Shown here: one piece after another, positions 1-64,000 of the stretch | How positions within the stretch are numbered: the stretch's first letter is position 1 | How the letters are laid out: each line of letters starts with the position of its first letter | Origin: a virus | Taxonomy: Duplodnaviria > Caudoviricetes | IMG/VR virus record: IMGVR_UViG_3300020049_002596 | Location: 1-64,000 of that record | Reading direction: 5' to 3' (one strand) | DNA length: 64,000 nucleotides | Program-made: the position numbers and the translations under genes | The notes under the pieces: generated by a model | The model's input: only the letters and a program-made list of their open reading frames with translations | Told to the model about the DNA's origin: nothing | Databases searched by the model: none

Positions 1-338
1 ACAGTGGCACTACCACCTTTCTTAATCTTGCTTTCATATTGTTTTACAAGCTTTTGTAATTGAATTACAGTGCTATCTGCAGTATTCCAGTTAGTAAAGT
101 ACTGAGAATTCTCATTCTCTAGAAGAGTTATGTTGGCTTTTAAATTACCTTCTTTATCTCTCCAAGTTTTCATACTATCTTTCAAAGCTGTATTCATAGT
201 ATCATTTGAGGCTAACTGTCTTTCAGCTTGACAACCTCTCATTAAAAGGAAAATGATTACAATCACTCCTATTACCAGTAAGACATTCTTGAACCTATTC
301 CAAGTGTCTACTATCTCTTGTTTATCTAATTCAGTCAT
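1..338 (-). CDS. Partial membrane-anchored coiled-coil protein (spanin-like candidate), runs off the window
   Basis: Hand translation from ATG at 338: MTELDKQEIVDTWNRFKNVLLVIGVIVIISFLMRGCQAERQ...; a TM helix followed by Cys and a coiled coil; open to position 1; absent from the ORF track. Confidence 0.55.
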   Translation of the reverse strand, partial: MTELDKQEIVDTWNRFKNVLLVIGVIVIIFLLMRGCQAERQLASNDTMNTALKDSMKTWRDKEGNLKANITLLENENSQYFTNWNTADSTVIQLQKLVKQYESKIKKGGSAT

Positions 339-351
339 GATAGATTGATTT

Positions 352-389
352 AAAATGTCAAGTTTTCTGTGTAAAAAACTTGACATTTT
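352..389. terminator. Long inverted repeat, possible bidirectional terminator
   Basis: AAAATGTCAAGTTTT ... AAAACTTGACATTTT, intergenic. Confidence 0.6.
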
Positions 390-395
390 GGTTAA

Positions 396-977
396 TTATT
401 TTTTTTCTAGCTCAGCTCTTTCAGCTTCTAAATCTCTGTTTTGAGCAGCTTCTTCAGTGAACTTTTCAGGGTATCTTACTTTTAACTTTTCAATGTTGTT
501 AGTAAGACATTGGAAGAAGTCCAAATCAAACCAAGAAGCAATATGATGTAACATAGCTAATTGGACAATTGGTGCACTAAACATGTTGTTTGTAGGAGCA
601 CAGTAAGGAACTAAAATTAAAGTCAAAATAGCTTCAGCTTTAAGTTCTGCAGGTAAGTCTGCTTTAGTAAACATTCTTTCTTCAACTAATTCCTTAGTCT
701 CAGCAAGTACTTCATCAAAATTATCATCTAAGATAAGTTCTTCAAATCTGCATTTGTTTACAATATACCAAGCCATGTCAGCAAGTTCTTCACCTAGATT
801 CACCAAGTCCATTGGTTTTTTGTAAGCTAAGAACTTTTTAAAAATGTCCATAGCTTCTCCAATTTCAGTGATAACACCTAAATTCATGTGTCTCTCATTT
901 ACTCCTTCTCCTTCTAATGTTGGGCAGGTTCTGGCTGCCAGTCCTTGATATTCAAGGATGTCTTTGATTTTACTCAT
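396..977 (-). CDS. MazG-like NTP pyrophosphohydrolase
   Basis: EIGEAMD...EELADMAWY acidic motifs; C-terminal NIEKLKVRYPEKF typical of phage MazG. Confidence 0.8.
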   Translation of the reverse strand: MSKIKDILEYQGLAARTCPTLEGEGVNERHMNLGVITEIGEAMDIFKKFLAYKKPMDLVNLGEELADMAWYIVNKCRFEELILDDNFDEVLAETKELVEERMFTKADLPAELKAEAILTLILVPYCAPTNNMFSAPIVQLAMLHHIASWFDLDFFQCLTNNIEKLKVRYPEKFTEEAAQNRDLEAERAELEKK

Positions 978-991
978 AATACAAATTTAAG

Positions 992-2083
992 TTATTTATC
1001 TAATCTAAATCCTACACACACAGGAAATCTTGGGATTCCACCTTCAGTGTATTCAAAGAATCTTACCTCAGCAGTCTGGCCAATGTATTCATGCTTCATA
1101 GCAAGCATCATTTTTCTTTCAAAATGAGAGAATTTCATACCACAATTAAAGTTTTGAACCCAAACATTTTCTCCAGCTTGCTCCATAACTTTAGAACAAA
1201 CTATAACACCTTGATCAGGTCTACTTTCAGAAGGTACAATATCCACTACTTTAAATGTAGCATCAATAAAGTCTTTATACTTAAGTAATTGAGAACTTCT
1301 CTTATTTACAGCATAACTTTCATCAGAGTGTCTTATCATAGTTCCTTCATATCCTTGAGATACAAATTGAATATGATAGTCTTTTATCTCTTGTTCATTG
1401 TTTACTCTATAAGTAGGTACCAATTCTATTTGATCATCATTTAAGCTAGACCTTAAGTTTTCTAGAACAGCAGTTCTTTCACTGAAAGGAGCATCCATAA
1501 CTATATCATAGACATTGTACTTAACTCTTTCTGTAGCTCCTTTTCTGTACTTTTTAATAAGCCTCATGTTCTCTTGAAAAGAACTTCCATGAGCATAAAG
1601 CTCTCCATCTAAGATAAGGTCCTCAAAAGGAGATAAGTCTATGTGTCCAAGAGTATCAATCATCTTTCCTGTTCTAGACATAAATCCTTCTTCAGTAGCT
1701 AAAGATCTCATACCATCTAGTTTAGGTTGTACATAACAAGGAAAAGTAACCTTCTTAAGTTCTTTCTTATAATCCTTTGCTAACATAGGAAGTAAAAAAT
1801 CTTTACCTCCTTTTTCCTGAGCCTCTGCTATTGTAATGAAATAACCTAATCTCATCTTCTCAGTGATTTTAGCTTGAGCTTCAATTATAGCTTGACTTTC
1901 AGGTGTTGTAGCATTGATTTTACCTACATTTTTTGCTTCACAAACACTTCTGTTAATCACAGGGCTGTTGGTTCCAACAACTCCTGATTCTTGTACTACA
2001 AAGTGTCCTTCATTACTTATTTCTAAGTATCTGATTTTACCTGATGAATCTTTTTTATAGATTCTTCTACAAATTCCTGACAT
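992..2083 (-). CDS. ATP-dependent DNA ligase
   Basis: QPKLDG adenylation motif, LDGELY, EGTMIR, LLKYK, PRFP. Confidence 0.93.
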   Translation of the reverse strand: MSGICRRIYKKDSSGKIRYLEISNEGHFVVQESGVVGTNSPVINRSVCEAKNVGKINATTPESQAIIEAQAKITEKMRLGYFITIAEAQEKGGKDFLLPMLAKDYKKELKKVTFPCYVQPKLDGMRSLATEEGFMSRTGKMIDTLGHIDLSPFEDLILDGELYAHGSSFQENMRLIKKYRKGATERVKYNVYDIVMDAPFSERTAVLENLRSSLNDDQIELVPTYRVNNEQEIKDYHIQFVSQGYEGTMIRHSDESYAVNKRSSQLLKYKDFIDATFKVVDIVPSESRPDQGVIVCSKVMEQAGENVWVQNFNCGMKFSHFERKMMLAMKHEYIGQTAEVRFFEYTEGGIPRFPVCVGFRLDK

Positions 2084-2085
2084 AA

Positions 2086-2394
2086 TTAGTCGTTTTCTGT
2101 AGCAATGATATCATCATAGTACACAATTGTGTGAGCTATAAGCTTAAGAACTTCTCCATTAGGAGCTTTTTCTACACTTATAGTCTTATGACCACTGAAG
2201 CTTACACTTTCGCTAAAGATAGGAATATCTCCTACTTTTACATAACCTTCTCCTGTTGGACACTCATTACCTAACTGAAGAACTTTAAAGGTGATTATTA
2301 AATCAGACCCTTTGTTCTTCTCAGTCATAATAATTTTTGTCTCTTTTTTAATACTTGTTTGTTCTACAAGTACTCTGTTTCCAATGATTTTCAT
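2086..2394 (-). CDS. groES: GroES/Cpn10-like co-chaperonin
   Basis: MKIIGNRVLVE start, VKVGD, DDIIA end; ~100 aa. Confidence 0.7.
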   Translation of the reverse strand: MKIIGNRVLVEQTSIKKETKIIMTEKNKGSDLIITFKVLQLGNECPTGEGYVKVGDIPIFSESVSFSGHKTISVEKAPNGEVLKLIAHTIVYYDDIIATEND

Positions 2395-2415
2395 CTTTTT
2401 AAATTTAAATGTTTA

Positions 2416-2423
2416 CAAATATA
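2416..2423 (-). promoter_or_regulatory. Bacteroidota-type -7 promoter element (TATATTTG)
   Basis: Matches TAnnTTTG, intergenic upstream of GroES-ligase; a similar TAAATTTG lies at 982-989 before MazG. Confidence 0.55.
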
Positions 2424-2439
2424 AAGAAAATTCTTTACT

Positions 2440-3285
2440 TTAGAAAATGTACCTAATACTTTCAATAGGAAAATATTTTATGTATAAAGCTACAAACTGA
2501 TTAATCAAACCTTGTTTGAAATGTCTTTCATATCTGATATTGTCAGCTGCATATTCAGAATCTTTAGACTCTTGAATAGTAGGTTGCCACAGATAATAAT
2601 TGACATCAGAATTGTTTCTCTCAGCTTGCATCCTGTTGTAAGTCACAAAGATACACTCTGATTTAAAGTCCAGTCCTTGAAGTTGTTTGAATAATTCTTC
2701 ATAGTCTTCTAACCAAGTAGGGTAGTAAACTATAGGACTAAAATTTAAATGGACTTCCATTTTCTTTTGAAGTACAGGTATCATAGCAATCCTGTCTGAT
2801 ATAGTATCAGTATTAGGTTCTAAGATACTTGAGATCTTTTGAGGCATAAGACTAATTCTTATCCTGTGTTTACCTGGAGCCAAGTTATACTCATCTAGCT
2901 TAAATCTAGTAGGGTACTTGGTGGCAAAAGTAGTTTTAACTTTGTACTGTGTATTGAAGAAATCAAATACTTGCTGCCAATTATAGTGTTTACTATGTAA
3001 AGCAACATCAGTACTACATCCTATATCCACACAATAGTAAGTATCATCAACTTGATTGGGAACTTTAGGCCAAGGCTTAGAGTCTACCCATGAATAAATA
3101 GAAGCTAAAATTTGCTCTGTATTCTCATTGATATATACTTTGTCAAAGTTATACCTTCCAACATAACAATATGACTTCATACAACCTCCTAGACAGCCAT
3201 AGATAAAGTTAGGAGCAATGGCATCACTGCTCCTACTATTATCTCTGGTTTTAAGGGTCTTAGTCTTTTGCTTCTTTATTTCCAT
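2440..3285 (-). CDS. Spore photoproduct lyase family radical SAM protein
   Basis: RSSDAIAPN, GCLGGCMKSYCYV cluster motif, DIGCSTD, FATKY, RIRISLMP, HLNFSPI. Confidence 0.75.
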   Translation of the reverse strand: MEIKKQKTKTLKTRDNSRSSDAIAPNFIYGCLGGCMKSYCYVGRYNFDKVYINENTEQILASIYSWVDSKPWPKVPNQVDDTYYCVDIGCSTDVALHSKHYNWQQVFDFFNTQYKVKTTFATKYPTRFKLDEYNLAPGKHRIRISLMPQKISSILEPNTDTISDRIAMIPVLQKKMEVHLNFSPIVYYPTWLEDYEELFKQLQGLDFKSECIFVTYNRMQAERNNSDVNYYLWQPTIQESKDSEYAADNIRYERHFKQGLINQFVALYIKYFPIESIRYIF

Positions 3286-3505
3286 AAGGGAGATAAACTG
3301 CTAAAATTTCTTTACAAGCCTTACTATAATCAAAAGGTATAAACTCATGGTCTGTTGTAAACTCCACTATAACAGCAGGTTGAGCAGCATTTGCAGATTC
3401 TTCTACAGTTAGGTCAAAACTATAACCAATACCGTTGTGTGTATACATTCCCCTGTAAAAAATGTGTTTTGCATAAGGGTGTCTTTCAAGATTTACTTGT
3501 GTCAT
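3260..3505 (-). CDS. Hypothetical protein
   Basis: ORF in a tightly packed operon. Confidence 0.55.
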   Translation of the reverse strand: MTQVNLERHPYAKHIFYRGMYTHNGIGYSFDLTVEESANAAQPAVIVEFTTDHEFIPFDYSKACKEILAVYLPYGNKEAKD

Positions 3506-3705
3506 AATAGTTTCTTTTGTTTAGGTACTAAATTTAATTCTCTACTTCTATCATCCCACTTAGATAAGATTTCTTGTACTTTATGCTTAATAAAGGCAAT
3601 TTCATCTTGCTCATCTAAGGTTAAACCTTCTCTAGGAAAGTTGGCTCCCATTAACCTATACTTAGACCAATTTCTTATTTTGGCTAATCTAGCTAACTCA
3701 CTCAT
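3502..3705 (-). CDS. Hypothetical protein
   Basis: ORF with overlapping start/stop coupling. Confidence 0.6.
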   Translation of the reverse strand: MSELARLAKIRNWSKYRLMGANFPREGLTLDEQDEIAFIKHKVQEILSKWDDRSRELNLVPKQKKLL

Positions 3706-3895
3706 CTTCTCCTACTAGTTGAAGAATGCTTGACTTGCAAAGCTCTATTTCATGGGTTTCAGAGCCTCCTTCTTCTATCTCATCTTGACACAGAGAAATG
3801 AAGTCCCAAATTTCCCACTTATGCTTAGGATGATCTTTAGCAATTCCTTTAGCCCATTGGACTAATTGGTCCATGTTAGTCATCTTCTTCAGCAT
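3698..3895 (-). CDS. Hypothetical protein
   Basis: ORF in operon. Confidence 0.55.
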   Translation of the reverse strand: MLKKMTNMDQLVQWAKGIAKDHPKHKWEIWDFISLCQDEIEEGGSETHEIELCKSSILQLVGEDE

Positions 3896-4109
3896 TTATG
3901 ACATTAAACATACCTGTGATTTCAATATCATCAGTCTCATGTCTATAGAACTCTCCAAAGTCAGTATCATCAAGACCTCTGTCAATAGCCATTCTATCTT
4001 GTCTAGTTAGTTCATGCCCAGGAATTTGCTTTCTAGTCTTAAGATTCTTGTCATACTCATTGAAAAAACAATCAACAGTAAGGTTTCCAATTTTAATTTT
4101 CTGATTCAT
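3876..4109 (-). CDS. Hypothetical protein
   Basis: ORF in operon. Confidence 0.55.
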   Translation of the reverse strand: MNQKIKIGNLTVDCFFNEYDKNLKTRKQIPGHELTRQDRMAIDRGLDDTDFGEFYRHETDDIEITGMFNVINAEEDD

Positions 4110-4113
4110 AATC

Positions 4114-4719
4114 TTATGCTTTAGGTGGAAACAAATCTGTAATGTGAAGCTCTAAAGCTTCTGCAATAGCTTCCAAAGAACTTAGAATTGGATTTGTAAC
4201 AGCACTTTCAATTTGACTGACACTGTTTCCTGAAATTCTATTATTAGTCATGATTGCAAGTTGAGCTTGAGATATTCCTTTAGCTTTTCTTGTAGCATAT
4301 ATCACACCTCCAACATACTCATTAAGAGAAACTTCTTTCTCTTCAATAACAGTAGTTACTACAGGAGTTTTGATTACATACTTTCTACCTCTTTTCTCTA
4401 TTGTAGATTCAACAACAGGAGATTCTACTGTCTCCTCAGTTCTCTCTTTAATAGGAGTACCTTTCCATGTATAGTAGAAAAGAAAATAGGTATTCCCTGG
4501 TTTAAATTGATCAGGGTGAGGCCCACTTGTTGGCACTGAGGCTGTTAGATCACTAACACTTAAGATACACTCTTCTCCAGGAAAATCTGTACAAGTTACT
4601 CTAATAGGGCAATTGTATAATTTCACTGCTGTCTCTACTAATGTATTAGACAATGCTACTCTTCCTTCTCTAGACACTGTACAGTGTTTTTCTAGAATTT
4701 TTATTTTATGTTCTGACAT
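4114..4719 (-). CDS. Protein with C-terminal XRE-family HTH domain
   Basis: RKAKGISQAQLA...VSQIESAVTNPILSSLEAIAEALE. Confidence 0.8.
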   Translation of the reverse strand: MSEHKIKILEKHCTVSREGRVALSNTLVETAVKLYNCPIRVTCTDFPGEECILSVSDLTASVPTSGPHPDQFKPGNTYFLFYYTWKGTPIKERTEETVESPVVESTIEKRGRKYVIKTPVVTTVIEEKEVSLNEYVGGVIYATRKAKGISQAQLAIMTNNRISGNSVSQIESAVTNPILSSLEAIAEALELHITDLFPPKA

Positions 4720-4727
4720 AGTTATAG

Positions 4728-5078
4728 TTATTTATTATTTGTTATCTTTTCCTTGATACTTGCTTCACATAAGATTAGATAGTTTATCAAGTCTCCTATC
4801 TTCTCATCAACATACTGAAAGTCAGGTAAATTACCTTGCTCCACATCATTTAACATATCTAAGAAAGATACATAATGCTTAGTAGCAAATCCCCAAAGGG
4901 CTTTCTCTTCAGTAGTATTACCAACTTTAGCAGCTACTCTAAAATTGTGTAATGGGTCATTGTTCCTTCTGTACTCTTTAGCTTTAACTGACAGAGTATT
5001 CTTAATTTGCATACACCTTGTATCTACAAGAGTATCAAACTGTTCTTCAGTAATCAAGTGTTTAGTTTTTCCTCCCAT
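4728..5078 (-). CDS. DUF1599/Nmad1-like alpha-helical protein
   Basis: KAKEY...DPLHNF...K...EKIGDLINYLIL pattern. Confidence 0.55.
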   Translation of the reverse strand: MGGKTKHLITEEQFDTLVDTRCMQIKNTLSVKAKEYRRNNDPLHNFRVAAKVGNTTEEKALWGFATKHYVSFLDMLNDVEQGNLPDFQYVDEKIGDLINYLILCEASIKEKITNNK

Positions 5079-5373
5079 ACCACCAAATTTTTAAGTTATT
5101 TATTAATTTTTGAAACCAACTAAATTTTCTAGCTGCATTTCCATAGATCTCTTGGTAAAGAGTTCTTTTTCCTGGAGGATTGTATTCTCTACACTCTTCA
5201 GCTTTAACCCATTTTTCAAATACTCCACCTCTATGGGTAAGATTAGTCCAAGTTAAAAGTAAGTAGAGCTTCTTTCCTCTTTTTTCTGCTGCTATAATTC
5301 TAGCAGGTTTGTAGTCCCTGTAAAGAACAAAGTCTTTTTCTTCAGGTAAACTTCTTTTTTTAAAATTCCACAT
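5062..5373 (-). CDS. Hypothetical protein
   Basis: ORF in operon. Confidence 0.55.
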   Translation of the reverse strand: MWNFKKRSLPEEKDFVLYRDYKPARIIAAEKRGKKLYLLLTWTNLTHRGGVFEKWVKAEECREYNPPGKRTLYQEIYGNAARKFSWFQKLINNLKIWWYGRKN

Positions 5374-5581
5374 ACTCTACATTTTCATATTGTAATTGAG
5401 TGATAATAACACTGTCTTCCAAAGAAAGTACAGGAGCCTCTGCAAGAATCATATCTAAGAAATAAGACTTCTCATCATCTTGTGGATTTACCATAGAAGG
5501 AGAGATGTTCTGTTTAATCCAAGACTTTAATTCAGGACTAAAATCAGGCTGATAAGCAGTTATAATTAATTTATGTGCCAT
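5360..5581 (-). CDS. Hypothetical protein
   Basis: ORF in operon. Confidence 0.55.
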   Translation of the reverse strand: MAHKLIITAYQPDFSPELKSWIKQNISPSMVNPQDDEKSYFLDMILAEAPVLSLEDSVIITQLQYENVEYVEF

Positions 5582-5611
5582 GGCTATAGTATTATGAAAA
5601 CTTAGGGGAGA

Positions 5612-6247
5612 TTAACTCCCCATAGGTTTCCAGGTATTAAAAAATTCTTCCTCCTGATTAGGTGGAAGATCATACTCCCAAGACCCTTCTAAGAAGTCTT
5701 GTTCTTCTAATTGAGTATCAAAAGTTGCTTTTACTAAAGAGATAAATCTGTGCTTAGCATGGGAGGTTTTAACCAACACTTGCCTTGTCTCCATTTTACT
5801 TTCTTCTGCAAAATAACTTGTGATTTCTTTCTTAGTGTACATCTTGCTATACTTACCTAAAAGGAATTTATCATAGCAATCCCCCATTGAAGGGGGATAA
5901 GCTAACACAATCATGTGCTTTCTACTATGAGGTTCCATTATTGCATCATAAGCATAGTCAGTAACAAAATACTCTTGATGTTTTACCCAATCCATAAAGT
6001 TTTGGAATAATTCAGGTCTCACAAGTTTGTCCACAAGAATAAAAATATTCTTTTGTCCTTCTAAATGAGTACCTTCCAACAGAGAATCATGTATGCCAAA
6101 AGCCAATTTAAAAACTAGATTTAACTTAGTCTTCAAAGTAGGCCCATAGAAAGCAAGACCAGGTACTAAATATCTAACAGTTCTGTTAGAATATAATTTC
6201 CCAATCTCAATTTCCATACCTCTATCTACAACTTTAGATAACACCAT
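5612..6247 (-). CDS. Hypothetical protein
   Basis: 211-aa ORF. Confidence 0.7.
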   Translation of the reverse strand: MVLSKVVDRGMEIEIGKLYSNRTVRYLVPGLAFYGPTLKTKLNLVFKLAFGIHDSLLEGTHLEGQKNIFILVDKLVRPELFQNFMDWVKHQEYFVTDYAYDAIMEPHSRKHMIVLAYPPSMGDCYDKFLLGKYSKMYTKKEITSYFAEESKMETRQVLVKTSHAKHRFISLVKATFDTQLEEQDFLEGSWEYDLPPNQEEEFFNTWKPMGS

Positions 6248-7400
6248 CCCAGTTGATTACCAATGGAGTTAAACCTGCTTCTTGGATTTGTCTCTCTTCA
6301 GTAAAACCATTCTCAGAATGATAAATATAAAGGTCTAACAAATCTTCAAATCCTTGTATACTATGTTGCAATGTAGCATTCTCTGCTCCTTGTGTAAATA
6401 GATTAGTATCTACAAGAGTGAGAGCTTTTCTACCAAATCTTCCCATGTTTAGGAGAGATTTGTCAACAATAAAATTTAAAGGTTTTCCTTGAAATGAAGT
6501 AGATTCTACTACAAATTGGAAAGGTTTAATTACATCAGAACCTTCAGGAACTGCAAAATGTTTATGAAGAGCAAGAGTATACCAAGCAGCTTGAATATCA
6601 TATCTTCTTGCTCTAACACTACTAGGGAAATAGAATGTATTTCCATTCATAGTCTTCAAATCTACTCCAGTAATAGATAAGATTCTTCCTTCTTCATCTC
6701 TATAAACAAACACCATATCCAACAAAGCTTTACAGTTTACTCCTCTATACTCAAAGTAAATAGGAAACTGATAAAACACTGTAGGGTCTGGCATATCTGT
6801 ATAGAAATCTCTGTCAAAGAAACTTGCTGTTCTTGGATTAGATTGTAAAGAGATGACAATCTTTTTGATGGTATCATCTTGGTTTTGACTTAATACAGTC
6901 TTACCAAAAGCTTTGCATAAATCCATAAAATATGCAGAACCTGGTTCTACAATATTCTTTAGTTTAGCATCAGCACCCCATCTAGGTTGCCATCCTGTTT
7001 TTTCACAAGCATCTAGAATGTAAGCTCCCCAATTTCCAAGCTCTCCTACAAACTCATGAAATGGGGTAACAGGTAAAGGCTCATCTTGACCTGTGATTAC
7101 TTCTAAATGCTCAGCATAGTCTTGCAATATATCTTCATGAACTAACTTTAGAATTTCTATCACAGCTTCAGAAGGTAATTTATCCACTTCTGAAATGTAA
7201 TATTCCTCTTTAAAGGCTTCTAATGAGTTAGTCAAGATACAATCTACTGCAGAACCTATTGTAAAATGTTCTGCTGAAGAGTCAAACTCTTTGTGAAAGG
7301 AACCTAAGTCCCCTAATAATAATTTTAATTTGGACTGACCTAAAGCATCAGACCCATAGTACTCTTGTACTTCTTCTTTTGTGGCTACAATTACGGACAT
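6234..7400 (-). CDS. PD-(D/E)XK exonuclease (RecE/ExoVIII-like)
   Basis: GSAVD, CKALLD...DLKT, YDIQAAWY. Confidence 0.8.
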   Translation of the reverse strand: MSVIVATKEEVQEYYGSDALGQSKLKLLLGDLGSFHKEFDSSAEHFTIGSAVDCILTNSLEAFKEEYYISEVDKLPSEAVIEILKLVHEDILQDYAEHLEVITGQDEPLPVTPFHEFVGELGNWGAYILDACEKTGWQPRWGADAKLKNIVEPGSAYFMDLCKAFGKTVLSQNQDDTIKKIVISLQSNPRTASFFDRDFYTDMPDPTVFYQFPIYFEYRGVNCKALLDMVFVYRDEEGRILSITGVDLKTMNGNTFYFPSSVRARRYDIQAAWYTLALHKHFAVPEGSDVIKPFQFVVESTSFQGKPLNFIVDKSLLNMGRFGRKALTLVDTNLFTQGAENATLQHSIQGFEDLLDLYIYHSENGFTEERQIQEAGLTPLVINWDGVI

Positions 7401-7903
7401 GTTACATATTGTTTTAAGATTACTTCACTTTTAAAATGGTCAAGTGTCATACCTACAACAGTTTTAAACTCAGACTGTAAATCAAACTTAAAGTCTTTCA
7501 TAAAAGAATACTCTAAATTTGGACTTTTACTTCTGAATACATCAAACTGTATCATAGACATATACACCATTTCCATATCTGGAGTCCTTCTGGACCCAGG
7601 TTTACCTTGTTTGTAGTGAAACAGTATACAAGGTCTATTATGAACATCATCTTCAAGGGGAAACATGCTTGCAATAGAGGTAGCCATCATAAATAATTCC
7701 TTCCCAGGATTCATATTCTTTTGGATACCTGCCTTAATTTGTAGATTAAAAGGAATATACATTAAGTCTATTTTAGCATTGTCATGCTTTTTGCTCACAA
7801 ATCTAGAGGTCTCACAGAAAGTAAAGCCTAATTCTCTAAAGAACTTGGCATAATATCTTTCTGCAGTGCTCCCCTTTCTTTTGTTAGTTGCTCCAATTCC
7901 CAT
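7391..7903 (-). CDS. Holliday junction resolvase-like PD-(D/E)XK nuclease
   Basis: KRKGSTAER, TSR, IDL...QIK. Confidence 0.7.
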   Translation of the reverse strand: MGIGATNKRKGSTAERYYAKFFRELGFTFCETSRFVSKKHDNAKIDLMYIPFNLQIKAGIQKNMNPGKELFMMATSIASMFPLEDDVHNRPCILFHYKQGKPGSRRTPDMEMVYMSMIQFDVFRSKSPNLEYSFMKDFKFDLQSEFKTVVGMTLDHFKSEVILKQYVTCP

Positions 7904-7951
7904 ATAAGATTTTTAAGGATTAATAAATAAAAAACTTAAATACCTTTGGAA

Positions 7952-9109
7952 CTATTCCGTATCATCAACAACTTCTATTATTGACTGCCATGCTCTTACA
8001 TGTACCATTTCTGCATTTAATTGAGTAGCTTGTTGTGCTCTTAACATTTGCAAATCATAAGTCTCTTGTAAAGGTCTTATCCTTTCAACTAAAGATTGTG
8101 CAGTTTGAGGAGAGACACTATCAACAATATTACCATTAGCATCTATGAAAGAATTTAAAGCTGTATAAGGATAAACTGTATGGGCAGTTTCTTCTTCATT
8201 ACTGTCTTCAAAGTCTTCATCTAACCAATCTTCATCATCTTGATCATCTTCATTAGACAATTCAGGTTGATGGTCAAATAAAGCAGCTTCAGCTTGTATT
8301 TCAGCCAATTCTCTAGCTTCTGCTGAGAGTTGTGCAATGCTACCAGTCACATTGTGGGTAACATACAGATTTTCTACAACAGGAGTAGCTTCATTGTCAA
8401 ACAGCATAGCTTCTTCTTCTACGGAAAGTTCTTCTCTATGAATTACTACAGGTTCAAATTCTTGCTCAACAAAGATGTCCTCTCCTCCATTGTGCAAAAA
8501 GTCTGGTAGTACTTGATTCATATAGGCTTCTAATTGTGTCAAAGACTTAGTCTTTTTGACTTCAAATAATCTTGCAAAGGTATTCTTCTCAATTTCTGAT
8601 GAGGGAATCACTCTTACCTCTATACCTTTTTCATAGCAAGATTGTAATATTTCTTTTTGAAGTCTCCTATTTAAAGGAGTTAGACCAGGGTCAGTGAAAA
8701 AAGAAGTGGAATAAAATAAAACGTAATTATTGTAGGAGAATGTTCCTTCATTGTATAAGTCAGAGAACTTAGCAACTTCAGGACTAAAGTAAGCTTCCTT
8801 TTTCATAGCACATACCATTAAAGGTACTCTCTGCTCTGAAAAGAAAACTCCTTTTGCTATAAAAAACTTTCTGTTGTTAATGGCTATTTCTCTAGCAGTA
8901 TGCCCATACTGAAAACCATCTTTAATGTTTTTAAGAGTATTGGGCTTTCTGATAACAATTTCAAAACTAGGTTTAGAATACATTTGGATATCTTCTATAC
9001 TAAAACTATTTTGTACAGAAACTAGAGGAATAAATTCATTAGCAATAAAAGCAGTCATATCAAAATTAGAAGGTTCAAACCTTCCCAGATTGTTACAGCT
9101 AATTATCAT
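7952..9109 (-). CDS. Hypothetical protein with acidic C-terminal region, coupled to the E1 gene
   Basis: 385 aa; 4-nt overlap with the ThiF gene; EDDQDDEDWLDEDFED tract. Confidence 0.7.
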   Translation of the reverse strand: MIISCNNLGRFEPSNFDMTAFIANEFIPLVSVQNSFSIEDIQMYSKPSFEIVIRKPNTLKNIKDGFQYGHTAREIAINNRKFFIAKGVFFSEQRVPLMVCAMKKEAYFSPEVAKFSDLYNEGTFSYNNYVLFYSTSFFTDPGLTPLNRRLQKEILQSCYEKGIEVRVIPSSEIEKNTFARLFEVKKTKSLTQLEAYMNQVLPDFLHNGGEDIFVEQEFEPVVIHREELSVEEEAMLFDNEATPVVENLYVTHNVTGSIAQLSAEARELAEIQAEAALFDHQPELSNEDDQDDEDWLDEDFEDSNEEETAHTVYPYTALNSFIDANGNIVDSVSPQTAQSLVERIRPLQETYDLQMLRAQQATQLNAEMVHVRAWQSIIEVVDDTE

Positions 9110-9804
9110 AATTCTGATTGTGTGAAATTCATAGGAACCACAAATTCATAATAAAAAGGGACCTCTCTGATAGTCTCTCCTGCATAGACATTAGCAATGT
9201 GATTGGTAAAGAAAGCAGACATAATAGAACCTATCATACCTGCAGTATGAGAAGTCTGTTTCATAGTACAAGGAGCTTCATTCACAACATTGTCATGAAA
9301 CAAATGCTCTCTTTCATACTTATCTGCATTCTCAGGAGTAACACAGAATATCTGTAATTGCTCTAACTCTAATCTACCATCTATAAAGATAGGCATATTC
9401 ATAGAGGGAGCAGAACCCCAAGATTCTTTCCAATTATGGAATAAAGTATTTCTAGCTTCCATATTATCAAAAGCAGAAAAACTGTAATAATGATGAGGAG
9501 TTACTCTAGTAACTCTCTCATTAAAAGTAGATATTCTTCCTCCACAAAACATATTAACTACAGCTTCAATAGCAGTTACTTTGGGAATTCCTAGGTCTTG
9601 TTGTCTAAATAACTGTCCACCTAAATTATGGTCTTCAACAAGGTCAAAATCATAAAGATTAACCTTAAAACCAATTTTAGTTAGAAAGAATACTAACCAA
9701 GAACCAATACCACCAGCTCCTCCTACTAAACAAATCTCATTGTTTCTAGGGAACCATGGTGCATCTTTAAATCTACTTTGCTGGTTGTTGCTTTCTTGCC
9801 TCAT
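9106..9804 (-). CDS. ThiF/E1-family ubiquitin-like activating enzyme
   Basis: GAGGIG, DFDLVEDHNLGGQ, AFDN, IDGR, candidate catalytic Cys in EAPCT. Confidence 0.9.
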   Translation of the reverse strand: MRQESNNQQSRFKDAPWFPRNNEICLVGGAGGIGSWLVFFLTKIGFKVNLYDFDLVEDHNLGGQLFRQQDLGIPKVTAIEAVVNMFCGGRISTFNERVTRVTPHHYYSFSAFDNMEARNTLFHNWKESWGSAPSMNMPIFIDGRLELEQLQIFCVTPENADKYEREHLFHDNVVNEAPCTMKQTSHTAGMIGSIMSAFFTNHIANVYAGETIREVPFYYEFVVPMNFTQSEL

Positions 9805-10951
9805 TTTCTAAGAATTTATTAATCATTGAACTAATAGTTGAAATAGACAATCTGATTTCAGGGTATTGTAAAACCATGTCTTCTAACAAGTCTGTAACTT
9901 CATGAGTGTACTGAACAAAATCAACAGAAGATGCTTTTGGAAAATGTTTAGCAAAAGTAGGGGCATAATCATTGATTACACTTTTAGCTATCTCTTGAGG
10001 GCTAAGGTTATACTCAGCTAAATCATCTAGCACATCTTCTAGGTATTGTTCTTCATCTTGAGGTCCTGTGGCATAAGTAAACAAACTTTTTGCAAACTCA
10101 TAGATCTCAATTGCATGTAAGTCAACATCTTGCAAGTCTTCAAAGTCTGTAAACAGAGCTTGAGCAGGTTCTTGCCAATCATCAAACCATCTTTTGATAG
10201 GTTTTTCAGGTTGTGGAGTAGTAGTGGTTCTAGACCAACCTTGTCCTGCAGTCCCTGTGTGGTTTGCACCCCAACCTCCTTGATTAACAACATTACTGGG
10301 TTTCACAGGTTTAGGCTCCATAATCTTAGCTACTTGAGCTGCAAATGATTCAGAAACTACCTCTTGAACTAGAGGAGTAATCATCTCACAGTCATAGATA
10401 AACAACTTTTGAGTGTTAACTTCAAAGTCTTGTTTTTCAATAACATAATCATGGCCTTGTACATTTTTAGCTGTATAAGGAACCTGTTTAATATCTCTTT
10501 TAGCTTCTCCTATAAAAGCAACTTTAGCTAGGAAGTCCATAGCATTATTTACAATTAAAGATAAGTAAAAGTTATGTGCTGGAGCATTATCATTTAGCTC
10601 AGCCATGTCTGTACCTGAAAAGAAAACTGCCATACTGTTATGACTATGGATATGACCTAGTTTCCAAGTGCATCTTTCTTCAAAATCTTCTTCAATAAAA
10701 TCCATAAATCTATCATCAAGACTATACTCAGTGTAAGCTTGAGAACCCATATCTAATGGAAGGATTGTTTTTAAAGTTATTTTGAAAGTTTCAGGATTTT
10801 CAATACTACCTTCAGTAGTATAAAATAAAGCACCTGACCACTCTACTTTTGATATCTTTTTACAAAGATACTGTATCTGATGTAACACCTCTTTGGGCAT
10901 TGTTACTGGTATGATAGAGCCTAGCTGCACTCTTGACAACTGCTTTCTCAT
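9773..10951 (-). CDS. JAB/MPN+ metallo-isopeptidase
   Basis: EWSG plus exact JAMM motif HSH-x7-S-x2-D (HSHNSMAVFFSGTD); start taken at MRKQL 10951, the track starts at 10981. Confidence 0.88.
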   Translation of the reverse strand: MRKQLSRVQLGSIIPVTMPKEVLHQIQYLCKKISKVEWSGALFYTTEGSIENPETFKITLKTILPLDMGSQAYTEYSLDDRFMDFIEEDFEERCTWKLGHIHSHNSMAVFFSGTDMAELNDNAPAHNFYLSLIVNNAMDFLAKVAFIGEAKRDIKQVPYTAKNVQGHDYVIEKQDFEVNTQKLFIYDCEMITPLVQEVVSESFAAQVAKIMEPKPVKPSNVVNQGGWGANHTGTAGQGWSRTTTTPQPEKPIKRWFDDWQEPAQALFTDFEDLQDVDLHAIEIYEFAKSLFTYATGPQDEEQYLEDVLDDLAEYNLSPQEIAKSVINDYAPTFAKHFPKASSVDFVQYTHEVTDLLEDMVLQYPEIRLSISTISSMINKFLENEARKQQPAK

Positions 10952-12053
10952 AGATTCTTGACTCAAGTTCTCTAATGACATAATCTAAAAAATTAGGATA
11001 AATAATATGATCTTCTATTGATACAGGTTTTGATAACCTAGTATCTTCTTTAATAATTTTAGGGTAAAGTTTTCTACCTCTAAAAAGTGTGTAATCTTCT
11101 GTGGCCTGGATTTTAACTCCAACAGTGCCAACAGCATTTTCAGCTTTCATTTGTAGAAAGTGATTATAAGTATTTGGTACTCTACTTACAAGAATAGTTT
11201 GATATTCACTAAAAGTTAAGCAAGTTAAAGCTACTCTTTTAATAAATTCAGATGCTCTGACATTAGGGTGTATTTTATAAAGACCTTCTGATATGTAAAA
11301 ATCTACATCTAAAGGAATTTTTTGGTCCATAATTGTCTTTAAAATTTTGTTAGCATATCTTGAGTTTATACTACTAACTCTAACAGAGTCAGCATTTTTA
11401 ACTGTTTCCATTCTAATAAAAGGTACCCCTTCTAAAGATTCCCAAGTAATCATACTATCTACACAGAATAAGAATAGTTCATATCTATCCATATCCATAT
11501 CTACACTAAATTCAGCCATCATTCTGCTCACATCAGTGTCTCCACCAACACAGAAATAGCTACAATACAAAGGCTCTAATTGCCAACCTCTGTGAGTACC
11601 TAAATGACTTTGTTGATACCCTGAAAGAATTTCTAATTTTGTTTTAGACAATCTTCCACCCTCTAATTTAGAAGGATAAAGTGCTTCTCCATTCCATTTA
11701 AATAAATGAATTACAAATAGATCTTTTATCTCATGAGTTTTTCCTTGACTATTAGTAATAATGTACTTAGGATAAAAAACTTTAAAGTAAGGTATAAATT
11801 CTATTCCATTATAAAAGAAGTCTAAGTCAGCTTGATCTTTGTATTTAGCTTCAAACAAATCTAATATTGCAAAGAAGTCTTCAGATAATTTAGTGACATC
11901 ACTAATACCTTCAGCTCCTTCAAAAACAATATGAAATTTTTCAATCAGCTTTTTTAAGAACTTCTTGTTCTTATGTTGACTGGTTAAAACAGCATTATGG
12001 AGGATTCTAGCAATATTGCCACCTCCTGTATTAGCTTTTATTGATCTTGACAT
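10860..12053 (-). CDS. Putative prokaryotic E2-like conjugating protein
   Basis: SHLG...YFCVGG resembles the E2 His...Cys-x-Gly signature; lies between the Ubl and JAB genes. Confidence 0.55.
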   Translation of the reverse strand: MSRSIKANTGGGNIARILHNAVLTSQHKNKKFLKKLIEKFHIVFEGAEGISDVTKLSEDFFAILDLFEAKYKDQADLDFFYNGIEFIPYFKVFYPKYIITNSQGKTHEIKDLFVIHLFKWNGEALYPSKLEGGRLSKTKLEILSGYQQSHLGTHRGWQLEPLYCSYFCVGGDTDVSRMMAEFSVDMDMDRYELFLFCVDSMITWESLEGVPFIRMETVKNADSVRVSSINSRYANKILKTIMDQKIPLDVDFYISEGLYKIHPNVRASEFIKRVALTCLTFSEYQTILVSRVPNTYNHFLQMKAENAVGTVGVKIQATEDYTLFRGRKLYPKIIKEDTRLSKPVSIEDHIIYPNFLDYVIRELESRIYEKAVVKSAARLYHTSNNAQRGVTSDTVSL

Positions 12054-12056
12054 AAT

Positions 12057-12095
12057 AAAAAAATTAAAGGGCTTACATTAAATAAGCCCTTAATT
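12057..12095 (-). terminator. Intrinsic terminator after the Ubl gene
   Basis: AGGGCTTA/TAAGCCCT stem (12068-12090) followed by a T-run on the minus strand. Confidence 0.7.
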
Positions 12096-12099
12096 AATA

Positions 12100-12762
12100 C
12101 TAGTAACCTAATTCTCTAGCTTCTTTAGCTAAGTCACTTTCTTCAGAGTCAGAGTCAGAAAAACTAACTTCTTGTAAAAGTCTGTTCAAGTGCTTGTTAG
12201 CTTTGTAGTGAGAATCATAGCTATCCAAAGAAGAGATTAAGGCAATAGCCTCTTCTACTTTCTCAACATCAGTCAAGTCAGTATCATCTACTGCTGGAAG
12301 AGTTCCAACAACTTCTCTAACTGATTCATTCACACTTCTGCTGTTAGCAGTAGTAGCTTTAACACAATACTTAGCAACTAAGTCTTGTACTGTTGCAGTA
12401 GGTAACTGAGTTACATTTCTACCATTGATGCTAAACTTAGCCTTGTCTTCAGGATGGTTTAACAAATGTACTTTGATTGCAGCAAAACATTCTTTTCTGT
12501 CAAGAGCACCTGACTTAGTTTGTTTTGGTCTTAAGAACAATCTGAAAGCAGATGTTGGTAACACAGCTAAATCATTTACTAAGTCTGTCTTAGTAATGTT
12601 CTCAGCTGCTAATAATGATGACAAATCAAACCCTGCATTTCTTACAAGAGGTTGTAATTCTCCCCAAGTAGTTACATCAGTAGTTATTTTTTGCATTTGG
12701 CCACCTCTTGTGGCATAAATTGTGATCTCTCTAGAGATACCTGGAGCTTGTACTTCACTCAT
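12100..12762 (-). CDS. Putative ubiquitin-like (beta-grasp) precursor with C-terminal extension
   Basis: Residues ~11-85 show a beta-beta-alpha (TTWGELQPLV)-beta pattern ending FRLFLRPKQTKSG85, followed by a helical domain; first gene of the E2/JAB/E1 cluster. Confidence 0.55.
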   Translation of the reverse strand: MSEVQAPGISREITIYATRGGQMQKITTDVTTWGELQPLVRNAGFDLSSLLAAENITKTDLVNDLAVLPTSAFRLFLRPKQTKSGALDRKECFAAIKVHLLNHPEDKAKFSINGRNVTQLPTATVQDLVAKYCVKATTANSRSVNESVREVVGTLPAVDDTDLTDVEKVEEAIALISSLDSYDSHYKANKHLNRLLQEVSFSDSDSEESDLAKEARELGY

Positions 12763-12773
12763 GGTTTTAAATT

Positions 12774-13307
12774 TTAAAGATTAATTAATTCTTTTTGTCC
12801 TTTCTTTTTCAAGAGGATGTTTATGTGTTTAAGGTTGATATACAATCCTTTGAACACATAATTATAATCTACATTTATAGGAATTTGATGAATTGTTTCA
12901 TCATCATAATTGATCACATTAAATATGGTCTTAGCAGGTAGATTAGCTGTATAACCCTGTGATTTTGTTGTTGGCAATAGCCAAATGCAAGGATTACTCC
13001 TCGCAATAAAATAGATAACTTTCTTAATGAATGAAGCCCAATACTCACTATGGTCTGCATTAGCCCCATAAGTTAGAGACATTCTCAGAAAAAATAGGCC
13101 TTCTTGTACTATAGGAGAAGCTTCTTCTCTAGCTATTAGCACAACCTTAATTTCTGATACAGGCATAGAAAAAACCCTGAATACTTCATCAGCTTCAGGG
13201 TAATATTTTTCTTGGGGTAATATTTCATTCTTGAAATGAAGGAAAGCATCTGTGTTAAACTCACTCAGGAGTGGCCTCCAAGAGTAATGAATTAAACTAA
13301 AATTCAT
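12774..13307 (-). CDS. Degenerate uracil-DNA glycosylase (family 1) homolog
   Basis: HYSW...YP...VFRVF...IKVVL matches the UNG N-terminus, but GQDPY and HPSP are absent. Confidence 0.6.
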   Translation of the reverse strand: MNFSLIHYSWRPLLSEFNTDAFLHFKNEILPQEKYYPEADEVFRVFSMPVSEIKVVLIAREEASPIVQEGLFFLRMSLTYGANADHSEYWASFIKKVIYFIARSNPCIWLLPTTKSQGYTANLPAKTIFNVINYDDETIHQIPINVDYNYVFKGLYINLKHINILLKKKGQKELINL

Positions 13308-14332
13308 TCTGTAAAATCTTTTAAAAATTGATTAAATAAAGATTTGTCTTTAGCTATACAATCAGATGGGTCTTTTATACCCTGTTCTAAGCTTCTTTCA
13401 GGAAGCCAAAGATTTCTTGCTTTACCTGGAATAAGGTTGTTGATGTGGTTTTTGACTTTCTCAGAGGCTATTATACCAGGTTGATCATTATCAAACCATA
13501 CAAGTACACTAACAAAAGGTTTAATTAGCAGGTTTAAAGTTTCCTCACTAGGTATCATACCTTCATTTTGAAACCAAACCACATTTTTACCATTATTCTT
13601 CAGTACTCTATAATCCTTATAAGACTTAGCAATGATTAATTCTTTACCAGAATGTAACAGAGAATTGATGCCACCTACATCATTTTTGGTACAATTGGTC
13701 AAGAATCTTCTTTTGCCTTCCCTCATAGGGAAATAGATTTTCTTCCTAGATTCAGGGAAATCATTGTAACTGTATGCAATATCTTTGCAATCAATTATGT
13801 GACTTCCTGATTTGGTGTTCAAAGCAAATAACTTTTGAACAGGAAAAACCCTGTCTTCAACTAGATGTTTCTTTCTAATCTCATATTGAGACCAAAATTG
13901 AGCATCTGCAGCATTAAACAGTCTTGCTTCAATTAGTAATTTAACCTTTTCTTTGACTATCTTTTTAGTCTCTTCCTGATTTTTAATAGGCTCTAGACCA
14001 GTCTTCCCTTGTATAAGAGTTTTGTGGATATATTCTAGAGTCAAGTAGAAATTTGGGAATTTGAAAAAGTCTTGTACCATATTGAAACAATCACTATGGG
14101 TTCTGCTATGAGCAAAATCAATAAAATAAAGAACTCCATTAGTATGGTAACTAAACCAACATCCTGCAGTTCTATCATATCTTAAAGGAGATACTACATA
14201 GTCAAACTCTTGCGGAATATAATTGAACACTAACGCAAATATTTCTTCTTGAGTGACTAAACTAAGAATGCTTTCCTTGCAAATAAAACCTCTTCTATTT
14301 AAGTTATCTGAATTATAGTGATATGTGCTCAT
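13304..14332 (-). CDS. DNA primase (TOPRIM)
   Basis: SPLRYD N-terminal domain, KSYKD, FDNDQPG, KDPSD. Confidence 0.85.
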   Translation of the reverse strand: MSTYHYNSDNLNRRGFICKESILSLVTQEEIFALVFNYIPQEFDYVVSPLRYDRTAGCWFSYHTNGVLYFIDFAHSRTHSDCFNMVQDFFKFPNFYLTLEYIHKTLIQGKTGLEPIKNQEETKKIVKEKVKLLIEARLFNAADAQFWSQYEIRKKHLVEDRVFPVQKLFALNTKSGSHIIDCKDIAYSYNDFPESRKKIYFPMREGKRRFLTNCTKNDVGGINSLLHSGKELIIAKSYKDYRVLKNNGKNVVWFQNEGMIPSEETLNLLIKPFVSVLVWFDNDQPGIIASEKVKNHINNLIPGKARNLWLPERSLEQGIKDPSDCIAKDKSLFNQFLKDFTE

Positions 14333-14360
14333 ATAAAAGAGGTTAAATTTTAATTAATTA

Positions 14361-15143
14361 TTACCAGTTTCCACCAGGTTTACCAGCTATAGCACCAGCA
14401 GGTGCAGCAGCCATAGCTCCTCCTGTTGATGGAGCTCCACCAAGAACTTGTTGAGTACCTTTGTTACCTGTCATGAAGTTAGCATCTCTTTCAAAAGGAT
14501 GTTTCTGTCCATTAGAGTTTTTGTAACAAAGAGAGTTGTCTTCAGCTCTTTCCTCAACCCATACTCCAGGTTGTGCAGGTACAATAAAGTAACCACCTTT
14601 CATATTCTTAGGTAAAGTTGGATAAGTCTTATCATTAAGACCACCATCTTGTTTTTTACCAAAATTCCATTGGTATTCTAAGAATAAATCAAGAGGTCTT
14701 TTGTCATACCCAATAGGTAATAAAGAACAAACTCTTGCAGCATAATCAGCAAAGCTCATTACAGGAGTTGCAAATGCAGCTCTCAAAGAATCTTCAGTTA
14801 CACCTACTGCTTTCAAGTAGTGAGTTACTGTAGCATTTTGTTGAACCATCAAAGTGTTGAATCCAGCAATATACTCAGCAGAAGTCTTGTCTGTAATTTC
14901 AGTGTTGTTTTTATCAACAACTCTATCTACAGGGTTTAACCACTCTTTGTAAGATCTCTCTCCAACTTTTACTTCAATCTCAATAGCTTCTCTAGCAGGT
15001 TGACCTTCTTTGGCAACATTTGGAGAGTAAGCAAATTTTGCTAATGTAGCAACACCAAAGTTTCCACCAAATTTAGCTCCACCTTTAGTTTTTAATGATT
15101 CATCTGAATCTGATACAAATCCGTATCCTAATACTTGTGACAT
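14361..15143 (-). CDS. Hypothetical replication protein (possible SSB)
   Basis: Between the AAA ATPase and primase; flexible Gly/Ala tail ending in W. Confidence 0.45.
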   Translation of the reverse strand: MSQVLGYGFVSDSDESLKTKGGAKFGGNFGVATLAKFAYSPNVAKEGQPAREAIEIEVKVGERSYKEWLNPVDRVVDKNNTEITDKTSAEYIAGFNTLMVQQNATVTHYLKAVGVTEDSLRAAFATPVMSFADYAARVCSLLPIGYDKRPLDLFLEYQWNFGKKQDGGLNDKTYPTLPKNMKGGYFIVPAQPGVWVEERAEDNSLCYKNSNGQKHPFERDANFMTGNKGTQQVLGGAPSTGGAMAAAPAGAIAGKPGGNW

Positions 15144-15174
15144 AATAAGTCTTTTTTAATAATTAAACAATTTT

Positions 15175-15537
15175 TTAGTTCCAATCTGAAGTGTCAGTTG
15201 AAGTTGATTCTGCAGCAAAAGCTTGTACAGCTTCAGGTGCAGGTACATGTGCTACTTCTTGAGTAACAGCATCAGTAATCTGATCATTTACTTCAGCAAC
15301 ATCATTGATGTCTTCAGTATCATCCTCAAGCTCAATACCTGTGTATTGTTTCTTAGCTTTTCTGTTTTTCAACTTAGGATGACCCCAAACCATCTTGTTC
15401 ATATCTGACTGAGTTCTGCCATAGTGTTCAGCAATTTCTTTTCTGCTTTTACCTTGGGCTAACAAACCTAAAACATCACTTACTGTGATTCTTAATACTT
15501 CTACTGGAGCTGTTTGAACAGCATTCTCTTGTGACAT
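15175..15537 (-). CDS. HTH-like protein with acidic tail
   Basis: LAQGKSRKEIAEHYG. Confidence 0.55.
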   Translation of the reverse strand: MSQENAVQTAPVEVLRITVSDVLGLLAQGKSRKEIAEHYGRTQSDMNKMVWGHPKLKNRKAKKQYTGIELEDDTEDINDVAEVNDQITDAVTQEVAHVPAPEAVQAFAAESTSTDTSDWN

Positions 15538-15557
15538 AATGTATGAATTTAAATTAT

Positions 15558-15788
15558 TTATGAATTTGCTTTGGGTTTTCTTGGCTTATAAACCCTCTTT
15601 TTCTTGATAGGTTTAGGCTCTTCTACAGGTAGAATTTCCACAGCTGTAGGTTCTTCTTTGACTTCTTTTACCTCTTCTGAAGAATTGCCTCTTACTAATG
15701 CCAAAGCAACAATAGCAACAACACAACCCCCAATAAAAGAAAGGCCTAATAACAATAGATTATCCATAGTATTCTGCAATTTTATCAA
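15558..15788 (-). CDS. Small membrane protein with basic tail
   Basis: One TM segment, KKKRVYKPRKPK. Confidence 0.55.
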   Translation of the reverse strand: MIKLQNTMDNLLLLGLSFIGGCVVAIVALALVRGNSSEEVKEVKEEPTAVEILPVEEPKPIKKKRVYKPRKPKANS

Positions 15789-16470
15789 CTACATATCCTA
15801 AATCATTAGGAATGAATTGTTTGTCAAACATACCCACTGGAGATTTTGCAGATGAATACATCTCATTCTCATTAGTTAAGAATTCTTTAACAGCTTTCTT
15901 TTCAGTAGCATCATATCTACTAATACCAATAAGAGTAACATCTACTTTACCCTCTACAGTTAAATACTCATCTACCATCTTACCTGTAGCTTTGTATTTC
16001 ATGTAGATTCTACCATCAGGTCCAGGAGTACTATCTCCATGAGCCAAAATGATAACATTTTTACCTGCAGCATCTAATTTCTCTATGGCATCAAAGATTT
16101 TACCCATAAAGTAACCAATTTGCTTAGGTGCATCCCAACCTTTAGCCAAGGCATTAGCCATGTACCAATTTTGCATTACATAGTTTGAATCATCCCATAC
16201 AATGTTCTTGAATGGACTGTTCACTAAGTTTAAGAATATAGCTTCTATATCTTTTGCATTATCAGTAATAACTCTTCTCCCTGTTTTTAAGTCAGGCATT
16301 GTAGTAATTGGGTATGCTGAACCACTTCCTCTAAAAGGTAGAGGCTTTGAAGTAACTGATATTAAATAAGTTTCTTCAGGAACAAGTCCTTTAATACCTA
16401 ATTCAGGTATCTGTCCAATACTTGTGGACTTTCCAAATCCTGACGGAGCCAGGACTAAAATTTTTGGCAT
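15760..16470 (-). CDS. AAA_24/Sak4-like P-loop ATPase
   Basis: Walker A APSGFGKST, IVWDD, LAH, AKSP. Confidence 0.8.
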   Translation of the reverse strand: MPKILVLAPSGFGKSTSIGQIPELGIKGLVPEETYLISVTSKPLPFRGSGSAYPITTMPDLKTGRRVITDNAKDIEAIFLNLVNSPFKNIVWDDSNYVMQNWYMANALAKGWDAPKQIGYFMGKIFDAIEKLDAAGKNVIILAHGDSTPGPDGRIYMKYKATGKMVDEYLTVEGKVDVTLIGISRYDATEKKAVKEFLTNENEMYSSAKSPVGMFDKQFIPNDLGYVVDKIAEYYG

Positions 16471-16494
16471 AATGTAATTTTTTAATTAATCATT

Positions 16495-17046
16495 TTACGA
16501 ATTGCAATAAGTAACTTTAAATCCTTTACAAGTTTTTTGTTTTCCTCTTAACACTCTTTTTACATTAGACAAGTCTGCTTTAATGTCTTTTGAACATTTT
16601 GTAATACTATCATAAGTCTTTATGTATTCTCCTGAAGCTGTATAAAGATTTACTTTTTTTTCACAATTATTACTTAATCCTTCCTTGTATCTTTTCTTTA
16701 AAGAATTAGATATTTGAAGCTTTGTCTCTAATGAAAAATCTCTTCTTTCTACTTGCAACATAAGATTATAAAAAGGATTATACAAATCTATATAGTGTTG
16801 TTCCAATCTAGTTAAATCTTCTTTTGAAGAAAGTTGGACTACATAAAAAATAAAATCTTTTTCATTGTGTTTATTATAAGAGTTTTGCAACTTCTTATTA
16901 GGATGGCTATTACCTCTCAACTGGGCTCTGTGTTTAAGGCCTCTTTGATAAATATTAGTTGAACTACCTATGTACCTTTTACCAGTTAACGTGTTTTGAA
17001 GACAGTAAATACCTATTAGTGTCTTTAGTTGTGTATCTATTTTCAT
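16495..17046 (-). mobile_element. Free-standing GIY-YIG homing endonuclease with NUMOD-like C-terminus
   Basis: GIY...YIGSS..R..H, HPNKKLQNSYNKH, E...YN; likely start MKIDTQ at 17046; own TATCTTTG promoter at 17051-17058. Confidence 0.88.
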
Positions 17047-17077
17047 AACACAAAGATACACAATTTTTAGAAAATAA

Positions 17078-17110
17078 CCCACTTGGGGCAAGAACTAAAA
17101 TCTTAGCCAT
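17078..17110 (-). pseudogene. Orphaned original 5' end of the AAA ATPase gene (MAKILVLAPSG)
   Basis: Matches the current start MPKILVLAPSG (16470-16438) at 10 of 11 residues but with different codons. Confidence 0.85.
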
Positions 17111-17119
17111 ACTTTTTCT

Positions 17120-18382
17120 TTAAATAGTTAAAGGTTCAAATTTCTTTATGTCCCCATACATGTTTACTCTAAAGTGTTGAGGACAAACACTGTGTCTAGA
17201 TTCTACTAAATGTATGGTTCTCATATTTGGATATAAAAGAGATTTATCAGGTCTTCTAATTGCAGTACCAAAATGCTTAGTAAGATTAAACTTATCATCA
17301 TTTGGGTTAAACATTGTGAAGATATAATTACTATCCTCACTTAAATTACCTGTCTCTTTAATATCATCAGACTGTGGAAACAATCTGTCATCATCATACT
17401 GCCTTCTTCCAATGTCACTCAATGCTCTATTAAGGTGGATAATATGAACAAATGTAAAATTGCAAGTGTTTCTAAACTCTACAGCATATTCTGAGAATTT
17501 ATCTACAGTTTCTTTCATCTTGAAACCTCTTTCAGGTAGTAGCTTTCTTAAGTGGTCAGTTATTACAATGACATACTTAGCAGGATTGTTAGGTTTATAA
17601 CCTATCATCCTGTTAAATGTTTGTCCATCTTTGACTGTAGTTCTATACAAGAACTCACCATTTTCTTTAGCATAACTTAAAAGATAGTTTCTGACTCCAG
17701 TAGGGTTATCCTTGATTTCCAAGAATTTAATCAACCCTTTAGAAACTTTTTCCCCTTTTTCATTATATTCTCCAAGTAAAGGAATTACTCTAGACCTATA
17801 GATAACCTTTATTTTAGAAACAAGGTCTTCAGGTACTTTGATAATTTCTTTGGGAGAGTCTGGGGTTGCAGTATCATATTCTAACTCGCCTTTCAAAAAG
17901 GCAGAAGATAAAGATACAACATTTTTTCCTTTGTACAACTTTCCAGGGGGTAAATTTATCAAATATATACCATAATCTGCATTGAGAAAATGGGCTACAA
18001 AATCAAATTCTTTACTTACTCTGTCAATCTCAAAAGAGTTGTAGATAAACTCAACATCAAGCATCTCACCATTTAACCTCTCATACTCATTGTTAAGAGT
18101 AGTCCTAGTTTCAGGGTCAGATGTTGTTTCAAGTCTAGTAGCAAGAGCTTCTAAAGAAGCCCTAATTTTGGCATTATGGTCCAATACATAGACAGCAGGT
18201 TCTATACAAAAACCTACATCTACAAAAGTTGACTTCCCTCCCTTTGGGGCAGCTCCAACAGTGTAGATTCTTCCTCTTTGGATACCATTAATTGCCTGTG
18301 AGATAGTCTTCAAACCTTCCCCCATAGGAAGGCCTTTATTACTACCTTTTTGGCCTGCTTCAAATGCTGCTCTAAAATTCAT
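17120..18382 (-). CDS. DnaB-like replicative helicase
   Basis: GAAPKGGKST, ITDH, HLNR, DIKETGNLSED. Confidence 0.85.
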   Translation of the reverse strand: MNFRAAFEAGQKGSNKGLPMGEGLKTISQAINGIQRGRIYTVGAAPKGGKSTFVDVGFCIEPAVYVLDHNAKIRASLEALATRLETTSDPETRTTLNNEYERLNGEMLDVEFIYNSFEIDRVSKEFDFVAHFLNADYGIYLINLPPGKLYKGKNVVSLSSAFLKGELEYDTATPDSPKEIIKVPEDLVSKIKVIYRSRVIPLLGEYNEKGEKVSKGLIKFLEIKDNPTGVRNYLLSYAKENGEFLYRTTVKDGQTFNRMIGYKPNNPAKYVIVITDHLRKLLPERGFKMKETVDKFSEYAVEFRNTCNFTFVHIIHLNRALSDIGRRQYDDDRLFPQSDDIKETGNLSEDSNYIFTMFNPNDDKFNLTKHFGTAIRRPDKSLLYPNMRTIHLVESRHSVCPQHFRVNMYGDIKKFEPLTI

Positions 18383-18924
18383 TATTGCATTCTTGAAGTT
18401 ATGTCAACACTATCATTAGTTGAGGTATCAGATATAGCTTCTCTATATTTCTCTACCCAACCTTCAAGTGCTGAAGTTCTGTCTCTACCTACACCTTTAC
18501 TTATAAAGTAGTGAGATGAGGTTAAATATTCAGCACTACTAAGAGTTCTGAAATACATTTTAGTTGCTCCAATAACATCTTCTTTTCTTACATCAGGATT
18601 GTCAGCAAAAAATGCTTTCATTCTGGTAATACAATCTTTGTCTGGTGCCTTTCTTTTCTTGTTGACATTACCAAACTCTGCATTCCATTCTTTAACCCAA
18701 TCCCATTTGGTTTGGCTTTCTCCTTCAAATAAAGGAATATGCCAAATAACTTCTCTGTTAGCATCAATACCTAGAATGTTTGTAACATTCATTCTTTGAA
18801 CTAGAAGAGTAGGAGTATAAGAAGGTCTGCAATTAAAGAAGATAGATAAAAGATAAGCTACACCATCTTCTACAGGTATCCCATATTGAGATAATACTGT
18901 TCTAATCTGAGGATTTATTTTCAT
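18382..18924 (-). CDS. Hypothetical replication-associated protein
   Basis: Coupled to the helicase gene; likely start MKINPQ. Confidence 0.6.
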   Translation of the reverse strand: MKINPQIRTVLSQYGIPVEDGVAYLLSIFFNCRPSYTPTLLVQRMNVTNILGIDANREVIWHIPLFEGESQTKWDWVKEWNAEFGNVNKKRKAPDKDCITRMKAFFADNPDVRKEDVIGATKMYFRTLSSAEYLTSSHYFISKGVGRDRTSALEGWVEKYREAISDTSTNDSVDITSRMQ

Positions 18925-19123
18925 CTTTTTCAATTTTTTTAACAATGAATTCAACAATCTCTTTAACTTCTTCTAAAGTAAAGGTCTTGTCAAAACTATT
19001 AATTACCATGTGTCTGTCTATTGTACAGATAGCTCCAGGATTTTTCAATGCTCTGATTGTATCTATATCTACAGGTCTAATTTTACCTTTACCTAAGTAT
19101 TGGTAATAACTTAATAAGCTCAT
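18902..19123 (-). CDS. Hypothetical protein
   Basis: ORF in operon. Confidence 0.55.
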   Translation of the reverse strand: MSLLSYYQYLGKGKIRPVDIDTIRALKNPGAICTIDRHMVINSFDKTFTLEEVKEIVEFIVKKIEKDENKSSD

Positions 19124-20391
19124 ACAAACCTTTCTTTAAAATTAGTAAATCTTACATACTCTATCTTAGATTGATCTAAGTTTTCAATAGCAGTCTCTAA
19201 CCACTTCTCATCTTGAGTTGATTCTGAAATTACTATGTATAAATGGGCTTCATGGCCAGGTCTAAACCTAATCAATCTCCCAATTCTTTGTACCAAGTCT
19301 TTCTCCTTAGAGTTTAACTGACCTATAATACCTGAATCTACACCAGGAAAATTATGACCTTCATTGATTGCTTTTACACAAGATAATCTATTGATTGTCT
19401 CACTTTTAAAAGCATCATAAAATGCATTACCTGATTTAGAGTGATAAAATGTAGGACAAACTTCTTCAGCTTGCTGTATATTACCACAAAATACTATAGT
19501 TCTGTCCTCTTTAGGGATTACTTTATCCAACAGATACTTAATGACTTGAGTCTTAGAAGGTATCTTATAAATGAACTGCATTCTACCTAATATTGCAAAT
19601 TTCAACTTACCTCTTCCTTGTGGAGTTTGGTCATTCATACAGGATTGTACTCTTTTATTCCAATAGGAGTAAGTAGCAGATTCTGTAGTCATGAAAGGGT
19701 TAGTTTTATTTCCTCCAGGTATGTTCTTTGTAACATTATCCAAAGGCACTGTAATAACAGTAATCTTATATGGTGCTACAAATCCTAACCTAACAGCTTG
19801 ATCTAAAGTTAGTTCATAGACAAGTTCAATGCCTAACCTTCTAAGTATCTCTACTTTAACAAGGTCATTAGGTGGTGTTGCAGTAAGTAACACAGCTCTC
19901 TCTATTTCATTACTCATAAAGAATTCAGATGCCAACTCTGTAATATTATGGCCTTCATCTAAAATGGCTATAGGAAATTCCATACCCTTAACCTTAGATG
20001 CAGAAGCATAACAAAGTCTTTCAGTGTGTTTCCACACATTTCTTGCATCCCATTTTTCAAATTCTTCCTTCCAATTCTCATCCCTAAGCTTTTCAGTAGG
20101 TACTAAAAGTGCTGCATGATAATCATTTTCAGGTTTAAAATAATATTTAGCTAGTTCTACTGCTACTCTAGACTTACCTGAACCTGTGGCCATAGCTACC
20201 ATTCCACCATTATTAGCAATAACTGCTTGTATGGCTTCAGCTTGGACCTTCTCCCTAATCAAATTTACAAAATGACTAACTTCTTCAGGCTCTGTAATTT
20301 TCTCTCTTAGAGCTTCTATTTTGTCAATATAGGTTAAAACTGACTGAGGTGTTTTGAAGAGTACCTCTAACTCTCTGAAATACTTTTTCAT
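19120..20391 (-). CDS. Superfamily 2 helicase
   Basis: ATGSGKS, DEGH, TAT, NEG, QRIGR. Confidence 0.92.
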   Translation of the reverse strand: MKKYFRELEVLFKTPQSVLTYIDKIEALREKITEPEEVSHFVNLIREKVQAEAIQAVIANNGGMVAMATGSGKSRVAVELAKYYFKPENDYHAALLVPTEKLRDENWKEEFEKWDARNVWKHTERLCYASASKVKGMEFPIAILDEGHNITELASEFFMSNEIERAVLLTATPPNDLVKVEILRRLGIELVYELTLDQAVRLGFVAPYKITVITVPLDNVTKNIPGGNKTNPFMTTESATYSYWNKRVQSCMNDQTPQGRGKLKFAILGRMQFIYKIPSKTQVIKYLLDKVIPKEDRTIVFCGNIQQAEEVCPTFYHSKSGNAFYDAFKSETINRLSCVKAINEGHNFPGVDSGIIGQLNSKEKDLVQRIGRLIRFRPGHEAHLYIVISESTQDEKWLETAIENLDQSKIEYVRFTNFKERFV

Positions 20392-20645
20392 GCAAAAAAC
20401 TGTTTAGTATACCCTATAGGTATGATAATTAATTTTACTTTCTGTGTAACTCCTTGAGCTCTTAAGTCTTCTTCTGTTCTCAAGAAGAAAGGGTGATTTT
20501 TATCACTGATAAAAGTTAAAGGAAACAAAGAATGATTTTCTAACTCTTCAAGGACTTCTTCTTTTGTAAGTCCTCCTTTTAATACTGCTATAGGTTGTGA
20601 CAAATAGAAAGTAAACATGTCTGTGTAATTAGTGGCTCTCTGCAT
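20388..20645 (-). CDS. Hypothetical protein
   Basis: ORF in operon. Confidence 0.5.
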   Translation of the reverse strand: MQRATNYTDMFTFYLSQPIAVLKGGLTKEEVLEELENHSLFPLTFISDKNHPFFLRTEEDLRAQGVTQKVKLIIIPIGYTKQFFA

Positions 20646-22515
20646 AATTCTTTCCTATGTCTATACTTATTCCTAATGGTACATTGAGTTTCAATATCTC
20701 ATTAGTAACAGCTATAGCTCTGTTAAGTTTGTCTTTTACCTGTTGTTCCTCTGTCTTTAGAAATGTAAATCCAATTTCATCATGATATTGAAGACTAATC
20801 TTAATACCTTCTTTTCTTACATTTCTAATGTGTGTGTCAAAACAAAATACACCTGTGCCTTGATTTAGAGTACTAAATCTGTCTTTAGGTTGTCTCAAAG
20901 AATACCAGAATCCACTAACAGGGTTATACAACCACATTTGTTTTCCTACTTCTTTATAGACTGCATCATTAGTAATTTGCTTCACAGCTTTATTTCTTTC
21001 CCAATAGGTTTTATGCAGAGCTGTGGCTTCTTCCAATGACATACCTGTAGTTAAGGCTATTTTTGGTGGTCCTGCTCCGTAAACACCTGAGAAGTTTACT
21101 ACTTTTGCTTTTGTTCTAACTTTCTTATAAGAAGTCCCTTCTTTACCTCCTGTGCTCTCATACAATTTATGGTCAGCTACCTGTTCAGGTGTTAACATAC
21201 CTGATAGTACAGCAATATCAAGATGGGGATCAAATCCTGGTATCCTCATTTGTGTTACATATTCAGGGTCATAAAAATACATGTAGTGTTGTTTAGTAGT
21301 ATCCTCCAATGAAGACATATCAGAACCACAGAATAAATGGTCAGTATCAGGGGCTATAATAGCACCTCTAATTTCCTTACCATAAGGTTTATCTACAGAA
21401 GGCAGATTGGCAACAGGTTTCTTATGTTTAAATCTAAGAGTGTTGGTAAATCCTGCCACTTGAGATACCATTTTACCTTGCTCATTAGAGCATTCAAGAA
21501 ATCCTTCTAGTACACCTACTCTATGCTGAAGCATAAATAAGCCTTTAAGGTTTTCAAGAACAGGATGAGTCTCTGCCAATAGAATAATGTTTGCACATAA
21601 TCTTTTGTCATTGTCCTGTAGTTGAGGTATTGCTCTGATTTCTCCTGCTTTATTAGGAGTATGTTTGAAGACAGTTGGTTTCCAACCCAAATTGAATAGC
21701 CAATCTTTAAGCTGAGATATTGAAGTAGGATTAGGTTCTTCTACAGATTTAACTGTAGACACCTCTCCTTCATAATCAGCCTCTAATCCATTGTCAGATA
21801 AGAGTTCTAACCAACCTATTCCAGCTTTGGTTAATTCTCCTTTGACTGTAAGCATTTTACTTGGTTTAGTCTTAATAGCATACTTGATTTGCTTTGGCAT
21901 TGCTGCTATCAAAGCAAGTTTTCTTTCTTCTACAAGACCATTCAAAGTTTGTAATGTTGCTTTACAGTATTCTCTGTCAATAGTTAATGGATATTCTTCT
22001 TGTTCTGCAGCACAGTCTAATTTCCAAGTGAGATAATACATTATTCTTTCTATAGATTCTCCAGCATAAATATCTTTAAGATAGCTGATGAAATTTCCAA
22101 AGATAATAGAATTGATTACCACATCTGTAGAACATCTGTGTACATAATCTTCAGTTGCTAGATTTTCCCAATCAGCAATATGAGGCTTAGCTACTCCTAT
22201 AGTCTCTCCCCATGACTCTAGTCCATGTTCTTTTCTTTCTGGATACAAGTACCAAGAAAGAGCTAAAGTGTCAATTATAGTGCCTGTATGCACATATCCT
22301 GTGAGCTTTCTAATAGCAGGGAAATCATACCTAACAACATTGTGGCCTATTAAGACCTCTTGGTTAGATAAAAAGTTTGCTAGCTCAAAAGTATTGGTGA
22401 TTACAGTCTCACCTATTAATTGATTACCTTCATAAGTATGGGCTACAAGACAGTGAAAAGTAGTAAGAGTTTCTAATAAGCCATCAGTTTCTATATCAAA
22501 AATAGTGTATCTCAT
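20629..22515 (-). CDS. polA: Family A DNA polymerase with 3'-5' exonuclease
   Basis: DIETDG, HN..YD, DMSSLE (A), RTKAKVVNFSGVYG (B), YHDE (C). Confidence 0.95.
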   Translation of the reverse strand: MRYTIFDIETDGLLETLTTFHCLVAHTYEGNQLIGETVITNTFELANFLSNQEVLIGHNVVRYDFPAIRKLTGYVHTGTIIDTLALSWYLYPERKEHGLESWGETIGVAKPHIADWENLATEDYVHRCSTDVVINSIIFGNFISYLKDIYAGESIERIMYYLTWKLDCAAEQEEYPLTIDREYCKATLQTLNGLVEERKLALIAAMPKQIKYAIKTKPSKMLTVKGELTKAGIGWLELLSDNGLEADYEGEVSTVKSVEEPNPTSISQLKDWLFNLGWKPTVFKHTPNKAGEIRAIPQLQDNDKRLCANIILLAETHPVLENLKGLFMLQHRVGVLEGFLECSNEQGKMVSQVAGFTNTLRFKHKKPVANLPSVDKPYGKEIRGAIIAPDTDHLFCGSDMSSLEDTTKQHYMYFYDPEYVTQMRIPGFDPHLDIAVLSGMLTPEQVADHKLYESTGGKEGTSYKKVRTKAKVVNFSGVYGAGPPKIALTTGMSLEEATALHKTYWERNKAVKQITNDAVYKEVGKQMWLYNPVSGFWYSLRQPKDRFSTLNQGTGVFCFDTHIRNVRKEGIKISLQYHDEIGFTFLKTEEQQVKDKLNRAIAVTNEILKLNVPLGISIDIGKNYAESH

Positions 22516-22518
22516 AAC

Positions 22519-22920
22519 TTAATAATCTAAAATACCTGAGTCTCTTATAGATTCATACAATGCATCTTTTTGAGCAGGAAATAAAACTGTGTCTTTTATA
22601 ATCTCTTTTAGTATTTCTTTTCTTGAAGAAATATCTAATACATTAGTTCCTTGAAGTGCATTCTCAATTCTCAAACACAATTCAGAAACTACTGTGGCTC
22701 CTTTTTTCATGTGGTCTTCTTCATCAGCTTCTTTTGGAGTGATTAGTTTAGACACATACTCTTCTAAGTGAGGTAATACAGTGTTTAAAGATTGTCTAGC
22801 TTTTTGTACTAACAATCCATTGGCTTTCATTGTTTCAAATCTGTCAAGTAATGCTACAGACAAAGAAAGACTTTCTATTACTACATCACTAAGCTCTTGT
22901 GAACTTAATTTAGTTGACAT
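22519..22920 (-). CDS. Hypothetical protein
   Basis: 133-aa ORF. Confidence 0.65.
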   Translation of the reverse strand: MSTKLSSQELSDVVIESLSLSVALLDRFETMKANGLLVQKARQSLNTVLPHLEEYVSKLITPKEADEEDHMKKGATVVSELCLRIENALQGTNVLDISSRKEILKEIIKDTVLFPAQKDALYESIRDSGILDY

Positions 22921-23200
22921 AGTCTATCTCATTGATAAACAGATTATTATAAGTTCTTCCATTCTTTTCAGAACCTATAAATACAAAACCAATTTCAACT
23001 TGATCTCCAGGTCTAATACCTAATTTATCAATTCTTGAAATGATTACATCTCTAATCTCAAAGAAAGCTTTTTGACCATCTTCTGTGGTAATAGTTACTA
23101 CAGCTCTTTTCTTAGGTGCTCTTCCTTCAACTACAATAGCTTCAGGAGTGGTCATTTTTTCAAAATACCCTATAAAAGGGGTTAACAATTTCTTGTTCAT
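22910..23200 (-). CDS. DUF3127-like OB-fold ssDNA-binding protein
   Basis: GDQVEIGF..G....GRTYNNL pattern. Confidence 0.6.
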   Translation of the reverse strand: MNKKLLTPFIGYFEKMTTPEAIVVEGRAPKKRAVVTITTEDGQKAFFEIRDVIISRIDKLGIRPGDQVEIGFVFIGSEKNGRTYNNLFINEIDYVN

Positions 23201-23202
23201 AA

Positions 23203-24474
23203 TTAAACATTGTATAAAATTAATAAATCACTTGCTCTAGTTACTCCAGTATAGAATAACCTTTGCTTTTCTTTCTCATTTTGATTGTAACTCACATCTC
23301 TGATGTTTAAGACTGTGGTTTTGTAGGTACTACCTTGACTTTTGTGTATAGTAAGTGCATGATTATACTTGAAACTTGCAAAAGTAGCTAAAAAACTATT
23401 TCTTTCCTCAAATGTTAATAAGTTTTGCTTACAATTCTTGTTCATTATTGCAGCATACCTTTTAAATAAAGCAAGAGAAGAGTCATCTAGCACTAAAATA
23501 TCTTTGTTAATAGAATATACTACAAAGTTTGCTTCTTCAGATACTTTTTGCTTAACAGTGTTACTTAATACAACTTCAAGAGTGAGGTTATGCTTATGCA
23601 AATCCTCAACTTTGACAGTCTCATTAGTATGGTATTTCTTGTAAGGTGCATCAAACACAATAGTCTCTCCTAACTCTATTTTAGCAGGATAATCACCATA
23701 TATTCTATGCCTTACTAAAGCATTAACTTTGTCAACTTCTCTGTTACTCCAAGCAAGATACTTGAATTCATCAGTTCCATTAACTTTAGCCAATTCCTCA
23801 ATAACTTTTGCTAAGTTTTGAGTATGCAGATAACCAATATCATTTCCTTCATCATCTGATAACAGATTAGATTTCTTATCCCAAATTTTAGGTAGATCTC
23901 TACTAAGAGTAATGATAGGATTGCCATTGCCTTGCCTAATAATTTCAGTAAGCTCTACTTCAGCATAATCTTGATGAAATATTGGGCTATCATCTTCTCC
24001 TACAGGATTAATTTGCTTCTCATCTCCTACAAATATTACTACAGTATTTTGAGCTGTAGCACATTCTTCTATGGTCTTAACCATTTCAGAATCTACCATT
24101 GAAGCTTCATCAATTACCCAGTAATCTATGTTTTTTAATGGTGGCCAATTAGCATTAGGACTTGACCTAAATATTCTCTCTCCTGTTTTCTTGTCAGTGA
24201 TACTCCTATAATGCAAAGCACTGTGTATTGTAGTGAATTTAACTTCATCAACTTGTACTTTGGTTCTGATTACAGATAGTGCTTTATGTGTAGGAGCTGA
24301 ACACATAATTCTTTTAGCTTTTGTTCTTGTAGTAAGGTGCTTGACTATTGTGTGTACTAGCCATGTTTTACCTACTCCAGCAGAACCTTTTAAGAGAATT
24401 CTATCTTCTCTTGCTTCAATTAGTCCTATGACATCATTGAACTTTTCTCTTTGATGGGTTGTTAAACTACTCAT
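23203..24474 (-). CDS. Dda/RecD-like SF1B helicase
   Basis: GSAGVGKT, APTHKA, DEASM, GD..Q, TIHKSQGST, YTGVTRA. Confidence 0.93.
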   Translation of the reverse strand: MSSLTTHQREKFNDVIGLIEAREDRILLKGSAGVGKTWLVHTIVKHLTTRTKAKRIMCSAPTHKALSVIRTKVQVDEVKFTTIHSALHYRSITDKKTGERIFRSSPNANWPPLKNIDYWVIDEASMVDSEMVKTIEECATAQNTVVIFVGDEKQINPVGEDDSPIFHQDYAEVELTEIIRQGNGNPIITLSRDLPKIWDKKSNLLSDDEGNDIGYLHTQNLAKVIEELAKVNGTDEFKYLAWSNREVDKVNALVRHRIYGDYPAKIELGETIVFDAPYKKYHTNETVKVEDLHKHNLTLEVVLSNTVKQKVSEEANFVVYSINKDILVLDDSSLALFKRYAAIMNKNCKQNLLTFEERNSFLATFASFKYNHALTIHKSQGSTYKTTVLNIRDVSYNQNEKEKQRLFYTGVTRASDLLILYNV

Positions 24475-24489
24475 TTATCTACTAATGGT

Positions 24490-24532
24490 AAAAAAAAGAT
24501 AAAGTGAAGGAAAATCCCTCACTCTATCTTTT
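24490..24532 (-). terminator. Intrinsic terminator
   Basis: AAAGATA.AGTGA / TCACT.TATCTTT stem plus T-run on the minus strand. Confidence 0.6.
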
Positions 24533-24543
24533 GGTTAATAATA

Positions 24544-25233
24544 CTATAGAACTTCTTGTCCTACAGATACTGAATTCATAACTCCAGCTAATTCTGCTCT
24601 CATAGAAGCAGAAGCATAGAAGTCTGCAGGATCTTCAGTTCTTAAATCTTGGTCAGCAGTAGCAGTAGATTTAAAGAAATCTGCTTTGTACTGTGGTTTA
24701 CCATTTTTCAAGATTAACTGACCTGCTTGTGGGTCACCTTCTCCATAACGGATTGCTTGCTTATCAGCAATTGCATCCATTGTAGTCAAACCTGCATTGA
24801 TTGCATAGTTTTGATTATCAGAGATGATTGGTTTGTTTGCATAGATTCTGTAAACAGTAGCTTCAGGTAATGCAGCCAATTTAGCAGATACAGATTCAAC
24901 TGTAGATCCTACTGGCACATCAACCCATACCACTCTTTTAGATTCTGATGCATATTCTTTTTCAGAGAAACCAAATTCAGATGTACTGAACGGGTTATCT
25001 TGAAAATTGTTACTTACAGACTTTGATGGGTAAAATGACTTTGTAGTCACAGTCTGTTTAATTTCAGCTGTAAGAGTTCCCTCTTTTTGATAAGCTGTTG
25101 CGTGTACTCTTGAAATTTCTAAAGCTCCTTTAGACATTTCAGTTCTTTTTCCTTGTTCTTGTGTGCTTGCAATTGTGTTCATAATAATTTGATTTTGTTT
25201 TCTAATTGCTTCATAGTAAAGGTAATAACCCAT
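24544..25233 (-). CDS. Hypothetical protein
   Basis: 229-aa ORF; may start at internal MNTIAS. Confidence 0.7.
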   Translation of the reverse strand: MGYYLYYEAIRKQNQIIMNTIASTQEQGKRTEMSKGALEISRVHATAYQKEGTLTAEIKQTVTTKSFYPSKSVSNNFQDNPFSTSEFGFSEKEYASESKRVVWVDVPVGSTVESVSAKLAALPEATVYRIYANKPIISDNQNYAINAGLTTMDAIADKQAIRYGEGDPQAGQLILKNGKPQYKADFFKSTATADQDLRTEDPADFYASASMRAELAGVMNSVSVGQEVL

Positions 25234-25466
25234 TCCACTCTTAGATTAATGATTTGATTTTTATCTATATTATACCTTTGGTTAATTAAAAAGTCAGAGA
25301 GATTTTATTAAAGATCATGGCAAGGCCAAACACTTTCTATTACTCTGACCCAAACCTCTGTACTACAGCTTGTCTGTGACCAGATTACTACAATATTCAG
25401 AGCTTAAAAAGCACATATTGTTTGAATACAATGGGATGAAGGACCTCGTGTTGACAATGTTTGTAG

Positions 25467-25561
25467 TGGAAAGTACAGGATTTGAACCTGTGTACCTATT
25501 TTTCAAGGATCTTAGCCTAAGATTATGAGAACCTCCCTCATAATTCCAAAATGAACTTCCC
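25467..25561 (-). tRNA. Atypical tRNA-like element (acceptor and T arm intact, D/anticodon region non-canonical)
   Basis: GGGAAGT pairs with ACTTTCC plus discriminator A (G3.U70); T arm ACAGG-TTCAAAT-CCTGT; 95 nt. Confidence 0.55.
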
Positions 25562-25565
25562 TTTG

Positions 25566-25969
25566 TGGACCCGCTGGGAGTTGAACCCAGGTCTTAAATA
25601 CTTCAATATTAGAAATTTATACAGCTTGTTTTACCAATGTGTCTTTTAATTCTGCTTTGGCAATGCAAGAATAGGGTCAACTGTTAAGAAGACCTCCACC
25701 ATCCAGTTTTCTATCCTGGCAAACTGAGTATTAATCTACCTATTTTTGGTTAGGCAACCATCGCCAACTCTTCTCTTGAAGAGAATAAGTTAATAACACC
25801 ATTGATGATGCTATCTACTACATTCATATTAGCTGCTATTTGTGCGTTGTCTTCTAAAGATACTACACTGTTGTTTGTGTTTCCAATTACTTGATTCACC
25901 TTAGTTTACAGTTATCTCTCTGGCTGATTTCTAACACATAACATACCTAATCAAAGCCAAGTCGGGCCC
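25566..25969 (-). ncRNA. ssrA: tmRNA
   Basis: 5' GGGCCCGAC.TTGGCTTTGA; 3' GACCTGGG-TTCAACT-CCCAG-CGGGTCCA; 7-bp acceptor with G3.U; internal tag ORF 25884-25750; 404 nt. Confidence 0.92.
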
Positions 25970-26203
25970 ATATTATAAAGTCTTAACCTTGTTTATACTC
26001 TACTTAAAGGAATAGGTAACCTTAATTCAGAGACCAGGAATAATATGATTCAATTCCGTTGTCATTTTGGAGGATTCCTGAAGCTTCTCCTATCCTGATT
26101 AAGACTTTAAGAGTTTTGTTGGATAAATAAGAGTGAAAGGGATACTTCCATAGAAGCTTTACTCCCTTTTCAATCTCATCGTTAAATTTAATCCAACCTA
26201 AAT

Positions 26204-26464
26204 TTAATTTAAGGCTATTCTATGCTTAAGAATATTGTTACTCTCTTGCAAATTAGCATAATCTTTTTCCATCTGTGCTAAATCCTCATCTCTAAGTTTA
26301 GCCAGTTTTGTGACAACAGCCACTAAGATTTCATTTTGTTCTTTAGAGCTAAAATCTCTTCTTAACAAATACACTACCTTATCTACATACTCACTTTGTA
26401 CTTCAGGTACAGGATTTAGTAATAAAGATAACTGTGTTCTCAATTGATTTAAAAACTTCTTCAT
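26204..26464 (-). CDS. Hypothetical protein
   Basis: 86-aa ORF downstream of a motif copy. Confidence 0.6.
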   Translation of the reverse strand: MKKFLNQLRTQLSLLLNPVPEVQSEYVDKVVYLLRRDFSSKEQNEILVAVVTKLAKLRDEDLAQMEKDYANLQESNNILKHRIALN

Positions 26465-26594
26465 AATATTATTTATTTTGATTGGACAAATGTATTAAGG
26501 GCTATCTCTAGCCCTCTAATACTTTTAGTATTGGATGTAAATTAAACTCCGTAATGTTAATTTATGAGCATTACATTCTTAAAGAATGGCTGTA

Positions 26595-26622
26595 TTTATG
26601 CTACAAATTAGTGAGGGTTTTG
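26595..26622 (-). promoter_or_regulatory. Phage early-promoter-like motif, copy 1
   Basis: CAAAACCCTCAC-N8-AGCATAAA. Confidence 0.65.
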
Positions 26623-26656
26623 AGAGGAGGTTAAAAAACAAAAAAGAAAAGAGGAA

Positions 26657-26977
26657 TTAATTCCCCTTATCTTTACTTGCATCACCTGGTTTGGTAGCTT
26701 CAGCTTTAGCTACAGTCTCTAGAAAATCTAAAAGACTTTCTAATCCACTTTTAGGACCTGAAACTCTTCTTTCTTCTATAAGATCTAATGCTTTTGAAGT
26801 AGCTAAATAAAGAATTTCTTCTTTTGTAAACTGGTCTTTCAACAATCTAGCTACATTACTAGATTTAACTTTGTGGATAGCTAGACTAAGATGTAAAGCT
26901 TTCATCTTTGCATTTAAGTCTCTAACATCTACTCTTAATGCCTCATGTAAGGACTTTGCTTTGTGATTAATCTTCAT
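26657..26977 (-). CDS. Hypothetical protein
   Basis: 106-aa ORF. Confidence 0.6.
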   Translation of the reverse strand: MKINHKAKSLHEALRVDVRDLNAKMKALHLSLAIHKVKSSNVARLLKDQFTKEEILYLATSKALDLIEERRVSGPKSGLESLLDFLETVAKAEATKPGDASKDKGN

Positions 26978-26995
26978 GATTACTTGTTTTTAAAT

Positions 26996-27466
26996 TTATA
27001 TTAGTTTACTAAATTCTGTTGGTGTGTAATTTATTACTTCAGCACATACGTTGATGTATCTAGGGTCATCCAGACTATTTTCATGAACATGCCCATGAAT
27101 ATTGAATGAATATCTAAAGTCAAGTTGTGATGGATGTATTGGACAATGTGTAAGAATGACTGTCTTCTTGTAGTCAATCATTCCTGCCACTTTGTTTACA
27201 TATTTAAGAAGCTCTTTAACATGTTGAGGTTCATCATGGTTACCAAGAACCACTGTTTTATTACCTTTTAACTGACTTAATATAGGATAGTCTCTCACTT
27301 TTTCCATAGTGACATCACCAAGTATAAATACTAGGTCATGCTTACTAATAACTGAGTTCCAACATTTAATGATATGAGTATTCATATCATCTGCACAGGT
27401 AAATCCTCTTCTTATGGCCATGTTTTCATGTCCTAAATGTAAATCAGATATAAAAAATGTACTCAT
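26996..27466 (-). CDS. Calcineurin-like metallophosphoesterase
   Basis: SDLHLGH, LGD, GNHD, TH, HGHVH. Confidence 0.92.
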   Translation of the reverse strand: MSTFFISDLHLGHENMAIRRGFTCADDMNTHIIKCWNSVISKHDLVFILGDVTMEKVRDYPILSQLKGNKTVVLGNHDEPQHVKELLKYVNKVAGMIDYKKTVILTHCPIHPSQLDFRYSFNIHGHVHENSLDDPRYINVCAEVINYTPTEFSKLI

Positions 27467-27468
27467 GA

Positions 27469-27681
27469 TTAGCTTTCTTGATAATGTTCGCCATCATTTC
27501 CATTCTGACCTACTATGTCCATTCTTTTGTTGCCTTCCTCTTCATTGTATAAATTAAGAGGACTAGTCTTCTCTGCTAAATACTTTTCATATTCAGGTAC
27601 ATAAGTGACTAATTCTTCAAGGTTTATCTTAGTAATACCTTTGGTTTCTTTCAACCATTTACATAGACCATCTATATTCAT
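27469..27681 (-). CDS. Hypothetical protein
   Basis: Ends with RMDIVGQNGNDGEHY. Confidence 0.6.
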   Translation of the reverse strand: MNIDGLCKWLKETKGITKINLEELVTYVPEYEKYLAEKTSPLNLYNEEEGNKRMDIVGQNGNDGEHYQES

Positions 27682-27685
27682 GATA

Positions 27686-27970
27686 TTATTTTGAATTAAA
27701 TTGGTTAAACTTTCTTATTGCATTTTTGCTATTTAAAGCAAAGCAAGAAAATACACACTCTGATTTAAGCATAGGCTCTTGAGTTCTATCAGTGGTAAAT
27801 GTACCATCTGCCCTAAAAGAGAAGTATTTATGGTTACTTGGAATTTTAGGTCCAAAACTTCTACTAAGATTAGGTTTTACTTTTCCTTGATTAGGGTTAT
27901 AACTGAGGTTTTCCATAGCTGATGCCATTGCACTCATACCTATGAAAGCTAGTATTGAGGATTTCTTCAT
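27686..27970 (-). CDS. Hypothetical protein
   Basis: 94-aa ORF. Confidence 0.6.
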   Translation of the reverse strand: MKKSSILAFIGMSAMASAMENLSYNPNQGKVKPNLSRSFGPKIPSNHKYFSFRADGTFTTDRTQEPMLKSECVFSCFALNSKNAIRKFNQFNSK

Positions 27971-28302
27971 TATTTCTTTACTTTTAAAAAGTTCTCTACT
28001 AAGGTTTTGATGATTATTTCATCAGCATGACAATCTTCATAGCCTGTCCACACTAAAGAACTTGTAATAGCATCAGCTAATTCTTTATATGTTTTAGGAG
28101 TGTGAGATAAGAAAGCATCAATGCCTTCTTCCATGTCTTTAATTGCTTCTTTAGATGTATTCCAACCTCTATTGATATGTGAAGGATTTCCTTTAGAAGA
28201 TATACCATTACAAGATGTGGCAAAGTAGAATTCATCATGCATTTCATGAGTATAAAGCTCAAACTCTATACCCTTATAATTTATTTTCTTTAATGTGTTC
28301 AT
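27970..28302 (-). CDS. Hypothetical protein
   Basis: 110-aa ORF. Confidence 0.6.
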   Translation of the reverse strand: MNTLKKINYKGIEFELYTHEMHDEFYFATSCNGISSKGNPSHINRGWNTSKEAIKDMEEGIDAFLSHTPKTYKELADAITSSLVWTGYEDCHADEIIIKTLVENFLKVKK

Positions 28303-28510
28303 AATTATTAGGTTAGATTGTGGATTAAATTGTTAATAACTTTATTACTTAAGAGTTAAAATAACTTGATTGTTAAATTTATTTCTTATAACTTTGCCTC
28401 TCTGAGTTTCTCAGTCCATAGCATGGACAAGAGTAAATTCAGGACCACCTTCAGGTGGACTTGGATATAGTAATGAGTTTCTTTCTTTGGTACTTTCTTT
28501 CTTTGTAGTA

Positions 28511-28550
28511 TAAAAAGTAATCCTCTAGTCTTATGGCTAGAGGATTCTTT
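28511..28550. terminator. Terminator hairpin
   Basis: AATCCTCTAG / CTAGAGGATT flanked by A and T runs. Confidence 0.65.
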
Positions 28551-28554
28551 GTTA

Positions 28555-28644
28555 TTACTTACAGATTGTTAGCATTGATACTAATAGTACAATGTAGATT
28601 GTATATACAGAGTATATAGCAAAAGATTTTAATTGCTCTTTCAT
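28555..28644 (-). CDS. 29-aa membrane peptide
   Basis: Hand translation MKEQLKSFAIYSVYTIYIVLLVSMLTICK*, directly after the 28649-28861 gene. Confidence 0.5.
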   Translation of the reverse strand: MKEQLKSFAIYSVYTIYIVLLVSMLTICK

Positions 28645-28648
28645 TGTT

Positions 28649-28861
28649 TTATTGTTTAGGGGTTATACATCCTTTGTAAATGCAAATGATTAGGTTAACA
28701 CATGCTATTAACATGAATGGTAACCAATTAGGTAAAAAGTCTCTACTTCCTTCTAATGTGCCTACAAAGAAGTAAGCTAAGAAAATAATTACTGAAGCAA
28801 CAAACCATATTTCCCACATAGTTTGTCTTGATTCTTCTGATTGTGTACTTGATTTTTTCAT
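28649..28861 (-). CDS. Small 2-TM membrane protein
   Basis: Two hydrophobic segments. Confidence 0.6.
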   Translation of the reverse strand: MKKSSTQSEESRQTMWEIWFVASVIIFLAYFFVGTLEGSRDFLPNWLPFMLIACVNLIICIYKGCITPKQ

Positions 28862-28999
28862 TGTGTTGGATTAAATGATTGGGATTAATAATTGGGTTAA
28901 ATAAACTAATGGCTACCTGTATATGTGACAGCTTGCTTTTGAGTACCTTGTTAACTTAGGTGCATTCTTCATCTCCATTAGTTGTATTATAAAATAAAG

Positions 29000-29233
29000 C
29001 TATTTATTAGGCTCTTCTATTGCACCTAGATAAATGGTATCTCCTTCAGTGTATTGTAACATAACTGGTGTGCCATCTACTGGCATAGACTCAAGGTCAT
29101 CATTCCAGATAAATACTGGAGGATGTTCTTCAGATATTTCTAATTGTTCTTTAGTGTCTAAATACATGTAAATGTTTAGGCCTATTAAGAAGACAATTAG
29201 GATAGCTAATAAAGGGTAATAATTTGATTTCAT
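29000..29233 (-). CDS. Small membrane-anchored protein
   Basis: N-terminal TM segment. Confidence 0.6.
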   Translation of the reverse strand: MKSNYYPLLAILIVFLIGLNIYMYLDTKEQLEISEEHPPVFIWNDDLESMPVDGTPVMLQYTEGDTIYLGAIEEPNK

Positions 29234-29304
29234 GATATGTTGGATTAAAGGGTTATTTTAAAATAAAGCCATTATAATATATAAGGCTAATTGTTAGGGT
29301 AATA

Positions 29305-29356
29305 AAAAAGTGCAAATAAAGGTGGAATGAGGTTTCTCACACATCTTTATTTGCAC
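29305..29356 (-). terminator. Intrinsic terminator
   Basis: GTGCAAATAAAG / CTTTATTTGCAC stem plus T-run. Confidence 0.7.
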
Positions 29357-29372
29357 ATTATCAAGCAGTTAA

Positions 29373-29648
29373 CTATAAAGTTTGTTCTGCTGGATTGTAG
29401 ATTACAATGGTCTTTGCAACATACTCACCTTGTGCACCAAGTTTAGTTTGAGTATTCAAACCTAATGTGCTAATTGATTTATCAGCTGTAATTAAAGCTA
29501 ATGTATCTTTGTGAACAAGTATTGCCACTCTGTGGGTATTATCCCAATGCTTTAACCAAGGTGTTTTATCACCACTTTCTGTAACCACTGTATTCAAGTT
29601 AATAACTTCAACACCTAATTCTCTTTTAATTTCAGCTAAATTTGCCAT
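29373..29648 (-). CDS. Early protein, paralog A
   Basis: Shares AEIK..LG..NLNT, W..HWDNT.RVA..HKDTL, TK.GAQG.Y with 30013-30288. Confidence 0.8.
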   Translation of the reverse strand: MANLAEIKRELGVEVINLNTVVTESGDKTPWLKHWDNTHRVAILVHKDTLALITADKSISTLGLNTQTKLGAQGEYVAKTIVIYNPAEQTL

Positions 29649-29668
29649 GTCCTATCTATTTTAAAGGA

Positions 29669-29696
29669 TTAATACTCCAACTTAGTGAGGGTTTTG
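29669..29696 (-). promoter_or_regulatory. Phage early-promoter-like motif, copy 2
   Basis: CAAAACCCTCAC-N8-AGTATTAA. Confidence 0.7.
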
Positions 29697-29829
29697 AGCT
29701 GGGGATTTATACCAAAAGAGATATGACCTTTTCTCTACCATTTCTTTCTCTACTTCACCTAGGGTTTTGAAAAATAAACAGAGGTCAAGATGCTCTACTT
29801 CACTCAAAGGGCTAAAAAAAGTAGAAGAG

Positions 29830-29907
29830 CTAGTAAAGCTCTTCTTCTGCTGTAGCTATAATATCTATCAAGATATCAGAGTAGCCATCATTTATCATGT
29901 CTTGCAT
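29830..29907 (-). CDS. 25-aa acidic peptide
   Basis: MQDMINDGYSDILIDIIATAEEELY*, between a motif copy and a hairpin/T-run at 29814-29850. Confidence 0.45.
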   Translation of the reverse strand: MQDMINDGYSDILIDIIATAEEELY

Positions 29908-29925
29908 GTTGTTAGATTTAATTGG

Positions 29926-29953
29926 TTAATACTAGTAATATGTGAGGGTTTTG
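29926..29953 (-). promoter_or_regulatory. Phage early-promoter-like motif, copy 3
   Basis: CAAAACCCTCAC-N8-AGTATTAA. Confidence 0.7.
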
Positions 29954-29970
29954 GGATTAGGTTGACAGAT

Positions 29971-30007
29971 AAAAAATAACACCAACAGATTTCTCTATTG
30001 GTGTTAT
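29971..30007 (-). terminator. Intrinsic terminator
   Basis: ATAACACCAA / TTGGTGTTAT stem plus T-run. Confidence 0.7.
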
Positions 30008-30012
30008 GATTA

Positions 30013-30288
30013 CTACAAGCTAACTTCAGCCTCAGATACAGCAACTATTCTCACAGCTGTGTAGTCTCCTTGAGCTCCAGTCTTTGTCTCTAACTGTGTA
30101 GCAAGATTAGGCATTGAAGGATTAGCTTGGATTTTAGCCAATGTGTCTTTGTGTAAAGATACAGCTACTCTATTGGTATTATCCCAATGTCTCATCCACT
30201 CTGTAGGTTGATTGTCTTTGTCAAGAGCAGTATTTAAGTTTAATACTGAGTAACCTAATTGTCCTTTGATTTCAGCAATTGTTGCCAT
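30013..30288 (-). CDS. Early protein, paralog B
   Basis: Paralog of 29373-29648; start MATIAE by alignment. Confidence 0.8.
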   Translation of the reverse strand: MATIAEIKGQLGYSVLNLNTALDKDNQPTEWMRHWDNTNRVAVSLHKDTLAKIQANPSMPNLATQLETKTGAQGDYTAVRIVAVSEAEVSL

Positions 30289-30340
30289 GATGTTTAGTAA
30301 CACGTATTTAATGTCCTTGTAATTAGACTGTTAGATAGAA

Positions 30341-30368
30341 TTAATACTCGTAATCAGTGAGGGTTTTG
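30341..30368 (-). promoter_or_regulatory. Phage early-promoter-like motif, copy 4
   Basis: CAAAACCCTCAC-N8-AGTATTAA. Confidence 0.7.
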
Positions 30369-30757
30369 GTGCGTAAGCACCAAGTCACAAGCCTATTGTT
30401 TTGATACATATAACATTACATTATATATACTAACACAAGGTAGTAGACACCCAAGCCTGAGCCCAGCAGGACACAGACAAGAACAACAAGACAAAGAAAC
30501 TTTCAGTAGCCTCCAAGTCAGAACAGACCTAGACCTGTAGACTTGCTTCCCTTTTCTATAATAATATAGGCTGGGAAAATTACTGCTTTAGATTTCACCC
30601 AGGGGGGCCTTGTAATCCTAATTATTGGTGGGGGTCTTGACTGAGGGAAGATCACACATCCATAAATTTTAAAAATTTTTTTGTTTACAATTTAAGGGTA
30701 ACCCCTGATTTTTAAAAAAAATTATCAGGTTATAAGCTGATTATTAAATTTAATTAT

Positions 30758-30765
30758 TAACTTTG
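30758..30765 (+). promoter_or_regulatory. Bacteroidota-type -7 element at the start of the late arm
   Basis: TAACTTTG; further copies just upstream of late genes at 37595, 40108, 45693, 54800, 55237, 55854. Confidence 0.6.
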
Positions 30766-30786
30766 CTAAATATTAATCTGAACAAT

Positions 30787-31125
30787 ATGTCAAACAATTC
30801 CTTTCCTATAGGTGCTATTAAAAAGAGAAAGAAAGAGCTAGAGCTTGAAACCCCAGAAGGATTAAAGAAGATATACCCTTTATATCCTACTGTCAGAAGA
30901 GAAGAAAAAGAGGGTAAAGTATTCTTTAGCACTTTAGTAAGAAAAAGGTATGATGGCCAGTATCATTTGATACCTATGGAGTACTCAGGAGAGACTGAAG
31001 CTAAGACCATTCATGGAATTCATGCTATGGTTCATAGATATCTTATGTTAGGAGTATTGACTAAGCAGGATGTGATAGACAATGATCAGGTTAATGAAGC
31101 AATTAGACTAAAGAACATTAAATAA
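30787..31125 (+). CDS. Hypothetical protein
   Basis: First plus-strand ORF, ATG at 30787. Confidence 0.6.
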   Translation: MSNNSFPIGAIKKRKKELELETPEGLKKIYPLYPTVRREEKEGKVFFSTLVRKRYDGQYHLIPMEYSGETEAKTIHGIHAMVHRYLMLGVLTKQDVIDNDQVNEAIRLKNIK

Positions 31126-31131
31126 TAAGTT

Positions 31132-31917
31132 ATGGCTGAGATAAATACTGCAGTTAGTTTTAGACCTGAGATAGATGGTCCTTCTATCCCTACTTATATG
31201 GTACTGACAGGAGACTACTTGAGAAAATTACACATATCTAAGAAGTATGGTACTCAGGTTGTTAATTGGGTAGCAGCAGGGACAGACCCTTTATGTGTAC
31301 CTGAGCAAGAAATGGCTGATCTTTTAGAGCAGTGGACTAAGGAAGCCGAAAGTATGTATCCTGGAGAAGGTGATCATAGGGTGAGACTGTTAGATGAAGA
31401 AGGAAACAGAATACCTATTGGGTCTGAAGTAGAATTTATCATTGAAGAGTTCCAAGTAGGTGTAGAAAGTTGTGAGACTCCAGTACCTACATGCCCAGAT
31501 AGAGTAGTTGTATTCCAAATTTGTAATGAAAACAGTGTTACAGATGACAACTTTGATATCTTTTTGAATGGTACATTCATTGGAGCTGTAGATTTAAGTG
31601 CTAATGCACAGGTAGGTTCTGTATTTATTGCTAGTACTAACCCTGCATTAACTATAACTTCGTCTGATTTTGCCTGTCCTATATCAGGAATGCAAGTGTA
31701 CTTCTTTAATCCTAATTTATTGCAAACAAGCAATACTATAGAGATGAGAAATACTCAAGATAATGGGTCAGGAAATCAAGGTACCGTTGGAATTAGAAAT
31801 TATTTATTAGCAGGGACTAACTTAAGTGCTCCTTGTGTTATAGCTGACTTAGCTTATAGTCCACCATCAGGTGGAGATGCAATCTTAAACTTTGACTACA
31901 CAGAGTGTTGTCCATAA
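31132..31917 (+). CDS. Cys-rich beta-strand protein (putative virion protein)
   Basis: 261 aa, ends ECCP. Confidence 0.6.
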   Translation: MAEINTAVSFRPEIDGPSIPTYMVLTGDYLRKLHISKKYGTQVVNWVAAGTDPLCVPEQEMADLLEQWTKEAESMYPGEGDHRVRLLDEEGNRIPIGSEVEFIIEEFQVGVESCETPVPTCPDRVVVFQICNENSVTDDNFDIFLNGTFIGAVDLSANAQVGSVFIASTNPALTITSSDFACPISGMQVYFFNPNLLQTSNTIEMRNTQDNGSGNQGTVGIRNYLLAGTNLSAPCVIADLAYSPPSGGDAILNFDYTECCP

Positions 31918-31928
31918 AACTTTAAAAT

Positions 31929-32285
31929 ATGAAGATAATACAAAAAGGTATTGTTGGGCTAAAAGATGCCCAGTACTACATTTATCATCTAAGCATTATT
32001 AACCCTTTTTTACCTATTGAATTGACTCCAAAAGAAAGAGAAGTTCTTGGTACATTCATGTCATTTAAGGGTGACCTTGCAGAAAAAGATAGATTTGGCA
32101 CTACGTTTAGAAAGGAAGTAAAGAAAATGCTATCAATCTCAGATGGAGGCCTAAGTAATCACCTTTCTGCTCTTAAGAGTAAAGGTGCAATTAGAGAAGA
32201 GTTGGGTGGTCTTATACAGATTGCGTCAATATTGCTTCCTGAAGAAAAGCAACAGTTCTATCAATTTAAAATAGTAAAAGAGTAA
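31929..32285 (+). CDS. Winged-HTH DNA-binding protein
   Basis: LTPKEREVL...LSISDGGLSNHLSALKSKGAI. Confidence 0.65.
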   Translation: MKIIQKGIVGLKDAQYYIYHLSIINPFLPIELTPKEREVLGTFMSFKGDLAEKDRFGTTFRKEVKKMLSISDGGLSNHLSALKSKGAIREELGGLIQIASILLPEEKQQFYQFKIVKE

Positions 32286-32614
32286 TGAAGCTGCTACATC
32301 CTGATTTAATTGAAGAGTATTACGAGTCTATCAAAGACAAATACCCAGGTCTTACAAAAGAACAATGTAATCAAATTTGTAGTGCCCCATTTGTAGAGGT
32401 TAGAAAAGGTATCGAATCAGGAGAATTCTTAACCATTAGGTTAAAGTTTTTTGGTACTTTTGTTGTCTACCCTAAAAGAATGATTTACTATTTGAAGGTG
32501 TACAGTAAGATGTTTAAAGAACAGAGAATTACACCTGCGAATTATTTCAAAAAGAAAGAGCAATTAGAATCAGCACTTAAAAGAAAAGAAGATGAAAGCA
32601 AAAGTAACCTTTAG
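32285..32614 (+). CDS. IHF/HU-like protein
   Basis: IRLKFFGTF motif. Confidence 0.55.
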   Translation: MKLLHPDLIEEYYESIKDKYPGLTKEQCNQICSAPFVEVRKGIESGEFLTIRLKFFGTFVVYPKRMIYYLKVYSKMFKEQRITPANYFKKKEQLESALKRKEDESKSNL

Positions 32615-32954
32615 TAACATTGTAGCTTATATTCAAGGGAATGTAAGAGAGAAACTATTTTATAGCAAAAGATTCAATTGGTTATTACCTTTGCACATCT
32701 TTGAACAAATCAATTACAGACTCTTTGTGATGAATAAAGAGTGCTATTCAAATGGAGAATGTGTTGAGTGTGGTTGTTCTACTCCTGCATTACAGATGGC
32801 AAACAAGACTTGTGAAGGTCTTTGCTATCCTATGATGCTAGATGCAACTGATTGGCACATATATAAAAGAGAGTACAATATTGATTTTAGATATTGGAAC
32901 TCTTCTAAACCTAGAGAGTTTGAACTAAGAATAACCCACAAAACAAAAAGATAA
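32592..32954 (+). CDS. Cys-rich putative Zn-binding protein
   Basis: C...CVECGC...C..CYP. Confidence 0.6.
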   Translation: MKAKVTFSNIVAYIQGNVREKLFYSKRFNWLLPLHIFEQINYRLFVMNKECYSNGECVECGCSTPALQMANKTCEGLCYPMMLDATDWHIYKREYNIDFRYWNSSKPREFELRITHKTKR

Positions 32955-33247
32955 TGAGTCACTGGAAAAACCCTGAGATAAATTTAGGAATAATAAAAGC
33001 AGGTTCACCTAAAAAAATGATCTTTACTGCATTAGAAAGTGTACCTACAATTAAAGCAATTACTCCTTATTGTGGTTGTACTGCTACTGACTACAACCCT
33101 GTTACAAGAGAGTTGAAGATTACTTACAGCAATGGAGAAATTCCTGCTCAAGTACAAGGGGCTCAAGCAACTACAAAACGAATTGATATCACTTATGAAG
33201 ATGATACAGTTGATATACTAATAATTAAAGCAACAAGAATTAGATAA
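32954..33247 (+). CDS. DUF1573-like Ig-fold protein
   Basis: PYCGCT motif. Confidence 0.65.
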   Translation: MSHWKNPEINLGIIKAGSPKKMIFTALESVPTIKAITPYCGCTATDYNPVTRELKITYSNGEIPAQVQGAQATTKRIDITYEDDTVDILIIKATRIR

Positions 33248-33825
33248 TGACAAATAAACTTACCATAACAGATTACTTAAGGTTAGCAAAAGCTAATCCC
33301 ACAGTAGAAAAAGAATTTGAGTATTTTAAAGAACACATCTTTAATAGAACCTTAGTTTGGGAAGGTGTTAAAAATCCTAAAGCTGGAGGTAGCCTACACA
33401 ATGTGGCTGGAGACTCAGGAGGTTGGACTCTTTGGGGTATTGCCTACAATCATAATAAAGAGCTATTTAAGAACTTTGATGATTTTAAAGACACTACTTA
33501 TGAAGAAGCTGCAGCTATAGCTTACACTAAATACTATAGAGCAATCAATGCTTTTATCCTTCCTCTTGAGGCTAGGTTAATGTATTTTGATACAGCCTAT
33601 AACATGGGTAATGCTAGAGCAATCAAGTTAATGCAGAGATGTGCTAAGGTACCAGATGATGGAATTATTGGGCCTGCAACTAGGGAGAAAATGCAATATG
33701 TAACAGAAGAGTGTCTTTACAATGCAAGAAACACAGCTTATAATAATTTAGTAAAAGCAAATAAAGCTTTAGGTAAATTTTTAAAAGGTTGGTTAAACAG
33801 ATCAATTGCAATATTCAAAGCATGA
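33247..33825 (+). CDS. Endolysin, glycoside hydrolase family 108
   Basis: WEG...DSGGWTLWGI, FDTAYNMG, DGIIGPAT, FLKGWLNR. Confidence 0.88.
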   Translation: MTNKLTITDYLRLAKANPTVEKEFEYFKEHIFNRTLVWEGVKNPKAGGSLHNVAGDSGGWTLWGIAYNHNKELFKNFDDFKDTTYEEAAAIAYTKYYRAINAFILPLEARLMYFDTAYNMGNARAIKLMQRCAKVPDDGIIGPATREKMQYVTEECLYNARNTAYNNLVKANKALGKFLKGWLNRSIAIFKA

Positions 33826-34232
33826 TGCTAACTAAAGCTGTAGATGTCAATCCTTATGGAAGACTACTACATATTATTATTACAGGTAACTTTAGTGAAG
33901 ATTATCCTGCAATCAATAAGAAATACAAGCAAAACCTAGATGAAGATGACAATGTGTTAGGTATGTCTCAAATGAGAGGTCAACATCACATGATTGTTAT
34001 TAACTTAGGTAAGCACAGATCAATTTTTAAAGGGATAGAAATTGAATGTGAATTAGCAGATACTATTGCTCATGAAGCATATCACTTATGTAATCAGCTT
34101 TTTAAAAGTATGGGGGCCACAGTAGATGTGAATAATGATGAACCACATGCCTATCTTTTAGGCTGGTTAGTGCAGCAGATTACCAGAGTTTACTTAAAAT
34201 TTAAAGAGAAAGAAAATGGCAAAATGGTTTAG
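33822..34232 (+). CDS. Zincin-like metalloprotein
   Basis: HEAYH ... DEPHAYL. Confidence 0.7.
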   Translation: MMLTKAVDVNPYGRLLHIIITGNFSEDYPAINKKYKQNLDEDDNVLGMSQMRGQHHMIVINLGKHRSIFKGIEIECELADTIAHEAYHLCNQLFKSMGATVDVNNDEPHAYLLGWLVQQITRVYLKFKEKENGKMV

Positions 34233-34362
34233 ATTATACATTACCACTGTTTTTATTGATTTTCAAGTGGGAGTTAATGTAATTGGATTACCTGAGTATC
34301 ATACTCATGGATTAATCATTTCAAAAAGAATCAAAGAAACAGATATTCACAAATACCAATAA
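34216..34362 (+). CDS. 48-aa hypothetical protein
   Basis: Hand translation MAKWFRLYITTVFIDFQVG...; fills the gap between flanking genes. Confidence 0.45.
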   Translation: MAKWFRLYITTVFIDFQVGVNVIGLPEYHTHGLIISKRIKETDIHKYQ

Positions 34363-34363
34363 C

Positions 34364-34939
34364 ATGAGTTTATTATTTACAGTAGAGAGCAAAGTAGTCT
34401 CTCCTACAACAGAGACTCTTCTTATTCCAGTTTTCAAAGAGATATGGAATAGAGATGAATCTGCAGATAAAAGGTATGCTATAGAAGACTTTTCTTATAT
34501 TGAGTTTATGGGGTCTATTCAAAAAAGTAACCCATACTCTGGATATCCTGAAGATCAGAGAGCAGAAAAAATTATTAAGGACATCATTACAAGAGCTGAA
34601 TGGGACCAAAATGATAGACTGTTGTTGCAAGGAATTGACAAGTTAAAAGAGTTTCAAGCAGAGGCTTCAGTAACTTACAATTACTACATGGCTGCTAAAT
34701 CTGCAGCTGAAAAGATGCAACAATTCTTTATTGGATTTAGCATGAATGATGTAAACCTGAGAACAGGGGCACCAATTTTTAAACCTAAAGATATTACCTC
34801 AGCTTTAAATGATACTTCTAGAGTACTTGAAAACCTCAACACTCTTAGAGAAAAAGTTGATAATGAGATATTTGAAGAAGTTAAAAAGAAAGGACAGAAA
34901 ATAGTAAGTCCTTTTGCAGACCCAAACAGTTTAAAATAA
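34364..34939 (+). CDS. Putative terminase small subunit
   Basis: Helical protein upstream of TerL; call based on position only. Confidence 0.45.
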   Translation: MSLLFTVESKVVSPTTETLLIPVFKEIWNRDESADKRYAIEDFSYIEFMGSIQKSNPYSGYPEDQRAEKIIKDIITRAEWDQNDRLLLQGIDKLKEFQAEASVTYNYYMAAKSAAEKMQQFFIGFSMNDVNLRTGAPIFKPKDITSALNDTSRVLENLNTLREKVDNEIFEEVKKKGQKIVSPFADPNSLK

Positions 34940-34974
34940 TTCAGTATATTTACACACTAATTAAAACAAATATT

Positions 34975-35388
34975 ATGGCAGATTTAGATAAAATATTAGG
35001 GAGCAAAAATGCTAATGTTAAAGGTACAGGTAGAGTTGTTATAGCAGCTTTGTTACTTAAAGCTAGAACAGATGCACATTTAACTCACTTAAAACAAGCT
35101 GATAAAACTTTGGCTAGACATAATGCTATGTCAATGTTTTATGATGGAGTATTAGATTTAGTGGATGGTTACATAGAATCTTCTATGGGAATTGTTCCTG
35201 GATTTACTGTAGATTCAGTACCTGCTTCTGCAATTATTGCTGACCCTGTAGCTTATTTTAAAGATTTATACAATCAAATTGAGACTAGTAGAACAGACAT
35301 TAAAGAATCTTTTTTACAGAATCAAGTAGATACTGTGCAAGAACTTATTGCCAACACATTGTATAAATTACAATTCATTACTCAATAA
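34975..35388 (+). CDS. Dps/ferritin-like (DUF5856) protein
   Basis: H..H...ARHNAM..FYD..LDLVD..IE...LQN..D....TLYKL. Confidence 0.7.
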   Translation: MADLDKILGSKNANVKGTGRVVIAALLLKARTDAHLTHLKQADKTLARHNAMSMFYDGVLDLVDGYIESSMGIVPGFTVDSVPASAIIADPVAYFKDLYNQIETSRTDIKESFLQNQVDTVQELIANTLYKLQFITQ

Positions 35389-35391
35389 TTC

Positions 35392-37590
35392 ATGAGTCAA
35401 CTAGGAGCAATTAGAAATCCTGATGGGATTTGGATAAACACAGAAGTGTTCAGAGAAGAAGCAAGGAAGTTTCAGAAGTATAATGCATACTGTCTGGACC
35501 CTTGGGGATCTCCTGATTGGTTCTCCTATTGGCAAGAGCAAAGAAATAGAATCATAAATGGTTACTCTGTAGGTGGAGTAAAGGTTACAGGTGACCATTA
35601 TTTTTATTTAAACTTCTGTCCTATCCTTAAAGTAGAGGACATGAATGCTAAAAAATCTGCTAAAATTACTGACTTCCCTGACTTTTGGGATGGTGACTAC
35701 AACTATTTTTGGGCTAGAGAAATTGCCTTTAATGGTATAGTAGATGGTTTAGGAGTGCAAACAAAATTTGAAGAAACTTGCAGAGTCTCTGCCAAATCTT
35801 TACCTGAAGCAGAAGCTCAGAAAAAAGCTTTAGAAGATTTATTTAAGGGACTTCATTTAGAAGTTAAAATAGAAGCTGATTACCTAAAAGGAGGTTATAA
35901 TCTTATTGTAGGAAAATCTAGACGTAAAGGATACTCCTATAAGAATGCAGCTATTGCTGTTAAGAATTATCTATGTTATCCTAAAGCTCTAACTATATTT
36001 GCTGCCTATGAAAAGAAATTCCTTTATCCTAAAGGTATCTATACCATGGCATCTAACTACCTCAACTTTATTAATGCTAACACTGCTTGGGTTTACCCTA
36101 AAGATGTTGTTGATAAAATGGACCACGTTAAGGCTTCTACTATTGAATACAGAAATGGTGTAAAAATTGAGACAGGTTTCTTATCAGAAATCATGGCATT
36201 GACTTTTAAAGATAATGCAGATGCCGCAAGGGGTAAAGATGCTAGAGACGTAATCTTTGAGGAATCAGGAGCTTTTGGTACCCCAGGTTTGCTTAAAGAT
36301 TCTTATGTAGCAACTCAAGACTGTGTAATGGCAGGGTCTATTAAAACAGGTATGATTACTATCTTTGGTACATCTGGAGATATGGAAGGTGGTACTGCAG
36401 ATTACTCTGAGATGCATTCTAATCCTTTGAGATTTGGAATGATGCCTTTCCAAAATATATGGGATGAAGATTCTGCTGATATGAAGTGTGGATTCTTCCA
36501 CCCTATCAATTGGAATATGGAAGGTTACTATGATGACCAAGGAAACTCTGATGTAGAAGGAGCTAAAACTTTAGAACTTGCTCAGAGAAAGGTATTGCTT
36601 GATAATGGGGCAACATCTGCTGATATTCAGAAAAGGATGCAGGAAAAACCTTTGGGCCCATTTGAAGCCTTTGGTATGGTCTCTACAAATAACTTTCCAA
36701 TCTTAGAATTAAAGAGACAACTTGAAATAGTTAAAGCAAAAAATCTACACATGATAATGGGAACTCCTGTTAAGATGTATTATGATTATGAATCTAAAAA
36801 AGTTAAAGCAGAACCTATATTAGATGGTACTGCTAATGTAATTTACAGACAAAAACCAGATAACACTTCTCTGGAAGGTTGTCCTGTTATTTATGAATAT
36901 CCTCCTGAAGTTCCTATGAGAGGAGCTTTCAAAATAGGATATGACCCTTATAGACAAGATAAAGGTTCCTCTCTTGCAGCTGTCTATGTGTACAAGAGTG
37001 TGATTATAGGGGACAGAACTAAAAGAATAATTGTTGCTGAATATGTGGGAAGACCTGGAGAAGCAGATGATGTAAACTACATTTGTAGGTTATTTGCTGA
37101 ACTGTACAATACCACTATTATGCATGAGAATGAGGTTACCCATGTTAAAGATTACTTTAGAAGAAGAAAACAATTACACTATTTAGCTTACCAACCTGAT
37201 GAGGTTATAAAGAAAAATGTGAAGAATTCTAAAGTAAATAGGGTATATGGTTGCCACATGATAGACCAGCTTAAAGATGCAGGTGAAAAGTATATCAAAT
37301 CTTGGTTACTAGAGACACTAGATTTTGATGATGATGGTATGCCTATTAGAGCTTTAGATCAAATCTATTCTATTGGATTGTTGGAAGAATTAATTGGTTA
37401 TAACAGAAAAGGAAACTTTGATAGGGTCATGGCTCTTATGCAAGTGATGTTTCAAGACCAAGAAGATTTACATGGTAAAGAATACCAGCCAAAATCTAAA
37501 GGAAATGCTAAAGCAAAACAACTTTTAGAAATGATGGATACTGCCTATATGAAAAATAATGGTAGAAATGCATTACAATCATTAAAATAA
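35392..37590 (+). CDS. terL: Terminase large subunit
   Basis: KSRRKGYSY, FEESG, FGTSG, GYDPY nuclease domain, NFDRVMA. Confidence 0.93.
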   Translation: MSQLGAIRNPDGIWINTEVFREEARKFQKYNAYCLDPWGSPDWFSYWQEQRNRIINGYSVGGVKVTGDHYFYLNFCPILKVEDMNAKKSAKITDFPDFWDGDYNYFWAREIAFNGIVDGLGVQTKFEETCRVSAKSLPEAEAQKKALEDLFKGLHLEVKIEADYLKGGYNLIVGKSRRKGYSYKNAAIAVKNYLCYPKALTIFAAYEKKFLYPKGIYTMASNYLNFINANTAWVYPKDVVDKMDHVKASTIEYRNGVKIETGFLSEIMALTFKDNADAARGKDARDVIFEESGAFGTPGLLKDSYVATQDCVMAGSIKTGMITIFGTSGDMEGGTADYSEMHSNPLRFGMMPFQNIWDEDSADMKCGFFHPINWNMEGYYDDQGNSDVEGAKTLELAQRKVLLDNGATSADIQKRMQEKPLGPFEAFGMVSTNNFPILELKRQLEIVKAKNLHMIMGTPVKMYYDYESKKVKAEPILDGTANVIYRQKPDNTSLEGCPVIYEYPPEVPMRGAFKIGYDPYRQDKGSSLAAVYVYKSVIIGDRTKRIIVAEYVGRPGEADDVNYICRLFAELYNTTIMHENEVTHVKDYFRRRKQLHYLAYQPDEVIKKNVKNSKVNRVYGCHMIDQLKDAGEKYIKSWLLETLDFDDDGMPIRALDQIYSIGLLEELIGYNRKGNFDRVMALMQVMFQDQEDLHGKEYQPKSKGNAKAKQLLEMMDTAYMKNNGRNALQSLK

Positions 37591-37624
37591 TTATTACTTT
37601 TGTAGATACTTATCCTTTAAGCAA

Positions 37625-40039
37625 ATGAATCAACCAGTTACACAACCCAAGTCATATTCTACTGAAAGACTCAGTAGAAGAGAAAAGGAGTCTCAGAACT
37701 TCCTTTGGTACAGAGAAAAGATTGACATGTATGATACCAAAGCCAACTTCTTATCTATAGGATATGGAGGGGTGAATGAGTATAAAAGAATGAGAGTTAA
37801 CTATGACTTGTTTAATAACATCATAGACCTTTCAGACTTTGCTTATGTGGCTACACCTTATGGTGCTGACCAAGGAGAGATGCCAGCTCAAATGGCAAAT
37901 AGAGATATTTGTTCTTATAGAATAAAAGCTCTTATTGGGATGGAAATGAAAAGACCTTTTGGGTACAGGGTAATTGCAACTAACAAAGAAGCTTCAAATA
38001 GGAAAGTAGAAGAAGAGACCAAGAGAATTACAGACTTTGTAGTTAACTCTATTATGGCTCCTATACAACAACAAAAAGAAGCTGAGTATCAAGCTCAAAT
38101 AAAAGGGAGAGAATTAACTCCACAAGAAACTCAAGAACTTCAAGAAAAGATGGCTGCAGAAATTGAAGCAGCTACTCCAGACAAAGTCAGAGCTTATATG
38201 AGAAGAGATCATAGAGACCCTGCTGAAGTTCAAGGACAACAAATTCTTAACTACTTGATTAAGAAGTTAGATGCTAAAAAGAAATTCAATAATGGTTGGA
38301 AACATGGTTTGATTTCAGCTTATGAAGTTTATTGGCTAGGGATAATTAATGGAGAACCAGCTTTAAAAGTTGTGAACCCTGTTAGATTTTCTTGTGATAA
38401 AGCTTCAGATTTAGATTATATTGAACAAGGAGAATGGGCTGCAGCTGAATACAGAATGCATCCTTCTCAAATTGTACAGACTTTTGAACTTGATGACAAA
38501 GAGATAGATACTCTTTGGAGAAATTATAATCACCATGTTACTCAAAGGGTGCATGACAACTTATTTAACTTTGATGAATACCTTACTTATGAGGATAAGA
38601 ATGCTGTAAGAGTATTACACTGTGTATTCAAAGGGTTAAGAAAAATAGGTTGGTTAGATTATATTGACCAAGATGGTGTTCTTCAAACTAAGTTTATGGT
38701 AGATGAAACCTACAAATTAAACAAAGACAATGGAGATGTAAAAATCAAGTGGGAGTGGATTCCTGAAGTATATGAAGGATATAAAATTGGTTCTCATATC
38801 TATAAAGAAATGAGACCTATTCCAGGACAGTTTAAAGATATGGACAATATCTATAAATGTAACTTACCTTATTATGGAGCTATTTATGATAATGTAAACT
38901 CTCAACCTACTTCTGTAATGGACAGAATGAAAGTTTATCAGTACTACTATAACATAGTAATGTATAGATTAGAACTTCTTTTAGCTTCAGATAAAGGTAA
39001 AAAAATCTTAATGAATATTAATGCTATTCCAACTGACTCTGGAATTGACCTTAAGAAATGGCAGTACTTCTTTGAATCTACTCCATTTATGTGGTACAAC
39101 CCTGATGAAGAAGGAATGAATCAATCTGATGTAAACACTATTGCTAAAACTTTAGACCTTTCATTAGCTTCTGATATTCAAAAATATATTCAACTTGCTG
39201 ACTACTTAGAACAAAAATGTGGTAAGTCTGTAGGTATTACTGACCCTGTATTAGGGCAAACTTCTGTATCTGAAAGAGTTGGTAACAACCAACAAAATTT
39301 AGTTCAGACTTCTCACATGCTAGAACCTTACTTTGATTTACATAACTGTATTAAGAGAAATGTATTACAAGGTTTAATTGATTTAGCTAAGGTAGCTTAT
39401 GCTTCTTCTGATAAGAAGAATATTACTTACATCTTAGATGATATGTCTGTAGAAATGTTACAGATGGATATTAACTTACTTGATGAAAGTACTTTAGGTT
39501 TGTTTATGGAAGACTCTTCTATGTCAGAAGAAATTAAACAAACTATTCAACAATTGGCACATGCTGCTATGCAGAATCAAAAAATTGAATTGTCAGATGT
39601 TCTTAAAGTTATCAAACAAGATTCTATTCAAGAAGCTGAAGAGGCTTTACTTGTATCTGAAGAACTTAGAAGTAACAGAGAACAAGCTAATGCAAAAGCT
39701 CAAGAGAAAGCTAAAGCAGAATTGGAAGCTAAACAACAACAACATGAGAAAGAACAATGGTCTCATGAAGCTGATATGATTGTTCTAAAAGAAGAAGAAA
39801 GAAGAAAAACTGAAATACAAAAACAAGCTATGTTGTCTATGGGATTTGATACTAACAAAGATCAAGACAATGATGGTATTCCAGATGTTCTTGAAGTTGC
39901 TAAACATGGTGTTGATGCTGAAATAAAAAGAGCACAGATAGCCAATGAGGGCAGAATGATAAGTCATACTATAGAGAATGACAAAGAAAAGAATAGGCTT
40001 AAAGCCAAAGAAATTGCCCAAAAGGGGGCAGGAAAATAA
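37625..40039 (+). CDS. Portal protein
   Basis: 804 aa directly after TerL, crAss-like gene order. Confidence 0.88.
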   Translation: MNQPVTQPKSYSTERLSRREKESQNFLWYREKIDMYDTKANFLSIGYGGVNEYKRMRVNYDLFNNIIDLSDFAYVATPYGADQGEMPAQMANRDICSYRIKALIGMEMKRPFGYRVIATNKEASNRKVEEETKRITDFVVNSIMAPIQQQKEAEYQAQIKGRELTPQETQELQEKMAAEIEAATPDKVRAYMRRDHRDPAEVQGQQILNYLIKKLDAKKKFNNGWKHGLISAYEVYWLGIINGEPALKVVNPVRFSCDKASDLDYIEQGEWAAAEYRMHPSQIVQTFELDDKEIDTLWRNYNHHVTQRVHDNLFNFDEYLTYEDKNAVRVLHCVFKGLRKIGWLDYIDQDGVLQTKFMVDETYKLNKDNGDVKIKWEWIPEVYEGYKIGSHIYKEMRPIPGQFKDMDNIYKCNLPYYGAIYDNVNSQPTSVMDRMKVYQYYYNIVMYRLELLLASDKGKKILMNINAIPTDSGIDLKKWQYFFESTPFMWYNPDEEGMNQSDVNTIAKTLDLSLASDIQKYIQLADYLEQKCGKSVGITDPVLGQTSVSERVGNNQQNLVQTSHMLEPYFDLHNCIKRNVLQGLIDLAKVAYASSDKKNITYILDDMSVEMLQMDINLLDESTLGLFMEDSSMSEEIKQTIQQLAHAAMQNQKIELSDVLKVIKQDSIQEAEEALLVSEELRSNREQANAKAQEKAKAELEAKQQQHEKEQWSHEADMIVLKEEERRKTEIQKQAMLSMGFDTNKDQDNDGIPDVLEVAKHGVDAEIKRAQIANEGRMISHTIENDKEKNRLKAKEIAQKGAGK

Positions 40040-40123
40040 AATAAAGCTATTATAGTTTAAATATAATAACTTCATTTTGAATATGTAATTAATTAAATAA
40101 TTAAACTTAAATTTGTCACAATT

Positions 40124-41278
40124 ATGAGTGGAACAGAGAAAACCATTGAACAATTTGCAGGCTGGGAAGATACATCACAACAGCATGATTTTTTTGGAGA
40201 AACTAATCTAGAAGTAGATGTAGTAGAAGCAGCAATCAAAGATGATATCACATTAGAGCAAGAAGCTGCAAAAGAGAAGGAAGAGAAAGCAGAACAAGAA
40301 TTGATTGATGATCAATTTAGTTCTTTTGAAAAGACTCCTTCTAAAGAAGAAAAAGAAGAAGGTAAAGAGACTCCTTCAGATAAAAAAGAGCCTGCTACTA
40401 ATGTAAACAATAAACAGACCTTAGAATTCTTAAAAGAAAAAGGTTTAGTTGATTATGAATTAGAAGATGGTAAAGAACTTACTGAAGAAGAAGCTGAGCA
40501 TTTAATTGAAGACTCTTGGGAGAAAGCATTAGAAGCTGAAGTAGAATCTACAATAAAAGATTTACCTCAAGATATTAAAGACTTGATTAAGTTTGCTTCT
40601 AAAGGAGGAAATGTTGGAGAGCTTTTAGGTAAGATGGTTCAACATGCTACTTCAGGTATCAGTAAAAGTAGTGATATCACCAATGAAGATGTACAAGTTC
40701 TTGCAGTGACTTTGGATTTAAAAAACCAAGGATATGACCAAGAGTACATAAATGACCAGATTGAGTTTTTAAAAGAAAAGGATAAGCTAGAAGGCATAGC
40801 TAAAAAATCTTATGATAAGATTATAGCTGAGCAAGAAGCTGAAACTGCAGGACAAGTTGAAAGACAAAAAGAAACTGCTGAATTAAGAAAGAAACAAGCA
40901 AGAGAATATAAGAGTAATATTACTACTCATATTAATGCTTTATCTGAGACAAATGGGTTACCTTTATCTAAACAAGATAAATTGAGTCTCCCAACTTATA
41001 TTTCAGAACCTAATGTAGAATTACAGGATGGTAGATTTGTAAGTGAAATGCAAGCAGATTTATTCAAGGTTATGGCTGACAAAGACAAGATAGTTCTTTT
41101 AGCTAAACTATTAAAGACAGATTTTGATTTTAGTGCTATTGAGAGAAAGAAACAATCTCAAGCTGCAAGAGGAGTCAGAGAAGCTGTTGAAAGAGTAGAC
41201 AGAAAAGAATTATCAAATTCAGAAAGTGGAGGTCACAAATCCAATAAAAAAGCCCTCTGGGATATGCTAGAGGATTAA
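40124..41278 (+). CDS. Putative scaffolding protein
   Basis: Acidic coiled-coil protein between portal and MCP. Confidence 0.65.
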   Translation: MSGTEKTIEQFAGWEDTSQQHDFFGETNLEVDVVEAAIKDDITLEQEAAKEKEEKAEQELIDDQFSSFEKTPSKEEKEEGKETPSDKKEPATNVNNKQTLEFLKEKGLVDYELEDGKELTEEEAEHLIEDSWEKALEAEVESTIKDLPQDIKDLIKFASKGGNVGELLGKMVQHATSGISKSSDITNEDVQVLAVTLDLKNQGYDQEYINDQIEFLKEKDKLEGIAKKSYDKIIAEQEAETAGQVERQKETAELRKKQAREYKSNITTHINALSETNGLPLSKQDKLSLPTYISEPNVELQDGRFVSEMQADLFKVMADKDKIVLLAKLLKTDFDFSAIERKKQSQAARGVREAVERVDRKELSNSESGGHKSNKKALWDMLED

Positions 41279-41310
41279 TAATTAATTACTAACTTTAAAT
41301 TTAAAACAAA

Positions 41311-42768
41311 ATGGCTACATTAGGAAGCAAGCTTCTTGTTAAAGAGATGGAGTGGAATGCAAATATGACTGAGCAGTCTCACTTAGGGGCAGCTTTGATT
41401 GCAAAACCACACCGTATCTTAGGAGAAATGGACAAGCTGTTCTCAGCACAAAACTATTATTCTGATAACCCAATGTCATCTTTATTGATGGGTAACTCTA
41501 AAACAGAGGAAACTATTGGAAACACAGAATGGGAATGGGAATTAAAAGGTGCAAACACTAGACCTCTAGTTGTTGTAGAAAATGTTGAAGTTTCTTCAAA
41601 CTTGACACCTGGAAAATTCAAAAAGACTTTCAAGATTAAACTTGATGAAAACTGGTACTTACCAGGAGATGTTATTATGCCAGGTACTTCTAACAAGAAA
41701 TACCAAGTGCGTATTCAAAACCAAGGTGTTAAGCATGGTGATGGTACAGTTTATACTGTAAGAATGAACTCAGATGACCCACAAGCATTTATGCCTGTGA
41801 AATATTTGAAGCCAGGACAACAATGGGGTAAATTATTCTCTCAATATGAGGAAGCTGCTGAGCAATCAGGTTCAACTGTATTCAGTTTACCAATTGCATT
41901 CAGAAACAGAATGTCTAAATATAGAAAAGAATACAGAATTACTGACTATGCTTCAACTGAAGTTTTAGCTGTAGCTATCCCTGATTCAAAAGGTGCTTAC
42001 CATAATTCATGGATGCGTTATGCTGAAGTTGAATATTGGCAACAATGGTACAGAGAAGTAGAACGTGGATATTGGTATTCAAGATCTGCAGACACTGTAT
42101 TAGGAGCTAATGGTAGACCAGTAAGAATGGGTCCTGGAATTCAAGAGCAATTAGAAGATTCTCATCAACACAGATATTCTCACTTAACTGCTAAGTTAAT
42201 TGAAGAGTACTTACAAGATATCTTCTATTCAAGAGTTAAGCCAGGTCAAGGTCGTCAAATTAAAGGTTTCACTGGAGAGTATGGTATGTTACAATTCCAC
42301 AGAGCTATCCAAGATTGGCAAAACAAATCAGGTTTCATTAAGAACATTGAAGTATATACTAATAAAGTAGCTAGTTCAGTTCACACTAATGCACTTGAAG
42401 CAGGTTACCAATTTGTGAAATACAACATGGCAAATGGTGCATCTCTTGAGTTAATTCACAATCCTCTTTATGATGATAGAGAAATTAACTTTGAAATTGA
42501 TGAGGTTACAGGTTTCCCAATTGAGTCTCAAAGAATTACATTCTTAGATTTCTCAGGAGAATCTAAAAACTCTAACATCAAAATCATGAACAAGAAAGAT
42601 GGTTTTGCCTTTACTTATGTTGAAGGTATGTATGGTCCTTATGGTCCTAAAAATGGTGGTTCTTCTGCACACTCTGGTTCTTACTATGAAATGCACGTTG
42701 AAAAATCATGTGGTATCCATATCCATGACATCACTAAATGTGGTGAGTTGATCTTATCTCGTAACTAA
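41311..42768 (+). CDS. Major capsid protein
   Basis: 485 aa, crAss-like MCP character (WEWEL, GPGIQEQL, HNPLYDD); followed by a terminator. Confidence 0.88.
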   Translation: MATLGSKLLVKEMEWNANMTEQSHLGAALIAKPHRILGEMDKLFSAQNYYSDNPMSSLLMGNSKTEETIGNTEWEWELKGANTRPLVVVENVEVSSNLTPGKFKKTFKIKLDENWYLPGDVIMPGTSNKKYQVRIQNQGVKHGDGTVYTVRMNSDDPQAFMPVKYLKPGQQWGKLFSQYEEAAEQSGSTVFSLPIAFRNRMSKYRKEYRITDYASTEVLAVAIPDSKGAYHNSWMRYAEVEYWQQWYREVERGYWYSRSADTVLGANGRPVRMGPGIQEQLEDSHQHRYSHLTAKLIEEYLQDIFYSRVKPGQGRQIKGFTGEYGMLQFHRAIQDWQNKSGFIKNIEVYTNKVASSVHTNALEAGYQFVKYNMANGASLELIHNPLYDDREINFEIDEVTGFPIESQRITFLDFSGESKNSNIKIMNKKDGFAFTYVEGMYGPYGPKNGGSSAHSGSYYEMHVEKSCGIHIHDITKCGELILSRN

Positions 42769-42789
42769 GATCCTTTATATAACCCCAAT

Positions 42790-42814
42790 AAGCTCCTCTA
42801 ACACAGGAGCTTTT
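42790..42814 (+). terminator. Terminator after MCP
   Basis: AGCTCCT-N7-AGGAGCT-TTT. Confidence 0.7.
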
Positions 42815-42877
42815 GGTGGTATAAGGAGAAAGGTTTCCTTAAAAATAAGTTCATTAATTTAAAAAAGAAAATTAATT

Positions 42878-43678
42878 ATGTCAGTAAAAGTAGAAGTAAG
42901 ACCTATTGAGTCAAAAAGATGGCACAATAAAACAGGTCAAGAGTCTTTCACAAGACCAAAGAAAATCCAAGCTTTAGTAGATGGTAGCACAATGAAGTAT
43001 GCTACAGGCCTAACAGAAGAGGATATTAAGGTATTAGCCAAGAAAGGTGTTAACTATGATTTGTCAGCAAATTATAACTCTGAGGCACCACACCCATTTT
43101 GGGACTCAGGTATGGCAATTATTAAATTAGAGAACAATACAATGTTCTTTGATTCAGACAATGCTCTAGACTACATTAAAGTTAGAGTAATGAAAGCAAG
43201 TAAATATGTTGCTAATTCAATGGCAGAGTATGATTTAGGTATGTGGCCAGAAGCAACTCATGTTATCTTTGATGAAGCAGAACAAGCTCAAGTATTAGCT
43301 AGTAAAGTAGAAACTAAAAATACTGCTATTATTGAAGCTTCTAAATTATCACTAGATAGAAAAGTACAACTTATTCTTGTATTAGGTGGTAAGAATATGA
43401 AGAACCAATCTGCAGACTTTGTGGCTGTAGAGTTAGATAAGATCATCACTAAAGATGCAGGAGAATTCTTAAGATTCTTGAAGATGGATAAGAAACAAAC
43501 AGCAGCACATGCTCTTGTTTTAGAAGCTCTTCAAAAATCAGTATTAAGAAGAGAAGGTCAAAGAATCTTCCACATGGACTCTCCTTTAGGTATTGATGAA
43601 ATTGAAGTTGCTGAGTATCTTTCAAAAGAAGAAAATCAGGACATTAAAATGTTAATATTGTCTAAGATTAATAACTAG
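42878..43678 (+). CDS. Conserved crAss-like protein downstream of MCP
   Basis: Position and HPFW motif. Confidence 0.6.
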   Translation: MSVKVEVRPIESKRWHNKTGQESFTRPKKIQALVDGSTMKYATGLTEEDIKVLAKKGVNYDLSANYNSEAPHPFWDSGMAIIKLENNTMFFDSDNALDYIKVRVMKASKYVANSMAEYDLGMWPEATHVIFDEAEQAQVLASKVETKNTAIIEASKLSLDRKVQLILVLGGKNMKNQSADFVAVELDKIITKDAGEFLRFLKMDKKQTAAHALVLEALQKSVLRREGQRIFHMDSPLGIDEIEVAEYLSKEENQDIKMLILSKINN

Positions 43679-43683
43679 GAGTT

Positions 43684-44388
43684 ATGACAACCAGGGAAAT
43701 GCATTATGACTTCAAACAGAAGTTCAACAAAATAGATAGCCAAAAAAATAAAGGACTTTTAGTTCCTGAAATTGATTGGTTATTAAATGAAGCTGCAGAG
43801 TTATTTGTAAAAAGAGTAGCTCAGCCTAAAGCTGATAATGGCCTTGGTTTTGAAATGTCTCAAAGAATAATTGATGATATTAAATCTATTGTTGTTGGGG
43901 GTGTTTGGACTCCTGTAGGTGCAAATAACGTTATTGCTCTACCTGCTGACTACTTATATTTTGTAAGATGCAGAGTAAAATTATCAAAAAGAAATTGTAA
44001 AGGAAAAGAAGGAGTTCTTTACATTAGAGAGCACAATGATCTTTTTGAAGAGAGTGAATTCTATAGCAGCTCTTTTGAATGGAGAGAAGTAAATGGAGTT
44101 TATGAAACTCAAGGTATCCAAGCTTTTACAGATGGGACCTTTACAATTGATGAAGCAAAATTGTCTTATATACGCAAAATGGCTTATATGCACAATGCCC
44201 AAGATTTTGGTGCAGGGTCTTATAACCATCCTTCAGGTGTCACCTTAACAGGTACTGTGAATTGTGATCTCCCAGACCACACCCATAGGGAAGTTGTGGA
44301 TATAGCAGTTATGCTTGCTGCAAGTGAAGTGCAAACTTCAGACTTACAAAGTAAAATTGGTAAGTTAGGTTTTAATCAGATTGTTTAA
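43684..44388 (+). CDS. Tail ring/adaptor protein
   Basis: EIDWLLNEA, LPADYLY, CDLPDHTHREVVDIAV. Confidence 0.65.
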   Translation: MTTREMHYDFKQKFNKIDSQKNKGLLVPEIDWLLNEAAELFVKRVAQPKADNGLGFEMSQRIIDDIKSIVVGGVWTPVGANNVIALPADYLYFVRCRVKLSKRNCKGKEGVLYIREHNDLFEESEFYSSSFEWREVNGVYETQGIQAFTDGTFTIDEAKLSYIRKMAYMHNAQDFGAGSYNHPSGVTLTGTVNCDLPDHTHREVVDIAVMLAASEVQTSDLQSKIGKLGFNQIV

Positions 44389-44405
44389 TTAAAAAACTAG
44401 AAATT

Positions 44406-45626
44406 ATGAGTAATCGTAACAATGACGTTTTTCAAGTATTACCTACAAAAGGTAATCAAGCTTTGGCTGCAACAGGGTCTACTGTAGATTCTTTATTGCC
44501 AGGGCAATTAGGAGTTTTTGATGCTAGCACAGGTTTAGCTTATGCTACTGCAGTACCTGCAGGAACTAAAGCAATTACTTTAGCTGTTGGTGTTGGTAAT
44601 GGTTCTGTATTAACAGATATCAGAACTTCTGCTGGTCAATTCATCCAGACTAAAGGTATTACAGATTTAACTTTTAAACCTCATACTGCAGGTAGACCTA
44701 TGAAGGTTACTGTTGGAAGTTTTAAAGCTGAGTGTGATACTGAGTATGGAGTAAGAGTTGAATTCCGTAATGCAAAAATCAACAGAATCCAAGGATTTAA
44801 CCAATTCAGCAAAGCTTATATGGTTACAACTCCTTGTTGTGATGATTGTGCAGGAGGATGTGGTTCTTTAGATGCTAACGTATTAACTCAGTTATTCGTA
44901 GCTAATATCAATGCTGATGAGTCAGGTTTAGTTTTAGCTCAAGCTGTTGCAAGACAAGCTTTAGTTGCTGCTACTCATGGTACTGCTTCAGATTATGCTG
45001 CTGGAGATGTTCTTACTGATGCAGATGTTGCTGCTTTAGTAAACTTCAACTTGACTGCTGTAGATGCTGATAAAGTATTTGCTGACTTTCAATTAGTAAG
45101 TCAACCTTTAGCAATTGGAAACTACTGCTCTATCAACTTACATTACTACAAATTATTAGAAACAGTTTTAGTTGTTTCTTTAATTGAAGGTTTTGGATGT
45201 TCAGGAGCAACTACCATCAATCAATACCCAGTATTTGAAGAAGGTAGTGGAGTTAATATCCAACAAAAAGAGTACCATGCTTCAGGATGGGCAGGTTCAG
45301 GACCTTACAAATTGTCTCAAGTAACAGGTATGGGGTATGAAAATATCAACTATCTTTCTGTAAAAGGAACTACTTATGACCAATTTATTGTTCAGTATAA
45401 CCAAACTTCTGAATCAGGATGGCAAGAATACAGTAATGTACTAAGCACTGTAATTGCAATTCCAGAAGCTGACACAGTAACTAGACAAGCTGTTGCAACT
45501 ATCTTTAATTCTTTCTTATCTTCTTTAGGATTTGAAAGCTTAATTGATGATGCTGCTGCTGCTAGTACTAATGCTGCAGTTGTAGAGCCAGAAGTTACTT
45601 CTGCTGCTACTGATGGTATAGCATAA
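44406..45626 (+). CDS. Structural protein (auxiliary capsid-like)
   Basis: Ala/Thr-rich 406 aa; position; followed by a terminator. Confidence 0.55.
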   Translation: MSNRNNDVFQVLPTKGNQALAATGSTVDSLLPGQLGVFDASTGLAYATAVPAGTKAITLAVGVGNGSVLTDIRTSAGQFIQTKGITDLTFKPHTAGRPMKVTVGSFKAECDTEYGVRVEFRNAKINRIQGFNQFSKAYMVTTPCCDDCAGGCGSLDANVLTQLFVANINADESGLVLAQAVARQALVAATHGTASDYAAGDVLTDADVAALVNFNLTAVDADKVFADFQLVSQPLAIGNYCSINLHYYKLLETVLVVSLIEGFGCSGATTINQYPVFEEGSGVNIQQKEYHASGWAGSGPYKLSQVTGMGYENINYLSVKGTTYDQFIVQYNQTSESGWQEYSNVLSTVIAIPEADTVTRQAVATIFNSFLSSLGFESLIDDAAAASTNAAVVEPEVTSAATDGIA

Positions 45627-45652
45627 GGAAACTTAAAATAAAGCTATTAGAT

Positions 45653-45690
45653 AAAACATCTCTATTTTTATAGAGATGTTTTTTTTATTT
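45653..45690 (+). terminator. Intrinsic terminator
   Basis: AAAACATCTCTA / TAGAGATGTTTT plus T-run. Confidence 0.75.
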
Positions 45691-45719
45691 TGTATATTTG
45701 ACACTTAAAACACTTTCCC

Positions 45720-46943
45720 ATGGCCTTGAATTACACATACTTAAAATACAAAGATACATACACACTTGAAAATACAGGTACTGTGAATCTTACTTACCAC
45801 ATAAGTAAAGTAACTTGTGAAGCAACTACAGAGATAAAAACAGCTGTAATGGTGCCTGGACAGATATCTACTTTAAGTTTTCCTGTGGATGGAAACTACT
45901 CTGTGTATTTAGAATCTAGTACTCAAGTAGGTATGCCTTTTGTCATTAAACATTATAATCATTTACTTACTTCTTTTATCAGCATGGTAGAAGGAATTGT
46001 ATGTGGATGTAGTAAATGTGATGAATGTGAAGAGTGTAATAAATGTGAAGATTATCTTGGAACACTTTTAAAAGCTCAAGCTTTTAATACTTTAAACTAT
46101 CCTGTATACCAAAACTATGTGAATCAGATTACTCAAGATTCTCTTTGTGTGTTCAGTGAGACTGTATTATGTAATTTATTACATGAAAAAGTGTATGGAA
46201 ATGCAGAAGTAAAAGATGCTATGTTGAGACTAATTAGTTTCTACTATTTAGCTTTTTATTATCAAGACAAATTCTTAGCTGTAGATGCTGAAGAAAAAGC
46301 TTATGTTACAGAGAAGTACAAGTTTGATAAGATAGCAGCATGTATGAGAAAGTTAGGTATTATACCTACTGACCCTTTATTCATGACTACTACAACTACT
46401 ACTCTTCCTATTACAACAAGTACTACCACAGTTGCCCCTAGTAGCACAACAACTACTACAGTGCCACCAAGCAGTACTACAACAACTAGTAGTAGCACAA
46501 CCACTACCACTACTGCACCTACAAGTAGTACAAGTACAACAACTACTACAACACCTCCATGTGCTTTAGCAGGATATGCAGTAGAGACTACAGGTAGTAC
46601 AACTACCTCAACTAGTAGCACAACCACTGTACCAACAACAAGTACAACTAGCACTTCTACTACAAGTACAAGTACTAGCACAACTACAACCACTGCTCCT
46701 ACTACTTCTACTAGTACAACAACAAGTACTACTAGTACTACTACAGAGCCTCCATTACCATGTCTTTCTTATACTCTAAGTGCACCTGGTGTTTCAGGTG
46801 AGTACAATGTAGCAGAATATATAGATTGTGGTGGATTACCCCAAGTTATAGAAGCTCATGGGTATGTTAATGCATCTTTTTGTGCAAGTAGCATAGTCTT
46901 TGGAGAAGGTATGGTTATTAGTACAGGAGAGTGCAACGAATAG
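45720..46943 (+). CDS. Putative virion protein with mucin-like Thr/Ser/Pro region
   Basis: ~120-aa T/S/P tract (46385-46745) between Cys-rich domains. Confidence 0.75.
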   Translation: MALNYTYLKYKDTYTLENTGTVNLTYHISKVTCEATTEIKTAVMVPGQISTLSFPVDGNYSVYLESSTQVGMPFVIKHYNHLLTSFISMVEGIVCGCSKCDECEECNKCEDYLGTLLKAQAFNTLNYPVYQNYVNQITQDSLCVFSETVLCNLLHEKVYGNAEVKDAMLRLISFYYLAFYYQDKFLAVDAEEKAYVTEKYKFDKIAACMRKLGIIPTDPLFMTTTTTTLPITTSTTTVAPSSTTTTTVPPSSTTTTSSSTTTTTTAPTSSTSTTTTTTPPCALAGYAVETTGSTTTSTSSTTTVPTTSTTSTSTTSTSTSTTTTTAPTTSTSTTTSTTSTTTEPPLPCLSYTLSAPGVSGEYNVAEYIDCGGLPQVIEAHGYVNASFCASSIVFGEGMVISTGECNE

Positions 46944-47329
46944 AAAAACTAGTAAAAGAGATTACTAGTTCTAAAAAAGATGTAGTATTTATAGGAAGTG
47001 TTTCTTTGTGGCATTTAAACTTAGTGACTAATCCTCATGATATAGATATAGTTGTCAATAATTTAGATGGCTTAGAAGTTTTTGGAAATATAGAATCTTG
47101 GGAATCAAATTCTCCTATGAGTATAAGTAAAAAAAGAGCTTGTATTAAAAGAGAAGATTACACTATAGATATTTTTATTGAAGAAACTTTACCTGAACAC
47201 AATATTGAAAACAATATTAAGTTTCAAACTCTAGATAATTTAAAAGCTCATATTGAGTTAGTAATTGAATCTTCAGAAGGAAAACTTAAAGAAATAATGA
47301 TTGAAAAAAAGAAACAGTATAAATTCTAA
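46931..47329 (+). CDS. Nucleotidyltransferase-fold protein
   Basis: IGSVSL...HDIDIVV...IDIF. Confidence 0.65.
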   Translation: MQRIEKLVKEITSSKKDVVFIGSVSLWHLNLVTNPHDIDIVVNNLDGLEVFGNIESWESNSPMSISKKRACIKREDYTIDIFIEETLPEHNIENNIKFQTLDNLKAHIELVIESSEGKLKEIMIEKKKQYKF

Positions 47330-47341
47330 AATCTACAAGAT

Positions 47342-47887
47342 ATGACAGTCTTAATAGCACTAACAACAGCAGGAACTTCAACAGGACCTTTTAATCTGTA
47401 TTCTAATACAGACAACTATGCAACTCCTTTTGAAACTAATGTACCTAAAGCAAGTTTAGTGGCAGGATATCTTAGTGTAGTGGTTCCAGCAGGAACTACC
47501 ACAGTACAAGTAAGATCTTTAGGAACTTGTACCAATAGTATTAATATTCCTATTGATTTGTTAACTACAAGCACTAGCAGTACTAGTACAACAAGTACCA
47601 CTACTACTACAGTGCCTACAACTACAACCACTACTGTAGCTCCTGCTACAAACTACAGATTTTACCGTTGTGGAGGAGATGGCATAGCTAGTGTAGTTGT
47701 AAGTGAAGCAGCTTTAATTAATGCAGGTATGGCACCAGGTGCTACTCTTACAGTTGCTAACACTATAGAAGTATCAGGTTCAGGTAATTTGACAAGCTGT
47801 TATGCTTTTGATGATATGGTATCTCTTCCTGTGACAGGGCAAGCTGTAATAAGCTTTGACCAATGTGATTGTTTAATGCCAGCATAA
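47342..47887 (+). CDS. Small protein with mucin-like Thr tract
   Basis: TTSTSSTSTTSTTTTTVPTTTTTTVAP between two small Cys-containing domains. Confidence 0.75.
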   Translation: MTVLIALTTAGTSTGPFNLYSNTDNYATPFETNVPKASLVAGYLSVVVPAGTTTVQVRSLGTCTNSINIPIDLLTTSTSSTSTTSTTTTTVPTTTTTTVAPATNYRFYRCGGDGIASVVVSEAALINAGMAPGATLTVANTIEVSGSGNLTSCYAFDDMVSLPVTGQAVISFDQCDCLMPA

Positions 47888-47888
47888 T

Positions 47889-48815
47889 ATGAGGTATATA
47901 TGTGCACAACCTGCTTCTAATTTCTACACATGGCAAGTAGAAGTGGTCATAAATAATTTTAAAAAACAGGGTGTCAATCCTAATAAAATTGACATCCTTT
48001 GTGCAATAAATGATAATGTAGTTCCTGAAGAATGGAGAAAATTACAAAATCATTACAATACAGTTAGGTTCTTTTTTTACAATGATACTAGAGCAGATAA
48101 AAGTTACATACCTTCTATCTACTTTAATCTTATGAGTAGCCACATGAAAGCTAACCCAGACTTAATAGGTCAAAGGTTATTTTTACATGATAGTGATATA
48201 ATTTTCACAAGGCCTCCAGAACTTAATTGGGCAATGTTAGGACAAGTTTGGTATCTAAGTGATACTAACTCTTACATCAATTATGATTACATACAACAAA
48301 AAGGTAATCATGTTTATGAAGATATGTGTAGCATTGTAGGTATAGATAAACTAATACCTAAATTAATGAACAGTCATTCAGGAGGTGCCCAGTATATTAC
48401 TATTGGAGAATCTTCTGAGTTTTGGGATAAAGTGGAGAGTGATAGTGTCAAACTTTATTCTTACTTTTGTAAAACAGAACATCTGTATATTAAAAAACAT
48501 GGAGGAGATTATCCAATACAAAAATGGACAGCAGGAATGTGGTCCCTTCTTTGGAATATCTGGTTAAGAGGATATGAAACAAGAGTAGACTCTAGACTTG
48601 ATTTTGGATGGAGTACTGATCATATTTCTTCAGTAGAAAAATATTGGATACTACACAATGCAGGTGTAGCTCCAACAGATTTAGGTTTATTCTTTAAAGG
48701 TAATTATACACAGGAGTTACCCTATAATAAAGAGTTAAATCTTAATGAACAAAGAGCCAGTTTCTATTATTGGAAAGAGGTGCAAGAAACAAGTAAACAA
48801 ACAATACTAATATAG
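47889..48815 (+). CDS. GT-A glycosyltransferase resembling plant peptide O-glycosyltransferases (HPAT/SGT1-like)
   Basis: YTWQVEV near the N-terminus, DSD (DxD) motif, GGAQY, KWTAGMW, late ILH. Confidence 0.7.
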   Translation: MRYICAQPASNFYTWQVEVVINNFKKQGVNPNKIDILCAINDNVVPEEWRKLQNHYNTVRFFFYNDTRADKSYIPSIYFNLMSSHMKANPDLIGQRLFLHDSDIIFTRPPELNWAMLGQVWYLSDTNSYINYDYIQQKGNHVYEDMCSIVGIDKLIPKLMNSHSGGAQYITIGESSEFWDKVESDSVKLYSYFCKTEHLYIKKHGGDYPIQKWTAGMWSLLWNIWLRGYETRVDSRLDFGWSTDHISSVEKYWILHNAGVAPTDLGLFFKGNYTQELPYNKELNLNEQRASFYYWKEVQETSKQTILI

Positions 48816-48828
48816 TAAGACTGAGACC

Positions 48829-49356
48829 ATGCAAGAATTACAAAAAATTAAGAGAGACATTGCTTGGCTTATTGAGCAAACTAAATGTCTTACCCAAGAG
48901 AGTAACTTAGAGTCTCCTTTGGTAGCTACTGAGTGGTCTCCTAATCATTCTGTAGGTACAGGTAATCCTTACATCTTAGATTGTTTTGTGTGGTATCAGG
49001 GTAATGTTTATAAGAGTCTTATGGATGATAATATTTATCCTCCTACTAATGACTGTTATTGGACAAATTTAGGTCCAGGACATTTACTATTAGAAGAGCA
49101 ATCTGATTGGAATGCTACTACTGGTAGACCTTTTATTAGAAACAAACCACTAATCATTAATGATAAAACTTATGTTCACAACCAAGTTGTAGCATCTAGT
49201 ACTTGGTTAGTAACACATAATCTAAACAAATATCCTTCAGTTTCTATAGTGGATTCTGGAGAAAACTTAGTTGTAGGAGATATACACTATATTGATTTAA
49301 ACAATATTTTAATTACCTTTACATCTACTTTTTCAGGGAAAGCATACTTTAACTAA
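48829..49356 (+). CDS. Tail-associated protein with CBM5/12-like motif
   Basis: W...VWYQGNVYKS...PP...W; C-terminal HNLNKYPSV domain. Confidence 0.6.
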   Translation: MQELQKIKRDIAWLIEQTKCLTQESNLESPLVATEWSPNHSVGTGNPYILDCFVWYQGNVYKSLMDDNIYPPTNDCYWTNLGPGHLLLEEQSDWNATTGRPFIRNKPLIINDKTYVHNQVVASSTWLVTHNLNKYPSVSIVDSGENLVVGDIHYIDLNNILITFTSTFSGKAYFN

Positions 49357-49370
49357 AAAACAACACTATC

Positions 49371-50762
49371 ATGATTTATTTAAGTAATCTTAATCTAAGC
49401 AAGAACCAATTACAGAATGCTGTAATTCATCCTTTAGGGACAGCACCAGCTAGTCCAGTAGAAGGGCAACTTTATTACAACTCTACTGCAGGAGTGAAAA
49501 TGCTATATGTCTATAATGGAACTGCTTGGGTACCTGTGGGAGACATAACAACTATCTCTTCTACAGAGTCTAGATTAATTGTAACTAATGGTACTACAGG
49601 AGATGTATCTTTATCTTTAGACATTGCAACAGTAGTGGCTAATGGAGGTACAGGACTTGTTACTGCAGATTTATTGTATGACTATGTAGCTGGATTAGAT
49701 GCTGTCTATTCTATCACTGCAGGTCCTGGTATATCTATTACAGGTACAAGTACAGATCCTATTATTAACAATACTGATTTAGGTTCTTCTCAAGCTATCT
49801 TTAAAAATGTGGCAGTAGCAGGACAAACTACAGTTGTTGCAGATAGTAATAATGATACTCTTACAATAGCAGCAGGAGGTAATGTAACTATTACAACTAA
49901 TGCTACTACAGATACTGTTACCATCTCTTCAACAGATACTAATACTACTTATGATTTAGTTGCTGATGTAACTGCTGGAGGAGCTGTTATTCTTTTAAAT
50001 GGTAGTGACTCATCTCAAGATGCAGTAAAAATACTTGGTACTTCTAATGAGGTAGAAGTAACTAGATCAGGAAATGATATCACAGTAGGTTTACCAAACA
50101 ATGTTGTAATTGCAGGTAACTTAACAGTTATTGGGACAACTACTACAAACAATGTAGAAACTGTATCTACATCTAATGGTGTTATTTTTGAAGGAAATGC
50201 TGCTGATGCTAATGAGTTAACTTTGATAGCAGGTACTTTAACTGCTGATCAAACTATTACTTTACCAGATGCAACAGGTACAATAGCCTTATTGACTAAC
50301 ATTGGTAATGGTACTCTTACTGTTACTGCAGGTACTTTAATGTCAGGTGGAGGTTCTTTTACAGCTAACCAAGCAGGTAACAGTTCTGTAACAATTAACC
50401 ATGCTGCTGTATCAAGAACAAATAATACTAGTTCTGCTTCTCCAGGAGTTGGAGGTAGTTTCACAGTTATTGACACTGTAACAACTTCAGCTGAAGGACA
50501 CATCACAGCAGTTAATACTAAAACAGTTACTTTACCAGCTAATAGTGCTACTTCTTATGCTACTACAATTTCTGTATCAGGAACTATCACACATAGTTTA
50601 AGTACAAAAGATGTCATAGTACAATTATATGACACAGTAACAAATGAAACAGTTTATGCTGATGTAGTGAGAGTAAATACAGCTCCTTACAATACAGTAA
50701 CAGTTACTTTTGGAAATGCACCAGCAAATCCAATTAGAGTTTTAGTTTCTAAAATAGGATAA
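49371..50762 (+). CDS. Tail fibre/structural protein
   Basis: T/G/A/N-rich beta repeats, EGQLYYNST, C-terminal HSLSTKDV domain. Confidence 0.7.
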   Translation: MIYLSNLNLSKNQLQNAVIHPLGTAPASPVEGQLYYNSTAGVKMLYVYNGTAWVPVGDITTISSTESRLIVTNGTTGDVSLSLDIATVVANGGTGLVTADLLYDYVAGLDAVYSITAGPGISITGTSTDPIINNTDLGSSQAIFKNVAVAGQTTVVADSNNDTLTIAAGGNVTITTNATTDTVTISSTDTNTTYDLVADVTAGGAVILLNGSDSSQDAVKILGTSNEVEVTRSGNDITVGLPNNVVIAGNLTVIGTTTTNNVETVSTSNGVIFEGNAADANELTLIAGTLTADQTITLPDATGTIALLTNIGNGTLTVTAGTLMSGGGSFTANQAGNSSVTINHAAVSRTNNTSSASPGVGGSFTVIDTVTTSAEGHITAVNTKTVTLPANSATSYATTISVSGTITHSLSTKDVIVQLYDTVTNETVYADVVRVNTAPYNTVTVTFGNAPANPIRVLVSKIG

Positions 50763-50787
50763 TACATCCTTAAATTAATAGATTGAT

Positions 50788-53700
50788 ATGTCTCAAAAAT
50801 TTAAAAGTGAAGTAGAACTTCAAGCTTTAAATGCTGCTACCACAGATACTGATAAATTCTTAGTATCTGATGGTGGCATCATTAAGTTTAGAACAGGGGC
50901 TGAGATGTTATCTGACTTAGGTGTGGCACCTGGAGTAGCCTCTAATATTCAACATCAAGTAAAAGCAGGAGTAGCAATAAATAAAGGACAAGCAGTATAT
51001 GTATCTTCAGCAGATGGTACTAATATGATTGTGTCTTTGGCATCTAATGCTGCAGAAGCAACCTCATCAAAAACAATGGGGTTATTGGCATCTACTGTTG
51101 CTATAAATGGTTTTGCTAATGTTATAGTTGAAGGTTTACTTGCAGGACTAAACACATCTACTGCTACAGCAGGAGACCCTGTTTGGTTAGGTACTGGAGG
51201 TAATCTTATTTATGGTTTAGTAAACAAACCTTATGCACCAGCTCACTTAGTTTTTATTGGTATTGTTACCAGAGTTAATGCCAACAATGGAGAAATCTTT
51301 GTAAAAGTTCAGAATGGATTTGAACTTGATGAATTACATGATGTAGACTTAAAAAGTCTAACTCCTGTTAGTGGACATATCTTAGGGTTTAATGGGAACC
51401 TGTGGGTTAATAAAACTATTGCAGCTTGGTTAGGATATACACCACAAGTTCAACTTAATGGGACTGGATTTGTAAAAGCATCTGGAACTACAATTACTTA
51501 TGATAATACATCTTATTATCCATCTTCAAACCCTAATGGGTATATATCTTCTTATTCAGAGACAGATACTTTACAAAGTGTAGTCAATAGAGGAGCAAGT
51601 AGCTCAACACAAATAACTTTGTCAGGAGCTGGAAATAATTCTACAACCTATTCTTCTTTAAGATTTGCAGGATACAACCAAGGAGGAGGAGTTGGATACC
51701 ATGGTTTCTTTGAGATTCAAAACACTTATGGTTCTGTAACTAATGGTAAAAAGTTTTTTAGAATAGATGGAAGTGGTACTTTACAAATTATCAACAGTGC
51801 TTATACAAATAACATCTTTAATCTTACTGATGCTGGAGATTTAACAACAACTAAGTTTATAAAATCAGGAGGAACTGCTGCTCAAATATTAGCTGCAGAT
51901 GGTTCTGTAATTACAGCAGGTTCAAATATTACTATAAGTGGAGGAGTAATATCTTCTACAGGAGGTGCAGCTTATACTCATCCTGCTTACACAGCAAGAA
52001 ATATAGATACATCAGGAGCACAAGTAATTGATATAATTACATCAGATGCCATAGGTAGTATAACAAATATTACAACAAGGAATTTAACTCCAGGTGACAT
52101 AGGTGCTCAACCAGCAGGAAGTTATTTGACTTCTGAAACAGATACATTACAAAGTGTAACTAATAGGGGGGCTACGACTAATTTAGCCATAACTTCTCCT
52201 AACTATGTATTTACTGGAGCTAGTAGTGGTGCGGTTGGATTGGTAACATCGACAAGTTCTTTTGGAACACGAAGCTCAGATGGTACAACATACGGATATG
52301 GTATTAGTACAAATATAAATGGAGGATTAGATATAATGGCTAATCAGTCAGGCCAGCCTATAAGATTTTGGGCAGGTACAACAAATGTTAGCCCTATACA
52401 ACGTATGATTATATCTGCTGGTGATGTTACAGCAACAGATTCATTTAGATCTCCTATATTCTATGATTCAAATAATACTGGTTACTATGTAGACCCTAAT
52501 AATACAAGTAATTTAAATATAGTTAGAGCTGCAAATAGACTAACTGGGGCTTGGATTGGTGTAGATAATACAAGTGCAACTAGTGGTAATGGTATTTCAT
52601 TATATAATGGCTCTGCTGCTGGTCAACCTACTTATGGGATAATGTTTGCAGGGACTGCTACTTTTGGAACTCATGGTTCTGTAACCTCAGATTGGGCTAC
52701 TTATTTAACTATGAGTGACACTACAACTAGAGGTTGGATATTTAAAAGAGGTACAACTAATGTTGCTTCTATTTCAGGTACAGGAATACTTACAGTAAAT
52801 GGAGATGTAAGAGCTCCAATTTTTTATGACTCAAATAACACAGGTTATTATTGTGACCCTACTAGTACTTCTAACTTAGTTGGATTAACAGTAGCTAATA
52901 CTATTTCAGGTAACATAACAGGTAACTCAGGCACTGTATCAAGTATAACTGGCAATACAGGATTGATGGTAAATTCTTTAGCGGCTCCTGCACTAATTGA
53001 TGGTTTAACTACTGCTAATTTTAGAAGTACTTTATTTGGGACTACGTCTAATGGTTACCAAATATCAACTGCTAGATGGAATAATGTACCAGCACCTTTA
53101 GGAGGTCTAGGGGCTTATGGTACTATGCTTTCTTGGTCAGGTAGTGATACACATGGTTTTATAGCTATGGACTATTCTGCAGCTGCCCTTAGAGTTGGAG
53201 GAGGAAATGCAAACAATATTAACTGGACTAGACAAGTAATTATAGAAGATGCTTGGGTAAATAGTAAGTATCTTGCATCAGATGGAAGAATTTACGGCAC
53301 TATATTTTATGATGCAAATGATTCTACATATTGGGTAGATCCTGCTGGTTCAACAACTTCTGCAAATTTTCTTTCTAAGATAACTATACAAGGAGGTTCT
53401 AATAGTGCAACAACTATGATGCAAGTTGTCAATAATTATGGAAATCCTTCTTTAAGTTCTTATTATGGTATTTTACATAGCTCTAGTGCTTTTTATGCTG
53501 GAAACCCTACAGGTACAGCTTATGCTGTATATGGTTCTGATGCTCAGTTTTATACTTACTATGATAGAAATAATACTGCTTATTACTTTGATGGTAGTAA
53601 CACAGGAGATTCTATTAGAGTTGCAGGAGACATTGTAGCTTACTATTCTGATGATAGATTAAAAGATAGAAAAGGAAACATTGAAAATGCATTAGAAAAA

Positions 53701-53961
53701 GTTTTATCTTTGAATGGTTTTTACTATGAGGCAAATCAAAAAGCTCAAGAGTTAGGCTACAAAAAGAAAATGGAAGTAGGGGTATCTGCTCAAGAAGTAG
53801 AAGCTATTCTTCCTGAGTTAATTAAGGATGCTCCAATAGGACAGGGGTATAAAACTCTTGACTATGGTAGATTAACTCCTTTGTTGATTGAAGCTATTAA
53901 AGACCAACAAAAACAAATTGAAGAATTAAAAGAATTAGTAAATAAATTAACCACTAAATAA
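50788..53961 (+). CDS. Tail fibre with C-terminal peptidase S74 autocleaving chaperone
   Basis: YSDDRLK...GVSAQEV...LIEAIKDQQKQIEELK; internal repeats. Confidence 0.88.
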   Translation: MSQKFKSEVELQALNAATTDTDKFLVSDGGIIKFRTGAEMLSDLGVAPGVASNIQHQVKAGVAINKGQAVYVSSADGTNMIVSLASNAAEATSSKTMGLLASTVAINGFANVIVEGLLAGLNTSTATAGDPVWLGTGGNLIYGLVNKPYAPAHLVFIGIVTRVNANNGEIFVKVQNGFELDELHDVDLKSLTPVSGHILGFNGNLWVNKTIAAWLGYTPQVQLNGTGFVKASGTTITYDNTSYYPSSNPNGYISSYSETDTLQSVVNRGASSSTQITLSGAGNNSTTYSSLRFAGYNQGGGVGYHGFFEIQNTYGSVTNGKKFFRIDGSGTLQIINSAYTNNIFNLTDAGDLTTTKFIKSGGTAAQILAADGSVITAGSNITISGGVISSTGGAAYTHPAYTARNIDTSGAQVIDIITSDAIGSITNITTRNLTPGDIGAQPAGSYLTSETDTLQSVTNRGATTNLAITSPNYVFTGASSGAVGLVTSTSSFGTRSSDGTTYGYGISTNINGGLDIMANQSGQPIRFWAGTTNVSPIQRMIISAGDVTATDSFRSPIFYDSNNTGYYVDPNNTSNLNIVRAANRLTGAWIGVDNTSATSGNGISLYNGSAAGQPTYGIMFAGTATFGTHGSVTSDWATYLTMSDTTTRGWIFKRGTTNVASISGTGILTVNGDVRAPIFYDSNNTGYYCDPTSTSNLVGLTVANTISGNITGNSGTVSSITGNTGLMVNSLAAPALIDGLTTANFRSTLFGTTSNGYQISTARWNNVPAPLGGLGAYGTMLSWSGSDTHGFIAMDYSAAALRVGGGNANNINWTRQVIIEDAWVNSKYLASDGRIYGTIFYDANDSTYWVDPAGSTTSANFLSKITIQGGSNSATTMMQVVNNYGNPSLSSYYGILHSSSAFYAGNPTGTAYAVYGSDAQFYTYYDRNNTAYYFDGSNTGDSIRVAGDIVAYYSDDRLKDRKGNIENALEKVLSLNGFYYEANQKAQELGYKKKMEVGVSAQEVEAILPELIKDAPIGQGYKTLDYGRLTPLLIEAIKDQQKQIEELKELVNKLTTK

Positions 53962-53968
53962 AAACAAG

Positions 53969-54331
53969 ATGGAATATACTTGGAAAATTACAGGAATGAA
54001 AACAGTTGACGCTAATGATGTCAAAGATGCTGTAGTCCAAACTTATTGGACAAAAACAGGAGTTGATAAAGAAGGTAATGAAGGTACTTTTACTGGAGCT
54101 ACACCTTTTACTCCAGCTTCTATAAATACTGAAAACTTTATCCCTTTTGAAAAACTAACAGAAGAGATAGTTTTAGGTTGGATTAAAGCTGTTGTAGTAG
54201 GTTCTTATGAAGAGCATGTTAATGCACAAATCCAAAAACAAATTGATCTTAAAGTTGTCAAAGAAGCTACTATGCCTTGGGCACCTGAAGTAGTAGAACC
54301 TATTGAGCCTACTGAACCTATAGTACAATAA
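53969..54331 (+). CDS. Tail-fibre-associated protein
   Basis: YTWKI...FIPFEKLTEEIVLGW...MPW; follows the fibre gene. Confidence 0.55.
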   Translation: MEYTWKITGMKTVDANDVKDAVVQTYWTKTGVDKEGNEGTFTGATPFTPASINTENFIPFEKLTEEIVLGWIKAVVVGSYEEHVNAQIQKQIDLKVVKEATMPWAPEVVEPIEPTEPIVQ

Positions 54332-54337
54332 TAAGTC

Positions 54338-54760
54338 ATGGCAATCCCTTCAGATGGTTTAATAAATCTTACTATGATAGCTTTAGAGTTAGGTTATGCA
54401 CAACCTTATTCTTTAGCTTCTATGTCAATTTCTGCAGGCTTTTCTTCTCCTTACAGTATGAGTGCTTTTAGAGGCTACTCTGCTGGAGGAGGGGGAGGAT
54501 ATGAACTAATTTACCCTATGGTAATATTAGGAGATCCTTGTAGAGAAGGAAGGTTTGTAGATATCTTTAGGGGACCAGATAATTATTGGTATTACTCTAC
54601 AGATGGAGGAGCTAACATGAATCTGCTTACAGGAGAAATTGTATATTTTTTCCAGTATGAGGATAGAGACACAGGAATGTTTTTGTATGAACTACATAGT
54701 TTTAGTAAAGAACTTGAAAGAGTCTTAGGTTCAGATTGGTCTTATTGTGGCATGTATTAG
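54338..54760 (+). CDS. Tail-fibre-associated protein
   Basis: MAIPSDG...MSAFRGYS N-terminal module. Confidence 0.5.
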   Translation: MAIPSDGLINLTMIALELGYAQPYSLASMSISAGFSSPYSMSAFRGYSAGGGGGYELIYPMVILGDPCREGRFVDIFRGPDNYWYYSTDGGANMNLLTGEIVYFFQYEDRDTGMFLYELHSFSKELERVLGSDWSYCGMY

Positions 54761-54835
54761 TATTCTATAAAAAACTTGTTTAAAATAAAACAAAATTTGT
54801 ACATTTGTAAATCATTTAACATAAAAAAAGAAAAT

Positions 54836-55102
54836 ATGGAAAGTCAAATTCAAGAAGTAAACAAAATCTCAGAAGAAGAATTGGAAAATGCAAGAGCATT
54901 GCAGAATATTATTGCTTCTACTCATCAGAAGATTGGAGATTTAGAATTAGCTAAAATGGATTTATTGTATGAAGCTAATACTCACAGAGAGAGTTTAAAA
55001 AAGTTAGGTGCAGATTTAGAGGCTAAGTATGGTAGGATATCAGTTAACTTGGGTACAGGAGAGTACTCTTTAATTCAAGAAGGAGATGGCAGTAAAATCT
55101 AA
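54836..55102 (+). CDS. Small coiled-coil protein
   Basis: Likely start MESQ; LEAKYGRISVNLGTGE. Confidence 0.6.
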   Translation: MESQIQEVNKISEEELENARALQNIIASTHQKIGDLELAKMDLLYEANTHRESLKKLGADLEAKYGRISVNLGTGEYSLIQEGDGSKI

Positions 55103-55223
55103 CTCAACAACTTTTGAGCCAAGACCAAAAGTAAAAAGACCAGGAGTACATGCTAAAAGCAAGACCTCTAAATTAAAAACCTCAAAAAGTTATAAAAAAC
55201 TTTATAAAGGACAAGGAAGATAA
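55086..55223 (+). CDS. 45-aa highly basic protein
   Basis: Hand translation MAVKSNSTTFEPRPKVKRPGVHAKSKTSKLKTSKSYKKLYKGQGR*. Confidence 0.65.
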   Translation: MAVKSNSTTFEPRPKVKRPGVHAKSKTSKLKTSKSYKKLYKGQGR

Positions 55224-55258
55224 GTTATTTTTTAACTATTTTTGTAAGGACTTATGTT

Positions 55259-55843
55259 ATGGAAAAGTCAGTGAAGATTATATTAATATTAAAAGCAAGT
55301 GTTATGGAGTGGATAACCCTATACAGTAAGTATTTTTTTAAGCTAGGGCTTAGTTTAAAGACAATGGGATCTAGTCCCGCAGGCATTGTTACAGGCACCT
55401 CTTTGGTGGCTATCTCTGTTTTATCCTCAGTCCAGAAGGCACTGCTATTATTACTTTTATTTTTCATCCTGGATTTCATCACAGGTATCTTAGCTTCTTG
55501 GAAAGAGAAAAAAGAAAAAGAAAAAACCAAACCAGAACTTAAAGAAGAGTCCTTAATCTCTTCAGAAAAACTTAAACTTTCTGCTGTAAAAGCTTTTACC
55601 TATGCTAGTGCTATATTAGGAGTATGGGGAATAGAGAAAGTGTTTTTTATTAGAACTTTTAAGTTTGACAATGTCAGTACAGAAGGGTTAACTATCACTT
55701 TAATATTTGTTGGGTTTTGTTGTGCTATTGAGTTCTACTCAATTGTCTTTGAGAACTTTAAAAGAATGGGCTTTGATATAGCTAAGAGTTTTATCAACGT
55801 AGTTAAGAATGTAAAAAAGATTATCTTTCAAGTAGAAAAATAA
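55259..55843 (+). CDS. Holin (phage holin 4-like)
   Basis: Multiple TM segments, DFITGILAS, EFYSIVFENFKRMG; true start may be downstream. Confidence 0.7.
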   Translation: MEKSVKIILILKASVMEWITLYSKYFFKLGLSLKTMGSSPAGIVTGTSLVAISVLSSVQKALLLLLLFFILDFITGILASWKEKKEKEKTKPELKEESLISSEKLKLSAVKAFTYASAILGVWGIEKVFFIRTFKFDNVSTEGLTITLIFVGFCCAIEFYSIVFENFKRMGFDIAKSFINVVKNVKKIIFQVEK

Positions 55844-55865
55844 AATAATTCCATATCTTTGTGAT

Positions 55866-56576
55866 ATGGAATTATTAAATAAATTGACACAACCTTTTAG
55901 TAACTTGACTTTTGAAGAGAAAAAGCACAAGTACTTTGTAGAAGGTAAACCTATCAAGACTTCAGTCTCAGGTTTAATTTCAGAATTTTATGAGCACTTT
56001 GATGCTCAGTCAGTAGCTCCCTTCTCAGCTAGAAAGCTAGGAATAACTACAGAAGAAGTCCTAAAACAATGGGCTGACATAAATCAAGAATCTAGAGATA
56101 GAGGGCACAGAGTACATAACTTTGGAGAACTTTATCAATTTGACAGAAGCTTAAAACCTTCATGCCCACAAGAGGAAGCTATTGTTGCCTTCTGGAAAAG
56201 TTTACCAGAGCACATTATTCCAGTAGCTGCTGAACTCAGGATGTATCACTTCAAATATCTATTTGCAGGTACAGCAGACATCATCTTATTTGACACTAAA
56301 ACTCAGACATATATAATAGCAGATTACAAGACTAACAAAGACTTGTTTAAGAATTTCAAAGGTAAAACTATGTTGGCACCTTTTTCTGCTTTATTAGATT
56401 GTCCTTTGAATCACTATGTGGTACAACTCTCTTATTATCAAATACTTCTAGAGCAAATAGGAGTAAGGGTAAATAAGAGGGTCATTATATGGTTAGGGTT
56501 AGATGGTAAGTTCACCTGTATTAATACAGATGATGTAACAAGTATTCTAAAAGAAACTTTAAAACAACAACAATGA
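55866..56576 (+). CDS. PD-(D/E)XK nuclease
   Basis: GHRVH, E...AGTADI...DYKTN, QLSYY. Confidence 0.85.
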   Translation: MELLNKLTQPFSNLTFEEKKHKYFVEGKPIKTSVSGLISEFYEHFDAQSVAPFSARKLGITTEEVLKQWADINQESRDRGHRVHNFGELYQFDRSLKPSCPQEEAIVAFWKSLPEHIIPVAAELRMYHFKYLFAGTADIILFDTKTQTYIIADYKTNKDLFKNFKGKTMLAPFSALLDCPLNHYVVQLSYYQILLEQIGVRVNKRVIIWLGLDGKFTCINTDDVTSILKETLKQQQ

Positions 56577-57280
56577 GAATATCTGAAGTAATAGAAAGAA
56601 TTCAGTCTCTTTATTCTAGAGGGGTTTCTAGTGATGAGTCTAGGCTATCTGACAGACATGTTTATAACAAAGCATTATCTGTAAGAATGCAACTTCTTTC
56701 TCAGCAATTAAAAAAGAAACAAAGATTAAGTGATTGGAACTATACAGTTATGCCTTGTGTAGAATTGATAAAAGTTCCAAATCATGAGTGTCCTTGTCTA
56801 GGAGATTTAGGTTGTGATGTTTACAGAACTAAATTTAAGATTCCTAGAATAATGACAGACTCTAATAGACACTACATTGAATATGTTATGTCTGTAGAAA
56901 ATGGAATGAGAATAGAAGAAATCACAAGACAAGGTGTTCTATATTTAAAAGGTAACAAGTACACAGGGCTTAAGCCTAAATACTTATTTGAGAATGGTTA
57001 TTTATACTTTCCTTTAAAGAAAAATCCAGGAATAGTAAAGATTAAACTTCTTGCTGAAGATCCCTTAGAAGCACATCATTACCCTTCTATTTGTGAAGAG
57101 TGTCCTGAGTGTTTAGATTGTTTAGCAACTCCTGATCATTCTTTTGATATTGATGGAGACTTAATTGAGCCTTTAATTGATATCTGTGTTCAAGAAATTA
57201 TTGTTATCTTTGGGCAAAAGAAAGAAGATAGAGTTAGTAACTCAAGAGACATTCAAAGACCTGAAGGAAGTAATAGATAA
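56573..57280 (+). CDS. Tail ring-like structural protein
   Basis: Position in the crAss-like tail block; Cys clusters. Confidence 0.55.
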   Translation: MRISEVIERIQSLYSRGVSSDESRLSDRHVYNKALSVRMQLLSQQLKKKQRLSDWNYTVMPCVELIKVPNHECPCLGDLGCDVYRTKFKIPRIMTDSNRHYIEYVMSVENGMRIEEITRQGVLYLKGNKYTGLKPKYLFENGYLYFPLKKNPGIVKIKLLAEDPLEAHHYPSICEECPECLDCLATPDHSFDIDGDLIEPLIDICVQEIIVIFGQKKEDRVSNSRDIQRPEGSNR

Positions 57281-57753
57281 TGCAAAAGACTAATTTAAAC
57301 ATAAGAAGTTCTTACAAGAGGTATTCCAAAGAAAGTGAAAACCCTATAGAACTGAATCCTTTTCTTGAAATAGCTAATGGCTATATGGAATTTTTGATGA
57401 AGAAAGTAGTTGAGGGAGAGGAAGTAACTATGCCAGTAAAACTAGGAACTCTTTTTATACAAGGAGTAAAAAAGAAATTGGCATTTAATAAAGATGGTGT
57501 ACCATTGCTTCCACCTAATTGGGGTGAGACTAAAAAGCTGTGGGATAGAAACCCTGAAGCAAAGGCTACAAAGAAAATAGTCTATTGCCTTAATGAAGAA
57601 ACTGATGGAGTAGTTTATAAGCTGCATTGGTCTAAGAATAGAGTCCCAATAGAGAATAAACTTTATTACAATTTTATCTTAACCAGAGATAATAAAAGGA
57701 CTATCAACAAGCAAATAAAACAAGGTAAAGAATATTTAATTAAATCCCAATAA
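57280..57753 (+). CDS. IHF-like protein (crAss-type)
   Basis: MPVKLGTLFI, PNWGETKKLW. Confidence 0.6.
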   Translation: MQKTNLNIRSSYKRYSKESENPIELNPFLEIANGYMEFLMKKVVEGEEVTMPVKLGTLFIQGVKKKLAFNKDGVPLLPPNWGETKKLWDRNPEAKATKKIVYCLNEETDGVVYKLHWSKNRVPIENKLYYNFILTRDNKRTINKQIKQGKEYLIKSQ

Positions 57754-57754
57754 T

Positions 57755-58030
57755 ATGGCAACAGAATTATTAAAATCAGCAAGTCTTGAAAAGAAAAAAG
57801 ACTTTGTTCTTCCTAAAGGAGGAACTATTATTAGTAAAGAAGTAAGATTAAATGTAGAAGAAATTGAAAATGGTTTCCTACTTAGAAAGTCTTATGACAT
57901 TAAATGGACTAATGCAGAATCTGAAAATAGCAATTATGAATACTTTACAAGAACTTGGTTCTCTAAAGATAATCCAATTGAAATTAATATGCCTGAAGAT
58001 TCAAAATCATTAGCAGACAAATTAGACTAA
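57755..58030 (+). CDS. Hypothetical protein
   Basis: VEEIENGFLL. Confidence 0.6.
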   Translation: MATELLKSASLEKKKDFVLPKGGTIISKEVRLNVEEIENGFLLRKSYDIKWTNAESENSNYEYFTRTWFSKDNPIEINMPEDSKSLADKLD

Positions 58031-58050
58031 CCAATTAAAAATAGAATAAG

Positions 58051-58560
58051 ATGAACCCACAAATATTAGGGGCTATAGATAGCCTAGAAAAAAAAGTTGC
58101 AGACTTATATCATAAACTTAAGTCAAATACAGGGACAGTACCAACTCAAGTAGGGATTTTAAAAAGTGCTCAAATTACAATCACTTCTTCTGAAATCTTA
58201 AGTTCTTCAGGTTTTTCAAAACTATTAGTAAGTTCTGTACCTGGTAAAGTGTTAATACCTGTTTCTGTTAATGCTTATAGAAAAGCAGGAGGGACAGCTT
58301 ATTCTATTTCAAATTCAGTAAGACTATTTAGTAGTAGTAGTGCTGGCTCTTCATCAATTGGAAATGGGACATTAGATTCTGTTTTTCAAAGTCCTTCACC
58401 ACAAACAACTATTGCTCCAGTATCTACTTCTAATTTTTCTCTTATAGTAGGGAATAGTTTATATGTAGCTTCTAATAGTTTAGTAATGCCAAGTGTAATA
58501 ACTGGAGGAACTGGAGATTTAATTGTGTGTGTTACATACACAGAAGTTGATGCTGCTTAA
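58051..58560 (+). CDS. Ser-rich hypothetical protein
   Basis: 169-aa ORF. Confidence 0.6.
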   Translation: MNPQILGAIDSLEKKVADLYHKLKSNTGTVPTQVGILKSAQITITSSEILSSSGFSKLLVSSVPGKVLIPVSVNAYRKAGGTAYSISNSVRLFSSSSAGSSSIGNGTLDSVFQSPSPQTTIAPVSTSNFSLIVGNSLYVASNSLVMPSVITGGTGDLIVCVTYTEVDAA

Positions 58561-58601
58561 TTATTTAAGTGTCTTCTTTATAATATTTAAACTAAACTAA
58601 G

Positions 58602-59624
58602 ATGAACCAAAGATTTCAATATGTTACAGTAGATACTATCCTATCCAAGTATCTAAGAGACTTCAGGGGTGTAGAACTTAATGAAGATGAAGCTATTGAG
58701 TGGATAGGAGAAGCATTAGGATTCATGCAAATGGCATCTGCTTCTGAAGAGGCTATAGCTTTCCTTGAAGTTAAAAACTATCAAGCAGCTTTGCCTAATG
58801 GTTTACATTATATTATCCAAGTTGCAAAAAGTAACTCTTGGGCTCCTACAGAGCCTGAGACTTGTACTCCAGAAGTTATAGTTCAGGACTTAGTTCCTGT
58901 AACAGACCCAGACCCACTAGCTTGCTATGGGGGTTGGACTTCTAACTTAGTTGCTGTAGATGCTAAAGGAGATTTAATTGGGGATCAAGAAATAGCTTAC
59001 TACAGACCTTACTTTGACTTACAGTATGAATACTTAGGTTGGGCTCAATCTAAATTGTTTAGAACAAAGTTTACTCCTGTTAGGTTAGCTAATCATACTT
59101 TCTTTAATACTTTAGTTTGTCAGACAGATGAAAATGCAGGGTTGTATGGAGAAAGCAATACTACAGGAAAAGATGAGTACACTATTGTAGGTGACCAACT
59201 TAGATTTAGTTTTCAAGAAGGGTATGTAGCAGTAGCTTATTTAAGACAAAGAGTAGATCATGAAACTGGATATCCTATGGTTCCAGATGATGAGTCTGCT
59301 AAAGCTGCTATTACTTATTACTTAGGTTGGAAAACTAAAGAAAGAGAAGCTTGGAATCACAGAGAAGGTGCTATGCAATTAGCTCAAGTAGCTGAAGCAA
59401 GATGGTTAAAATATATTAAGCAGTTCAAGAACAAAGCTAAGATGCCTTGGGGAACTGATGACTATGAAGACCTTATGGAGCAATCCAATTACTTAATACC
59501 AAGAACTAAAAGATACTATGGTTTCTTTGGTAAACTTGGTCAAGCTGAAGATAGGATTTTTAATGACCCTAACTTTACAAACAAATACAGATACACATCA
59601 GGTAACTCAGCTTATATGAGATAA
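58602..59624 (+). CDS. Tail tubular protein (P22 gp4-like ring)
   Basis: IEWIGEAL, GYPMVPDD; directly before the muzzle gene. Confidence 0.7.
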   Translation: MNQRFQYVTVDTILSKYLRDFRGVELNEDEAIEWIGEALGFMQMASASEEAIAFLEVKNYQAALPNGLHYIIQVAKSNSWAPTEPETCTPEVIVQDLVPVTDPDPLACYGGWTSNLVAVDAKGDLIGDQEIAYYRPYFDLQYEYLGWAQSKLFRTKFTPVRLANHTFFNTLVCQTDENAGLYGESNTTGKDEYTIVGDQLRFSFQEGYVAVAYLRQRVDHETGYPMVPDDESAKAAITYYLGWKTKEREAWNHREGAMQLAQVAEARWLKYIKQFKNKAKMPWGTDDYEDLMEQSNYLIPRTKRYYGFFGKLGQAEDRIFNDPNFTNKYRYTSGNSAYMR

Positions 59625-59626
59625 TT

Positions 59627-62600
59627 ATGGCTCAAGAAAAACAACAAGGAGGAATTAGTGTAAACATTCCTGGAGGATTAAATACAGACTCCTCTTTAGT
59701 AAATCAACCTGAAGGAACAACTAGATTTGTTTTTACAGGAGTAAATGAAACTAAAGAAGGAGACTATGGTTTTATTGCAAATGAAGAGTCTAACCAAGAA
59801 TGTTATGATCTTGCTGCTAATAATTTACTAGGCCCTGGGTATATACCTATGGGTAAAGTTTATATTGGAGATGAGAACAATGCTATTCTTTTAGCTAATC
59901 CTAATGGTGATTCTGCTATTATTATAGTAGATAAAAACTGTAAGACAACTGTTGCTTTTAGTGACAAGAATCAAACAGAGAAAATGGGTTTCAAAATAAA
60001 TCAACAAATTGATGCAACTTTCAGATTAAGAAGAGGTTGTGAAAGAGTTATTTATTGGGTAGACCCTAAACCTAGAATGTTCATCTTTGATAAAGAAGAA
60101 GAATTCAAAGACCCTGTTACAGGGAAATGGGATATCTCTAAATTTGGTTTGTTTAAAACTTACAAAAAAATTCCTGTTGTTACTGATATAGAAGTTGTAG
60201 ATGGTGCTGGAGTATTACCTCCAGGTTCTTATAACTTTTCTATTCAATACCTTGATGAAGACTTTAATCCTACAGAATTTGTTACAAGTACTGAGACTGT
60301 TGTGATTTACAATACTCCTTCCACTTCTTCTTATAGAGAAAAGAGAGGAGCTACAATGGAAAAGAATGACTCTTATCTAAATTTTGAAAACAGTAACAAA
60401 GCTATTAAGATAGTTTTTGATGCTGCTTCTTTAGATACTACATTCCCTTTCTATAGATTAGCAATTACAGAAGCTAACACTGGGCAAGGCTCTGTTAGTG
60501 ATACTAAATATACTTCTGAACTATCTACAAGAAATACTACTTTCTATTACACAGGGCTTAATTATGAAAGCACAGGTACTCAAGCTGAGGTTACTATGTT
60601 CAATAACATAATTGAAAGAGCTCAAAGTATAGAGCAAATAGAAAATAGATTAGTTCTTGGAAATGTAGAAGGTAAGCAAATTAACTTTTGTAAACTTCAA
60701 AAGTATGCAAGTAAAATCAATACGGATTTAATTACTAAAACAGTTGTAGTCTCTACTACTGATAAGAGTAATGCTAAAGATCCTGCTGCTCACTTTAATG
60801 GAATTGGGTACATGCCAGGAGAGATTTACTCTCTTGCTATTGTGTATATCTTTGCAGATAACACAACTTCTCCAGCTTTCCATATACCAGGAAAAAGTCA
60901 CAATGTACCTAATAACTATATGTTCTCATCAGGTGCTTCTGTCTATCCTATGAGCAATATTGACAATGCTTGTACTGATACAAGATACATTGACAATAAT
61001 ACTTGTGGTACAGATACTTTTTGGGGAGTAGATTCTCAAGGAGATTCATTGACTAACCAAGCTGTAAGACATCACAGATTTCCTCTAAGAACAGATTACA
61101 ATATTCCTTTTGTTACAAAAGTTCCAGCTGCTGCTGCACTTACTTTTGTAAAAAATCTTAATATAACTGTAAGTAAGACAGGGGCTATTTGTCCTGCAGA
61201 ATGTCCTACCACAAATCCTCCTGCAGGTTGTACTCCTACTCTAGGAAACTTTGGTTCTCCAGGAGATTTTGGTCCTTATACTTATACTGTAAACTACACT
61301 GAAGATTCTACTTCAGGAGTTTTATCTAGTGTAATAGACCCTCAACTATATGTAGTAACAGTAGGAGATAACACTACTCAAAATGTTAACTACTATGCTA
61401 ACTCTGGAAACTTGTATGGTGCTTCCATTGTAATTACAGATATTGAAGAAAGCTTTGATTATCCTACTACTCCTAATACAGTTTCTATGACAGGACCTAC
61501 TTTAGATTCTATCACAGGAATGTATAAGTACACAGGTACTTCTACTGTAACAGGTATGACTTATTCTATTGTAATAGGAATAGGTACACAAGATGCTTCA
61601 GATCCTTTATATTCAGCTGAGATATTTGGACTTAACTTTTCTAATATTCACAAACCTTCTTTAGCAGATACTAATGGGGAAGAAATTGTAGGATACTATA
61701 TTGTAAGACAAGAAAGAAAAGAATCAGATAGAACTATTGTAGATAGTGCTGTATTGACTTCAACTACTAAAGAGAAAAACTTTGTAGCACAAGGACTTTT
61801 GTTTCCACAATATGCTAATCCTGGAGAACAAGTTGCAAAAATTAAAAAAGATACTGTAGGTTTAATTTATCCTGAACACAAATTTAATGACAGAAAGTAT
61901 TCTACATTTAGTAAGATTGTGCAACAAGGTAAATTTACTAAAATAAAAGCCATAGCTAGTAGAACTAAAATTAATGATGTTGCTGATGGTAGTGGATATG
62001 TAAGTGGAAAACATAAAGACGGAGAAAGTGATGATGATGGTTTTAGCATACAAATTAAAACCAGAGATAACATAACTAACTTTGTTGGTCAGAACACTTT
62101 TACTTTAGACAGTACTAACATTAAAGAGTTGTATTATCTTTCTGCATTAGAAGATAAATTAACTGAAGACAGTACTAATACAGGTATAGATGTTTTTAAT
62201 TTGGCTTGTGATAACAAAGTAGGTATTGTACAATTAAAACAAAACTATACTTTTAATACTGTGTCAAGTTTACCTTATGTGTATTTATACAGAGATATTC
62301 TAGAACCTTATTCTAACTTTAGATTAACTCCTTATTATAAAGAAAGTAGAAACCCTGAGACTTTTGACCCTCTTACAAATACTAGCACTGTAGCTATTTG
62401 GAATGGAGATAGTTACATTAGTTCTATTAGATATGTAAATAGTATTTACTTTGACACTAGAATGAAAAAGAGAGCAGGTAAAACTTCTGTTTGGAATTAT
62501 ATTATTGCTGCTGTATTAGTAGTAGTAGCTGTAGTGGTAACAATTTTTAGTGCAGGATTAGGTACAGCTGTTGGAGTAGGTTTAGTAAGTTTAGCTGTAG

Positions 62601-64000
62601 GTCTTGTAGGAGTTGCAACTACTTTAGTTATTTCAGGTATTCAACAAGATGCTTGGAATAAAGCTTACAATATATTATATGATCAAGGGCTTAGAGAAAC
62701 TATTACAGATTCTTACATGCAAGATGATGTAGATCCTATTAGTGGAAGACCAAGAGGATTTAGAAAAAATCCTTCTGATGATGAGATTCAATGGTTAGGA
62801 GATTGTGCAAACCTTTGGTTTGAATCTTCAGTTAATATGGGATTAAGACATGGTGCCACTGACAATACTCCTGACTTCTTAAATGCTCCTGGGTTAGTTG
62901 AATCAGGAACTACTTATGGAGAATGGGATAGAGAATATTTTGGTATACACTCAGTTGGTTCTCAAGATGTTCCTCCTACTACTGCTTTAGATTTCCACAT
63001 GGTTAAGAAATTGACTTACTTAGATGCAAATAGAAAAGCTGGTAGAGCTTACATTGGTTTAGCTGCTGCTGAAGTATATGCTTTAAATCCTGACTACACA
63101 AGAAGAAATAAACAAAAGGCTTATGAGCATTTAGGTTTAGAGTATGACTGTTGTACAGACTGTGTTGAAACTTTTCCACATAGATTCCATTGGTCAGAGC
63201 AAGCTTTTCAAGAAGAGATTACAGATAACTTTAGAATGTTCTTACCTAACAACTACAAAGATCTTGAAGCTGAGACAGGTAAGTTAACAGATATGTTTAG
63301 AATGCAAAACAATCTTTATGTTCACACTGAAGAAGGTCTTTGGCATTGTCCTCAGACTTTCCAAGAAAGGGTGACTAGTGATATTATCTCTTTCATAGGT
63401 ACTGGAGAATATTTCTCTGTGCCTCCTAGAAAGATAGTAGATGATGCAAACTCTTCTGCAGGTAATATGCACAAGTGGGCAAGAACTAAAACTAAGCATG
63501 GAGTATTGTTTCCTTCTTGGAAAGAAAAGAAATGGTATTTATTTGATGGTCAACAATTGAAACCAATTAGTGATAATGGTAACAGCAACTACTTTAAAAC
63601 TCACATGGACTTTTTAGTAGAGCAACAATACTATGCTACTAATTCTGCAGAATACCCATATAGAAATAATCCTTCAAATGCTTTAGGAGTAGGGTTCTTA
63701 TCTACTTATGATAGTAACAAAGAAAGACTTATTGTTACTAAAAAAGATATGAAGATTACTAATCTTCCTACAGCTCCTTATGAGATTTGCAGTGAAGGAC
63801 CTCAACCTATTATTTTTACTAATATGGCTCAAACTATTGCAACAAGACTTGCAGCAGGTTGGACTTATATTGGAATAGAGAATTGTAAAATGAAGTTTGA
63901 AAAAACAACTTATGAGACAGTTACTAGTATAGCTAATCAATATGTTTCTGTAGCTAATGATATGGACATCTGGGCTTTCTTTGATACTTCTGGTTCTTTT
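59627..64000 (+). CDS. Tail stabilization/muzzle protein (P22 gp10-like), partial
   Basis: ATG 59627 MAQEKQQGG...GGLNTDSSLVNQPEG; frame spot-checked as open; absent from the track because it runs off the window end. Confidence 0.75.
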   Translation, partial: MAQEKQQGGISVNIPGGLNTDSSLVNQPEGTTRFVFTGVNETKEGDYGFIANEESNQECYDLAANNLLGPGYIPMGKVYIGDENNAILLANPNGDSAIIIVDKNCKTTVAFSDKNQTEKMGFKINQQIDATFRLRRGCERVIYWVDPKPRMFIFDKEEEFKDPVTGKWDISKFGLFKTYKKIPVVTDIEVVDGAGVLPPGSYNFSIQYLDEDFNPTEFVTSTETVVIYNTPSTSSYREKRGATMEKNDSYLNFENSNKAIKIVFDAASLDTTFPFYRLAITEANTGQGSVSDTKYTSELSTRNTTFYYTGLNYESTGTQAEVTMFNNIIERAQSIEQIENRLVLGNVEGKQINFCKLQKYASKINTDLITKTVVVSTTDKSNAKDPAAHFNGIGYMPGEIYSLAIVYIFADNTTSPAFHIPGKSHNVPNNYMFSSGASVYPMSNIDNACTDTRYIDNNTCGTDTFWGVDSQGDSLTNQAVRHHRFPLRTDYNIPFVTKVPAAAALTFVKNLNITVSKTGAICPAECPTTNPPAGCTPTLGNFGSPGDFGPYTYTVNYTEDSTSGVLSSVIDPQLYVVTVGDNTTQNVNYYANSGNLYGASIVITDIEESFDYPTTPNTVSMTGPTLDSITGMYKYTGTSTVTGMTYSIVIGIGTQDASDPLYSAEIFGLNFSNIHKPSLADTNGEEIVGYYIVRQERKESDRTIVDSAVLTSTTKEKNFVAQGLLFPQYANPGEQVAKIKKDTVGLIYPEHKFNDRKYSTFSKIVQQGKFTKIKAIASRTKINDVADGSGYVSGKHKDGESDDDGFSIQIKTRDNITNFVGQNTFTLDSTNIKELYYLSALEDKLTEDSTNTGIDVFNLACDNKVGIVQLKQNYTFNTVSSLPYVYLYRDILEPYSNFRLTPYYKESRNPETFDPLTNTSTVAIWNGDSYISSIRYVNSIYFDTRMKKRAGKTSVWNYIIAAVLVVVAVVVTIFSAGLGTAVGVGLVSLAVGLVGVATTLVISGIQQDAWNKAYNILYDQGLRETITDSYMQDDVDPISGRPRGFRKNPSDDEIQWLGDCANLWFESSVNMGLRHGATDNTPDFLNAPGLVESGTTYGEWDREYFGIHSVGSQDVPPTTALDFHMVKKLTYLDANRKAGRAYIGLAAAEVYALNPDYTRRNKQKAYEHLGLEYDCCTDCVETFPHRFHWSEQAFQEEITDNFRMFLPNNYKDLEAETGKLTDMFRMQNNLYVHTEEGLWHCPQTFQERVTSDIISFIGTGEYFSVPPRKIVDDANSSAGNMHKWARTKTKHGVLFPSWKEKKWYLFDGQQLKPISDNGNSNYFKTHMDFLVEQQYYATNSAEYPYRNNPSNALGVGFLSTYDSNKERLIVTKKDMKITNLPTAPYEICSEGPQPIIFTNMAQTIATRLAAGWTYIGIENCKMKFEKTTYETVTSIANQYVSVANDMDIWAFFDTSGSF

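Follow-up and report, generated by a model that had tools for sequence, protein, structure and literature searches.

The question raised by this locus is whether a phage may possess its own machinery for the activation and conjugation of a ubiquitin-like protein (Ubl). The window, that is, the whole analysed stretch of 64,000 nucleotides, belongs to a 95,512-base record which is the complete genome of a crAss-like phage, and at positions 7952–12762 it carries a cassette of five tightly packed ORFs, all on the minus strand. With a rough probability of 0.6 this cassette is regarded here as a phage-encoded module which activates a Ubl and conjugates it; no paper describing it was found in the literature search.

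Organization of the Locus

In the order of reading the genes are gA (Ubl; 12762-12100, 220 aa), gB (E2-like protein; 12053-10860, 397 aa), gC (JAB; 10981-9773, 402 aa), gD (E1; 9804-9106, 232 aa), and gE, the fifth gene (9109-7952, 385 aa). Only gA and gB are separated, by a gap of 46 nt; gB and gC overlap by 122 nt, with the first 41 codons of gC lying inside the end of gB, gC and gD overlap by 32 nt, and the gE start lies over the gD stop (4 nt), so that these two genes are translationally coupled. The four contiguous genes of one direction described in an earlier note, as well as all the motifs it quoted for gA, gB, gC, and gD, were recovered from the ORF list and the translations. These motifs are beyond chance, being invariant or nearly so across homologs, and gD additionally exceeds the Pfam ThiF cut-off. 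The synteny check which the same note proposed gave a fixed four-gene order, since Ubl-E2-JAB-E1 is present in every sufficiently long locus among 50 related phage loci, including those of cultured crAss001 (gp79-gp76) and of FpV4. The other computational checks which the note named likewise turned out favourable to its reading. A DNA primase gene adjoins the cassette, and together with UDG, RusA-like, and exonuclease genes it makes up a DNA-metabolism setting.

The gap between gA and gB contains a terminator-like hairpin (12067..12091, minus strand) with a 10-bp stem followed by a T-run. Such a hairpin occurs at 26 of the 41 distinct gA>gB junctions of related loci, including those of FpV4 and crAss001, where its position is kept and its sequence is not, and it is absent at all other junctions among the conserved neighbouring genes of these loci. 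Placed behind the Ubl gene, it probably results in more Ubl than enzyme transcripts.

The fifth gene (7952..9109, minus strand) encodes a protein with an acidic C-terminal third. Its homologs were detected in 25 distinct relatives only and were undetected in crAss001, cr111_1, and about half of the divergent loci; the protein is poorly conserved, with M1 and P28 as its only invariant residues, and it had no match in Pfam or NCBIfam or among the PADLOC models and a single weak one in PHROG. The suggestion that gE serves as an adaptor or substrate therefore found no support, given almost no conserved residues and its patchy detection, and gE is listed as a putative member of the module.

The Ubiquitin-Like Precursor and Its Proposed Processing

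The N-terminal part of gA (residues 1-85; 12508..12762, minus strand) was expected to be a beta-grasp, and the predicted structure agrees with this. In the AlphaFold2 model residues 5-84 form a ubiquitin-type beta-grasp with strands 11-17, 23-28, 45-53, and 73-79 and a helix at 33-42, followed by a flexible tail to K-S-G85 in which residues 81-85 are disordered. Both structure searches pointed in the same direction: ubiquitin, UBL, UBX, and MoaD domains headed the Foldseek matches, at E 0.016-0.1 and with probabilities reaching 0.99, and of the 50 best VIA-align matches nearly all were UBL or UBX domains (Z 5.0-6.5, model residues 4-90), the best of them aligned over residues 4-78.

The motif LRPKQTKSG ends at Gly85, and this residue, whose conservation had been named as a test, is kept in all 45 distinct gA homologs. 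Six related phages have a stand-alone Ubl of 77-90 aa which stops 1-5 residues past the conserved Gly, and therefore comparison of sequences strongly supports Gly85 as a putative internal processing site. Cleavage of this kind is established in bacteria, where the Ubl precursor is cut by the JAB of its own operon behind a Gly that is internal or close to the terminus: in the study of Ye et al. (PMC11601596) the Bub JAB was shown with BubAB and BubCD to cut the Ubl fusion directly past an internal conserved Gly, and cleavage of the BilA precursor after Gly by BilC was shown as well (PMC10557695).

The remaining residues 86-220 (12100..12507, minus strand) would be a removable C-terminal extension, modelled as two helical regions (89-137 and 165-217) joined by a disordered linker (135-157). 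The linker is variable, and the C-terminal helix is acidic, conserved, and ends with ...EARELGY, a motif found again in distant long forms, while the length of the extension as a whole differs between homologs, with a minimum of 1 and a maximum of 206 residues. In one related locus (L036) the Ubl is short, and a distinct ORF of 44 aa which ends with EANKLY comes after it, the stop and start codons of the two overlapping.

The protease is the product of gC (9773..10981, minus strand), which consists of a JAB/JAMM metalloprotease domain (residues ~28-150) and a C-terminal helical part of ~250 aa. The JAMM motif claimed for it is intact: EWSG...HSHNSMAVFFSGTD fits E...HxHx7SxxD exactly, as E47...H112-x-H114-x7-S122-x2-D125, with S122 and D125 invariant and E47, H112, and H114 present in 88% or more of the 42 homologs compared. 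The protein also matches the PADLOC JAB model (E 7.7e-4) and, with 14.1 bits against a cut-off of 25, falls under the threshold of Pfam Prok-JAB. According to the proposed mechanism gA would be made as a precursor of an 85-residue ubiquitin-like domain and a 135-residue extension, and gC would cut it past Gly85 (K-S-G|A), freeing a reactive C-terminus; later gC may also strip the tag from targets.

The E1 Protein and the Sulfur-Carrier Alternative

The product of gD (9106..9804, minus strand) is a minimal single-domain E1 of ThiF/MoeB type, with motifs GAGGIG, DFDLVEDHNL, and EAPCT. Its identity and the Cys of EAPCT had both been proposed beforehand, and both held: the Pfam ThiF profile was passed with 50.9 bits (cut-off 28.1, E 1.5e-13), and Cys179 is invariant among 39 homologs together with G29, G31, D52, D54, N60, Q64, K75, D113, R118, R144, Y163, and N201, a set which includes ATP-site residues. 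The NCBIfam matches, all below their cut-offs, were ThiF, PRTRC_ThiF, MoeB, and SAMP-E1, and the best solved relatives by sequence are UBA5 and NEDD8 E1. The protein has neither a CxxC zinc site nor a rhodanese domain, and in N60-L-G-G-Q64 a Gly takes the place of the Arg of the canonical E1 motif N-L-x-R-Q. It is proposed that gD adenylates Gly85 using ATP and that Cys179 probably receives the Ubl as a thioester.

The best profile matches of gD are, however, ThiF and MoeB-type adenylyltransferases, and Cys179 appears to occupy the place at which MoeB and ThiF have a conserved Cys, as would suit a sulfur-carrier pathway comparable with ThiS, MoaD, CysO, or TtuB, in which the adenylated Ubl becomes a thiocarboxylate and donates the sulfur with which DNA, tRNA, or a cofactor is thio-modified, with the JAB trimming the carrier and gB acting as the sulfur-using enzyme. 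The surrounding DNA-metabolism genes would fit such a role, and in bacteria E2-less trios of Ubl, E1, and JAB do perform sulfur transfer (Iyer et al. 2006). Nevertheless, rhodanese, cysteine desulfurase, PP-loop ATPase, ThiG, and MoaE are absent from the complete 95.5-kb genome (control genomes gave matches), in line with the argument raised before, that the lack of thiamine and MoCo genes speaks against sulfur transfer; a host supply of sulfur would weaken this point. The lack of a rhodanese domain on the E1, the predicted E2-type fold of the partner gB, and the long removable Ubl extensions, unlike ThiS or MoaD, also argue against this pathway, and it is considered improbable.

The E2-Like Protein and the Proposed Transfer of the Tag

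The candidate carrier of the conjugation module is gB with the signature SHL...FCVGG. Its N-terminal half (residues ~25-210; 11424..11981, minus strand) is modelled with confidence as a UBC/UEV/RWD-like (E2-fold) domain, in line with the UBC fold suspected earlier (pLDDT 83.8, pTM 0.74 for the model). A second look with VIA-align gave Tsg101 UEV as the best match at Z 6.8 (rmsd 3.5 A, 131/142 residues), a value below the 8 under which, as the tool warns, a match can mean merely a common arrangement; beneath it stood UEV domains, RWD domains, and numerous E2s. The conservation test of the E2-like Cys gave a clear result: Cys168 and His150 are invariant, together with Phe167, Gly170, Glu205, Ser206, and Pro211, in the 47 sequences compared, the most distant at 20% identity. 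In the model topology the pair falls after the fourth strand and before the long helix which follows, with His150 and Cys168 thus at a location which appears to correspond to the HPN motif and catalytic Cys of E2s. Neither a sequence profile nor sequence similarity relates gB to any E2 family, and since it is unrecognised by any profile, gB is, by sequence, a new family, with 2,358 representatives. The evidence for its probable E2 character is thus the predicted fold, context, and conservation.

The second domain of gB (residues ~211-397; 10860..11423, minus strand) is an alpha/beta domain with a long helix, modelled with good confidence as far as residue ~380; structure searches returned no fold match for it and weak helical matches only. 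It is a candidate target-recognition part. In the conjugation mechanism the Ubl would be handed to Cys168 of gB with assistance of His150, and gB would move it to lysines of a target, chosen perhaps by this C-terminal domain; no E3 was identified in the whole cassette.

An E2 is not strictly needed for conjugation, as archaeal SAMP and Thermus TtuB systems operate without one. By this precedent JAB and E1 might process and adenylate the Ubl and the E1 transfer it directly, as in archaeal SAMP/UbaA and Thermus TtuB/TtuC, and gB would be, instead of a thioester carrier, either an adaptor of UEV/RWD type without catalytic activity or an unrelated enzyme with Cys and His. The best fold matches of gB, Tsg101 UEV and GCN2 RWD, are indeed catalytically inactive, and the lack of sequence similarity to E2 families agrees with this. 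On the other hand, inactive UEV/RWD domains have no such Cys, whereas the Cys168/His150 pair of gB is invariant and located at the E2 active-site place in the model, and gB is tied to the module as strictly as E1 and JAB in related loci; direct transfer by the E1 is accordingly judged unlikely, if less so than the sulfur pathway.

E1-like adenylating enzymes serve several C-terminal chemistries, and the acceptor of the Ubl might also be a non-protein one (lipid, nucleotide or DNA end, small molecule), or the outcome a peptide modification of MccB/PaaA type. The adjoining primase, UDG, RusA-like, and exonuclease genes could be read in this sense, as could the sole SAP-like match of a Ubl extension, in one relative (L045; PF18953, E 1.5e-4, sub-threshold). 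But no sequence feature indicates such an acceptor, and the closest characterised operons, equal in composition and order, form lysine isopeptides; this is the least probable of the alternatives.

Comparison with Known Systems

The earlier note claimed the architecture of PRTRC, Bil, and Cap2/Cap3 systems for this locus; the resemblance in kind stands, while membership does not. The module was also tested as a member of Bil, Bub, PRTRC, or CBASS, and it was assigned to none of the four.

In Bil (Chambers et al., PMC10557695) the four functions stand in identical order, bilA-bilB-bilC-bilD being Ubl, E2, JAB, and E1. The two also share residues past the reactive Gly of the Ubl which are removed by the operon's JAB (a cut that is proposed for the phage), a Cys in both E1 and E2, and the lack of an E3, with the E2 proposed to select targets. 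In contrast to Bil, which belongs to a bacterial defence island, the phage module is found in a lytic-type phage among replication genes. Its E1 consists of one adenylation domain (232 aa) with the Cys in the core, without the inactive adenylation domain, mobile CYS domain, and four-Cys zinc site; its gB, with 397 aa and an extra C-terminal domain, comes from a family undetected by profiles, and the conserved His precedes the Cys, whereas in Bil it follows; and its Ubl is a single beta-grasp whose extension can reach 206 residues.

Type I Bub (formerly 6E.1; BubAB, BubCD, BubE; Ye et al., PMC11601596) has a long Ubl fusion like gA, a minimal ThiF/UBA5-like adenylation domain as E1, and an E2 whose UBC fold has diverged and lacks the two C-terminal helices; Citrobacter BubB was itself retrieved with the gB model in the Foldseek-independent structure search (Z 4.5). 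However, Bub uses Ser/Tyr oxyesters and no catalytic cysteines, whereas both phage enzymes have an invariant Cys, and it fuses Ubl to E2 and JAB to E1, whereas the phage has four separate genes. The DUF6527 (BubE) protease was not found by Pfam profile search.

Operon type 6d (PMC1779556; Iyer, Burroughs and Aravind 2006), taken together with the plasmid PRTRC cassettes, resembles the module in its carriage on mobile elements and in its parts: the Ubl is small and keeps its C-terminal Gly, the E2-like protein (with a conserved Cys), the JAB, and the E1-like protein are each encoded separately, and further uncharacterised genes are present. PRTRC_ThiF is the second-best NCBIfam match of gD, but its 34.7 bits are far from the cut-off of 144.75, and the PRTRC A, B, C, E, F, and ParB models gave no match in the nine proteins of the module and its flanks which were scanned. 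Type II CBASS, with Cap2 (E2-E1 fusion) and Cap3 (JAB), has E1, E2, and JAB chemistry in phage-bacterium conflict in common with the module, and gD gives weak matches to the CBASS E1-E2 models of PADLOC (best E 9e-5). Unlike the module, CBASS has fused E1/E2 and no separate Ubl, the CD-NTase itself being conjugated; the window contains no fused E1-E2, and no cyclase adjoins the module.

The only previously described phage pairing of a Ubl domain with a JAB is TAPI/TAPK of lambda/T1 tail assembly, in which TAPI has a Ubl followed by a C-terminal domain with predicted cleavage at Gly, and TAPK joins JAB to NlpC/P60. In contrast to the present cassette this pair contains neither E1 nor E2, belongs to the tail-assembly and not the replication block, and was not proposed to serve activation or conjugation.

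Significance for Phage Biology

The analysis shows the predicted folds and motifs, key residues which are conserved, an unvarying gene order, and short Ubls which stand alone; conjugation, with every chemical step, its targets, and its biological role, is what we infer. Tagging of host or phage proteins and counter-defence, the roles suggested in the earlier note, are candidates. Because the module keeps a fixed place beside the primase in a lineage of phages which is both old and very large, a role in the core infection cycle seems preferable to that of an accessory counter-defence gene. A kit of Ubl, protease, E1, and probable E2 carrier, studied until now solely as bacterial anti-phage defence, would thus be run by the phage itself.

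Gene Order, Surroundings, and Distribution

The conserved phage-encoded module, in which a ubiquitin-like protein (Ubl), an E2-like protein, a JAB peptidase, and an E1 enzyme are encoded side by side, is real. The five co-oriented ORFs described in an earlier note on this DNA were matched exactly by the ORF listing, all of them on the minus strand: gA (Ubl; 12762–12100, 220 aa), gB (E2-like; 12053–10860, 397 aa), gC (JAB; 10981–9773, 402 aa), gD (E1; 9804–9106, 232 aa), and gE (9109–7952, 385 aa). A 46-nt gap separates gA from gB, and overlaps of 32 nt and 4 nt join gC to gD and gD to gE, respectively. Upstream of the module there are the genes of DNA primase and of a UDG-like protein, downstream those of a RusA-like resolvase and a PD-(D/E)XK exonuclease, and the source record is a complete virus genome of 95,512 bases.

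Two features of this layout are recorded separately. The gB and gC genes overlap by 122 nt in different frames (10860–10981), the corresponding overlap is 125 nt in Flavobacterium phage FpV4 and shorter, about 60 nt, in both crAss001 and cr111_1, and both frames look conserved among near relatives. The 177-aa protein encoded between the primase and the Ubl (12774–13307) matches UDG models over the first ~60 residues only (E 1e-5, far under cut-offs); the homologs annotated as UDG are longer, with 249 aa in FpV4 and 221 aa in crAss001, and the protein could be a UDG that has diverged or been truncated.

No close DNA relative of the region was found by megablast against 50,697 phage records, and relatives of the module are detectable at the protein level only. 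The nearest are those of the Flavobacterium psychrophilum FpV4 group (E1 55% identical), followed at 33–39% identity by crAss-like Steigviridae including the cultured crAss001 and DAC15; the homologs in those records carry the annotations hypothetical, hypothetical, metalloprotease, thiamine biosynthesis (ThiF), and hypothetical. Linkage was assessed in 50 phage loci, namely, 47 IMG/VR loci recovered via the gB family together with FpV4, cr111_1, and crAss001. Wherever the locus is long enough, all of them show the order gA-gB-gC-gD, and the module stands in the replication block, almost always directly after the primase, whether or not the UDG gene is present.

Among 185,579 bacterial and archaeal species' genomes only two loci were detected, using two narrow peptide patterns. 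On one 640-kb contig of a Bacilli metagenome-assembled genome (L053) the whole Ubl/E2-like/JAB/E1 module, followed by a UDG gene, occupies positions 5210–10673 and may represent a prophage, a chimeric assembly, or an episome that was binned with its host. In the Xanthomonas jumbo phage PhiXhv-15 (L004), which belongs to phages of ~228 kb, a related small ThiF-like E1 with 29% identity (4932–5615) adjoins the genes of an 892-aa hypothetical protein and topoisomerase, and no other module gene was detected beside it.

The Ubiquitin-Like Protein

The gA protein has 621 relatives by word-indexed search, and its AlphaFold2 model, built on 27 of them, shows a strand-strand-helix-strand-strand arrangement over residues 11–79, a disordered tail at 81–85, and then helices. 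The ubiquitin-sized beta-grasp proposed for this protein was recovered by Foldseek, where the top matches were almost all ubiquitin, UBL, UBX, or MoaD domains with probability up to 0.99, and an independent all-against-all structural search with residues 5–84 returned UBL or UBX domains as nearly all of the top 50 (Z 5.0–6.5).

The comparative data are the strongest evidence for gA as a Ubl. Among the homologs collected from the 50 phage loci, which gave 45 distinct sequences, Gly85, the last residue of the K-S-G tail on whose conservation the proposal was to stand or fall, is present in 45/45, and the number of residues after it varies from 1 to 206. In six phages the Ubl is a stand-alone protein of 77–90 aa that stops 1–5 residues past the glycine (...KSGK, ...KSGI, ...KSGNE, ...KSGNKN, and ...KSGNEKKH). 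Such a variable tail together with the stand-alone forms is, as far as can be read from the sequences, the behaviour of a Ubl precursor. gA combines a beta-grasp of ~75 residues with a conserved glycine that ends a flexible tail and is either exposed or followed by removable residues, as is expected of a Ubl, and cleavage after such a glycine by the JAB of the same operon has been described for the BubAB fusion (PMC11601596) and for BilA (PMC10557695).

The C-terminal extension of gA (residues 86–220) is dispensable to the core pathway yet not random, and a helical segment after the glycine recurs in distant long gA forms. The last ~20 codons of gA (12100–12160) encode an acidic amphipathic motif, E-E-x-x-L-A-R-E-A-R-E-L-G-Y, and an acidic motif of this kind (...EARELGY in gA) is placed at the very end of long precursors, even of distant ones, for example in FpV4 and in the related loci L023, L026, L035, and L048. 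In another related locus, L036, the stand-alone 83-aa Ubl is followed by a 44-aa ORF (5614–5748) whose start codon overlaps the Ubl stop and whose end, EANKLY, resembles the ...EARELGY end of the gA extension, so the extension may be functional as a separate polypeptide. A SAP/HeH match in the extension came from one relative only, at a sub-threshold score, and gA itself gave none, so it is kept only as a hint.

The E1 and JAB Proteins

The Ubl, protease, and E1 assignments are well supported. The ThiF/E1 identity ascribed to gD in the earlier note holds in Pfam (PF00899, 50.9 bits versus the cut-off of 28.1, E 1.5e-13); the protein also matches ThiF, PRTRC_ThiF, MoeB, and SAMP-E1 models, all far below the family cut-offs, and among solved structures the closest to it in sequence are UBA5 and the NEDD8 E1. 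In 39 homologs the nucleotide-site residues G29, G31, D52, D54, K75, D113, and R118 are invariant, as is Cys179, the proposed catalytic residue, which, judging by the sequence, probably lies in the crossover region. The departures from canonical E1s are a glycine in place of the arginine of the N-L-x-R-Q motif and the lack of a CxxC zinc site.

A ThiF-like enzyme beside a small beta-grasp protein would also fit a sulfur-carrier role. This reading is weakened by the complete genome, in which no rhodanese, cysteine desulfurase, PP-loop ATPase, ThiG, or MoaE was found under searches that gave matches in control genomes, although such a carrier could still draw on host enzymes.

The exact JAMM motif reported for gC, E47...H112-x-H114-x7-S122-x2-D125, is conserved in 42 homologs; the protein matches the PADLOC JAB model with E 7.7e-4 and reaches 14.1 bits with Pfam Prok-JAB, below the cut-off of 25. 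In L036 (7299–8399) and in the related locus L039 (7349–8503) the JAB gene is split within this motif, after ...HTH and before MNCFFSGTD, by an insert of ~1.1 kb, which in L036 contains on the opposite strand a 260-aa ORF with two LAGLIDADG-like motifs, suggesting a homing endonuclease. In PHROGs, too, the JAB protein is divided at this position, giving two families.

The E2-Like Protein

At E ≤ 0.001 the gB family counts 2,358 cluster representatives, almost all ~400 aa long, and the gB model reached pLDDT 83.8 and pTM 0.74. The UBC fold that had been suggested for this protein appears in the model over residues ~25–210 as a long helix, a four-stranded meander, and further helices, and the structural searches were dominated by the UBC superfold: the best match is the Tsg101 UEV domain (Z 6.8, rmsd 3.5 Å, 131/142 residues), the others include GCN2 and other RWD domains, many E2s, Atg3, and Atg10, and the bacterial E2 BubB scores Z 4.5. 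For this predicted fold the Z values are middling, and the weight comes from the uniform fall of the match lists in one superfold. Residues ~211–380 gave no fold match.

In 47 sequences down to 20% identity His150, Phe167, Cys168, Gly170, Glu205, Ser206, and Pro211 are invariant, so that the cysteine on which the E2-like proposal depended is conserved and the histidine with it. In E2s the HPN motif and the catalytic cysteine are found in the segment between strand 4 and the crossover helix, and in the gB model His150 and Cys168 sit in the stretch from strand 4 to the long helix that follows; the equivalence of the two segments, taken from the model, would be topological only. A zinc site formed by H107, H116, H150, and C168 was considered and rejected, as only H150 and C168 are invariant in the deep alignment.

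Profile searches did not tie gB to any described E2 family. The protein alone gave no match in Pfam, NCBIfam, or PADLOC, the 47 family members gave no relevant Pfam match at E ≤ 0.01 apart from one stray Peptidase_C39, and membership of the family in the UQ_con or Prok-E2_A to Prok-E2_E profiles was not found. A gB profile search of PDB sequences produced a chance match only, and when the family profile was aligned by hhalign with two Prok-E2_B domains taken from bacterial genomes, the probability came to ~0.1%, in a test that has low power with single sequences. The Protein Atlas search with gB and gE returned noise (nucleoporin families), the Atlas's own models having pLDDT ~0.3.

According to these data the E2 role of gB is probable. 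The main rival is a pathway that needs no E2, in which gB would be an adaptor or some other enzyme, and it keeps this place because the best fold matches of gB are the inactive UEV and RWD domains; the invariant cysteine and histidine argue against an inert domain.

Gene gE and the Hairpin after the Ubl Gene

gE is only a possible member of the module: homologs were detected in no more than 25 distinct relatives, their length ranges from 193 to 461 aa, and M1 and P28 are the sole invariant residues.

In the gA-gB gap, the minus strand carries a terminator-like hairpin and T-run (12091–12067) immediately downstream of the Ubl gene. Under a strict rule such a hairpin is found at 26/41 distinct gA>gB junctions of the relatives, including those of FpV4 and crAss001, with unrelated sequences and conserved position, and the same rule detected none at the other junctions among nine conserved genes. 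The hairpin being confined to this junction, the Ubl gene probably ends a transcription unit or precedes an attenuator, an arrangement that would supply more tag than enzyme.

Comparison with Known Conjugation Systems

Full-text searching, with most subscription journals outside its coverage, found no paper on the phage module. Of the likeness to Bil, PRTRC, and Cap2/Cap3 systems asserted in the earlier note, the part concerning the composition and gene order of Bil stands, since Ubl-E2-JAB-E1 is common to the module and to bilA-bilB-bilC-bilD (PMC10557695). The E1 architecture and the setting differ: gD, with 232 aa, one ThiF domain, and no CxxC pair, falls outside the definition of a Bil E1, gB belongs to a different and larger family than the Bil E2, and Bil is a bacterial antiphage defence, whereas the module is viral and is placed in a complete virus genome.

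The type I Bub system shares with the module an internally cleaved Ubl fusion and a minimal E1; however, it is composed of a Ubl-E2 fusion, a JAB-E1 fusion, and a DUF6527 protease, while the module consists of four separate genes, and the Pfam scan found no match to DUF6527. Furthermore, Bub operates through Ser/Tyr oxyester intermediates without catalytic cysteines, whereas Cys168 of gB and Cys179 of gD are invariant.

The remaining two systems are set apart from the module by their defining features. A PRTRC cassette is defined by PRTRC_ThiF over its cut-off, proteins A, B, C, E, and F, and a ParB homolog, whereas gD scored 34.7 bits against 144.75 for TIGR03736 (PRTRC_ThiF), and the other PRTRC models gave no match in the nine proteins scanned. 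Type II CBASS (Cap2/Cap3) has an E2-E1 fusion acting on the CD-NTase and no separate Ubl, in contrast to the separate E1, E2-like protein, and Ubl of the module, and gD gave weak partial matches only to the CBASS E1-E2 models.

Significance for Crass-Like Phages

On the boldest reading, Ubl conjugation would be a core and ancient part of the infection cycle of crAss-like phages, here taken as Steigviridae (crAss001 among them), the FpV4 group, and thousands of uncultured relatives. These phages would operate a complete cascade of their own, built on an E2 family not recognised before and on a Ubl that is made as a precursor, and the extension released from it would be a second functional polypeptide; the cascade would tag phage replication or host proteins and not merely serve counter-defence. 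Taken as a whole, this reading is given a probability of about 0.45, slightly under an even chance.

If true, a complete conjugation kit would be a fixed part of the replication block in a very large phage lineage with two cultured models, crAss001 and Flavobacterium phage FpV4. Relatives of the most abundant human gut phages belong to this lineage. The ubiquitin superfamily would gain a new E2 family that comprises 2,358 cluster representatives and has no model in Pfam, and a testable role would be provided for four widespread genes of unknown function, which in crAss001 (gp79–gp76) currently bear the labels hypothetical, hypothetical, metalloprotease, and thiamine biosynthesis. Simple, direct experiments could start from the two kinds of Ubl, stand-alone and extended, and from the terminator that follows the Ubl gene. 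To our knowledge, the bacterial Ubl conjugation systems characterised so far (Bil, CBASS Cap2/3, and probably Bub) all serve the defence of the host against phages; the module, if it acts as proposed, would mean that viruses of bacteria themselves use protein tagging.

Follow-up and report, generated by a model that had tools for sequence, protein, structure and literature searches.

The window, the whole stretch of 64,000 nucleotides that was analysed, is part of a 95.5-kb virus record rated complete, with a G+C content of 34%. The relatives of this genome are crAss-like phages (Crassvirales, Steigviridae; crAss001, cr111_1 and others) and Flavobacterium FpV4-like phages. On the minus strand, a primase gene (13304-14332) and a gene for a protein of 177 residues are followed by a cassette of four genes, which encode a ubiquitin-like (Ubl) fusion, a 397-aa protein, a JAB/JAMM metallopeptidase and a ThiF/E1-like enzyme in this order. 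With the primase, a UDG-like gene, a recombination exonuclease and a resolvase as neighbours, the cassette lies in a replication module. Its counterpart in crAss001 is Gp79-Gp76. The genes of the cassette and the element between the first two of them are as follows:

12100..12762, minus strand: Ubl-fusion gene (220 aa; phrog_15560; homolog of crAss001 Gp79)
12067..12091, minus strand: terminator-like hairpin and T-run between the Ubl-fusion gene and the gene of the 397-aa protein
10860..12053, minus strand: 397-aa protein (phrog_15310; homolog of crAss001 Gp78)
9773..10981, minus strand: JAB/JAMM metallopeptidase (402 aa as listed), the candidate processing enzyme
9106..9804, minus strand: ThiF/E1-like adenylating enzyme (232 aa)

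For the analysis of gene linkage, 80 related IMG/VR loci were sampled, 52 of which extend at least 3.6 kb 3' of the Ubl gene. All 52 carry homologs of the JAB and the E1 in the same order and on the same strand, and a recognisable homolog of the 397-aa protein is present in 51 of them. The terminator between the Ubl-fusion gene and the enzyme genes fits a highly expressed substrate gene that is followed by less expressed enzymes. No description of this cassette in crAss-like phages was found in the literature searched, which is not proof of absence.

The JAB contains the full JAMM signature (E47, H112-x-H114-x7-S122-x2-D125), which is invariant in 49 homologs. Its matches to Prok-JAB in Pfam and to a generic JAB entry in PADLOC are weak. 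The E1-like enzyme matches the ThiF family of Pfam (1.5e-13), and its profile finds MccB, UBA5, SAE2, NAE, ThiF, MoeB and Cap2 in the PDB; in PADLOC it gives a weak generic match only. The Gly-rich nucleotide loop, Asp52, Asp54, Lys75, Asp113 and Arg118 of this enzyme are invariant and Cys179 is nearly so. In the 397-aa protein Ser149, His150, Cys168, Gly170, Glu205, Ser206 and Gly209 are invariant, and searches of Pfam, PADLOC and the Atlas and a profile search of the PDB gave no usable match for it. The protein is a candidate, still unproven, for an E2-like or target component. No E2 or target was recognised in the cassette, and none of the cassette proteins other than the Ubl fusion has a conserved C-terminal Gly.

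The open reading frame at 12100-12762 (minus strand) translates as ...FRLFLRPKQTKSG/ALDRKE..., where the slash marks the end of the Ubl module. Gly85 is thus internal (TKSG/ALDR) and 135 residues lie beyond it. The sequence-only reading had pointed to this glycine and to some 135 residues of helical and acidic sequence behind it, and the translation, the composition and the helices of the AlphaFold2 (AF2) model bear this out. The model of the 220-aa protein was calculated with an alignment of 143 sequences as input and has a mean pLDDT of 88. The following parts of the gene are distinguished:

12526..12732, minus strand: predicted beta-grasp core, residues 11-79 (AF2 pLDDT ~97; Foldseek and VIA-align)
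12508..12525, minus strand: flexible C-terminal tail of the Ubl module, residues 80-85 (KQTKSG; K83 and G85 invariant)
between bases 12508 and 12507, minus strand: proposed scissile bond between Gly85 and Ala86 (candidate site)
12352..12498, minus strand: helical mid-domain, residues 89-137 (AF2 and alignment)
12271..12351, minus strand: linker of variable length and low confidence, residues 138-164 (disordered in AF2)
12103..12270, minus strand: acidic helical hairpin, residues 165-220, ending Gly-Tyr (AF2 helices 165-217)

The core of the model (residues 11-79) has the topology beta-beta-alpha-beta-beta, with strands at residues 11-17, 22-28, 50-54 and 73-79 and a helix at residues 33-42. 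The confidence dips to a pLDDT of about 73 at residues 81-90. Foldseek searches of the PDB returned almost exclusively Ubl, UBX, SUMO, ubiquitin, ISG15, MoaD and Caldiarchaeum ubiquitin structures, with target-normalised TM-scores of up to 0.70 and a probability of 1.00 in most rows. VIA-align, which is independent of Foldseek, gave a comparable picture: the best 50 chains are nearly all ubiquitin-like and cover model residues ~5-84. Among them is FAT10 (Z 8.1, 78 aligned), and the UBX domain of UBXD7 (5x3p_A) is listed with Z 8.4 and an rmsd of 2.2 for 73 residues, Z-scores of about 8 alone not being decisive for a small domain. The uniform match list and the topology nevertheless make the assignment safe, and residues 11-79 are predicted to form a ubiquitin-like beta-grasp. 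In VIA-align, residues 1-75 of ubiquitin align with model residues 11-83, which places Gly85 close to the position of ubiquitin Gly76.

At the level of sequence families, the protein is an orphan. A Pfam search with the 220-aa protein (E up to 0.1) found no family, including no ubiquitin, ribosomal, ThiS, MoaD or phage tail family. A profile search of PDB sequences gave spurious coiled-coil matches only, and PADLOC returned nothing except a spurious Macro-domain row.

The part behind Gly85 consists of the mid-domain, the linker and the acidic hairpin. In the AF2 model, the mid-domain is made up of two helices, a short hairpin and one further helix. Asn116 and Thr118 of this domain are kept in at least 90% of the 143 homologs, which indicates that the mid-domain is under selection. 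Residues 141-220 include 19 Asp or Glu among 80 residues. An acidic C-terminus with a Gly-aromatic pair near the end is found in 218 of 300 long tails and in 110 of 127 short tails. The acidic helix and the Gly-aromatic end look like a docking motif and, given the replication-module context, one may speculate that the tail contacts a replication or recombination protein. When the tail is folded alone, its pLDDT is 73, lower than in the full-length context. Since the tail is under selection and better modelled in the full-length protein, contacts between tail and Ubl domain are conceivable, and the protein might be active without being cut as well. The isolated tail model had no informative match in Foldseek or VIA-align, where the lists cover the helical hairpin only. 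Furthermore, a Pfam search with 53 tails revealed no consistent family and an Atlas search with the tail no usable match. Within the family, the shortest tail has 1 residue and the longest have more than 200, and the tails fall into at least three classes.

The family comprises 621 matches in a collection clustered at 90% and, after clustering at 50% identity, 1013 representatives with E-values up to 0.001. Conservation was evaluated in a MAFFT alignment of 143 full-length sequences, which represent clusters at 50% identity. Lys83 and Gly85 are the only invariant columns of this alignment. The residue between them is Ser in 119 homologs, Ala in 19 and Gly in 3. The conserved Ser-Gly boundary expected from the sequence alone therefore holds for its glycine, as no variation of Gly85 was seen in any of the 143 homologs. 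This invariance argues against the glycine being a chance feature. The mean frequency of the most common residue is 0.57 in the beta-grasp core (residues 11-79) and 0.79 in the Ubl tail (residues 80-85). Just past the Gly it is 0.39 (residues 86-88), and it amounts to 0.42 in the mid-domain (residues 89-132) and 0.18 in the linker (residues 133-164). A hotspot of insertions and deletions starts immediately past Gly85. The residue past the Gly is mostly small or aliphatic and is Pro in none of 419 sequences; the site was located by the K-x-G motif in this count, so that the flanking positions alone are informative.

Natural variants mark the same junction. Four homologs, two from IMG/VR loci (L054 and L079) and two database proteins (P0272 and P0305), stop one residue past KSG and have a length of 77-79 aa. 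Their detection required a profile of Ubl domains; a search with the window protein gave one contig-end fragment. In both IMG/VR loci, a strong hairpin and a T-run lie behind the stop codon, the gene of the 397-aa homolog comes directly after them, and JAB and E1 are retained. No separate tail gene was found in these two records, which are incomplete, whereas the positive control on the window genome worked. A tree was calculated from concatenated JAB and E1 sequences by quick maximum likelihood; it has long branches and was used for non-monophyly only. L054 and L079 are found at separate places of this tree, L079 as sister to a long-tailed form (support 99), and the tail class switches at least five times. 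A large group of homologs forms a second tail class, with an unrelated tail of ~57-93 aa and without the mid-domain.

In the crAss-like phage cr106_1, an ORF for an HNH endonuclease splits the gene exactly at KSG. The Ubl ORF (92 aa) ends KKIKSG-KF and is 82% identical to residues 1-90 of crAss001 Gp79, with the alignment ending at the Gly. The tail ORF (130 aa) has its own start (METKI-MTRNEL...) and matches residues 176-225 of Gp79 (E 3e-8). Homologs of the 397-aa protein, the JAB and the E1 follow the split gene. A self-splicing intron around the HNH ORF that restores the fusion was considered and rejected: Rfam shows none (E up to 1), and the flanking bases number ~10 and 27. With no Rfam intron and almost no non-coding flank, cr106_1 must make the two halves as separate polypeptides.

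In cr116_1, whose genome is complete, neither a JAB nor an E1 was detected. The match of this genome to the Ubl profile is weak (E 0.011), lies inside an open frame of 2557 aa and is read as noise. In the same neighbourhood, just past an HNH ORF, there is an 82-aa ORF that matches the tail profile over the mid-domain (E 2.9e-5). It starts with MSRKEL, and this start corresponds to the residue past the junction in crAss001 (KSG-A/MSRAE).

Taken together, these natural variants show that the Ubl module ends at KSG. From them it is also evident that Ubl and tail need no covalent link and that the tail domain is able to operate where the Ubl system is missing. The earlier suggestion that the released part could have a function of its own thus gains substance, with the tail as an ORF of its own in cr106_1 and the mid-domain alone in cr116_1.

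These variants also bear on the question whether the protein is cleaved at all. It could be an uncleaved two-domain protein whose beta-grasp is a non-conjugated adaptor of the UBX/Rad23 type, with TKSG as a hinge or binding motif and with JAB and E1 acting on another substrate. In favour of this, many beta-grasp domains undergo no conjugation at all, the best fold matches include UBX and UBL domains, and the conserved tail is modelled with more confidence as part of the whole protein. Such a protein is nevertheless unlikely. Some forms end with KSG and one or two further residues, yet keep JAB and E1, and in cr106_1 the split of the gene falls exactly at KSG. Additionally, the invariant Lys and Gly sit at the end of a flexible tail, and no other protein of the cassette would offer a conserved C-terminal Gly as substrate.

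In the explanation that we prefer, the 220-aa protein would be a precursor, with residues 1-85 as the Ubl module and a flexible tail ending T-K-S-G. The neighbouring JAMM/JAB enzyme would cut the bond between Gly85 and Ala86. This would expose the carboxylate of Gly85 for adenylation by the ThiF/E1-like enzyme, which may serve conjugation or, less likely, sulfur carriage. The same cut would free residues 86-220 as a second protein, one-for-one with the Ubl. Cleavage between Gly85 and Ala86 is likely, and the view that it frees an autonomous second protein past Gly85 is well supported by the comparison with related phages. The JAB is a reasonably probable candidate for the cleaving enzyme, judged from the gene context and the precedents of BilC and CsRpn11. 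Activation of the Ubl by the E1 and the later roles of Ubl and tail are likewise inferred. As a whole, the precursor explanation, which includes cleavage, the JAB, activation by the E1 and the second protein, is probable. All support for it is comparative or predicted. Several points speak against it: the motif is Ser-Gly and not Gly-Gly, the extension goes far beyond the nine residues of known prokaryotic precursors, the tail is better modelled in the full-length protein, and no E2 or target was recognised.

E1 enzymes, including ThiF and MoeB, require a free C-terminal carboxylate. Gly85 is the only conserved Gly that is offered by every member of the family, including the short forms. The fate of an activated Gly85 is a separate matter, as the protein could be cleaved as proposed and the mature Ubl could act as a sulfur carrier of the ThiS/MoaD type that is thiocarboxylated by the small E1. 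With 232 aa, the E1 is indeed about the size of ThiF or MoeB, no E2 is recognised, and JAB-Ubl-E1 trios occur in sulfur pathways (PMC1779556). On the other hand, the cassette contains no rhodanese, cysteine desulfurase, ThiG/MoaE-type partner or PP-loop enzyme, the motif is Ser/Ala-Gly and not Gly-Gly, there is no ThiS or MoaD match in Pfam, and the genes belong to the replication module of a lytic phage. A sulfur carrier is therefore improbable. Since genes of a sulfur relay are missing from the cassette, the mature Ubl is more likely conjugated.

As to the cleaving enzyme, the JAB is the only peptidase in the cassette. Gly85 could instead be cut by a host protease, by the 397-aa protein with its invariant His and Cys, or by autoproteolysis, so that the JAB would only remove conjugates. 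The 397-aa neighbour has the invariant residues Ser149, His150 and Cys168, and eukaryotic ubiquitin precursors are cut by cysteine DUBs and not by JAMM enzymes (PMC6043591). We regard another protease as quite unlikely, as every cassette carries an intact JAMM enzyme (52 of the 52 loci with at least 3.6 kb downstream) and JAMM enzymes have been shown experimentally to process Ubl precursors in bacteria and archaea.

That the E1 activates the extreme C-terminus (Gly219-Tyr220, trimmed by the JAB) in place of Gly85 is hardly credible, for although close homologs end GY, GYR or GF, Gly219 is present in just 84 of 143 homologs, crAss001 Gp79 ends FDFVD and cr111_1 ends LAMR, the short forms without a tail still keep E1 and JAB, and the C-terminal part is helical and not a beta-grasp; Gly219-Tyr was thus rejected as the reactive end for lack of conservation.

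That operon-encoded JAB enzymes trim Ubl precursors has recently been shown by experiment in bacterial defence systems and in archaea, where the extensions do not exceed nine residues. For a long, conserved and autonomous fusion partner in a phage Ubl system, no description was found in the literature searched. Under the precursor explanation, the same trimming logic appears in phages, in more than 1000 sequence clusters from crAss-like and related phages that include abundant lineages of the human gut. The removed part would here be a conserved protein in its own right, in contrast to the few residues of the known cases. If confirmed, the fusion of a Ubl to a second functional protein would not be solely a eukaryotic invention, and a handle would be gained on a conserved four-gene cassette of crAss-like replication modules. 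crAss001 and Flavobacterium FpV4-like phages are cultured, and the prediction is thus directly testable. A more far-reaching proposal is tentative: a large group of crAss-like and related phages, including crAss001, might carry a complete, self-encoded Ubl conjugation system in their replication module, with the modifier made, in the manner of eukaryotic ubiquitin fusions, as a precursor joined to an autonomous accessory protein. Cutting by the JAB would then give two products in equal amounts, namely a Ubl that becomes attached to proteins of the phage or the host and an acidic-ended factor that is possibly associated with the replication machinery. No functional ubiquitin-fusion gene would have been known before from a virus of bacteria.

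In the ubiquitin-ribosomal protein fusions of eukaryotes, which PMC6043591 also discusses, an N-terminal ubiquitin is in frame with an unrelated functional protein, which is freed after the last Gly. The phage protein resembles these fusions in its N-terminal Ubl, its autonomous partner and, with the cleavage proposed here, its one-for-one products. Unlike the eukaryotic case, the partner is non-ribosomal and without a Pfam family, the Ubl has no sequence homology to ubiquitin, and the presumed protease is a JAMM enzyme and not a cysteine DUB.

In the bacterial Bil/BilABCD defence systems, the JAB BilC cuts BilA past its conserved Gly, and a BilA-GFP fusion is cleaved by it too (PMC10557695). 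BilA and the phage protein share a beta-grasp Ubl and a conserved Gly followed by extra residues, with a JAMM peptidase and an E1 in the operon. Natural extensions in Bil systems have at most nine residues (PMC10557695), whereas the extension described here has 135 residues and is conserved and structured. Furthermore, PADLOC found no sequence membership in Bil or CBASS, and the cassette described here differs from the Bil systems in being phage-encoded, in lying in a replication module and in having no recognisable E2.

In the archaeon Caldiarchaeum subterraneum, the JAMM enzyme CsRpn11 removes nine residues from the ubiquitin precursor (PMC6043591). As in the phage cassette, a JAMM enzyme is encoded with the ubiquitin and an E1, and a C-terminal extension continues past the reactive Gly. 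There, the system is archaeal and cellular, and the nine-residue extension, which follows Gly-Gly, lacks a separate function.

A phage comparison is with tail protein I (TAPI) of lambda, a Ubl with a C-terminal domain for which cleavage at the Gly has been predicted (PMC1779556). Both are phage proteins with a Ubl domain, a conserved Gly, a linker and a second small domain, and a JAB gene lies nearby in both cases. TAPI, with gpK as its JAB-NlpC/P60 protein, has a Gly-rich linker and belongs to a tail-assembly module, beside gpK and gpJ, that has no E1, whereas the cassette described here is part of a replication module and includes an E1.

In cr106_1 (related locus L085) and cr116_1 (L086), both crAss-like phages, related HNH endonuclease ORFs occupy the same position, the Ubl/tail junction.

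L085:5001-6204, HNH endonuclease ORF region of cr106_1, at the Ubl/tail junction
L086:4410-5249, HNH endonuclease ORF region of cr116_1, at the Ubl/tail junction

Downstream of the HNH ORF, the tail ORF of cr106_1 has gained a new start (METKI) and the old tail sequence resumes shortly after it. In a further related locus, L026, the Ubl is joined to another sequence.

L026:7001-7438, Ubl-primase-like joined ORF at a contig end

Residues 1-86 of this Ubl, which has 84% identity to the Ubl of the window, run straight into primase-like sequence immediately after KSG. The join may be an assembly chimera or the product of recombination at the junction.

One class of tails has members among the database homologs (P0271, P0273, P0283, P0284, P0291 and P0298) and the related loci (L058, L068 and L080). 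These tails start with a very acidic, Trp-rich stretch (e.g. ...IDWEDGISW..DWS...) and their C-terminal end reads ...N(L/M)G(L/I)(F/Y)D. Automatic annotation names the homolog of cr126_1 (BFVD A0A7M1RYT6, 308 aa) a 'bL12 C-terminal domain-containing protein'. If real, this assignment would mean a ribosomal-protein-like fusion partner, but the name may reflect only a Lys/Glu/Ala-rich linker. Away from its free-standing tail ORF, the cr116_1 genome (W01) encodes a second protein that matches the tail profile.

W01 85826-85990, minus strand, 169-aa ORF with the tail-profile match (locus L093)

The match (E 1.2e-4) spans profile positions 93-148, towards the C-terminal end, and may represent a relocated C-terminal hairpin or a mere coiled-coil resemblance.

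Within the cassette, the ORFs of the 397-aa protein and the JAB peptidase overlap as listed, and a similar overlap is present in nearly all related loci.

Window 10860-10981, minus strand, overlap of the 397-aa and JAB ORFs (122 bases, different frames)

In the listed JAB ORF, conservation is low up to residue 27 and a conserved Met-Pro begins at residue 28, so translation of JAB may start internally. Even then, an overlap of ~40 bases with the 397-aa ORF would remain.

The E1 proteins differ in size.

L084:8760-9911, ThiF/E1 protein of crAss001 (Gp76)
L085:8761-9972, ThiF/E1 protein of cr106_1
Window 9106-9804, minus strand, contains E1 residues 57-64 (E-x-x-N-L-G-G-Q)

In crAss001 and cr106_1 the protein has ~383-404 aa and the E1 homology lies in the C-terminal 230 residues, which leaves an extra N-terminal domain of ~170 residues. 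The E1 of the window (232 aa) lacks this domain. In ThiF, MoeB and E1 enzymes, the stretch corresponding to residues 57-64 usually contains N-L-x-R-Q, whose Arg contacts ATP. In the window E1, the second Gly of the motif is invariant, as is Arg11 near the N-terminus; Arg11 might stand in for the ATP-contacting Arg of those enzymes.

Follow-up and report, generated by a model that had tools for sequence, protein, structure and literature searches.

To our knowledge, homing endonucleases have been thought to enter coding sequences only where the gene is shielded by an intron or intein, or where the gene is split. The free-standing Seg and Mob enzymes of T4-like phages home without introns, co-converting flanking markers and leaving carriers immune by virtue of sequence differences. 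Splitting is known from phage T4, where mobA lies inside the essential gene 60 and two polypeptides are made together with a 50-nt translational bypass (10.1101/2022.08.31.505936), and from phage Aeh1, where mobE splits nrdA into two polypeptides (as cited in PMC10448857). A further arrangement occurs in fungal mitochondria: the mORFs at atp6, atp9, cox2 and nad3 of Glomus combine an endonuclease with a foreign gene end and give rise to gene hybrids (PMC3630166), an atp6 mORF has been described in Allomyces macrogynus (Paquin et al. 1994, as cited in PMC3630166) and Endoconidiophora carries C-terminal duplications of atp6 and cob with mORFs (PMC6279837).

Here we describe a locus in a 64,000-nucleotide stretch (the window; positions 1 to 64,000 of IMG/VR record IMGVR_UViG_3300020049_002596) of a virus genome, a complete 95.5-kb crAss-like phage record. 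Very probably, it is a free-standing GIY-YIG homing cassette residing inside the coding sequence of an essential-looking replication ATPase, after codon 11 and within the codons of the Walker A motif. The closest known system is the mORF, of which the cassette is a mirror image that works in the same way without being a member of the mORF group. As in the fungal elements, an endonuclease ORF accompanies a divergent gene end that is in use, the orphaned end matches un-invaded relatives and there is no splicing; whereas in fungal mitochondria it is the 3′ (C-terminal) end that is exchanged and the mORF is often in frame with the host gene, the phage cassette replaces the 5′ end together with its start codon, and the orphan keeps the native translation start. 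With Seg, Mob and I-TevI it shares a GIY-YIG domain with NUMOD-type modules, a free-standing position beside its target and presence/absence polymorphism (for the phage context, see PMC10448857), but classical Seg and Mob genes are intergenic and cut a neighbouring gene, whereas this cassette lies inside the coding sequence and needs a duplicated start. Like mobA/gene 60 and mobE/nrdA, it combines an endonuclease within an essential phage gene with a device that keeps that gene functional and would protect the site; unlike them, it gives one normal full-length protein from a new start. In the literature searched, no phage was found described in which a homing endonuclease lies next to a duplicated 5′ end of a gene, which is not proof of absence.

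Layout of the locus and its empty-site relatives

The cassette (Table 1) contains an intact GIY-YIG/NUMOD gene, present once in the 95.5-kb genome, and, beyond a spacer of 24 nt, a second ATPase start of 11 re-spelled codons with its own ATG. An orphaned native-type start (copy A) lies upstream, separated from the endonuclease ATG by 29 nt of non-coding sequence, and the ATPase begins downstream from the replacement start (copy B). The cassette boundaries are ambiguous by 2 nt (TT). Comparable spacers occur in two related cassettes, L051 and L097.

Table 1. Coordinates of the features at the ATPase locus, numbered along the window.
Feature	Position	Strand	Remarks
DnaB-like replicative helicase gene	17120..18382	-	420-aa ORF; left cassette flank made up of its 3′ end plus a 9-nt spacer
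Copy A, orphaned native-type ATPase start (ATG and 10 codons)	17078..17110	-	spelling GCC CCA AGT GGG, as in single-copy relatives
Remnant ORF of 43 aa, copy A continued into cassette sequence	16979..17110	-	crosses the endonuclease start codon in another frame
Cassette of 640 nt, indel relative to endonuclease-free genomes	16436..17075	-	from contigs of runs X15 and X1 and the alignment of four cassettes
TATCTTTG box	17051..17058	-	12 nt 5′ of the endonuclease ATG
Hairpin of 10 bp around the endonuclease ATG	17029..17063	-	predicted fold
GIY-YIG homing endonuclease gene, free-standing, 183 aa	16495..17046	-	Pfam GIY-YIG and C-terminal NUMOD-type module
A/T-rich spacer of 24 nt	16471..16494	-	from endonuclease stop to new ATPase start
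Copy B, replacement ATPase start (ATG and 10 codons)	16438..16470	-	rare-codon spelling GCT CCG TCA GGA
Sak4-like (AAA_24-type) ATPase gene	15760..16470	-	236-aa ORF

The ATPase itself is of full length and lines up with its relatives from the first residue onward, with 98–99% amino acid identity to endonuclease-free relatives and a Walker A motif visible at residues 8–15 (A8-P-S-G11 / F12-G-K-S15). It matches a crAss001 protein annotated in RefSeq as a Sak4-like ssDNA annealing protein (57% identity over 99% of its length), and scores 18.9 bits against Pfam AAA_24, for which the cut-off is 27. The neighbouring helicase shows 98% amino acid identity to that of the endonuclease-free contigs L002–L004 and a weak match to Pfam DnaB_C (22.4 bits), under its cut-off. 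A megablast search of the region against GenBank phages returned no match, and relatives there were found at the protein level only (the crAss001 group, 57%).

Scanning IMG/VR with the ATPase recovered 57 loci. Among these, 49 related endonuclease-free contigs have a single ATPase start, located 10–14 nt past the helicase stop, with a copy-A type spelling (GCC CCW AGT GGS) that is joined directly to TTTGGAAAG. This is the join that a sequence-only reading of the window had predicted for relatives without the endonuclease; the same reading held that a duplication in such relatives would speak against it, and a motif count found a second start copy in 0 of the 49 contigs. Its proposal that the element splits the gene at the P-loop is likewise borne out, with the cassette following codon 11 inside Walker A and the relatives uninterrupted at that point.

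The duplication occurs only in endonuclease carriers, namely the window and loci L040, L051 and L097, all four of which share one junction directly behind the Gly codon. The L051 endonuclease is 84% identical to that of the window. The L040 enzyme is 67% identical overall, with a catalytic half that is near-identical in DNA and a C-terminal half that is different and longer; since this C-terminal part binds DNA, its specificity may differ. L097, a metagenome contig, is more remote, with helicase and ATPase only 67% and endonuclease 57% identical to those of the window. The exact junction pattern was found in IMG/VR in L040 and L051 only and gave 0 matches in the metagenome collection; carriers are few, comprising four assemblies and contigs of three sequencing runs.

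Two gene starts and the endonuclease between them

Copy A encodes MAKILVLAPSG, after which its frame enters unrelated sequence, and copy B, the first 11 codons of the ATPase, encodes MPKILVLAPSG. Eight of the 11 codons differ (7 synonymous, one Ala/Pro change at position 2), amounting to 11 of 33 nt. Our re-count agrees with the sequence-only reading, which had noted near-identical peptides with 8 of 11 codons different, a CCG codon rare in the genome and the continuation of copy A into unrelated sequence: CCG makes up 4 of the 559 Pro codons (0.7%) in the long ORFs of the window, and copy A runs on as the 43-aa remnant ORF. Two other codons of copy B are also rare in the window, GTC and CTG representing 6% and 3% of their families, respectively. 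A transposon target-site duplication was rejected as the origin of the two starts, the repeats being 33–35 nt long, with 11 differing positions, and coding-colinear. An 8-bp hairpin within copy B was also set aside, as it is not present in L040 and L051. In a six-frame scan of the window, there was one other case of a close same-strand repeat of a 9-mer peptide, an internal repeat in a plus-strand gene at about 51.5–52.9 kb.

Copy A sits at the native distance from the helicase stop, and the TT directly after it (17077–17076) still fits the native Phe codon. Neither copy keeps the whole native site, the right half being absent from copy A and the left half re-spelled in copy B. At the Ala and Ser codons, copy B differs from the native spelling in every carrier; a TCN Ser codon is found in copy B of 4 of 4 carriers compared with 5 of 47 non-carriers (Fisher P = 5e-4, kinship ignored). 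Copy B is most likely a foreign or diverged allele travelling with the cassette, not a purpose-made synonymous copy, because its rare-codon string recurs in distant backbones and, without the endonuclease, in L017 and L049. Of the earlier suggestion that the element repairs the gene without splicing by supplying a synonymous 5′ end, the first part held, no intron having been found, whereas the second gives way to this probable foreign or diverged allele with its one Ala/Pro change.

Copy A is not simply the recipient's own sequence either. At position 2, Pro is found in the nearest relatives, but Ala (GCT) in the window copy and likewise in copy A of L040 and of L051; the left crossover probably lies at about the copy A ATG, because the 20 nt 5′ of it are identical to those of the nearest relatives. 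Copy A travels with the cassette too, and in L051 it is placed behind an extra ORF. The copies A of the window and of L097 differ by 9 of 33 nt, and 8 of these 9 differences are synonymous. Such a pattern fits a homology arm renewed time and again from alleles that function, and a role as an upstream ORF could be an alternative cause.

The 183-aa protein encoded between the two starts matches Pfam GIY-YIG (PF01541) at 39.3 bits (cut-off 22.6) and, as a C-terminal DNA-binding module, I-HmuI_NUMOD-like (PF22083) at 36.6 bits (cut-off 27); a NUMOD1 match of 17.8 bits lies under its cut-off. A further match, at E = 8e-7, is to the catalytic domain of I-TevI (1mk0/1ln0), in an alignment that pairs the GIY, YIG, Arg and His positions; the conserved Glu and Asn can be read directly off the sequence beyond the span of that alignment. 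A catalytic domain, a separate C-terminal DNA-binding module and presence/absence polymorphism at one fixed site together place it among GIY-YIG homing endonucleases. The enzyme looks active, judging by an intact ORF and the retention of catalytic positions in four lineages down to 57% identity. An I-TevI-like cut 23–25 nt upstream of the junction was also considered but is not adopted, as the differences between copies A and B of the window do not single out that position.

The 25 nt directly 5′ of the endonuclease ATG are invariant in the four cassettes. They include the TATCTTTG box, which is found at −12/−13 in 8 of 10 cassettes from two different target genes (background 8.5e-4 per nt) and fits the Bacteroidota −7 promoter consensus, TAnnTTTG. 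It is possibly a promoter element of this type, which we regard as a lead and not a finding. The same status applies to a predicted hairpin with arms at 17063–17054 and 17038–17029, which would hold the endonuclease ATG (17046–17044) inside its 15-nt loop. The hairpin is predicted in the window, in L097 and, with one mismatch, in L051.

These elements bear on a possible addition to the main explanation, that copy A serves as a working upstream ORF or RNA element controlling endonuclease translation, with ribosomes from the strong native ATPase start reading through the hairpin that holds the endonuclease ATG. We consider this unlikely, though it is the best placed of the alternatives. It would account for the copy A ATG and the open frame across the endonuclease start in 4 of 4 cassettes (the counterparts of the 43-aa ORF in L040, L051 and L097 are all open there), for the predominance of synonymous differences from L097 and for the 5′ hairpin arm, which is invariant in the four cassettes. 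However, a homology arm refreshed at each homing event explains the conservation of copy A equally well, no covariation was found in the hairpin, fold z-scores around both starts are weak (−1.1 to −2.5) and the lengths of the remnant ORFs vary among cassettes.

Evidence for mobility and alternative readings

Sequence divergence around the junction, phylogeny and population data are all informative about the history of the cassette. Compared with its closest endonuclease-free relatives, contigs L002–L004, the window shows 3% nucleotide divergence in the helicase gene and 6% in the ATPase gene, with 8 of the 42 ATPase mismatches falling within the first 30 nt (binomial P = 8e-5). In a maximum-likelihood tree based on ATPase nt 37–333, which leaves out the duplicated part, the carriers fall in four separate places: the window is sister to the endonuclease-free L001 (98/92) within a 14-row clade of non-carriers, L051 is sister to the endonuclease-free L049, L040 belongs to a third clade and L097 lies far outside.

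Two endonuclease-free loci carry copy-B type starts. L017, which belongs to another well-supported clade and differs from the window by 13% of helicase nucleotides, has the exact copy-B string of the window and neither endonuclease nor copy A. L049 is a near-isogenic endonuclease-free partner of L051 that keeps the copy-B spelling of L051, the two differing by a deletion bounded by a 10-nt direct repeat. A 23-nt run identical to copy B of the window is also present in L097. Because the codons of this segment are rare, its shared descent is far likelier than convergence. We read L017 and L049 as putative immunised alleles that arose once the nuclease had been lost, or through repair on copy B; the reverse could also apply, with endonuclease-free alleles of the copy-B type as the ancestral source of copy B.

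Both forms of the locus were recovered from public sequencing runs. In the DNA run X1, an endonuclease-free contig with a depth of 35 skips from 16437 to 17112 with a native-type start between, and endonuclease-bearing contigs have depths of 5–8 (contig depths, a crude measure). Two runs of other studies, X2 from lake water and X3 from wastewater, contained the endonuclease-bearing form. A contig from the RNA library of run X15, 6% diverged from the window, skips from 16435 to 17076, exactly 640 nt.

We propose that the enzyme would cut un-invaded alleles at or near GCC CCW AGT GGG / TTT GGA AAG and that, during co-infection, the break would be repaired from a cassette-bearing genome. The left homology arm would be provided by the helicase end and copy A and the right arm by the ATPase body, with the endonuclease and copy B copied in between. 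The mobile unit contains copy A, the endonuclease with its conserved upstream element, the spacer and the in-frame copy B. A carrier would probably be immune, because copy A is without the right half-site and the left half-site is altered in copy B; as the sequence-only reading had suggested, we infer that the re-spelled start may destroy the element's own target. Where the endonuclease is deleted, or lost when copy B serves for repair, the allele that results would be free of the enzyme and probably resistant. At its founding, the element probably arose from repair of a one-sided or illegitimate kind, in which codons 1–11 of the recipient were kept and a diverged 5′ end was captured from another phage.

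The cassette could instead be the fossil of a single faulty repair, fixed once and now immobile, its patchy distribution resulting from ordinary recombination between co-circulating phages and repeated loss. Cassette decay, visible in L147, L150, L151 and L170, and the minority status of the endonuclease-bearing form in run X1 are in keeping with such a history. Against it stand the intact ORF and catalytic positions in four lineages that reach down to 57% identity, the placement of carriers in four parts of the tree, each beside non-carriers, and a spike of divergence that is limited to the cassette edge; on balance we regard a fossil as rather improbable, and homing as the better account of the distribution.

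Splicing is a far weaker contender. A self-splicing intron or intein that restores the gene from copy A, with copy B incidental, would have a local precedent in the introns of neighbouring genes in relatives: in L012, a GIY-YIG gene occupies the Walker A site of the helicase inside a group I intron (Rfam, 62.8 bits). That insertion resembles the window cassette in its type of enzyme and in targeting codons of a P-loop, but it needs a group I ribozyme, whereas the window cassette is without one. Rfam searches found no intron at E ≤ 1 in the region and none at gathering scores in the whole window, and Rfam models had no match in the insertions of L048, L050 and L051. At E ≤ 1, the region gave only two chance-level matches to animal RNAs, a microRNA precursor and a snoRNA. 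Because the L012 intron was detected nearby in relatives, the intron-free state of the window cassette is a real contrast and not a detection failure, and its non-coding flanks of 29 and 24 nt are too short for a ribozyme. The downstream gene, moreover, has its own ATG, which sets the arrangement apart from a group I intron. As for an intein, the endonuclease is in frame with neither copy: its ATG lies 64 nt past the copy A ATG in another frame, with stops between the frames. The same 64-nt offset rules out that copy A is joined to the endonuclease by frameshifting or fusion. The protein that starts from copy B is complete and colinear from residue 1. The joined form in the X15 RNA library represents an empty-site strain and not a spliced transcript, because it is 6% diverged and the same joined form is present in DNA. 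We therefore give an intron or intein next to no chance; the layout indicates that translation from copy B yields the ATPase as a single normal full-length product, and that neither RNA nor protein is spliced.

An assembly artefact or two-strain chimera, conceivable given the metagenomic source and the co-occurrence of both alleles in some samples, is just as negligible a prospect, as three further assemblies, made independently, and contigs from three runs belonging to separate studies all show the junction identical to the base.

Related cassettes at other genes and their meaning

When the peptides encoded on either side of related GIY-YIG genes (28–49% identical to that of the window) were compared blind, the same architecture emerged at two other target genes. 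One is a HAD-like gene of 140 aa, whose orphan start stops immediately behind the DFDGT motif and is followed by the nuclease and then by a replacement start; this arrangement is found in L100, L108, L109, L148 and L169, and about 60 relatives are uninterrupted. The HAD-like replacement start is sometimes extended, overlapping the 3′ end of the nuclease gene; N-terminal extensions are present in L109 and L148. Decay stages are also represented: at the HAD-like site of L147, the N-terminal half of the nuclease and the orphan have been deleted, and in L170 the nuclease is reduced to its last 40 or so codons with the replacement start kept. In L107, 27 codons of a D12-class (Dam-like) methylase gene are duplicated up to just before the EPFxGxG motif, with 13 synonymous codon changes that include Arg and Leu codon-family switches. 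The sites invaded in the set are Walker A, the HAD DxDGT motif and a point immediately ahead of methylase motif I. Such cassettes can do without re-spelling at the junction, because in L100 the six junction-adjacent codons are identical in both copies.

These cases raise the prospect, which we put at about even, that the locus belongs to a widespread and undescribed type of phage cassette that invades the first 10–30 codons of genes, typically at catalytic or cofactor motifs, and brings a spare start. The orphan would then be maintained to provide the left homology arm and might in addition be an upstream ORF gating endonuclease translation, and decay would leave immunised alleles and new N-terminal extensions.

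At the ATPase, the locus represents a third and simpler phage route into a coding sequence, that of carrying a spare gene start. The whole homing cycle can be read from the set at one site, in which empty, occupied (in four backbones), immunised-looking and decayed alleles are represented and both forms occur in one sample. The arrangement accounts for orphan mini-ORFs, and for unusual gene starts in rare codons, met in phage annotation; it points to the probable recognition sequence of the enzyme and provides a natural template for placing cargo in essential phage genes while leaving them intact. If the wider pattern holds true, spare-start cassettes would be a steady source of N-terminal diversification of phage proteins.

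Cassette variation at the ATPase site

The endonuclease of the L040 locus, another cassette carrier (184-954), is nearly identical in DNA to that of the window (16495-17046) across its catalytic half and the region upstream, whereas its C-terminal, DNA-binding half exceeds that of the window's enzyme by about 70 aa and shows no sequence relationship to it. On sequence, this looks like a domain swap in an enzyme that stayed at the same site. A potential 8-bp hairpin in copy B, the replacement ATPase start, is found in the window and in L017 and L097 and is absent from the carriers L040 and L051; it may be due to chance.

The helicase-ATPase interval of three relatives (L018, L049 and L051) holds an additional open reading frame of about 125 aa, and in L051 the complete cassette, including copy A (the orphan native-type start), is positioned 3′ of it.

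Related cassettes at other genes

Cassettes with related GIY-YIG genes at a HAD-like phage gene are inserted 3′ of the DFDGT motif, with both an orphan and a replacement start present, the latter often extended and overlapping the 3′ end of the nuclease gene. Four endonuclease-free loci (L156, L168, L177 and L215) have HAD-like genes with similarly extended N-termini and may once have carried the cassette. In L107, a D12-class adenine methylase has its first 27 codons in duplicate, one copy on either side of a GIY-YIG/NUMOD gene; the orphan start ends immediately ahead of the EPFxGxG motif and the copies differ by 13 synonymous and 4 nonsynonymous codon changes.

Features of the window and of related loci (L-numbers)
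Feature	Location	Strand	Detail
GIY-YIG/NUMOD gene between two methylase starts	L107:150-1307		
GIY-YIG cassette at HAD-like gene	L100:1200-2302; L109:1250-2445; L108; L148 (=L063); L169/L171		140-aa gene product
Decayed HAD-like-site cassettes	L147, L150, L151, L170		
Potential copy-B hairpin	window 16438-16456	-	8 bp, 3-nt loop, begins 16 nt past copy-B ATG
GIY-YIG-holding insertion in helicase Walker A codons	L012:218-450; L048:2047-2866		helicase gene is the counterpart of window 17120-18382
ATPase insertion, residue 113/114	L049, L050, L051		
ATPase insertion, residue about 166	L048, L051		
Helicase insertion, residue about 347	L035		
Phage-encoded tmRNA	window 25563-25969	-	Rfam RF00023, 74.3 bits
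Repeated 9- to 12-residue peptides in one gene	window 51556-52851	+	

The tabulated peptide repeats, spaced 360-580 nt apart with nucleotide identities of 21-24/27, are internal repeats of a gene that probably encodes a structural protein.

Insertions in the ATPase and helicase of relatives

Additional insertions of 300-1000 nt, several with GIY-YIG open reading frames inside, interrupt the ATPase and helicase of relatives; in L051, a single 711-nt gene holds three insertions. Because the downstream gene pieces are without start codons, these insertions are likely introns, although none matched an Rfam model at gathering score. In some relatives the helicase is split within the codons for its own Walker A motif (GAAPKG / GKST), and the insertion in L012 matches a group I intron model (62.8 bits). 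With GIY-YIG insertions at this helicase site, two neighbouring P-loop genes are targeted by one kind of nuclease, through different devices.

Follow-up and report, generated by a model that had tools for sequence, protein, structure and literature searches.

The stretch of DNA analysed here (64,000 nt, hereafter the window) comes from an IMG/VR virus record of 95,512 bases that is rated complete, and carries on its minus strand a one-piece tmRNA gene of 405 nt (25565..25969), the sole RNA gene called in the window by ARAGORN. The Rfam tmRNA model RF00023 aligns over its full length (model positions 1-374) to positions 25563-25969 (-), with a score of 74.3 bits (E = 5e-27) against a curated cut-off of 47 bits, and covariation within the family supports the same assignment. 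The first-pass annotation of this DNA had described a complete tRNA-like domain with a G3.U pair, and this is borne out by the sequence, with both ARAGORN and RF00023 calling a complete tmRNA. The acceptor stem pairs the 5′ strand GGGCCCG (25963..25969) with CGGGUCC, the latter lying together with the T arm CUGGG-UUCAACU-CCCAG (25590-25574) and the discriminator A (25566) in the segment 25566..25590, which is recognisable from the sequence, the Rfam alignment, and covariation. Within this stem G3 (25967) pairs with U70 (25569), the alanine identity pair, which is kept in 69 of 69 full-length relatives, with acceptor positions 4-7 covarying. The 3′ end of the gene reads A-CAA, not A-CCA, and addition of CCA after transcription would therefore be needed.

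The consensus fold of 14 relatives obtained with RNAalifold recovers the acceptor stem, the long helix 2 that replaces the anticodon arm (5′ strand 25923..25950, 3′ strand 25594..25625), the T arm, and a short helix 5, with two-sided changes in 21 of the 43 consensus pairs. The T arm and helix 2 covary, with helix 2 showing many two-sided pair changes. Helix 5 (CCUA/UAGG, 25739..25754) encloses the stop codon UAA (25752-25750), and its pairs are kept in all 14 relatives, with C:G replaced by U:A in four of these. A conserved block of 27 nt, AGAGAGAUAACUGUAAACUAAGGUGAA (25895..25921), occupies the position of pseudoknot 1, to which RF00023 aligns it. This block is better conserved across the family than the tRNA-like domain, and a clear pairing partner is not seen. 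As the block is invariant it is without covariation, with only a 3-bp hairpin predicted there across the 14 relatives, and the region includes 35 nt that are identical between the window and the crAss-like Cellulophaga phage phi14:2. The block may be a protein-binding site in place of the classical pseudoknot 1. The middle part of the RF00023 alignment, corresponding to pseudoknots 2-4, has low posterior probability. From the stop codon to the 3′ end there are 185 nt in the window and 126-281 nt in the family, compared with ~270 nt in host tmRNAs (by arithmetic from coordinates), and this shorter stretch in the phage means that some of the pseudoknots are probably absent.

The window belongs to a crAss-like flavobacterial phage that is close to FpV4, a phage of Flavobacterium psychrophilum (Fipvunavirus). 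Its major capsid protein is 82% identical to the FpV4 counterpart and 25-32% identical to those of Crassvirales, and a terminase, portal, DNA polymerase, and helicases are recognisable in the genome. The tmRNA gene stands first in the replication module on the minus strand. It is flanked by small unknown ORFs and, downstream, by a gene of 229 residues (phrog_16309, function not known), with no Pfam match found among the neighbouring genes except for one metallophosphoesterase. No homologue of smpB, clpP, lon (sought as Lon_C), or sspB was found in the whole 95.5 kb genome, which extends to the complete record the earlier remark that no smpB is seen in the window. ARAGORN likewise finds no tRNA gene in the 95.5 kb genome, making the tmRNA its only standard translation RNA and one that lies outside any tRNA cluster. 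Lacking smpB, clpP, lon, sspB, and tRNA genes, the phage needs host factors for the RNA to act. A tRNA-like element is also present 28 nt past the 3′ end of the tmRNA (25467-25537, -), with an acceptor stem GGGAGGU/ACUUUCC containing G3:U70 and a perfect T arm, and with no normal anticodon arm. It scores 23.5 bits with the Rfam tRNA model (cut-off 29) and is not called by ARAGORN, and a crude screen of 69 relatives found a tRNA-like element following the tmRNA in just 3.

An exact pattern taken from the AGAGAGAUAACUGUAAACUAAGGUGAA block retrieves the tmRNA family from at least 119 IMG/VR contigs, many of them 88-124 kb in length, and blastn recovers the RNA from 29 phages of the FpV4 group, none of which has it annotated. 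The family exposes gaps in present annotation, with ARAGORN missing the FpV4 copy (Rfam score 58.2 bits) and shortening the tag both in the window and in phi14:2 (called as GSSVQKLAMVA), and with the Rfam cut-off just missing phi14:2 (RF00023, 46 bits). In GenBank records the gene is absent and small spurious ORFs are placed over it. The unannotated tmRNA lies at 3011-3425 in the FpV4-group loci and at 2963-3432 in the phi14:2 locus, where five tiny hypothetical ORFs (gp011-gp014 and part of the gp010 neighbourhood) overlie it. A relaxed 19-base pattern gave 13 matches among 185,579 species genomes, approximately the number expected by chance on our own estimate, with a phage-like tmRNA (83.9 bits) found among these 13 only on one short Flavobacteriales MAG contig.

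Following GUAAUU, a reading frame is open from GGA at 25884 to the stop codon within helix 5, spanning 44 codons (25753..25884; 135 nt counting the stop) and encoding GNTNNSVVSLEDNAQIAANMNVVDSIINGVINLFSSREELAMVA, the peptide read from the window exactly as the first-pass annotation gave it. A single open frame of 44 codons in AT-rich DNA has a chance of roughly 4% per frame (a rough estimate), and is therefore not rare by chance, so that the weight of the argument lies with conservation. The proposed resume codon, GGA (Gly, 25882..25884, gene position 86), is preceded by the frame-setting context UAAUU (25885..25889), with U at -5 and A at -4. In E. coli tmRNA the equivalent nucleotides U85 and especially A86 fix the frame, with A86 nearly universal (PMC2481249). 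The U-5/A-4 context is found at the GGA-type site in 69 of 69 full-length distinct relatives, 10-13 nt past the conserved block. The Rfam consensus, UAAuU followed by GCa AAC, aligns with high posterior probability on UAAUU followed by GGA AAC in the window, and the tmRNA of host Flavobacteriaceae (UAAAC followed by GGC GAA) aligns on the corresponding sites of phi14:2 (UAAAC, GGA AAC) and the window (UAAUU, GGA AAC). Glycine is thus the first tag residue in the host as well as in the phage, with the resume codon at gene positions 95-96 in host Flavobacteriaceae and 84-91 in the phage family. Candidate sites were chosen from the upstream letters alone, and the site so chosen is in frame with a downstream Ala-Asn-Met (A-N-M) and stop-free in 88 of 88 distinct relatives, as well as in two more with GAAAU followed by GAC (90 in total).

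ARAGORN instead resumes translation at GCU (25831..25833), which would yield a 27-residue tag, ANMNVV...AMVA, and leave the preceding 51 nt as an untranslated spacer. This A-N-M resembles the A-N-D start of proteobacterial tags, and the GCU site of the window, like that of 30 of the 69 relatives, also has the U-5/A-4 context. However, only 34 of the 69 have A-4 here, although it is near-universal in tmRNAs (PMC2481249), and the distance to the conserved block varies from ~28 to 64 nt, compared with the 10-13 nt of the upstream site, on which the host resume codon also aligns. The supposed spacer, moreover, occurs in seven lengths (18, 24, 27, 30, 39, 42, and 51 nt), each divisible by three, and no stop interrupts it in any of the 90 sequences; of the other two frames in the 51-nt class, one is closed by stops in all 24 sequences and the other in 6 of the 24. 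Three codons ahead of the alanine of A-N-M stands a glutamine that is invariant in 65 distinct tags whilst being encoded by both CAA and CAG, which indicates that conservation at the peptide level reaches upstream of the ARAGORN start. Coding constraint across the 17 upstream codons is weak, a point in favour of GCU: pN/pS before A-N-M is 0.57-0.74, reaching 2.0 in the class with the shortest segment, and the variable sites fall equally on all codon positions. Between the window and FpV4, however, the differences there amount to five synonymous and two conservative changes. The translation of these 17 codons consequently rests on the frame, the absence of stops, the site context, and the invariant glutamine, and from these features of the sequences we read them as a translated, loosely constrained linker. 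On the grounds of frame, site context, and alignment the 27-residue tag is rejected, resumption at GCU being in our judgement improbable. The resume codon that the first-pass annotation had placed at GGA 25884 from context is thus the best-supported site, rather than one near the 3′ end of the ORF. A conventional small-protein gene was also considered and discarded, as the upstream GTG at 25899, in frame in the window, loses the frame in FpV4, and the ORF is contained within a tmRNA that shows covariation.

Tags of the family range from 26 to 45 codons with a mode of 35, placing the window near the top. The core of the window tag, Q15-I-A-A-N-M-N-V-V-D-S-I-I27 (25804..25842), contains the residues Q, A, N, and M that are invariant among the 65 distinct tags, and corresponds to the family core Q-[VI]-x-A-N-M-x-x-V-[FHY]-[SN]-[LI]-[LI], in which the x just before the V is V or K in a narrower form of the motif (A-N-M-x-[VK]-V). 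The alanine of A-N-M is encoded by GCU, GCA, GCC, and GCG, and the asparagine by AAC and AAU, with pN/pS from A-N-M to the stop falling to 0.28-0.57 (but 0.77 in a single class of three sequences); variation there is approximately twice as frequent at third positions. AlphaFold2, run on the tag alignment, predicts a single helix over residues 10-43 with pLDDT values of 89-93 over residues 11-30, for what is an isolated short peptide of a kind for which such helices are readily predicted. Residues 20-26 of the window tag have a high helical hydrophobic moment. Of 69 tags, 64 end in AA (AVAA, ELAA, LIAA, and others), AVAA being the end of the Caulobacter tag as well, and the other 5, including that of the window (LAMVA), end in VA. 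The MVA end on which the first-pass annotation had remarked is therefore present in the window but is a minority form, with most relatives ending in AA. The LAMVA end is common to the window and the distant phage phi14:2. The tags are also mosaic, with the N-terminal module of the window joined to three different cores and ends in relatives. Longer proteins carrying the tag motif were not found at E <= 0.01, which is weak evidence. That more than 100 related phage contigs keep the same extra motif leads us to conclude, from sequence conservation, that the long tag is very probably translated and selected.

The chromosomal tmRNAs of three Flavobacteriaceae genomes of the host type score 145-163 bits with RF00023 and encode tags of nine residues, GEDNYALAA or GENNYALAA, in keeping with the ~GENNYALAA cited for Bacteroidota in the first-pass annotation and with its description of the 44-residue tag, whose ORF is conserved, as unusually long. 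Each genome encodes one SmpB and also ClpP and Lon, and no SspB was found in the host-type genomes examined. The host and phage RNAs share an acceptor stem with G3:U70, the T arm, helix 2, a glycine resume codon after UAAAC or UAAUU, and a stop codon in helix 5, with the first 18 nt of the host tmRNA nearly identical to those of phi14:2. They differ in that the host tag of 9 codons lacks the internal motif, whereas the phage tag of 44 codons (26-45 in the family) carries it invariantly, in the lower Rfam score of the phage RNA (74 bits), in its shorter post-stop stretch, and in the lack of smpB from the phage genome. Whilst this low score and lack of smpB, and the report that a molecule of the tRNA-like domain alone inhibits tmRNA (PMC4131195), might suit a host-captured passenger that does no tagging or a mere decoy competing with host tmRNA for SmpB, both are most improbable, the former given an open, length-variable, in-frame ORF with an invariant motif and synonymous variation that is kept in at least 119 contigs from two or more distant phage lineages, and the latter because a decoy could do without an ORF, the U-5/A-4 context, and a stop codon in helix 5. 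Taken as one joint claim, it is likely, and we hold with good confidence, that the window RNA is a working one-piece tmRNA gene that resumes at GGA 25884 and from which the long tag is translated.

In phi14:2 the tmRNA sits in one of two 690-nt stretches without ORFs of 60 residues or more, which flank an ORF of 106 residues and which, counting plus-strand ORFs from the left end, correspond to the g004-g005 and g005-g006 junctions. Drobysheva et al. describe two abundant, early, and persistent "long non-coding RNAs" of phi14:2, with the junction transcripts running rightward at an abundance above that of most genes (bioRxiv 10.1101/2020.03.07.982082). The tmRNA is probably one of these RNAs, that of the g005-g006 junction if the mapping by our own ORF count is followed, and the published phi14:2 RNA-seq probably already contains it, as an early transcript of high abundance with no assigned function. 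A further conserved non-coding element accompanies the tmRNA in many relatives and is absent from the window. It lies at 1836-2522 in the phi14:2 locus and 100-300 nt upstream of the tmRNA in many loci of the family, with examples at 985-1137 in locus L031, 2733-2830 in L011, and 5585-5789 in L106. One 32-nt block of this element recurs in 15 loci with three mismatches or fewer, and the element has no match in Rfam. It is probably the other abundant "long non-coding RNA" of phi14:2.

Phage-encoded tmRNAs are known from mycobacteriophages of the Bxz1 group, from Bacillus phage G (PMC4131195), and from huge phages (PMC7162821). They have been counted in 402 of 18,146 phage genomes (PMC9004378), and the share of phage genomes with a tmRNA is put at 2.3% (PMC4131195; PMC9004378). 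The mRNA-like domain of tmRNAs spanned 48-126 nt in a 2005 survey (PMC1168896), compared with 135 nt for the window frame and its stop. The Bxz1 tmRNA encodes the tag ATDTDATVTDAEIEAFFAEEAAALV, which at 25 residues is atypical, ends in LV, and provides a precedent for long phage tags. Like the window RNA it is a complete phage-encoded tmRNA with a long atypical tag, but the tag sequences are unrelated, the hosts and lineage are other, the tags of the window family are longer, and the Bxz1 tmRNA lies inside a large tRNA cluster whereas the window phage is without any tRNA. In Mycoplasma pneumoniae a tag of 27 residues is read by Lon (PMC8403727; PMC3985003). The two tags are alike in being long and rich in hydrophobic residues. 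In the Mycoplasma tag internal parts matter for recognition along with the end, and it offers a precedent for length going with a change of protease. Set against a Mycoplasma-type length of at least 27 residues, the window has 44 codons and the family 26-45, with an invariant internal motif. Mycoplasma, however, lacks ClpXP and has a tag ending in AFA, whereas the flavobacteria of the host type keep ClpP and Lon and most of the phage tags end in AA, and there is no sequence similarity between the tags beyond an A-rich K/N/D start. Since ClpP and Lon are kept in the host-type genomes, the Mycoplasma cause, in which loss of ClpXP leads to a Lon tag, does not apply here as such. A full-text search of the literature found no paper describing this tmRNA family, its tag, or its motif.

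Trans-translation is universal in bacteria, with the tag normally serving as a short degradation signal. In the mechanism that we propose, host AlaRS would charge the phage tmRNA with alanine, and host SmpB and EF-Tu would deliver it to ribosomes stalled in the infected cell, where the nascent chain would gain the alanine and the 44 encoded residues before the ribosome is freed at UAA. Our best guess is a tag with two working parts. One, the hydrophobic C-terminus (in most relatives AA, in the window MVA), would be read like an ordinary ssrA degron. The other, the helical core Q-x-x-A-N-M-x-x-V-x-x-I/L-I/L, would offer a further handle to a protease or adaptor of the host, with Lon, as with the long Mycoplasma tag, or an unrecognised phage factor as candidate readers. 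The invariant internal motif, which the first-pass annotation had not noted, points to such an added function, on the strength of its conservation and of the helix predicted for the isolated peptide. The proposal of the first-pass annotation that the tag redirects rescued proteins to a different protease or fate is plausible, whilst its suggestion that the tmRNA and the Ubl operon form two phage protein-tagging routes is speculation.

The same RNA and resume codon could serve a different end, as the alternative to degradation concerns only the fate of the tagged proteins and shares both the identity of the gene and its resume codon with our best explanation. Under this alternative ribosomes are rescued, yet degradation is not what the long tag signals. 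The conserved helix would do another job: it might jam or titrate a chaperone or protease of the host, direct truncated chains to a membrane or into aggregates, or label them for a phage factor. Conservation is stronger in the internal motif than at the C-terminal end, which in the window is MVA and not AA, and the hydrophobic moment of residues 20-26 would suit such a role. Furthermore, the hosts own a short working tag together with ClpP and Lon, so that length is unneeded for ordinary degradation, and with no other phage translation RNA the tmRNA stands outside any general supply package. Opposed to this, the 64 of 69 tags that end in AA do so after a hydrophobic residue, a classical ClpX-type end that includes AVAA, and neither a partner protein nor a similar motif in longer proteins has been identified. 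A non-proteolytic role of the helix is thus a serious rival, although we consider it rather unlikely that the tag has no part in degradation. The two-part signal is favoured by the combination of a classical AA end in most tags with an invariant internal helix that is absent from host tags. That the phage, and not the host, would set the fate of the rescued chains is, on the sequences compared, a conclusion we advance tentatively. More doubtful is a broader reading, in which phages of Bacteroidota, and perhaps phages generally given Bxz1, would use tmRNAs of their own to rewrite the outcome of ribosome rescue, with Q-x-x-A-N-M-x-x-V-x-x-L-L as a phage-specific signal that passes all rescued chains to a chosen host or phage factor, which could be an unusual protease, a protease to be blocked, or a recycling route.

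The tmRNA of the window belongs to a large phage family found in abundant marine and freshwater crAss-like phages, with tags three to five times the host length that carry an invariant motif. Two members of this family, phi14:2 (Cellulophaga) and FpV4 (Flavobacterium), are cultured together with their hosts, and the question of what the tag does is hence testable. Conservation of the long tag suggests that the phage may dictate the fate of proteins from stalled ribosomes during infection, and if true this would constitute a new layer of host take-over, one that acts on unfinished proteins.
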